Source of the DNA: Pseudomonadota bacterium
Lineage (GTDB): Bacteria > Bdellovibrionota > FAC87 > UBA2466
Assembly: GCA_043767805.1 (NCBI GenBank)
Contig: JAYUGC010000155.1
Location: forward strand, 1 to 24,186
Length of the DNA: 24,186 nt
Direction: 5' to 3'
The translations under genes were made by a program, and so were the position numbers. The notes under the pieces were generated by a model that had not been told where the DNA came from, did not search any database, and saw nothing but the letters and a program-made list of their open reading frames with translations. Shown here one piece after another: positions 1-24,186 of this stretch. Within the stretch, counting starts at the first letter, position 1; every line of letters begins with the position of its first letter.

Positions 1-106
1 AAAAAAAGGATCGGGACGGCGTGTTGGACTGTGCCAAGGCTTAAACCGTCAGATGCTCGCGCCGTAGGCGCGCACCTTTTTTACTGAATGGTTACAAAAA
101 ATCAAA

Positions 107-126
107 AATCGGGGCGGCAGGATTTG
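107..126. repeat. att core, tRNA-distal junction (duplicated 3' end of tRNA-Pro)
   Basis: Identical to 7519-7538; in tRNA orientation CAAATCCTGCCGCCCCGATT = T-loop to discriminator plus 2 nt. Confidence 0.93.
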
Positions 127-199
127 CCGAGGCCGCTTCGAGGTAATTGTTATAACTCGGCAAAGTAAATCATATCGATCACTTGGCCGGGCCGCGGCT

Positions 200-258
200 T
201 CCACCTGAATCCACCGATTTCCATGATTATCCTCGGCGCTGGTGGTTAGTGGTGGTTC
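200..258. repeat. Putative integrase arm / Xis binding repeats
   Basis: 10-bp-phased units TCCACCTGAA/TCCACCGATT/TCCATGATTA (200-229), then opposite-orientation CTGGTGGTTAGTGGTGGTTC (239-258), which recurs exactly at 7446-7465. Confidence 0.7.
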
Positions 259-334
259 AAACTTTGCTCCCCAGCCTTCTCAGTTATCTTGCACCCATTT
301 CGAGAAAATCAAAAAACGACGATGCCGAAAATAC

Positions 335-1558
335 CTACGGCCCAGGGTATTCCAAAATGGTCTTCAAAGTAACGCTATCGGCCAGCCCTATTAACTTGAA
401 GGACTCCACTCCGTATTTGATAAAGCCCGGTCGAGGGAGAGCCTTGCCAATCACCAACGTTCCTTCCAGCTCGAAATCATGGGTGGAAGCCGCCGGCAGC
501 AAGCCAGACTCCAATCTCCCCCGCATTTCGTCTGGAAATTCAGAAAGCGGGAACACCTTCTGTTTGGGATTGAGCCGGATAGAGATCGAAAAAGCTTGGT
601 CCACTTTCACAGCGCTCTTAACTTGCAATACCCCGTAATCCGAAAGGGTACCATCTTTCTCTGAACGAGCGAGTATGGCGACATTCTCTTGCTGAAACTG
701 GTAGCGAAATATCACGCAACTTTTATCCGCCGGGAGCAAGAGCCATTGCCGGGCTCGATCGGAAAGGGAACATAGTTCGTACTGGCGGGGAGGCGCGAAA
801 AAGGACCCCAAGCTCGAAAGTTCGGTGGAAAGAAATTCTCCCGCAGTATTCTTTTCGAGAATATGCTCTGGGTATCGCTCCGACATCAAATTCATCTGCA
901 TGGGGTTTAGATCCATGCCCTTACCGCCTAGGTGCGCAATGCCCAAGGTGTGCCCAATCTCGTGAATCAGCACCCTAAGCAGTAATCCCTCGTGGGTCCA
1001 AGGCTCCGAGTTAAGGTGAGAGCCTACGTCGAACTTATTCTCTCCTTTATCAGAAGCGATATAGACATAGCCTTTCCCCCGCAATGCCACCTCGTCATAG
1101 GAAGTCCGAACCGTGACTCCTACATGCTTCTGGAGGGGGACAAGAAAGTCTTTCTGTCCTTGCGTCAAGGTCCCAGCACCGAATTGAAATCGAATGTCCT
1201 CGTTCCCATCGCAGGGAATAGAGACGAATTCCTGTAAACCCAACCCATCGAGAACGTAAAAGGAGTCGTGCAGTCGAATGAACTCCTCATGCCAAAATTC
1301 GAAGGCTTTCTTTATCGCACTTTCGATGACGGCCCGACTTGCGGAAACCGAGACGGGGTCATGATCGAGGCAGTACGCCACTTTGTGTACATTCCCAACG
1401 AACCAGGGGTTGTTCGCGTCATTAATTACATCGCCTCCAGAGGAAACCCCACTCCCTTGAAGAGCCGGCCCCTTAAGGCTCGATCCACAGCCTGGAAGGA
1501 GCAAAAAGATGAGTAACAAGAAAACGTACGCTCGTCTCATTGGGATCGCTTTCATCAA
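335..1558 (-). CDS. Metzincin-type zinc metallopeptidase lipoprotein (matrixin/M10-like)
   Basis: 407 aa; hydrophobic signal with lipobox LPGC; HEIGHTLGIAH fits HExxHxxGxxH; Met-turn candidate NLMS downstream. Start could be 1558, 1555 or 1540. Confidence 0.85.
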   Translation of the reverse strand: MMKAIPMRRAYVFLLLIFLLLPGCGSSLKGPALQGSGVSSGGDVINDANNPWFVGNVHKVAYCLDHDPVSVSASRAVIESAIKKAFEFWHEEFIRLHDSFYVLDGLGLQEFVSIPCDGNEDIRFQFGAGTLTQGQKDFLVPLQKHVGVTVRTSYDEVALRGKGYVYIASDKGENKFDVGSHLNSEPWTHEGLLLRVLIHEIGHTLGIAHLGGKGMDLNPMQMNLMSERYPEHILEKNTAGEFLSTELSSLGSFFAPPRQYELCSLSDRARQWLLLPADKSCVIFRYQFQQENVAILARSEKDGTLSDYGVLQVKSAVKVDQAFSISIRLNPKQKVFPLSEFPDEMRGRLESGLLPAASTHDFELEGTLVIGKALPRPGFIKYGVESFKLIGLADSVTLKTILEYPGP

Positions 1559-1591
1559 GAGGGTGTCTAGAACTGTGCTCTAGACACCCTC
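1559..1591. promoter_or_regulatory. Perfect 13-bp intercistronic stem-loop
   Basis: GAGGGTGTCTAGA (1559-1571), 7-nt loop, TCTAGACACCCTC (1579-1591); fills most of the 39-nt gap; no U tract. Confidence 0.6.
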
Positions 1592-1597
1592 GAATAA

Positions 1598-2053
1598 TCA
1601 TCGCGAGTATTCGCACCGATAGAGCGCCTTGCCGCCAGCCTCGGCATAGTGCTCAAGTTTATTGCCCTTCAGCTGGTACACTACTTTGCCCCTGATTTCT
1701 ACCGGGGCTTCGTTCCCTATTTTGCTCTTAGTGACGACAAAAAGTGCCAAGGAGTCGTTTGATTGCCATCGAACGTTCGTTACGGCCGATTGACTGGTGC
1801 CCAAAGACGGACTCGACACGATAAGGGTGGACTTTGTTCCTTGTAAGGGGAAATTCTCGCCATCGATATCGATGGAAACATCACAGCTCGTTTGGCGGAT
1901 CTTTGTGTTCGTCGGGATCTCCGCCCCCGTAGCGGTCTTACAGACTCCCCTCCATTTACCCGTAAAATCCGGACAATTTCCGCGCAAAGGACTCGCCTTT
2001 AGACCTTCCGGCAACAAGGCAAATAAAGCGACTAGCGTAATCACTGTCTTCAT
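1598..2053 (-). CDS. Secreted hypothetical protein (beta-rich, 4 Cys)
   Basis: 151 aa; signal peptide MKTVITLVALFALLPEGLKA; RBS GAGGAG upstream; CPDFTGKW start resembles small beta-barrel proteins. Confidence 0.8.
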   Translation of the reverse strand: MKTVITLVALFALLPEGLKASPLRGNCPDFTGKWRGVCKTATGAEIPTNTKIRQTSCDVSIDIDGENFPLQGTKSTLIVSSPSLGTSQSAVTNVRWQSNDSLALFVVTKSKIGNEAPVEIRGKVVYQLKGNKLEHYAEAGGKALYRCEYSR

Positions 2054-2232
2054 ATGACTCTTCTCCTCGATAAATCAGCATAGTAAAAGAGGCGTGGCCA
2101 CACCGCTCGAAGCCGCTGATTGCCCAACGCAATCAGCGCCCTCGAAGAGAACCTACGAAGATATTTGTAGAATTCCTATGAATTTATTCTATAAGAATGA
2201 CCTGTGATTTATCTTTTTGGATAATATTTACG

Positions 2233-3054
2233 ATGCAGGTTTTCGAGTTTTCCGATTATAAGGGGGCGATCCAGGAGCGACTGAAGGAGCTAAAGAAAGG
2301 TCCCGAAAAAGTCACCCTCCAGGAACTGGCCGCAAAGATACCGATGCAATACACCTATCTGTCTAGGGTGATGCACGATGACAAGGCCCACCTGAATGAG
2401 GACTGCCTCCATTCCGTCTGCGAGATCCTTCGCTTCGAGGCCGATGAGGCTGACTATCTCTTTCTTCTCCGCTCTCTGTCCATCACTCAGAGCCGGAATC
2501 GAAAGGCCGCGCTTCTTGGTAAGCTCGGGCGACTAAAACAAAATCGTGCCCTTAGGGCCGCAGTAATCGAAGGAGAGAAGACTCGGCTGGCGGAAGAAGC
2601 GGAGTATCTCTTAGATCCGCTCTGCATCGTGGTGCACGTTGCCCTTTACCTGAAACCCTATCGACATGCGCCCGAGTCCCTATGTCCAAAGTTAGGGATT
2701 TCTCCCGAAGAACTTCGAAGCGTCCTTAAGAAACTTTCAGCCATTCGATTCCTAGAGCTAGACTCCGCCGGGAAAATCACCAGAGTTTCCACGGAACGCC
2801 TGCACTTCAGTCCCGAACACCCGCTCATGCGCACCCACCAGCTTCTCGTGAAGGCGTTCGCCTCGAACTACGTTTTACGGACGAAAGAAGAGAACAAGCA
2901 CGGCTTTCTGTTGACCTTTTCCGGCGATCCGCAATGCTTCGAAAAAATTAAACAAGATTTCTTCTTCTTCTTGAAAGAAGTGGAAAAGCACGTCGAAGCT
3001 GCCGAAAACAAATACGTCTATCAACTCTGCTTCGACCTCTTCCGCTGGCTTTGA
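2233..3054 (+). CDS. TIGR02147 / DUF4423 family HTH protein (putative regulator)
   Basis: N-terminus VFEFSDYK, XRE-like HTH (LQELAAKIPMQYTYLSRV), C-terminus VYQLCFDLF typical of the family. ORF track opens at 2197; ATG 2233 preferred because it matches the family N-terminus and has a -10-like GATAAT 7 nt upstream. Confidence 0.85.
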   Translation: MQVFEFSDYKGAIQERLKELKKGPEKVTLQELAAKIPMQYTYLSRVMHDDKAHLNEDCLHSVCEILRFEADEADYLFLLRSLSITQSRNRKAALLGKLGRLKQNRALRAAVIEGEKTRLAEEAEYLLDPLCIVVHVALYLKPYRHAPESLCPKLGISPEELRSVLKKLSAIRFLELDSAGKITRVSTERLHFSPEHPLMRTHQLLVKAFASNYVLRTKEENKHGFLLTFSGDPQCFEKIKQDFFFFLKEVEKHVEAAENKYVYQLCFDLFRWL

Positions 3055-3212
3055 GAAGTCCGATCTGTGTGGGCCACGGCGGCTCAATCAAGGCGACCCA
3101 TTCGGCATCGACCTTTTGAGCAGGCGCGGTCGGCCTCGGGAGCTGGGTGGGAAACTTGTTTCGAAGATCGATTTTTGTTCGGATACCCGTCCTATTCATG
3201 ACCAACTTCCGA

Positions 3213-3259
3213 GGGTTCATGAATGCCGGAAGCGGTCATAACGAAGGCATGAAGGAGCA
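3213..3259 (+). repeat. 47-bp internal copy of integrase sequence (matches 7065-7111)
   Basis: 45/47 identical by direct comparison (mismatches at 3220 and 3236); encodes GFMNAGSGHNEGMKE versus integrase GFKNAGSGHNEGMKE. Confidence 0.92.
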
Positions 3260-3516
3260 TCTGCACCTTCCGGCGGACTCGCCTCTTCAACGACCCCACC
3301 AGACACTGGCGCGCCTGCGGGCCCTCGAAAAACTCGCGCGTCGAGGAGAGGGCGGGCACCTATTCCGTGATCGTTTCGGCCACCGCCAAAGAGCGGGAAT
3401 GGATCCGGCGCGAATTCATGGCTCTTCTCGAGCGAGCCGACCGACTCATTCGAAAAGCTCCCTCGGAAGAAGTCTTCCAATTGCACTTTGATCTATTTTC
3501 CTGGAGAGAGGAGTAG
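3258..3516 (+). pseudogene. 5'-truncated, frameshifted second TIGR02147/DUF4423 paralogue
   Basis: One frame gives HLHLPADSPLQRPHQTLARLRALEKL; after a shift near 3335-3360 another gives TYSVIVSATAKEREWIRREFMALLERADRLIRKAPSEEVFQLHFDLFSWREE*. Together collinear with RLHFSPEHPLMRTHQ...VYQLCFDLFRW of the upstream gene. Confidence 0.85.
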
Positions 3517-3547
3517 AGCTACGAATAGGCAGTCACGTAGCCGTAAT

Positions 3548-3919
3548 TCAGACCGCAATCTTGAAGATGATTTCAGTCGTGTTGGTCGTGAGGCGCGTTG
3601 GCTTTCCCTGCTTGTTCTGGTTGGTCTTCACGAGACCCAAACTCTGAAGCAACTCAACGTCACCGTACACATGCTTGAAATCCCGTTTTACGAAACGGGC
3701 GAGTTCAGCCACCGACTCGGGCTTAAACACCCGAATGGCCCGGAGAAGCGATAATCGGTTCTCCGTCAGAACACTACGAACGGCTTCCAAATTCTCGAAG
3801 TACTCCCCTTCCTTTCGCTTCACTCTCTTGCCATCCTGAATGGCTTTCATCGTAGTAACCGAGTCATCGAGTGATTGCCCGATGGTTCTAAGCTTTATTC
3901 GAATCGTCTTGAGTGCCAT
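3548..3919 (-). CDS. HVO_A0114-like wHTH protein, putative antitoxin
   Basis: 123 aa from ATG 3919 (MALKTIRI...); FENLEAVRSVLTENRLSLL...SVAELARFVKRDFKHVYGDVELL is typical of this family. The ORF-track extension to 4087 overlaps the partner gene and is probably not translated. Confidence 0.85.
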   Translation of the reverse strand: MALKTIRIKLRTIGQSLDDSVTTMKAIQDGKRVKRKEGEYFENLEAVRSVLTENRLSLLRAIRVFKPESVAELARFVKRDFKHVYGDVELLQSLGLVKTNQNKQGKPTRLTTNTTEIIFKIAV

Positions 3920-4211
3920 CGCTTTGAATCTCCTTTCGAATCTCGGCCAGGTCCCTATCAAAGTCAGACCGTAGGGTATCGAAGTCCTGGAACCCGTAAG
4001 GTTCCTCCCCGCCCTTCCAATGCCGGTGGTGGCCCTTGGGACTGTGGTTATCGTAGCCAACCAGGACCCGACCGGCGTGGACCGCAAAGAACGAGTATTT
4101 CACGCCCTCAGGATAGGCCTGTGACTTAGATACTCGCCAAACCTTCAATTCGACCACGATGCCTTCGGCGGTTCGAATTTTCTCATGAAAGACTTTCGCC
4201 GCCTTCGGCAT
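3888..4211 (-). CDS. DUF6516 / TumE-family putative toxin
   Basis: 107 aa with YPEGVKYS, GYDNHSPKGHHRH and EEPYGF motifs; overlaps the downstream wHTH gene by 32 nt. Confidence 0.85.
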   Translation of the reverse strand: MPKAAKVFHEKIRTAEGIVVELKVWRVSKSQAYPEGVKYSFFAVHAGRVLVGYDNHSPKGHHRHWKGGEEPYGFQDFDTLRSDFDRDLAEIRKEIQSDGTQDDSNKA

Positions 4212-4248
4212 ATGGCCTATTATGCCATACGATGGATTTCGATATCCA
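4211..4248 (-). promoter_or_regulatory. TA promoter/operator candidate
   Basis: Minus strand reads TGG-CATAAT-7 nt-ATG; palindromes TATGGC-N7-GCCATA (4211-4229) and TGGAT-N6-ATCCA (4233-4248). Confidence 0.5.
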
Positions 4249-4279
4249 ATTTATTTTTCATTTTCAATGGGATACGTTT

Positions 4280-4499
4280 CTGGACAAAAAGACTGTCCGG
4301 ACCGGTCACTTTTTTGTTTTGCTTAAGCGATTCAGTGCATTGACTCGCCTTTAGACGGAGATCTTGTCCATTTTGGCCGGAAATCCGGACAAAATTGTAT
4401 TCCCGTATATTTTTCATTCGTTACTTTGTTTTTCTTGATGATTTTTTTCGGAATTGTCCGGATTTCTGGACGGAATTTTATCGACGATAAAGGACCGGA
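4280..4499. repeat. Cluster of (C/T)GGACA / CCGGA inverted repeats in AT-rich DNA
   Basis: CCGGAAATCCGGACAA (4377-4392) versus TTGTCCGGATTTCTGG (4454-4469), 15/16 inverted; CTGGACA-N7-TGTCCGG (4280-4300); further partial copies at 4364-4369 and 4492-4499. Confidence 0.7.
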
Positions 4500-4545
4500 T
4501 TAACATTCTGATTTGATCTCGGTATCTTCCTCTCTCAAGCCAACT

Positions 4546-4561
4546 TGGCACGCACGTTGCT
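4546..4561 (+). promoter_or_regulatory. Sigma54 (-24/-12) promoter of the orf-relaxase-xis-int module
   Basis: TGGCAC-GCACG-TTGCT matches TGGCAC-N5-TTGCW; intergenic, correctly oriented, 83 nt before ATG 4645. Confidence 0.75.
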
Positions 4562-4644
4562 TTGTAACTTCCTTCACCAAGCGGATCTAGTTCGAACCAA
4601 AACTTATCTCTAAAAATACCGGACTCGCTCCGGAAAGGATTCCT

Positions 4645-4965
4645 ATGTCTTCAATGGAAATCTTCGGCGCCCTATTCGTGTTCACGGCCTACCTCTCAGC
4701 TCGACGGCTCGTAAAACACGCAAGGCTAGCGTGCCGAGATATGTTGATCGAGGTTCAGGCCGAAGTGGAACGCATAGACTCGACCTACGATGAGCTACGG
4801 AAAGATCACAACGCGCATATCTCAAATCTCGCCGGCCGCATTGAAAACTTTGGGGCGCAAATCACCCAAGTCACCGGCCGAATCACCAAACTGGAACAAA
4901 CCCCTCAGGTAAAAGCCAAGACCGCCGCAAGGAGCGCCATTGAGGAACTGGTGAAAGGACGGTGA
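4645..4965 (+). CDS. Small N-terminally membrane-anchored coiled-coil protein
   Basis: 106 aa; hydrophobic IFGALFVFTAYL then heptad-like helix; RBS AAGGA; stop overlaps the next start (GTGA). Confidence 0.75.
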   Translation: MSSMEIFGALFVFTAYLSARRLVKHARLACRDMLIEVQAEVERIDSTYDELRKDHNAHISNLAGRIENFGAQITQVTGRITKLEQTPQVKAKTAARSAIEELVKGR

Positions 4966-5765
4966 AGAGCAACGTCACGCCACGAGATCAGAAGCTCCTA
5001 CACCAATTGGGTGACTTCGGAGTGCTCTCGACCGGTCAGATTAGGGAACTTTTCTTTCCGGAAATAGCCAAGACGACGATGCTCAGACGCCTTCGGATCC
5101 TCGAACAGTGGGATCTAATCCGCAGGCTCCGTGGGCTTTCCGATGGAAGTCATGGGTGGTGTTTAAGTCAGCGCTGTGCCACGGCCCTTGGGTTTGTAGG
5201 CATCGGGCGGCGCCTTAATCGTCACACACTTGAACATGATGTCACCCTAAGCCAGGTCCGACTTGCGCTAGGGAGCGTAGGTCTTGGCACCCAGTGGACC
5301 CCCGAGCATGTGCTGCGAAACGAGGCTTGGCGAGCGCGCAAACCCCACACGCCGGAACCAGAGAACATTCCCGATGGAGTTCTGGCCATCGAGGTAGAGG
5401 GCAAATTCCTTGCTGTGGCGGTCGAGCTCGAGCTGAGCGCTAAGAACAAGGATCGTTACCGGAAGGCCCTTAAAGCCTACTGGTGGAAACATAACCTTGC
5501 CCTCATCTGGTACCTCGTTCCCCATGAGGCGCTAGGGCGAAAGCTGGAGCACATCTGGCATGAAGTCACTAGTGGGGGACCTGACATACGCCTACGGTGG
5601 TCAATCATCGAACAAGTCCTTAAACGGCCCTATGACATCGTTCTGCGTCGGAAAGGCGGAACCAGGCTACTTCGAGAAATAACACCAATGAAACCTCCGG
5701 ATGCTCACGAGGTTGCACACCCCATGAGCAGTCCCGATCGGGAAATGCCTAGCAATTCCACGTAA
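4962..5765 (+). CDS. Replication-relaxation family protein (Replic_Relax / MOB_C-like, wHTH + PD-(D/E)XK)
   Basis: TPRDQKLL...LSTGQI...RRLRIL wHTH; HTLEHD; PDG...ELE with D-x16-E-x-E; KDRYRKALKAY. GTG start with AAGGA RBS. Confidence 0.85.
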   Translation: MKSNVTPRDQKLLHQLGDFGVLSTGQIRELFFPEIAKTTMLRRLRILEQWDLIRRLRGLSDGSHGWCLSQRCATALGFVGIGRRLNRHTLEHDVTLSQVRLALGSVGLGTQWTPEHVLRNEAWRARKPHTPEPENIPDGVLAIEVEGKFLAVAVELELSAKNKDRYRKALKAYWWKHNLALIWYLVPHEALGRKLEHIWHEVTSGGPDIRLRWSIIEQVLKRPYDIVLRRKGGTRLLREITPMKPPDAHEVAHPMSSPDREMPSNST

Positions 5766-5770
5766 GGAGA

Positions 5771-5835
5771 CTCGCCCTCCGCTGCTGGCCCCTCCCCCTC
5801 TACGATGGGAAGGGGCCAGCAGCTACGGGCTCGAG
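5771..5835. other. Long GC-rich hairpin (origin/nick-site or attenuator candidate)
   Basis: Perfect 13-bp arms GCTGCTGGCCCCT (5781-5793) / AGGGGCCAGCAGC (5811-5823), extendable inward and outward; no poly-U on either strand. Confidence 0.6.
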
Positions 5836-5928
5836 AGAGTTCTGTAGTGTTCGAAGGACAGCGGGAAAAAAATACGGAAAAGAATGCGGATCTAGGATTG
5901 GAGAAATGAAAATGAACGAGAAAACAAA

Positions 5929-6195
5929 ATGGGTAATAGGGAACCTTTCAATCATTTGCCGGGGATCGGGGGAGTGGTTAGTATCCCCCAGCAGTTAAAC
6001 CGTCCAGAAATGGGTGGTGTGTTCTTTGGAAATCTGGTGACCAAGAGACAGCTCGCTGATCAGCTGAGTTTGTCCCCAAGCTTCATCAATAAACTGATGG
6101 GCGACGAAGGACTTCCTCATCTCAAGATTGGCCGAGCTGTCCGATTCAGAACAGTGGAAGTCGTGGCCTGGCTCCAACAAAGGAGAAGACCATGA
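5929..6195 (+). CDS. xis: HTH_17/AlpA-like excisionase (recombination directionality factor)
   Basis: VTKRQLADQLSLSPSFINKLM...GLPHLKIGRAVRF...VVAWL; ATGA overlap with the integrase; start uncertain (5929 or 6010). Confidence 0.85.
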   Translation: MGNREPFNHLPGIGGVVSIPQQLNRPEMGGVFFGNLVTKRQLADQLSLSPSFINKLMGDEGLPHLKIGRAVRFRTVEVVAWLQQRRRP

Positions 6196-7478
6196 CAACT
6201 AAGTTCAATCCCAAAACGTACCAAGGGAAAGACAAACTCTATGTCGCCATCCCTTCAGCGCCGCGCATATCGCGGGTTTGGATCTGGGGTGAAGGGCACC
6301 GGGAATACCGGTCCCCGGAAAACCAGAACCCCTACATGGCAAGACGCTGGGAGGACACAGGCGGAAAGAGGAAACGCACCTATCGTTTCTTCGAAAGCCT
6401 CGAAGCAGCGCGCACCTGGCAACAGGGAATCGAACAAGCCGTGGTACCGGAGCCCACAAAATCCGGACCCACTTTTCTCGAAATCATCGAGGAATGGAAA
6501 CGGCGGCGGTTCCCGGCGATGGAAGAAAGCACCACGGTTCGTTACGAAAACATGCTTGGCCTCTACTTCGATAGCCTCCTTGGGTTCACCATCCATGAGA
6601 TCACGCCCCAGCGGGTGGATCACTGGTTGGACGAACTAAAGGATCCGAAGTCGTGGACGATGAAGTCCAAGAAGCGGAAAATGTTCGACCACGAACTGAG
6701 CCTGCTTTCGACCATCCTGAAGTACTACGACAACTACCATGACGATCCCGAGTTCCGGTTTCCGATTAAGCAACGTCACAAGGACGGGGTTTGGTTGAAA
6801 CGAAGTTCGGGAGCCAAGGACAAGCAGTTGCCGGAGGAGCACTTCCTAAAATTCAGGGAAGCGCTCCGAAGTCTTCCGGAGGGGAAACTCCTCGCAGGTC
6901 TTGCGACGGTGCAGTACTACCAGGCCCTTCGGATTTCCGAAGTGGCGGCGCTCTACTGGGAAGATGTCTATCTCGACCAGGAGAACCCGAACCAGTCCCG
7001 CCTCAAGGTCCGTCGAAAGGTGTTCTGGCCCCGAAAGAAAGGACGCAAGTCTTGTGTCCAAGACGGGTTCAAGAATGCCGGAAGCGGCCATAACGAAGGC
7101 ATGAAGGAGCAACCTCTCTTCCCTGAAAGCCACGAGGCACTGGCGGAAAGGCATTGCCCCGGGGCGCGAGGACTCGTGTTCGAGATCGAAGGCACGCACC
7201 TCAAGTACGGCCTCCTACAGCACCGTTACGACAAAGCGTTCAAGAAAGCAGAGCTTCCCTACAGTGGCACTCATGTCATGCGCCACGGCGGATGTTCCCG
7301 GCTTTTCGACGAGCGCGGAGACCTGGGAGTGGCCAAACAGATCCTCGGCAACTCGTCGCTCAGGTCCGTTGAGGTCTACGCCCGCCGATCGAAGACGGCA
7401 CTTACCGACGTTGCGAAACAACATTGGGAGAAAAAACGTCTGAGACTGGTGGTTAGTGGTGGTTCGGAAAATCGTTAA
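6192..7478 (+). CDS. int: Tyrosine recombinase / site-specific integrase
   Basis: 428 aa; ALRISE (R), THVMRH (HxxR), ILGN (usually LGH), EVYA (Y); ends 42 nt from the tRNA 3' end. Confidence 0.95.
   Translation: MTTKFNPKTYQGKDKLYVAIPSAPRISRVWIWGEGHREYRSPENQNPYMARRWEDTGGKRKRTYRFFESLEAARTWQQGIEQAVVPEPTKSGPTFLEIIEEWKRRRFPAMEESTTVRYENMLGLYFDSLLGFTIHEITPQRVDHWLDELKDPKSWTMKSKKRKMFDHELSLLSTILKYYDNYHDDPEFRFPIKQRHKDGVWLKRSSGAKDKQLPEEHFLKFREALRSLPEGKLLAGLATVQYYQALRISEVAALYWEDVYLDQENPNQSRLKVRRKVFWPRKKGRKSCVQDGFKNAGSGHNEGMKEQPLFPESHEALAERHCPGARGLVFEIEGTHLKYGLLQHRYDKAFKKAELPYSGTHVMRHGGCSRLFDERGDLGVAKQILGNSSLRSVEVYARRSKTALTDVAKQHWEKKRLRLVVSGGSENR
7446..7465. repeat. Arm-type repeat inside integrase 3' end
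   Basis: CTGGTGGTTAGTGGTGGTTC identical to 239-258; two TGGTGGTT units 10 bp apart. Confidence 0.8.
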
Positions 7479-7518
7479 CTGAAAACCGCTTGTGCTATCG
7501 GAAGGTTAGTAAAAACAG

Positions 7519-7593
<75 letters not shown>

Positions 7594-7606
7594 ACAGAGA
7601 ACCCAG

Positions 7607-7635
7607 GTCTTAGCATGGCCTTGGCCGCCCGGCAA
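7607..7635 (-). promoter_or_regulatory. Sigma70-like promoter of tRNA-Pro
   Basis: TTGCCG-17 nt-TAAGAC with extended TG, 13 nt upstream of the tRNA. Confidence 0.5.
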
Positions 7636-7766
7636 AACGATGCCCACGTAGCCTAAAGTTGCACAGGCACCTTTTGTAGCTTTTCGAGGCAATTGTTTGC
7701 CAACTCCCCCTGTCATAACGCATCATTGCCGTCGCATTCTGACCCTTCCAGGAGAGGCTTGATTTC

Positions 7767-10148
7767 ATGAACAACCGGTTTTGGCGGCGGATCCTTATCG
7801 ACTGGTCGACCCCGCTCACCTTCTTCTTCATCGCCCTGGCTCTTTGGGGCGGTTACGTCAGCAAAGACATCGAGCTGAAACTCTCCCTGACCGACCTCTT
7901 GCCGCAAGACAACCCGGCGGTGACCAAGTTCAATAAGCTCACCGAAATCGTGGGCGGCGTGGGGTACACCGAAATTCTGCTCCATGCGAAAGACAAAAAA
8001 TCTCACCTGGAGATTGCCCAGAAAATCGTCGACGAGATGAAGACGAGCGCTCTCGTCCGCAGCGCCTTTTTCCACCGCGAAGAGCACTTCTTTCTAACTC
8101 GCGCGCTGTATTACGCCGACATGACCAAGCTCACCGAGTTGGAGAAGACGGTGGACACGGGCATCCAGACCGCTAAGCGCAAAGCTTTCGATATCGGCCT
8201 CTGGGAAGACGACAAGACGAAAAAGGAAGAGCCCAAAAAGCTCGATCCTGAGTTCAAGAAGTTCGCCGATCGCACCGAGCGCTTGTCCCCCTATCTCCTT
8301 TCGGCCGATGGCGAGCACCTCCTGGTCATGGTGAAGCCGAGCTTCGATTCCTTGGACATGAAAAAGAGCAAGGAGCTCGTGAAGTTCACTGAAGAGACCC
8401 TGAAGCGGGTCATTCCAACGGATAAGATCGAATACGTCATCTCCGGCCGCTATTTCAGCAAGGTCAAAGACGCCGAGGTCATCGAGGAAGATATCTTCAT
8501 TCTTGGCATCCTCTCCAACGTCGTCATGGCAATTGTGCTCCTCCTCTATTTCCGGAGCATTGCCGCGGTTATTTCCATTTTCACGCCCGTGGTGCTGGGA
8601 CTTGGCGTCACGGCGCTCATTACCCGTTACACCATCGGGCACGTGAACATCATTACGGGCTTTCTCGTCGGAATGCTCGCGGGCGTGGGCTCCGATTACG
8701 GGATTCATCTACTTTGGCGCATCCGCCTAGAGCAGCGCGAGGCCTCGAGCGCCGAGCCCGACGTGCTGTGGAGAACGCTACTCACCTGCGGCTGGGCTAA
8801 CTTCGTGACCTTAGTCACTACGAGTTTGTGCCTCTTCCTCATGTGCGGAAGCAATTTCAAGGTCTTCTCCGAGTTCGGTTTCATGGCGGGAGTCGGTCTC
8901 GGCGCCATTCTCATCACCAAGATGTGCACCTTCTATTGCACCAGCAAATGGCTGAACCTCGAAAAAGTGATGACGCGGGAAAAGTTCCCGTTCCATGGCT
9001 GGCGCCTGCCCATGCTGGAGAGCAAGCGCTCTTACGTCATCGCCCTCGTCGTGACGGGCCTTCTCTCGATTTACATGGTGAAAGTCGGCTTCGAGTTCGA
9101 CTTCGAGAAGATGCTCGAACATTCCCAGTCCATTCGCATCGCCGAAAAGATGATCGACGATATCTACGACCGCTCGACGACGCCGTCGGCGTTTGCCGCC
9201 AATTCCAAGGAAGAGGCCGTGGCCATCGAAAAGTTCCTCAAAGATCACTACATGCCGAGCATCGTATCGAGCGTCGTGAGCGGCGGCAGCATCATTCCCC
9301 CGGACCAGCAGGAGAAATCGATCATCGTGGGGCGCATCCGTAAGCGCATCGAAAAGCTCTCCGACCGATCCATCCGCGAAGGCGCCGGCGCGCCCGCTAA
9401 ATCCATCCGGGACTGGGTCAACGCGAAGCCTTTCGACTGGGCGGACTTGCCGGTGTACGTGCAGGAAGCGCTCCGCGGCCAGAAGCAGTCTCAGTACCTG
9501 CTCTACGTCTATCCGACGGAACATTTGAACACCGGCGGCGCCGTGAACCGGTTCGCCGGCATGATCAACGACGTCGACGCGCATTTCCCGGATATCGTCA
9601 GCGGCTCGGACGCGGGAATTTTTTCCGAGATTCTCGAGCTCATCAAACGAGACGGTCTCGTCTTGATGATGCTCATCGTGGTGCTCATCGGCGTGTTCAT
9701 CTGGATCAACTTGCGCGATTTGACTCACACGTTGCTGTCGTACGTCTCGTTTCTCATCTCGATGCCGCTCGGTATCGGCCTGATGGCGCTCTTCGGCGTG
9801 AAGTTTAATATCTTCAACGTGGCGCTGCTCCCGGTATTCATCGCCGCAGGTATCGAGATTCCGATTCAGCTGATGCAGCGGGCGGGCGAGATCAAGTCCG
9901 GCTATAAGGGCGTGCATGACATCGCGGTAAGCTTGCAGCTTTCCTTACTGACAACTCTAGTGGGCTTTGGTGTCTTGATTTTCACCCGGGCGGGAATTTT
10001 AAAAAGCCTCGGCTGGATGTCTATTCTCATGATCCTTTCGGGGTGGTGGGTTGGCCTCTTCATTCATCCGGCGATTCTCGAGCGCTACTTCATCTGGGAA
10101 AAGAAGCGCCACGCACGTTGTGCCAAATCGGGTCATGCGCCCGTTTAG
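7767..10148 (+). CDS. MMPL/RND family transporter
   Basis: 793 aa; two repeats of (TM, large soluble loop, 5 TM); LTDLLPQDNP and GSDYGIHL motifs; RBS GGAGAGG. Confidence 0.92.
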   Translation: MNNRFWRRILIDWSTPLTFFFIALALWGGYVSKDIELKLSLTDLLPQDNPAVTKFNKLTEIVGGVGYTEILLHAKDKKSHLEIAQKIVDEMKTSALVRSAFFHREEHFFLTRALYYADMTKLTELEKTVDTGIQTAKRKAFDIGLWEDDKTKKEEPKKLDPEFKKFADRTERLSPYLLSADGEHLLVMVKPSFDSLDMKKSKELVKFTEETLKRVIPTDKIEYVISGRYFSKVKDAEVIEEDIFILGILSNVVMAIVLLLYFRSIAAVISIFTPVVLGLGVTALITRYTIGHVNIITGFLVGMLAGVGSDYGIHLLWRIRLEQREASSAEPDVLWRTLLTCGWANFVTLVTTSLCLFLMCGSNFKVFSEFGFMAGVGLGAILITKMCTFYCTSKWLNLEKVMTREKFPFHGWRLPMLESKRSYVIALVVTGLLSIYMVKVGFEFDFEKMLEHSQSIRIAEKMIDDIYDRSTTPSAFAANSKEEAVAIEKFLKDHYMPSIVSSVVSGGSIIPPDQQEKSIIVGRIRKRIEKLSDRSIREGAGAPAKSIRDWVNAKPFDWADLPVYVQEALRGQKQSQYLLYVYPTEHLNTGGAVNRFAGMINDVDAHFPDIVSGSDAGIFSEILELIKRDGLVLMMLIVVLIGVFIWINLRDLTHTLLSYVSFLISMPLGIGLMALFGVKFNIFNVALLPVFIAAGIEIPIQLMQRAGEIKSGYKGVHDIAVSLQLSLLTTLVGFGVLIFTRAGILKSLGWMSILMILSGWWVGLFIHPAILERYFIWEKKRHARCAKSGHAPV

Positions 10149-10243
10149 AGGGACCGGTACACTAGAATAGTGCGGTCTTAATCCCAACTTGGAAAAGCGC
10201 TTGGTTTTAGATCCCGTCCTCAAGATGAAGTTTACGTAACAAG

Positions 10244-11752
10244 TCACCTAGGCCCAATGGTTCCTAGAACGGTGTCATAGAGCTTCGTTTCGAGGAGGAA
10301 GGCGCGCACGACTTCAGTGGGGGTGTGGCCCTGCTTTAGGCGGCCCAGTCCCTTGAGCTGACCCGCGACGACGGTGGAGGCGAGCGTCCCATCCACCAGC
10401 GGATCGTGGCTCCAGTTGTGGACGAGCATTTTCACGGCCTTCGTTTCTTCCGTCATGAACTGCAGCTCTTTGGATCGGAGCCAGTCGTAAGCATCCCGGC
10501 CGAACTCGGCTTTCAGCTCGGGAGGAGCCAGGCGGACCAAGTCCTTCCACTCGCGGTTATACCAATTCTCGGTAATTTCCTGGCTGGGGTTCTTCTTGCC
10601 GCGAGCGTCCCACCAGCTTTGAAACCGCGCGGGCTCGAGACCGAAATCGCCGGTATTCATGGAAGCTTGCAAGGCGTTGAGTAGATGCTCCATGGCCTCT
10701 CGGTTCACGTCTTTCGGGATGAAGCGGACTTCCAGTCCCCAAAGAGGCGCGAGACCGTCGTACTTATCGGGCCCGCGTACCGCCACGAAGCCGAGCTTCA
10801 GAGAATCTCCCAATTTGGGAGTTCCTTCCTGGCCAACGTCGCGGAAGAAATCGAAAGTGCGGTGCATGCGGAAGGCATCGAAGCTATCGAAGGCGATGGC
10901 GTTTCCCACGTCTTTTTCGACGATACGCGTGCCATGCTCGACGATGGCCATCATCTCGACCGCGAGATTCGCGCGGCGCACGAAATCGGTCATGCGGGCC
11001 GCCTCGAGCTCGCCTCCGCTTTTGAGGCGCTCGGCGGGAAGGGGCGAGACGATATGAGCGTGTTGATGCGGGGCCACGAGCCCGATTAGCTCCAGGAGCT
11101 CGGAGGCGTTGCGGCTCACGGTTCCCGCCGGAACCTCGTGCCCCGAGGCGCTTTGCCCTCCACCCACTCGCAAATGAAGTTCCAAGAGTGAGACGGCCTC
11201 CGCGGCCTTCGCCCCGCCGAACTCGATTTTCTGGATGAGTTGTCCCAGCGCCACGCGGTGATCGCCCGCCGCAAGACTCGCGCCGAAGAGCGTCGCCGGC
11301 TTATTAAGATGAATCTGAACTTCGGGCCGCACCACTAAGCCGTCGAAGAGACGGTGGCGGAAAAAGCTCGCTCCCGCTTTCCGTTTTTCCGCGACGTAGC
11401 GGAGAAGCTTTTGTTTTTGCCCGAGGGAAAGCATGTCCCACGGCAGGTTCTCGACGGACCCGTGCCCCAATCGAGTCGCCAAGGCCGAGTACTCGGAGGC
11501 GAGCCAAGGAGGAGGGGCGAGGCCGCGCAAAAGACCGCTGACCCGCTGATTCTCGGTCGTCAAAAACGAGAGGAGGCGCTCGCTCATGAAAAGCTCGAGC
11601 TCGATGGCGGTGTCTTGCCCGCCGGTGACCGGCCTCGAGCGAACCGCGGCAAAGACCCGCTCGCAGGGGGGCGCGGGAAGGGCGAGGTGAGGCCAGGCGA
11701 GAGCCGTTAGCCAAAGCACGAGCCCGAGTGAAGTGGTGAGACGTCTAAACAC
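10244..11752 (-). CDS. Exported hypothetical protein with carboxylate-amine-ligase-like motifs
   Basis: 502-aa ORF with signal peptide; AIELELF, HQHAH and GLEVRF in the order seen in COOH-NH2 ligases. Function is inference. Confidence 0.75.
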   Translation of the reverse strand: MFRRLTTSLGLVLWLTALAWPHLALPAPPCERVFAAVRSRPVTGGQDTAIELELFMSERLLSFLTTENQRVSGLLRGLAPPPWLASEYSALATRLGHGSVENLPWDMLSLGQKQKLLRYVAEKRKAGASFFRHRLFDGLVVRPEVQIHLNKPATLFGASLAAGDHRVALGQLIQKIEFGGAKAAEAVSLLELHLRVGGGQSASGHEVPAGTVSRNASELLELIGLVAPHQHAHIVSPLPAERLKSGGELEAARMTDFVRRANLAVEMMAIVEHGTRIVEKDVGNAIAFDSFDAFRMHRTFDFFRDVGQEGTPKLGDSLKLGFVAVRGPDKYDGLAPLWGLEVRFIPKDVNREAMEHLLNALQASMNTGDFGLEPARFQSWWDARGKKNPSQEITENWYNREWKDLVRLAPPELKAEFGRDAYDWLRSKELQFMTEETKAVKMLVHNWSHDPLVDGTLASTVVAGQLKGLGRLKQGHTPTEVVRAFLLETKLYDTVLGTIGPR

Positions 11753-11764
11753 GTCTCAGCGATA

Positions 11765-11780
11765 AGCGAGGGCCATGCCA
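11765..11780 (-). promoter_or_regulatory. Sigma54-like promoter
   Basis: TGGCAT-GGCCC-TCGCT 12 nt upstream of GTG 11752; palindrome GAGCCTA-AC-TAGGCTC at 11798-11813 just upstream. Confidence 0.55.
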
Positions 11781-11893
11781 ACCGCTTGTCTTAACTTGAG
11801 CCTAACTAGGCTCGCGCACGCAAAAAGAATACGGGTTACGATGACGGGATTTGTCCGGGCGGGGGCCGTGTTACGGCGCGAGGGAAAAAGGGC

Positions 11894-11932
11894 AAAAAAA
11901 AAGACGGCCCTCTCCGCAAGGAGAAGGCCGTC
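11894..11932 (-). terminator. Intrinsic terminator
   Basis: GACGGCC-C-TCTCC / GCAA / GGAGA-A-GGCCGTC stem with a 9-A run on its left (U9 tail on minus). Confidence 0.85.
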
Positions 11933-11943
11933 CATCGGAACAA

Positions 11944-12051
11944 TCAGATCGTCGTGCCGTTGTAGGTAACCGTAGCGCTTAAGCCGCAAGCGGTGAAGGT
12001 TACCCTGATCACGTTGGCCGAGGCATCCATGAACGAGTAGCTACCGCCGCA
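11944..12051 (-). pseudogene. Possible C-terminal gene remnant or small ORF
   Basis: Reads CGGSYSFMDASANVIRVTFTACGLSATVTYNGTTI*, stopping 11 nt before the terminator; in-frame stop upstream at 12070-12072. Confidence 0.5.
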
Positions 12052-12141
12052 GCGTCGTCGTGCTTTTGGTCAAAGGACTGATACACTTTCGAAAGGATCT
12101 TCCTTTAGCTTGGAAGAAGACATCTTTTGAAGGAGCAACTC

Positions 12142-12555
12142 ATGATCCCTCAACTCCGCGTTCCCTTTCTCTTTGCCTTGGCGCTGCTGACTAGCTGTGG
12201 AGCCGGCAATACGGAAACCCAAAAGCTTGGGAAGACCGGCCAAGTTTCTCGAGGGTCGAACGGGACGCCAACTCTTGTCAAAACCTTGCAGTGCCGCATC
12301 GCCGATGCGTCCAATCGAAATCCCGTCAACGTTCCGCCCGTCGTGCAGCGCGGAGAGGCATCCGTCACGCCGGGCTTCGTTTACTTTCGGGGGCACCGAG
12401 CCGACGTGATTCATCAGCTCGCCGAAGGTGGTGAGGACACCGCCCGTCTCACGCTGCGGGTCGACGACACCGTCTCTCACGTCTTTAATGCAACCGGCAT
12501 CGATAACGCCCAGCTGCTGGGGCGGGATTATCTTTTTCAATGTGCCTTCGAGTAA
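12142..12555 (+). CDS. Hypothetical lipoprotein
   Basis: RBS AGGAG before ATG 12142; signal with lipobox LTSC; 137 aa. Confidence 0.75.
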   Translation: MIPQLRVPFLFALALLTSCGAGNTETQKLGKTGQVSRGSNGTPTLVKTLQCRIADASNRNPVNVPPVVQRGEASVTPGFVYFRGHRADVIHQLAEGGEDTARLTLRVDDTVSHVFNATGIDNAQLLGRDYLFQCAFE

Positions 12556-12632
12556 AAGCGAGAGTATCAATTTTAAGTAAACCTGCATCCTTTGATTACC
12601 GGTTCTAGCTCCCGTCCGTTACCTTTTTTTAC

Positions 12633-12800
12633 ATGAAGCTAACGGCACTTTTGAGTTTAGTTCTCGTCGGAACTTCCCTTCTCGGATCGGAGCGCCCGGA
12701 GATCAAGCCTGTATCCTCAAAAACTGGAAACTTCTTGAAAGCGGACCCGGTCGTAAGGGCAAGCCAAGAGGAGAGGCGCCGCGCAAAGAGCGAAAAATAG
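12633..12800 (+). CDS. Small secreted protein (55 aa), below ORF-track cutoff
   Basis: MKLTALLSLVLVGTSLLGSERPEIKPVSSKTGNFLKADPVVRASQEERRRAKSEK*; signal-like N-terminus; fills an intergenic gap; no SD. Confidence 0.5.
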   Translation: MKLTALLSLVLVGTSLLGSERPEIKPVSSKTGNFLKADPVVRASQEERRRAKSEK

Positions 12801-12835
12801 GATGCAAAGCGTTCCGCGCGGACCCATACCTTCTA

Positions 12836-13876
12836 TTATAGAAGATGTTGCCGTTTCAGGAGTGGCTTCAAGCGGGAGGCCAAAAGCGAGGCGAGACGCG
12901 CGTTCCCCCGGTCAGTGAAATGCTCGGTGGGACTCAGATAAAGAGCGGGATCGGAGGCGAAGGTCTCCACGGCATCGAATACCTCGATTTGGTGGCGTGC
13001 CGCGAAGTCGCCGATCTCTCTGCGCATCTCACCGAGTTCGAAGCCATTTGGCCCGAACGCCGAAAGCACGGGAAGAAGGGCCAAGGAAAAGTGAGTGCCC
13101 TTGGCGTCGCAGTAAGCCTTCATCGCTTCCAGCTGCGTCAGCCCATGGGCGCGGTTATTCTCATAAAGCCATTGGTACCATTCACGGCTGGCGAGCTTCG
13201 GATCGAGAGGAGATCCCCATCGGTGCGCGCGGTAGAGAAGCTTTCCTAGAAACCAAGGAAGCTTGAAGAAAGGTTGCTGGTACATCCGATAGAGTCCATT
13301 GTCGGCGCCTTCAAAGGGAGTATCTCGCCGCGCGAAATCGTTCGGATTCAGGAGATAAATGACTTCATGGGCGCCGTAGAGATCGTTTTTTACCTCAAGA
13401 AAACGGGCAAGTTCATCGAGACCGTAACCGGGCACGCCGAAGTTGAGAACTTTGAGGTGCGTGTGCCCGGGATCGAGCTTGTCTTGAAGCCGCTCTGAAA
13501 TCGTTTCTTCTTGGGAGAAGCCGACGCCAAAGGCGATCGAGTCTCCCAAAAGCGCTATTCGATAGCGCTCGGTGCCGACGCTATTTTCCGAGTCCCGGAT
13601 GCCGAATCGATTGATGGAGAGGCTTCTTCCTTCCAGCGAGAGGGTAAAGCCGGGAGTCAGCTCGTAGGCGAGAGCCCGATCGGAAGACGCCTGATAGTAA
13701 TGCGCCTTGTCCCGTTTCAGCGCCGCCCAATTAAAAGTTAGATAGCCGGCGTAGATCTGGCAGACGAGTTCAACGGCGAGCACCGTCGAAACTGCGATCA
13801 AAATCAAACCAACCCCGAATAGAAGCGGGTTTCGGACTCTCGGGGAAGTTGTAGCGAGGGAAAGCAGCTGCTCCAT
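12836..13876 (-). CDS. Membrane-anchored SGNH/GDSL hydrolase family protein
   Basis: N-terminal TM; LLGDSIAFG, NFGVPGY, NPND and C-terminal His (PTEHFTDRGN). Confidence 0.88.
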   Translation of the reverse strand: MEQLLSLATTSPRVRNPLLFGVGLILIAVSTVLAVELVCQIYAGYLTFNWAALKRDKAHYYQASSDRALAYELTPGFTLSLEGRSLSINRFGIRDSENSVGTERYRIALLGDSIAFGVGFSQEETISERLQDKLDPGHTHLKVLNFGVPGYGLDELARFLEVKNDLYGAHEVIYLLNPNDFARRDTPFEGADNGLYRMYQQPFFKLPWFLGKLLYRAHRWGSPLDPKLASREWYQWLYENNRAHGLTQLEAMKAYCDAKGTHFSLALLPVLSAFGPNGFELGEMRREIGDFAARHQIEVFDAVETFASDPALYLSPTEHFTDRGNARLASLLASRLKPLLKRQHLL

Positions 13877-13900
13877 TATAGGCGGCCGGCTCTTGAAATG

Positions 13901-13934
13901 GAAACGCCGCTCCGGTTTCCCGGAGCGGCGTTTC
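13901..13934 (-). terminator. Intrinsic terminator after the 81-aa gene
   Basis: Perfect 15-bp stem GAAACGCCGCTCCGG/CCGGAGCGGCGTTTC, GAAA tetraloop on minus, weak U tail. Confidence 0.75.
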
Positions 13935-13954
13935 TTAAATGAGTTCGACGGAGC

Positions 13955-14200
13955 TTAGTGGTGCACTTTACCTTTGATGCACTCTTTCAAAGCTTTGCCC
14001 TTCAACGTGGCATCGCCCTTCAAGCATTCCGACTTCGCTTCTTTGTAGCTGACCTTTACGTTAGACGCGGCCGTCTTGGACGTCTCAACCGTTTTGGTCT
14101 CGACCGTCTTCGTCGCTTCGACGGCAGAGGCCGGCGCGGCGGGCGGATTGGCGAACACGGGCATGGCGATCAAAGCGGACAAGAGGAAAAGTTTCTTCAT
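13955..14200 (-). CDS. Small secreted PsiF-like protein
   Basis: 81 aa; signal peptide, Ala/Thr/Lys linker with TKTVE repeat, C-terminal ECLKGDATLKGKALKECI resembling a PsiF repeat; RBS AGGAG. Confidence 0.75.
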   Translation of the reverse strand: MKKLFLLSALIAMPVFANPPAAPASAVEATKTVETKTVETSKTAASNVKVSYKEAKSECLKGDATLKGKALKECIKGKVHH

Positions 14201-14334
14201 GATGGAATCTCCTAAGTTGAGCGGCTCTTTTGGAGCCCCTCGGTTACTTTTAAGTATCGGCTCCGTAGGTGTGATGGAGATGAGCCGAAACTAAGGTTTT
14301 CCTTAGGTAGGTAACTAGGCATAACTCCTTAAGA

Positions 14335-15933
14335 TTACGTCCCAAATTTCATGATTGGCTGGGGCTTTCCGACCATCCGCGCGACCGCCGCCTCCGCGGA
14401 CTCGACGGCGCCGTTCATGTAACCCTGGTAATCGAGGCTGCAATGCTCGCCCGCGAAAAAGAGCCGCCCATTCAATTCCGTCTCGCCTTCGCACCCTATA
14501 AAGGAGGTGTATTGCCCCGGTTTCGGACAAGTGTAACTGCCGCGCGAGTAGGGAAGGCGTCCCCAAGATTTGTACGCCCGGCTCGAGTCAAAGGACCGCA
14601 CGCCTTGTCCATGGACGGACTCCAAGGCGCGTAAGGTGTTTTTTACTAGATGAACATCGGGATTGAGTCCCGCTCTGCCGCCGATGAACGAAGTGAGGAT
14701 GCCGCGCGCGCCGTTTTGAAGGCGGCTCGTCTCCCAGATTTCGTGGCTCGAGACGTCCCAAAACATTTGGCCCGTGGAAGCCGGAGCATGGGCCGAAGCC
14801 CGTCTCCAAAAACGATCGCGAAAGCCGAGCATGAGCTTCGCGTTGGTGCCGTAGCCCAGCTCGAAAACGCTGCGGCGTTTAGCCGCGGAGAGCGCAAGCG
14901 ATCGTATGCCCCCGACTTCCCGGAGCGTCGAGAAGGGAAGCGCGAGCAAAACGCGCCGGCTCTCCACGGAGCGATACCCACCGCCAAAACAGGCAAACGT
15001 GAGCCTTAGATTCAAATTTTTTTCGCGGATGTCGATGAGCGGAGCGCCCAAATGCATCGGCACCCGGCCTTGCAGCGCTCTGGCCAAGGCTTCGGGAAGC
15101 CGCTGATTGCCTCCCCGCACGCGCTTGGCCTCGTCGGAGGCGCCGTAGAACTTCACTCCGTCCTTGGTGGAAGGCTCGACCAGCACTAAAAGATTCAAAG
15201 CGGATTGATCCGAAGCTTCCCCGCCGTACTCGCCGACGAAGGCGCGCTCCACGAGATCGAGAACCCAGCCGTCGACTCGATTGCGTTGAGCTTCCAAATA
15301 CGCTTTTAGGGAGAGCTTATCCAGACGTAAGCCCTCGGCTCCCCCGGGCTCCAGATAAGTCGGCGTCACGAGCTCTCCGTCTTTCGATAAGACGCCGATG
15401 TCGGCGGCGAGCCCTTCAGCGAGCGGAGCGAAACATCGGCTTAGGTCTTCTTGAGAGCGGATACGCCCTCCGGCGAAATAGAGCTCATGCTCAAGGCCCG
15501 CGTCGCCCGCGATGAAATCATCGACCTCGACTTTTAATTCGGCGCAAAGTTTCAAAAGCGCCTCGTGAGAGGAGTCGATGAACTCTCCGCCCAGCTCGAC
15601 GAACATCTTGTCGGCGTTGAAGCCGTTCAAAGTTTGCATGCGCCCGCCAACCCGGGTGGCGGCGTCGAAAATTTCGCAAGGGATACCGGCCTGAGTGAGG
15701 CGGTAGGCCACCGTGAGGCCCGCGACTCCGGCGCCGACGATGAGCACTTTTTCGGAAGACCTCAGCCATCTGGGGATTGCGCCTAGCGCTTGATCCGCGA
15801 GCAGTGCCCCTGCCGCGAGTCCCGCGCCCGAGAGAAATTGGCGGCGGCTCAAGCCCGCTTCGCGGGGAGACGCCGGGGTTTGAGTGCTTTCCCGGAGCAG
15901 TTTCGACAGAGACCTGAGCAAGGGCGATTTCAT
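14335..15933 (-). CDS. Flavin monoamine oxidase family protein, Tat signal
   Basis: SRRQFL twin-arginine motif; IVGAGVAGL; RVGGR; ELGGEFI; FAGEH...GYMNGAVES. Confidence 0.93.
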   Translation of the reverse strand: MKSPLLRSLSKLLRESTQTPASPREAGLSRRQFLSGAGLAAGALLADQALGAIPRWLRSSEKVLIVGAGVAGLTVAYRLTQAGIPCEIFDAATRVGGRMQTLNGFNADKMFVELGGEFIDSSHEALLKLCAELKVEVDDFIAGDAGLEHELYFAGGRIRSQEDLSRCFAPLAEGLAADIGVLSKDGELVTPTYLEPGGAEGLRLDKLSLKAYLEAQRNRVDGWVLDLVERAFVGEYGGEASDQSALNLLVLVEPSTKDGVKFYGASDEAKRVRGGNQRLPEALARALQGRVPMHLGAPLIDIREKNLNLRLTFACFGGGYRSVESRRVLLALPFSTLREVGGIRSLALSAAKRRSVFELGYGTNAKLMLGFRDRFWRRASAHAPASTGQMFWDVSSHEIWETSRLQNGARGILTSFIGGRAGLNPDVHLVKNTLRALESVHGQGVRSFDSSRAYKSWGRLPYSRGSYTCPKPGQYTSFIGCEGETELNGRLFFAGEHCSLDYQGYMNGAVESAEAAVARMVGKPQPIMKFGT

Positions 15934-15996
15934 GGCATTACCTCTTCCTGAAGAGGCACGCGGAAATTTTGGGGAAACAGGCTCAAGCGGAGAAAT

Positions 15997-16524
15997 CTAG
16001 TGCGCCGACGATTGCCCGGCTAGCATTTTAGCTTCGATCTCGAAGGAAACGCAGCGGTGACCCGGCCGGGAAGCCGGAGCGGATAGCGCGGGAGGCAAGG
16101 CGCCGCTTTTTTGAAACAAGCGCTGTCCAGACACTCCTTGAGAGATGAGAAAATCCGCGGTCGCTTTCACCCGCGCCTCGGCGAGGTGCCGGCTCGCCTC
16201 CGGGGTTTCCCCATCGTCCGCGCGGCCTTCGAGGGAGACCGTGGTATCGGAGTACTCTCTCAGCCAGCGAGAATGCCGCCTGAGTAGCGCGCGCGCTTTG
16301 GGACCTAAAGTCGGCTGGGTCACTTTGAAATAGAGAGTGTCCAGGATGTTGTGGTCACCGCACTCACCGGTCACCGCGGGCTCGGGGCGAACGACGCTCG
16401 GCGCGAGCGTCGTTCCGGGCCGGCTCGCGGGAAGGCGCGACGCTTCCTGGGGCACCATCGTGGCGCAAGCCGCCAACGCTAAAGACGCCCACAGGGAAAG
16501 AGTTACGGAGCTTCGCATCGTCAC
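15997..16524 (-). CDS. OmpA/Pal-like lipoprotein (divergent)
   Basis: Lipobox LAAC; TLYF...LEGRADD...LAEARVKATADFLISQGV resembles the OmpA_C/Pal domain. Confidence 0.8.
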   Translation of the reverse strand: MTMRSSVTLSLWASLALAACATMVPQEASRLPASRPGTTLAPSVVRPEPAVTGECGDHNILDTLYFKVTQPTLGPKARALLRRHSRWLREYSDTTVSLEGRADDGETPEASRHLAEARVKATADFLISQGVSGQRLFQKSGALPPALSAPASRPGHRCVSFEIEAKMLAGQSSAH

Positions 16525-16544
16525 CTGGTCATTTTACCATGCCC

Positions 16545-17681
16545 CTAGGGCTGGAAGTTGAAGGTGTTCAGCCCGGCCTTTACGGGGAAATCGAAGGCCG
16601 GGACCATTTTGAAAGCGATGTCGGAGTTGCAAGCGATTTCGTTCGTGCTGTCGTCGATGCGGAAAGCCTGGCTGCGATCGACGCAGAAGTTAAACGGGCC
16701 GCTGCCCCAGTACATTTCGCCTTTGTTCCACTCGCCGTAAAGCTTCACGCTTCCCACGTAGCCGCCGAGATTGGTGGAGACGCACTCCTTGGGCTTCAAG
16801 GAGAGCCAGCCGATCGAGCGCCAGAGGCCGCCCTCGGCCGCCATCGCGCGGGCGGTGAAAAGCGTCTTCTCCGTGGTGTTACAAATCTTCAAGGTCGTAT
16901 CGACTTGCTTGCGCTCTAGGTCGACGGTCGTGGTGCCCAAACCGATTTCCACTTCGCGAGGACTCACCATCTCAAATCCGGTACCGAGGCAAGACGACGA
17001 AACGTCCGCGTTCTTCAGATCGAAAGCCAAAGTGCCGTTCATGCAAACTTTCGATGCGGTTCCGTCCCAAGTAAAGGCGCCGCCTTTCGCAAAATAGGAA
17101 ACGGGGCCCGTGTACTTACCGACGACGACATCGTGGCATTCTCCGCCCGCGATTTCATACCAGCCTTTGGAGTGAGTGCCTTCGGAGCCCGGATGGGCGT
17201 AGGCCGCAAATACCGAGAGGTCGGGGTTCTTGTTGCAAAGCCGGAGCTTCGAGAAGTTGGGCTCGAGATTCCACACCGTCGTCCCGGATTGCACGGTAAC
17301 GGCGTCCGCGCTCACTTTTTTCTGGCCCTCTTCAGAGCAAGCCATGGAGTCGGCGTTCTTGAAGTTGAAGGGGGCGCCGTCCACGACACAGAATTGAACC
17401 GGGCCTTCGCCCCAGCTCGTCTCGCCAAACTCGTCCTGCGCGTGGAGATACACTTTGCCGACGTACGTTTTCAAATTCTGGTCCAGGCACTTTCCCGGCT
17501 CGACCTTGTACCAGCCCACCGATTGCCAGCCCGCTCCGCCACCCATCTGACGCATCGTCGCCGCGTACACGGCGCGATCCGGGTTGTGGTTGCAAAGAGA
17601 AAGCACGCTGTCCCCGGCCCAAGCCGAGCCGGACCAGCTCATGGAAACCAGAAAGAAGCCTAGAATGAGTTTGCTCTGCAT
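16545..17681 (-). CDS. Secreted protein with three tandem DUF1036-like domains
   Basis: Signal peptide; three units of L/ICN...GWxxxxxxxC...YxG...W...FC/VC...F. Confidence 0.85.
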   Translation of the reverse strand: MQSKLILGFFLVSMSWSGSAWAGDSVLSLCNHNPDRAVYAATMRQMGGGAGWQSVGWYKVEPGKCLDQNLKTYVGKVYLHAQDEFGETSWGEGPVQFCVVDGAPFNFKNADSMACSEEGQKKVSADAVTVQSGTTVWNLEPNFSKLRLCNKNPDLSVFAAYAHPGSEGTHSKGWYEIAGGECHDVVVGKYTGPVSYFAKGGAFTWDGTASKVCMNGTLAFDLKNADVSSSCLGTGFEMVSPREVEIGLGTTTVDLERKQVDTTLKICNTTEKTLFTARAMAAEGGLWRSIGWLSLKPKECVSTNLGGYVGSVKLYGEWNKGEMYWGSGPFNFCVDRSQAFRIDDSTNEIACNSDIAFKMVPAFDFPVKAGLNTFNFQP

Positions 17682-17764
17682 AGATCCCCCACAAGGGGAT
17701 CGGACTCTCGCGCCTTAGAGCTGAGGCTGAAAAAATGCTTTTATCGTCACAGTGGAGCCGGGCG

Positions 17765-18313
17765 TCAGGCCGGCCAGAAATCCTTCAAACGCTTGAGGAT
17801 CGCGGGCGTGCCCATAGCGGCGAGCGTCTTGGTGTTGCGAATGGGAATCTGCGCGAGCTCCTCGGGATTTCCCGCCACTTCGGTCACGCTCACTTCTCTG
17901 AGTAAGTGAAGCATCGGGTAGGGAGAGCGATTCGTGTAATTCTCGGGAGCGTCCTCCCCGGACTCCGCGAACTGAAACGTGGGATGGAACCCCACGAGCT
18001 GCACCGTTCCGCTGAGTCCCATGTCGAGGACCAAGTTTTCCGCGACGCCCAGGAAATCATTGAAGTCGAGAAAGTCGGGAAGGGCGTTCGGGAAAATCAG
18101 AAAGCTCGTTTCGATCTCGTTGCGGCGGCTACCCACCAACGTTTGTAGCTCCCGGGCGAGCTCCCTCAAAATCGCGGAAGCCTCGGTCGTCTCCGTCACT
18201 TGATAACGGATGGTGTCCTCGTCAAAAACTCGCTTGGCGAAGGGACAGAGATTCAGGCCGACGATCCAGGACTCTATCCAGCGGCGGGTATTTTCGGCGG
18301 GTAGATCGTTCAT
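17765..18313 (-). CDS. DUF1415 family protein
   Basis: TRRWI...VGLNLCPFAK, QLVGFHP, NYTNRSPYPMLHLLRE, IPIRN; start moved to ATG 18313 to avoid overlap with the SDR gene. Confidence 0.92.
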   Translation of the reverse strand: MNDLPAENTRRWIESWIVGLNLCPFAKRVFDEDTIRYQVTETTEASAILRELARELQTLVGSRRNEIETSFLIFPNALPDFLDFNDFLGVAENLVLDMGLSGTVQLVGFHPTFQFAESGEDAPENYTNRSPYPMLHLLREVSVTEVAGNPEELAQIPIRNTKTLAAMGTPAILKRLKDFWPA

Positions 18314-18320
18314 GTGGGTT

Positions 18321-19214
18321 TCAGTCCAGGTAACTAAAGCCGACCATCGCTTCGGAGATTTTCCAAAGGTGCTCCGCGACTTTGGTGTCGTGGGCGGACG
18401 CCTTGGCTTTGACTCGCTTCGGCTGCCCCTTGATCTCCAAGAAACCGTCGGGGCCATAGTACTCGCCTCCGACGACCGCCGGATCGAGCGCGGCTCTCAA
18501 AGACGGAAGCGCGCCTTCCGCCGGGCCCTGGCCGAAGTAGGGATTCAGGAACGTGAAGATCTTCGAGTGCACTTGCAGATTGGACCTAGTCCAGCCGGGG
18601 TGAGAGGCCACTGCGATGGTGGTGGCATTCACGCGGCGTAGGCGGCGCTCCAGCTCGAAAGTGAAAAGGAGATTGGCGAGCTTACTTTGCGAGTAGGCGT
18701 TCGTGGGCGAGTACTTATTCTCCGCGTTCAAATTTTCGAAATCTATTTTCCCCCCGCGGTGCGCTTGGCTGCTCACGGTGATCACCCGAGATCCGGGAGT
18801 GGAGGTGAGCGCTTCGAGGAGCCGTCCGGTCAATAGAAACGGTCCCAGGTGGTTGGTCGCGAACTGCAGTTCGTAACCCTGAGGCGTTTTTTCGAGCGGC
18901 GGAAACATGACGCCCGCGTTATTGAAAAGCAAATCCAGGCGATCGTACTTATCGCCGAACTTTCCCGCGAAGGTTTTCACCGACTCCAGATCGGAGAGGT
19001 TCAAGGTCATCGTCTCGACTTGGGCGCCGGGGTGGGTTTTCAGGACGTCCTGTCTGGCCGCTTCCGCTTTCGAAGCGTTCCGGCAGGCCATGACGACTTT
19101 CGCGCCTTTGCTCGCGAGAGCCCGGCAGGTTTCCAGGCCAATTCCGCTATTGCCGCCCGTTACGATCGCCACGCGATCGGCTTGCGCCGGTACCGCTGCT
19201 ATAGAAAATTTCAT
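18321..19214 (-). CDS. SDR oxidoreductase (retinol dehydrogenase/WWOX-like)
   Basis: TGGNSGIG, NNAG, TNHLGPF, YSQSK (YxxxK), HPGW. Confidence 0.95.
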   Translation of the reverse strand: MKFSIAAVPAQADRVAIVTGGNSGIGLETCRALASKGAKVVMACRNASKAEAARQDVLKTHPGAQVETMTLNLSDLESVKTFAGKFGDKYDRLDLLFNNAGVMFPPLEKTPQGYELQFATNHLGPFLLTGRLLEALTSTPGSRVITVSSQAHRGGKIDFENLNAENKYSPTNAYSQSKLANLLFTFELERRLRRVNATTIAVASHPGWTRSNLQVHSKIFTFLNPYFGQGPAEGALPSLRAALDPAVVGGEYYGPDGFLEIKGQPKRVKAKASAHDTKVAEHLWKISEAMVGFSYLD

Positions 19215-19220
19215 GGGAAG

Positions 19221-19249
19221 GGTTTAACCGAGACAGGGGAGGCGGTCAA
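19221..19249 (-). promoter_or_regulatory. Sigma70-like promoter, probably leaderless
   Basis: TTGACC-17 nt-TAAACC, then 6 nt, then ATG 19214; no SD. Confidence 0.55.
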
Positions 19250-19261
19250 AGCAAGGAAGGA

Positions 19262-19570
19262 TTATTCGGCGGCGAGCGCTTCGGAGGCGAGGTCCGCGTC
19301 CAGGCGCTCGGGAAGCTCGGAGGCTTCCATCGTGTCCATCGCCGGCTCTTCGTAAGCGGTCTCGAGGCCGCTGTCCGCTTTTTCCGACTCGATACCGAGG
19401 GCGCCGCCTAGAATGCGTCCGAAGATGGGCATACCCAAGATCGGCTTGAAGTGGGTTATCATGGCCGACCTTTGAGTCATGGTGTTACCTTCCGCCATGA
19501 CGAGGGCGTCGTAAGTAATGCCGAGAGCGGCGAAAGCTAGGACCATCACGACTAGAATCATGTGCTTCAT
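19262..19570 (-). CDS. Hypothetical membrane protein with acidic tail
   Basis: 102 aa; N-terminal hydrophobic helix; sigma54-like motif upstream. Confidence 0.7.
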   Translation of the reverse strand: MKHMILVVMVLAFAALGITYDALVMAEGNTMTQRSAMITHFKPILGMPIFGRILGGALGIESEKADSGLETAYEEPAMDTMEASELPERLDADLASEALAAE

Positions 19571-19588
19571 AAGGGTAAGCCTAGGTAG

Positions 19589-19604
19589 AGCAGAAACGAT
19601 GCCA
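19589..19604 (-). promoter_or_regulatory. Sigma54-like promoter
   Basis: TGGCAT-CGTTT-CTGCT 18 nt upstream of ATG 19570. Confidence 0.55.
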
Positions 19605-19838
19605 CCCAGAATACGGCGATTGATGCCTGAGGGAGTGTCGAACGTTTCGTCATAATCCGAACCCCTCCGCCTTTGGTTTCCAATTTCGGGCAGTTAACTC
19701 GGCTACCTCTTATCCAAGGGGTTTTGGGGCTCGGTCCACGCTTAAAAGGGCCTGTGTCCGCGAGGCTTTACCTCCGTTCGGGACAAATCTGGTGTCCAGA
19801 GCTTAGGCAGCGCGAGACCACTTCCACCCAGGCATGGT

Positions 19839-20141
19839 ATGAAGCCGGTCATGCAGATTTCATTCGAAGCGGAAGGCTTCGCTCCCCTCGAAGTTCCCGA
19901 GGGCGCCGCACTCTCCGACGTTTTGGACGGCCCTCACTCGCCCGTTTTCTTCGGCTGTAAGTCGGGGGACTGCGGGACGTGCTTGGTCGACGTCGATCCC
20001 GAGGGGTTTCAAACTTTGCCTCCTCCCTCAATCGAGGAAAAGGCGTTGCTCGACGTGTTCGCGCAAGATCGCCCCACGGCGCGCCTCGCGTGCCAGCTTT
20101 TGGCGACCCATCCGCTGAAATTGAGATTTAGAGCGGTCTGA
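19839..20141 (+). CDS. 2Fe-2S ferredoxin
   Basis: CKSGDCGTC (C-x4-C-x2-C) and RLACQ; start may be ATG 19851. Confidence 0.92.
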   Translation: MKPVMQISFEAEGFAPLEVPEGAALSDVLDGPHSPVFFGCKSGDCGTCLVDVDPEGFQTLPPPSIEEKALLDVFAQDRPTARLACQLLATHPLKLRFRAV

Positions 20142-20149
20142 TCTTTAAA

Positions 20150-21004
20150 TCAGTCCCACTTGATTTCGCCTTTGGCGACCTTCGCTCCGAGGTCGACGGC
20201 GACGACGAGGCCGGCCTTCGCGTAGCGGGCGATCATGGCGGCGATGAGCTCGGCCGAGTTCCGGGCTTTCGGGAGCTCTTCGTCGAAGGCGATCAAATAC
20301 TGTTTGGTGTGCTCGATGGCCGAAGCGTCTCTCGGAGAGCCGACTTGGTAGTGACCCGCGATGACCGTTTCGGGGGCAAGGGCCGCGAGCTTATCGAGAG
20401 CCGCGATCCAGTTCTTGCGGCTTTCCACCGTCGAGTCGGCGGTCCAGGCGTGGGCGCCTCCGTACACGACGTCGCCCGCGATTAGGGTTTTCTGCGCGGG
20501 AATCCAAAGGACGCTGTTCGCGGCGGAGTCGCCGGCGACGGGGCTCAAGACTTCGATTTTTTCGCCGTCGAGCTCGAGGTCACCCTTGAGCGGGGAGGGC
20601 GTCAGGAGTTTTTTCGGGCCGTTCGCGCCGAGCTTGGGGCCCCAGACGGCGAGCTTCTTTTTCGCGGTGGCTCTGAAGTCCGCCACAGTGGCTTTCGCCG
20701 CCACGATCTTTACGGCCGGAAACGTGGTCTTGAGCGTATCGAGACCGAAGTAATGATCGGGATGAGCGTGGGTGATGAAGATGGTGGTGAGCTTTTTGCC
20801 GGATTCCAGCACATCGGCCGCGACCCGAAGCGCGTTCGAATTACTAAATTGCGCGTCGACCAGAATGGCCTCTTTCTCTCCGAGAATCAGGGTGGAGGTG
20901 ACCAAGAACCCGTTCTCATCGGCCGTATAGACCTTGAGACCGAGGGGCTTTGCCGAAAGGAGAGAGCCAACGAGACACAGGCCGAGGACGATGAGGTTTT
21001 TCAT
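20150..21004 (-). CDS. Exported MBL-fold metallo-hydrolase
   Basis: Signal peptide; ILVDA, THAHPDH, AGDVVY, IAGH. Confidence 0.92.
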   Translation of the reverse strand: MKNLIVLGLCLVGSLLSAKPLGLKVYTADENGFLVTSTLILGEKEAILVDAQFSNSNALRVAADVLESGKKLTTIFITHAHPDHYFGLDTLKTTFPAVKIVAAKATVADFRATAKKKLAVWGPKLGANGPKKLLTPSPLKGDLELDGEKIEVLSPVAGDSAANSVLWIPAQKTLIAGDVVYGGAHAWTADSTVESRKNWIAALDKLAALAPETVIAGHYQVGSPRDASAIEHTKQYLIAFDEELPKARNSAELIAAMIARYAKAGLVVAVDLGAKVAKGEIKWD

Positions 21005-21028
21005 GGAGCTGGAGATTAATGCACTGAA

Positions 21029-21958
21029 TCAGTTTGGCAAGACCGATCGTAAGCTTTCCGAATAAGAGGCGAGATCGGGGCCCTTCACGAGGCCTAGGGC
21101 TTTCTTTGCGGCGGCCCGCGCGGGCCGCAAGCGATGCTCGGAGTAATAAGCGAGGGCGAGGTTATGCCAGGGGGCGGGAGTCTCGGGATGAAACTTCGTT
21201 GCGTTTTCCAGCGCCTGGACGGCGCCTTTGTAATCTTTCGCGGCGTAGCGCACGTTCCCCATTCCTATCCACGCGCCGAGACTTTCGGGCCAGCGTTTCA
21301 AGATGGTCTGGTAGGCGAGGGTGGCTTGCGGATTTAGGCCCAGGCGCTCCAGGGCGGCGGCGGCTTCCAGGTGATCCACTTCGTCCGCCGTGTTGGAAAG
21401 CAAGGTGGGCGGAAGGACGACGACTCCCCAGTATTCGGCGAGCTCCCAGCTCAAATCGAAACGCTTCATCCGCATCGTGTCGGCCTCGTCCGAGCCGGAG
21501 TGCAGAATCAGTCGCGACGCCTCCAAGTCGTAGCCGATGGCCACCGCGTAATGCCATTTCGGGTACCAGCTCAAGCCGAGGTTCTGAAGGACGACTACCG
21601 GATGACCGTCGGCGATTTCCTTGAAGAGGCTTTTGTAGTTGCGCACGGGCAGGGCGAGAAAACCGCGGCGCCGGGCCGCGCCGAGCAAATCCATTTGAAA
21701 CGTGCCTTCTCGCTCCGGCGTCATCAGCTGGGAAGCGAGTTGATCCGGGGAAACGGGATCCCCCGCCCATCCTAGGGCCATGGCGAGGGACGCGGGGCCA
21801 CAGTGATTTCTCTCTTGCTGGATGAAGGGCACGTTCGGAACGAGAGAGGAGTCAGGGATCCCCACACGGGAGAGACCAGCCCGATCTAAAGAGAACGTCG
21901 AGCAGCCGACGAGCAAACTCCCGCCTAGGACTAAAACCAGCCGCCGGAACGATCTCAT
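21029..21958 (-). CDS. PA2778-family C39-like cysteine peptidase lipoprotein with TPRs
   Basis: Start ATG 21958 gives lipobox LVGC; VPFIQQERNHCGPASLAM, VLQNLGLSWYPKWHYAVAIGYD; TPR-like C-terminus. Confidence 0.92.
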   Translation of the reverse strand: MRSFRRLVLVLGGSLLVGCSTFSLDRAGLSRVGIPDSSLVPNVPFIQQERNHCGPASLAMALGWAGDPVSPDQLASQLMTPEREGTFQMDLLGAARRRGFLALPVRNYKSLFKEIADGHPVVVLQNLGLSWYPKWHYAVAIGYDLEASRLILHSGSDEADTMRMKRFDLSWELAEYWGVVVLPPTLLSNTADEVDHLEAAAALERLGLNPQATLAYQTILKRWPESLGAWIGMGNVRYAAKDYKGAVQALENATKFHPETPAPWHNLALAYYSEHRLRPARAAAKKALGLVKGPDLASYSESLRSVLPN

Positions 21959-22311
21959 CGGTAGATCAGGATCAAGATGATGCCGATCAGAACGAGCGCG
22001 CCGAGTCCGAGATAGATGCCGTCGCCACCGGCCGGAAGTTGATCCATCCGGGAGGCGACTTGGCGGACTTCGCTGTCCGAAAGGGCGGCGACACGGGTAC
22101 CGGCTTCCTCGGTACTGACTCCCCATTCCACTAATTTATTTTTCACTTCCGTGCGGTTCAGCCAGCCGGCGATCCGCGTCCGTTCGGCGCTCAAGTCGGA
22201 GACGACTTTTTCCGTCGATATCATCCCCGCGAATGCTTGAGTGGCCGGCAAGGTGATGGTGATTAAAGCGATCCAGAAAGAACGAGCGAACGAAGTAGTG
22301 TTGTGTTTCAC
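21955..22311 (-). CDS. PA2779-family protein
   Basis: GTG 22311 with GGGAG RBS; signal AFA-GMIST; RVAALSDSEV...LPAGG then hydrophobic tail; ATGA overlap with the peptidase. Confidence 0.9.
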   Translation of the reverse strand: MKHNTTSFARSFWIALITITLPATQAFAGMISTEKVVSDLSAERTRIAGWLNRTEVKNKLVEWGVSTEEAGTRVAALSDSEVRQVASRMDQLPAGGDGIYLGLGALVLIGIILILIYR

Positions 22312-22342
22312 GGTTAGGACTCTCCCTTTTAAAGGCAAACTT

Positions 22343-22358
22343 AGCAAGGTGCATGCCA
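22343..22358 (-). promoter_or_regulatory. Sigma54 promoter of the PA2779-PA2778 operon
   Basis: TGGCAT-GCACC-TTGCT 31 nt upstream of GTG 22311. Confidence 0.7.
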
Positions 22359-22457
22359 CGAGGTATGGGCTGGGATCGCTGTCCCGCGGGCGCTCCCTTG
22401 TTGCAAATTGCCAGCAAGAGCTCGCTATGAGCCGACAAAAACAGGGGGATTGTCTCG

Positions 22458-22826
22458 GTGCTGGGGGAATGTGGTATACCCCGGGGCGTGCTTCCCACGG
22501 AAAACGAGCCCATTTGCCTAATTAGCTTCGAGATCACGGCCATTCTTTTGAATGGGCGCCCGGACACCCGTCCCGGCTTTTGGAAGGCGTACCGAAGAGA
22601 GCTCGAGCTCAATGAGAAGACGAATTACGCCAATTACCACACGCACCTTTGCCAGCATCAGCTGGCGTCCTTGAAAATCGATCGCAGCGTTCCGACTTAT
22701 TTCCGTAACGGCCAGCTGACCATCGGGAAAGACGCGGGCAACTCCATGGGACGGGGCGATCATCTGGAGCTCCCGGCGAAGTTCAAGGCTCCCGTTAAGA
22801 ACATCCTTCCCCTCGTTCCTGCTTGA
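22458..22826 (+). CDS. Hypothetical protein
   Basis: ORF ends 3 nt before yaeQ; likely start GTG 22488 (TGG-TATACC-7 nt upstream); no recognised motif. Confidence 0.6.
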   Translation: MLGECGIPRGVLPTENEPICLISFEITAILLNGRPDTRPGFWKAYRRELELNEKTNYANYHTHLCQHQLASLKIDRSVPTYFRNGQLTIGKDAGNSMGRGDHLELPAKFKAPVKNILPLVPA

Positions 22827-22829
22827 GCC

Positions 22830-23372
22830 ATGGGTTCACCTTCCACGCTTTACCGATTTCAGATCCAGCTCTCCGATGTCGCTCGCGGGCTCTATGAAAC
22901 GTTCGAGCTGCGCGTGGCGATGCATCCCTCGGAATCGCTTCCGTACTTATTGACCCGGGTCATTGCTTACGCCCTCAACTACCAAGAGGGACTGAAGATC
23001 ACCCAAGGCCTCGCCAATCCCGACGAGCCAGCGCTTGAAGTGCGCGACCTCACGGGGCTCATTCAAGTTTGGATCGAGGTGGGCACGCCTTCCGCGCGCC
23101 GCCTACATAAGGCCTCGAAAGCTTCGAAGTCGGTTCGTGTCTATACGTACCGGGATCCCGAGCTCCTGCTAAAGGAAGCCAAGGGCGAGACCATTCATCG
23201 CGCCGAGACCATCGAAGTCTTCTCGCTGACGCCCGCGTTTTTAAATCGCCTCGCCGAAACTTTGGACAGAGACAACGCCTGGGAGCTTCTCATCGACGAC
23301 GGAGAGCTCTCGGTCACGGTGAAAGAAACCATCGTGAGCGGCGAACTTAAGTCCCATTCTCTCCAGGGCTAG
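22830..23372 (+). CDS. yaeQ: YaeQ family protein
   Basis: LSDVARGLY, AMHPSES, DEPAL, WIEVGTP, RLHKASK, VYTY motifs; 180 aa. Confidence 0.93.
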   Translation: MGSPSTLYRFQIQLSDVARGLYETFELRVAMHPSESLPYLLTRVIAYALNYQEGLKITQGLANPDEPALEVRDLTGLIQVWIEVGTPSARRLHKASKASKSVRVYTYRDPELLLKEAKGETIHRAETIEVFSLTPAFLNRLAETLDRDNAWELLIDDGELSVTVKETIVSGELKSHSLQG

Positions 23373-23521
23373 CCCTATCCAGCAATCGTACGCCGCCTAG
23401 GCAGGCGAGGTGCCGTATTACGTCGCTTTTGGCGTAGACCAGGCTGAAACACCCTGGCGGCCTACTTGCACATTTCAGGGTTCGGCCTGAAGTCTGCCTT
23501 GCGTGTAGGCATGGAGTTTAG

Positions 23522-24186
23522 ATGCTGGTTCGTCGAATCACATATGCCCTGGTCCTGGCTTTACTTGGATCGGCTCAGCCGTCCTTGAGAACCGTGGCGA
23601 GCAATGGAGCGGAAAGCCACGAGCAAACCACCCAAGTTCGCGTGCAGCGTGCCCAGGGCGTCGAGGAAAAGAAAGTGCCCGGCGAAGTAAAGGGAGGCGT
23701 CGTGCGCGCGCTCAGACCCGGCGAAGAGCAGCCCGGCTACTTGGGCTCTACCTATTCCGACGATACGCATTCCTTCTCTAGCTCCGTCCGCACGGGAGCG
23801 ATTTACCTCATGCCCGGTTTCAAAGGCGTGCTCTTTAACGGACAGCTCGCGGTCACGAAGCGTGAGATAAAAGGTCTGTCCGTGATGGTTATGAGTCCCG
23901 ATTCCCGGGACAACCAGATTTTCTCCGCGAACGGCCAGTACGTCATCGATGATGGATTTTTCATTTGTCGTCTAACCGCTTCCGTCGACGTGCTTTATGG
24001 GGCGTTGGGCGGGCTCACCTTTCTAGGTATCGGTGGTGAGAAAGAATGGATCGACGGCCTCAACTACAAGACTACCAATCAGCAATGTTACGGGAAAATT
24101 GAATTGGGCACGGACGAAAAGGGAAATCGCGTCGGCCTTCCCCTGCAAGAAGTTAAAAATTACTGCGAGCGTTGCACGGGCGGCAT
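23522..24186 (+). CDS. Secreted hypothetical protein, truncated by window end
   Basis: GGAG RBS, ATG 23522, MLVRRITYALVLALLGSAQPS...; frame open for 221 codons to the end; absent from the track because it has no stop. Confidence 0.8.
   Translation, partial: MLVRRITYALVLALLGSAQPSLRTVASNGAESHEQTTQVRVQRAQGVEEKKVPGEVKGGVVRALRPGEEQPGYLGSTYSDDTHSFSSSVRTGAIYLMPGFKGVLFNGQLAVTKREIKGLSVMVMSPDSRDNQIFSANGQYVIDDGFFICRLTASVDVLYGALGGLTFLGIGGEKEWIDGLNYKTTNQQCYGKIELGTDEKGNRVGLPLQEVKNYCERCTGG

Follow-up and report, generated by a model that had tools for sequence, protein, structure and literature searches.

An integrative mobilizable element of uncultured Bdellovibrionota-like bacteria with a probable enhancer-dependent sigma-54 promoter

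Which class of promoter controls the mobility genes of a small integrated element, and where would its activator come from? We addressed this question for a 7.4-kb element that has a tRNA-Pro gene as its insertion target and lies in a window of 24,186 nt comprising a whole contig (Table 1). The element is bounded by 20-nt direct repeats, and the repeat sequence has only these two matches in the window at up to three mismatches (0.02 expected). A tyrosine integrase adjoins the repeats at the tRNA gene, and the element encodes its own relaxase with the catalytic residues. Neither a type IV secretion system nor a coupling protein was detected among the 11 element ORFs in comparisons with Pfam, NCBIfam and PHROGs. 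By its integrase, att repeats and relaxase, and by the lack of its own transfer machinery in these comparisons, the element classifies as an integrative mobilizable element (IME), with excision and helper-assisted transfer being putative; candidates for its oriT are the repeats at 4279–4478 and a hairpin at 5774–5830. Its mobility genes are arranged in the order orf106, Replic_Relax/MobC-type relaxase, HTH_17 excisionase-like gene (xis) and tyrosine integrase (int). A 47-nt repeat of an int segment is located at 3213–3259. The idea of a tandem element, which arose from this repeat, was dismissed, as a third att copy is missing and the match to Int covers just 20 residues. An Rfam scan of positions 3400–8000 retrieved only the tRNA and one sub-threshold miRNA match, and hence no known RNA family in the control region.

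Table 1 Features of the element, its control region and the sigma-54-like sites of the host DNA in the 24,186-nt window. Positions relative to the transcription start refer to the predicted start near 4572
Feature	Position	Strand	Remarks
attL-side 20-nt direct repeat AATCGGGGCGGCAGGATTTG, left element end	107–126		exact repeat of 7519–7538
wHTH protein (Pfam HVO_A0114, phrog_11214)	3548–3910	-	listed ORF start 4087
107-aa protein (phrog_16135, function unknown)	3888–4211	-	divergent from control region
Distal inverted repeat TCTGGAC-N9-GTCCGGAC	4279–4302		centre ~ -281
26-bp palindrome ATTTTGGCCGGA-AA-TCCGGACAAAAT	4370–4395		centre ~ -190
Proximal palindrome AATTGTCCGGA-TT-TCTGGACGGAATT	4452–4478		centre ~ -107
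Weak sigma-70-like site TTAACA-17-TATCTT	4500–4528	+	9/12 positions; possible alternative promoter
IHF-consensus match AATCAGAATGTTA (WATCARNNNNTTR)	4501–4513	-	centre ~ -65
Sigma-54 type -24/-12 element TGGCACGCACGTTGCT	4546–4561	+	GG 4547–4548, GC 4559–4560; predicted start ~4572
Leader palindrome CCGGA-CTCGC-TCCGG	4619–4633		~ +54, just before AAGGA ribosome-binding site
orf106, small protein	4645–4965	+	overlaps relaxase start
MobC-type relaxase (Replic_Relax, PF13814)	4962–5765	+	invariant D138, E155, E157, K161, Y166
GC-rich hairpin, 27-nt arms, no U tract	5774–5830	+	directly 3' of relaxase stop
Excisionase-like HTH_17 protein (xis)	5929–6195	+	TIGR01764, E = 3e-6
Tyrosine integrase	6192–7478	+	phrog_1, E = 4e-28
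attR-side direct repeat	7519–7538		over 3' end of tRNA-Pro(tgg)
tRNA-Pro(tgg)	7520–7594	-	
Host sigma-54-like site, 2 mismatches	11780–11765	-	
Host sigma-54-like site, 2 mismatches	19604–19589	-	
Host sigma-54-like site, 1 mismatch	22358–22343	-	32 nt before DUF6627 gene
Host sigma-54-like site, 2 mismatches	23455–23470	+	

Between orf106 and the divergently transcribed phrog_16135 and wHTH genes lies a control region of 433 bp. Within it, the plus strand reads T4546-GGCAC-GCACG-TTGCT4561, with the GG and GC doublets spaced by exactly 10 nt; the extended sigma-54 consensus is TGGCAC-N5-TTGCW. A sequence-only reading of this DNA had reported TGGCAC-N5-TTGCT at this place, pointing into orf106, and the motif is found exactly so, as the sole match to TGGCACNNNNNTTGCW without mismatch in the window. 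Dinucleotide shuffles (n = 100) contained on average 0.01 such matches, and a single shuffle contained any. At up to two mismatches, the 11 matches in the window do not exceed chance (8.1 ± 2.2 expected). The motif lies between genes and points towards orf106; its last base is 84 nt from the ATG at 4645, which is preceded by an AAGGA ribosome-binding site. From the GG at 4547–4548 follows the start near 4572 that had been estimated earlier. Together, these observations support 4546–4561 as a statistically exceptional and correctly placed sigma-54 -24/-12 element.

Such a match may nonetheless be fortuitous or a relic without function. The operon would then be read from an ordinary sigma-70 promoter, for example the one at 4500–4528, and the TCCGGA palindromes would act as operators, either for the divergent wHTH protein as an element-encoded repressor or in autoregulation by the relaxase. 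A sigma-70-like site is indeed present, 18 nt upstream of the sigma-54 motif, the wHTH gene diverges from the same control region, and TCCGGA is located on both sides of the promoter. However, the sigma-70-like site agrees with its consensus in just 9 of 12 positions and does not stand out from shuffled sequence (four sites in 3400–8000 versus 2.0 ± 1.4, not significant), whereas a perfect 16-nt sigma-54 match is expected 0.01 times per window. The related loci described below bear further on this explanation.

Inverted repeats had been announced roughly 80–270 bp upstream of the motif; they are real, occupy the stretch from 68 to 269 bp upstream and are separated by T-rich tracts. The 12-nt arms of the palindrome at 4370–4395 are 92% complementary, and it differs from an idealised palindrome by one mismatch; the proximal palindrome keeps an equal distance of 82 bp to this middle one and to the -24 GG. 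Four copies of TCCGGA are contained in 4270–4640, compared with 0.09 expected. One of only two IHF-consensus matches in the 24-kb window (0.88 expected) is the site at 4501–4513. TCCGGA is present downstream as well as upstream of the promoter, the downstream copy lying in the leader near +54, where the palindrome would form a weak hairpin as RNA (-7.5 kcal/mol, z = -1.4). A conserved RNA structure of the leader was rejected, with z = -0.41 for 4572–4660 and z = -0.7 to -1.3 for the leader of the related locus L006. The reading frame 4220–4417 on the minus strand inside the control region had no family match in NCBIfam and PHROGs and was treated as non-coding. The words GCGGATCTAG at 4581 and 5886, and GGATCTAG at a similar offset in L006, were not used, being chance-level repeats of short words in 24 kb.

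The TCCGGA palindromes need not have an enhancer role: with a further copy near +54, and with an oriT to be expected close to a MobC-type relaxase gene, they could equally well be operators or part of an oriT. In another explanation, the conserved 17-mer together with the surrounding repeats would be the oriT of the MobC-type relaxase, and the resemblance to sigma-54 promoters would be incidental. The region is situated directly upstream of the relaxase module, a common place for an oriT; the repeats differ between elements as the relaxases diverge, and the N-terminal segment of the relaxase is wHTH-like in our reading of the alignment. The nick site of a conserved family should, however, occur in all members, and the 17-mer is missing in the four related loci L003, L004, L005 and L007. 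Moreover, two elements agree with the sigma-54 consensus at each of the 12 specificity positions, and an oriT among the palindromes would be compatible with a promoter at 4546–4561 rather than a replacement for it. We consider this explanation improbable.

The relatives of the element were assessed through its relaxase. Alignments included 21 homologues, and the search for related loci was built on the 13 closest. It provided seven loci (L001–L007), six of them with upstream DNA and one (L002) without. The motif comparison thus covers six loci, and the closer relaxases P0002–P0014 (50–66% identity) lie outside it. A search of the relaxase against plasmids with tblastn gave seven matches, all from Bacillus and with 23–24% identity, too distant for a comparison of promoters. 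Members of the family occupy chromosomal islands in MAGs of the Bdellovibrionota type, where their neighbours are tyrosine or large serine recombinases.

Conservation of GG-N10-GC turned out to be partial. One of the six relatives, L006 from a Bdellovibrionales MAG with a 34% identical relaxase, carries a perfect motif, TGGCACGCGAGTTGCT, at 2046–2061, 114 nt before the first small ORF. It is the only such match in L006 (0.01 expected), and the DNA around it can otherwise barely be aligned with that of our element. In both elements an IHF-consensus site, in L006 the single one in 5.5 kb and in the equivalent place, lies between the motif and upstream palindromes that are paired and about 80 bp apart. 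A second relative, L001, retains the two half-sites in the corresponding position as TGGCAT-N4-TTGCA (0.01 expected), with a spacer that is 1 nt short (GG-N9-GC); work on spacing mutants indicates that such a spacer should inactivate a sigma-54 promoter. The third, L003, contains an ambiguous site with two mismatches inside the longest reading frame of its small ORF. In the remaining three (L004, L005 and L007), no GG-N10-GC site was found at up to three mismatches, and the upstream block conserved among them showed no Rfam match and no covariation. The palindromes are wholly different in sequence among our element, L006 and L001, and in all three a copy is located downstream of the predicted start. 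Judged by sequence, differing palindromes and downstream copies fit element-specific operators or an oriT better than an enhancer shared through the host.

For the relic with sigma-70 transcription, the comparison works in both directions. The lack of a sigma-54 motif in three of the six relatives and the wrong spacing in L001 would agree with a decayed or fortuitous site. Against it stand the second perfect match in the same place in L006 and the IHF-consensus sites placed alike in the two elements; moreover, in neither L001 nor L006 does the divergent wHTH gene, the presumed repressor, accompany the module. We regard this explanation as unlikely and prefer a functional sigma-54 promoter.

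How far transcription from such a promoter would extend depends on the genes downstream. The first of them, orf106, encodes a hydrophobic N-terminal segment and a coiled-coil-like region; its Pfam matches were weak and sub-threshold, while its position and a C-terminal AIEEL-like motif are kept in relatives. The relaxase matches Pfam Replic_Relax above the gathering score (E = 8.5e-9) and the NCBIfam model 'MobC family replication-relaxation protein' with E = 4.5e-10 and 39 bits, which is below the 200-bit cut-off. On the divergent side, the true start of the wHTH protein is probably near 3910, since the family matches begin near residue 60, and the 107-aa protein has no match in Pfam or NCBIfam. 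The proposal of an orf106-relaxase-xis-int operon holds for the order of the genes. A single transcript is another matter: a 171-nt region with the hairpin at 5774–5830 folds at -59.1 kcal/mol (z = -3.64; none of 200 shuffles folded as well), and a gap of 163 nt separates relaxase and xis. The hairpin may be a terminator, an attenuator or a processing site, and the transcription unit may end after the relaxase, without xis-int. Given this hairpin region and the gap, sigma-54 control may not include excision.

An enhancer-dependent promoter needs an activator, and here the expectation that none is encoded between the att sites was borne out: among the 26 + 21 ORF translations searched, no Sigma54_activat/AAA+ protein was present in the element or elsewhere on the 24-kb contig. 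Nor did a Sigma54_activat protein turn up in the seven related loci, in which 47 of the 59 ORFs with 170 aa or more were scanned. If 4546–4561 is a working promoter, an element without its own activator has to be served by one from the host or a helper, a source assigned by inference only; mobility of the element would then probably depend on a regulator encoded elsewhere. The host, in turn, seems from its DNA to use this promoter class. Similar motifs do precede host genes, albeit as four candidates with intact GG and GC instead of the three counted before. Four of the seven non-focal matches with intact doublets are located at most 100 nt upstream of co-oriented genes; the corresponding position-uniform binomial P of 1.9e-4 rests on our own gene list, in which the start at 22311 was chosen after the motif had been seen. 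The gene rpoN was not found in the window, i.e. the whole contig; Bdellovibrio has rpoN. The idealised TCCGGA palindrome is absent near the host sigma-54-like motifs and anywhere in the window outside 4373–4473, and this confinement offers no evidence for a shared host regulon.

The missing activator gene also invites the thought that sigma-54 holoenzyme binds here and is never activated, the closed complex being a roadblock or silencer of upstream sigma-70 transcription or an insulator between the divergent units. Neither the element nor the contig encodes a cognate activator, the sigma-70-like site is positioned 18 nt upstream, and genome-wide studies have revealed sigma-54 binding sites that are non-productive. 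Yet an IHF site and phased palindromes further upstream are what characterises activated promoters, and we attach very little probability to a permanently closed complex.

The best explanation, in our judgement reasonably probable, is that the 433-bp region is the control region of a 7.4-kb IME in tRNA-Pro with a genuine enhancer-dependent sigma-54 (RpoN) promoter. That sigma-54 uses 4546–4561 is inferred from sequence, and so are the kind of protein on the palindromes, the origin of the activator and the reach of transcription. In the proposed layout, the -24/-12 element would direct transcription from near 4572 with a leader of about 73 nt, IHF would bend the DNA at a site centred near -65, and the TCCGGA-containing palindromes would be placed near -107, -190 and -281. 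RNA polymerase-sigma-54 holoenzyme would be held in a closed complex, keeping orf106 and the MobC relaxase silent, until an AAA+ enhancer-binding protein (bEBP), encoded by the host chromosome or by another element in the same host, remodels the complex and the relaxase module is transcribed; xis-int would be reached by read-through only if the hairpin at 5774–5830 is passed. A bolder version, which we think rather doubtful, sees in the all-or-none sigma-54/bEBP switch a sensor: only a specific AAA+ activator would trigger the relaxase module, and possibly excision, and this activator would be supplied either by a co-resident conjugative helper, as a sigma-54 version of SGI1-AcaCD, or by a host bEBP tied to a phase of the predatory Bdellovibrionota life cycle. 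The element-specific palindromes would then be matching enhancers that diversify with the activator.

If the preferred explanation is true, the default state of the mobility module would be off, its expression would rely entirely on an ATPase acting in trans, and horizontal transfer would be tied to one defined signal. To our knowledge, the regulation of IMEs is known for few models only, all with sigma-70 promoters and element- or helper-encoded activators or repressors. In the literature listings searched, no ICE, IME or prophage turned up whose mobility operon is under sigma-54 control, and a major ICE review contains RpoN in its reference list only. Our element would provide a probable enhancer-dependent sigma-54 promoter on an IME, belonging to a small family in uncultured Bdellovibrionota-like MAGs.

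Among enhancer-dependent sigma-54 promoters, nifH, TOL Pu and glnAp2 are the classical cases in which IHF bends the DNA. The present region resembles them in its GG-N10-GC with the full TGGCAC-N5-TTGCT consensus and in the IHF-consensus site between the promoter and palindromes about 100–280 bp upstream. The orp operons of Desulfovibrio vulgaris are reported to be co-regulated by sigma-54, IHF and OrpR (PMC3897727, PMC8359166). In the classical and orp systems the activator is known and usually encoded nearby. In contrast, neither our element nor its contig encodes a bEBP, the genes behind the promoter serve mobility instead of metabolism, flagella or stress responses, and the palindrome motif has further copies beyond the start.

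Among the mobilizable islands that respond to helpers, SGI1 answers AcaCD of IncC plasmids, and MGIs answer SetCD of SXT/R391 ICEs. Like these, our element is small, integrated and equipped with its own integrase, excisionase and mobilisation genes; the likeness of being silent until a trans-activator arrives would hold only if the activator is helper-borne. Unlike SGI1 and MGIs, which use FlhDC-like activators and sigma-70 promoters, it has a probable promoter of the sigma-54 class, and its activator would be an AAA+ bEBP. We draw this comparison as a functional analogy only and do not claim membership in the helper-activated islands. Lastly, MOBC relaxases are described as proteins with a DEE metal-binding motif and a PD-(D/E)XK-like fold (PMC6736028). 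With its Replic_Relax match and residues D138, E155, E157 and Y166, invariant across the 21 homologues, our relaxase resembles MOBC relaxases such as CloDF13 MobC and pAD1 TraX. The known MOBC members are found on plasmids of Enterobacteria and Firmicutes, whereas this family is located in chromosomal islands of MAGs of the Bdellovibrionota type.

The motif TGGCAC-GCACG-TTGCT at 4546-4561 (+), which the sequence-only reading had taken for a sigma-54 promoter, is present exactly as claimed. It is the sole match without mismatches to the pattern TGGCACNNNNNTTGCW on both strands of the window, whereas perfect matches averaged 0.01 over 100 dinucleotide-preserving shuffles, only one of which had any. 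With up to two mismatches allowed, the window holds 11 matches against 8.1 +/- 2.2 expected, a count not above chance, and hence weight is placed only on the perfect match and its placement. The motif is intergenic and directed into orf106, the ATG of which (4645) follows 84 nt past it. The GG at 4547-4548 is consistent with the start predicted earlier near 4572. The site held up in the sequence-level tests of the sigma-54 promoter class, and we consider it probably a working sigma-54 promoter.

Seven other matches with up to two mismatches have GG and GC intact. Four of them precede a co-oriented gene by no more than 100 nt, where only about 5% of positions would be expected to fall (binomial P = 1.9e-4, calculated with a self-made gene list and a start at 22311 picked post hoc). 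The similar motifs reported before host genes thus exist, but number four instead of three. Their placement suggests that the host uses this promoter class. The best of them, TGGCATGCACCTTGCT at 22358-22343 (-), is located 32 nt before a DUF6627 gene. This gene is followed by one for a C39 peptidase-TPR protein.

The 7.4-kb island carrying the perfect motif is bounded by an exact 20-nt repeat (attL, 107-126; attR, 7519-7538), which has only these two copies at up to three mismatches (0.02 expected). The 3' end of the tRNA-Pro(tgg) gene (7520-7594, -) lies within the repeat, and the G+C content is lower between the repeats (~0.46-0.57) than in the remaining contig (~0.55-0.65). The relaxase residues D138, E155, E157, K161 and Y166 are invariant among 21 homologues, which fits the DEE metal-binding motif described for MOBC relaxases (PMC6736028). 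Since a relaxase is present and secretion and coupling genes are absent, the element is by sequence definition an integrative mobilizable element (IME) with a MOBC-type relaxase.

Genes of the island, sigma-54-like motifs before host genes and motif sites in related loci (positions preceded by a locus name refer to that locus; identity is to the relaxase of the window)
Feature	Position	Strand	Remark
M10-like peptidase	335-1558	-	
Secreted-looking protein	1598-2053	-	
DUF4423/TIGR02147 protein	2197-3054	+	
wHTH protein (HVO_A0114, phrog_11214)	about 3548-3910	-	
phrog_16135 protein	3888-4211	-	107 aa
orf106	4645-4965	+	
Replic_Relax/MobC-type relaxase	4962-5765	+	
HTH_17 excisionase-like protein (xis)	5929-6195	+	
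Tyrosine integrase (int)	6192-7478	+	
Sigma-54-like motifs, 1-2 mismatches	22343-22358; 19589-19604; 23455-23470; 11765-11780	-; -; +; -	13-52 nt before host genes
TGGCACGCGAGTTGCT, perfect	L006:2046-2061		114 nt before first ORF; relaxase 34% identical
TGGCAT-GAAA-TTGCA	L001:1718-1732		141 nt before ORF; relaxase 50% identical
TGGTTCACCGTTTGCT, 2 mismatches	L003:7585-7600		relaxase 33% identical

Several further features of the island were recorded. The phrog_16135 gene and the HVO_A0114-type wHTH gene following it (3548-4211, -) are divergent from the control region; as the two ORFs as listed share 200 nt in different frames, the wHTH protein probably starts near 3910. The exact 20-nt direct repeat CTGGTGGTTAGTGGTGGTTC, a candidate arm-type binding site of the integrase, is found ~130 bp inside attL (239-258) and ~55 bp inside attR in the 3' end of int (7446-7465). 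A 47-nt segment of int (7065-7111) recurs mid-element at 3213-3259 with 96% identity, and 15 of 20 residues of this copy match Int residues 292-311; an origin from tandem elements is unsupported, since a third att copy is absent. The contig, which the 24,186-nt window appears to cover in full, begins just 106 nt outside attL, and the assembly may be broken at the island junction.

A large protein set contained only 23 homologues of the relaxase, chiefly metagenome proteins. A scan of genome contigs with the 13 closest relaxases yielded seven loci (L001-L007), all from Bdellovibrionota-type or 'Deltaproteobacteria' MAGs. Their common module runs from a small membrane/coiled-coil ORF through the relaxase and a second small ORF to a recombinase. 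This last enzyme belongs to the large serine type in L002, L004, L005, L006 and L007; L003 and the window have a tyrosine integrase, and the contig of L001 ends before this position. The combination of the same module with either enzyme points to an exchange of the integration function as a module among elements with a small ORF and a MobC-type relaxase.

Conservation of the motif, compared in six loci (L002 was left out, having no upstream DNA), is partial. The perfect motif of L006 is the sole match in that locus (0.01 expected), while L001 retains both half-sites with a spacer one base short (pattern expected 0.01). The L003 site is ambiguous: it lies exactly 401 nt ahead of relaxase residue 1, the same distance as in the window, but falls within the longest small-ORF frame, which has a GGAGG site and begins at ATG 7541. 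Translation from an internal ATG (7682), 82 nt past the L003 site, would yield an orf106-like protein of 105 aa. No GG-N10-GC was found at up to three mismatches upstream in L004, L005 and L007 (relaxases 34-36% identical to that of the window). Judged by this patchy occurrence, the motif is a lineage-specific rather than a family-wide feature. As the surrounding sequence is hardly alignable between the window and L006, their common 17-mer looks selected and not neutrally inherited. L004, L005 and L007 share a non-coding block of ~500 bp, ~80% identical and with long invariant stretches, upstream of the small ORF (L004:6980-7500, L005:5800-6320, L007:6900-7440). This unrelated block has no sigma-54 motif, Rfam match or covariation; attP, oriT or an RNA are possibilities.

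The inverted repeats noticed upstream of the motif were confirmed, three in the window (4279-4302, 4370-4395 and 4452-4478), based on TCCGGA or TCTGGA. The second and third are 82 bp apart, the third lies 82 bp from the GG of the -24 element, and TCCGGA occurs four times in 4270-4640 (0.09 expected). In L006, AATACGTAATNACGTAT occurs twice, at a spacing of 79 bp and at 106 bp from the GG, and in L001 GAGACT is found five times in the stretch 60-100 bp ahead of the motif. The IHF core consensus WATCARNNNNTTR matches at only two places in the 24-kb window, and one of them (4501-4513) falls after the proximal palindrome and ahead of the motif. The single match in L006 (2017-2029) is located in the equivalent gap; from the expected counts, the chance of such placement is ~0.88 x 70/24186 in the window and 1.06 x 96/5499 in L006. 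In L001 and L003 the corresponding place holds no IHF match. The textbook layout of enhancer-dependent sigma-54 promoters has palindromes first, then an IHF site and last the -24/-12 element, and the predicted parts follow this order in the window and in L006.

The repeat motif is also found 3' of the predicted start (CCGGA-CTCGC-TCCGG, 4619-4633, ~+54). A downstream copy is present in L001 (AGTCTCAG, 1757-1764) and a loosely related CGTGA-AAA-TCACG in the leader of L006, and the repeat sequences are unrelated between the window, L001 and L006. Given these downstream copies and unrelated sequences, a host enhancer would explain the repeats no better than element-specific operators or a relaxase-bound oriT. 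That the region as a whole is an oriT instead of a promoter we hold to be improbable. Rather unlikely, too, is that the motif is a relic, with expression from a sigma-70 promoter and the palindromes as operators. A weak sigma-70-like TTAACA-17-TATCTT (9/12) is present at 4500-4528; such sites are not above shuffle level. The predicted sigma-54 promoter does not need the palindromes as enhancers, since some AAA+ enhancer-binding proteins (bEBPs) work without binding DNA. Just past the predicted start, GCGGATCTAG (4581-4590) recurs 43 nt before xis (5886-5895); GGATCTAG in L006 (2079-2086) lies about as far from the -12 element, possibly by chance.

The activator AAA+ domain had no match among the 26 + 21 ORFs scanned in the element and the whole contig, which extends to the contig the earlier statement that the element encodes no activator. 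Sigma-54 holoenzyme on 4546-4561 would, as a closed complex, silence the relaxase module with minimal leakage, and a bEBP from outside the element, palindrome-bound or acting from solution, would open the complex, aided by an IHF bend. Observed in this scheme are the motif with its rarity and placement, the layout common to L006 and the lack of an activator gene, whereas the use of the site by sigma-54, the activator and where it comes from, the function of the palindromes and the transcript length are inferred. A sigma-54 site serving as a non-activated roadblock appears very improbable.

Of the mobility operon proposed to be under this control, the first part is the probable target. orf106 overlaps the relaxase gene, the order of small ORF and relaxase is kept in the relatives, and the relaxase module is the safe target of the predicted promoter. 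Directly 3' of the relaxase stop lies a GC-rich hairpin with 27-nt arms and without a U tract (5774-5830), which may terminate or attenuate transcription or may be a DNA site, for instance oriT. The 171-nt region including it has a folding energy of -59.1 kcal/mol (z = -3.64) and is followed by a gap of 163 nt before xis. A transcript from 4572 may end before xis-int, and promoter control of excision is therefore only a possibility.

In an ICE review (PMC5812530) and in PMC5882170, 'RpoN' is confined to the reference lists. Our literature search, in which subscription journals were thinly covered so that absence from print is not established, yielded no report of a mobility operon controlled by sigma-54 in an ICE, IME or prophage. 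SGI1 and the MGIs are helper-responsive islands. As the promoter class differs, membership among them is not claimed for the element, but functionally it would resemble them.
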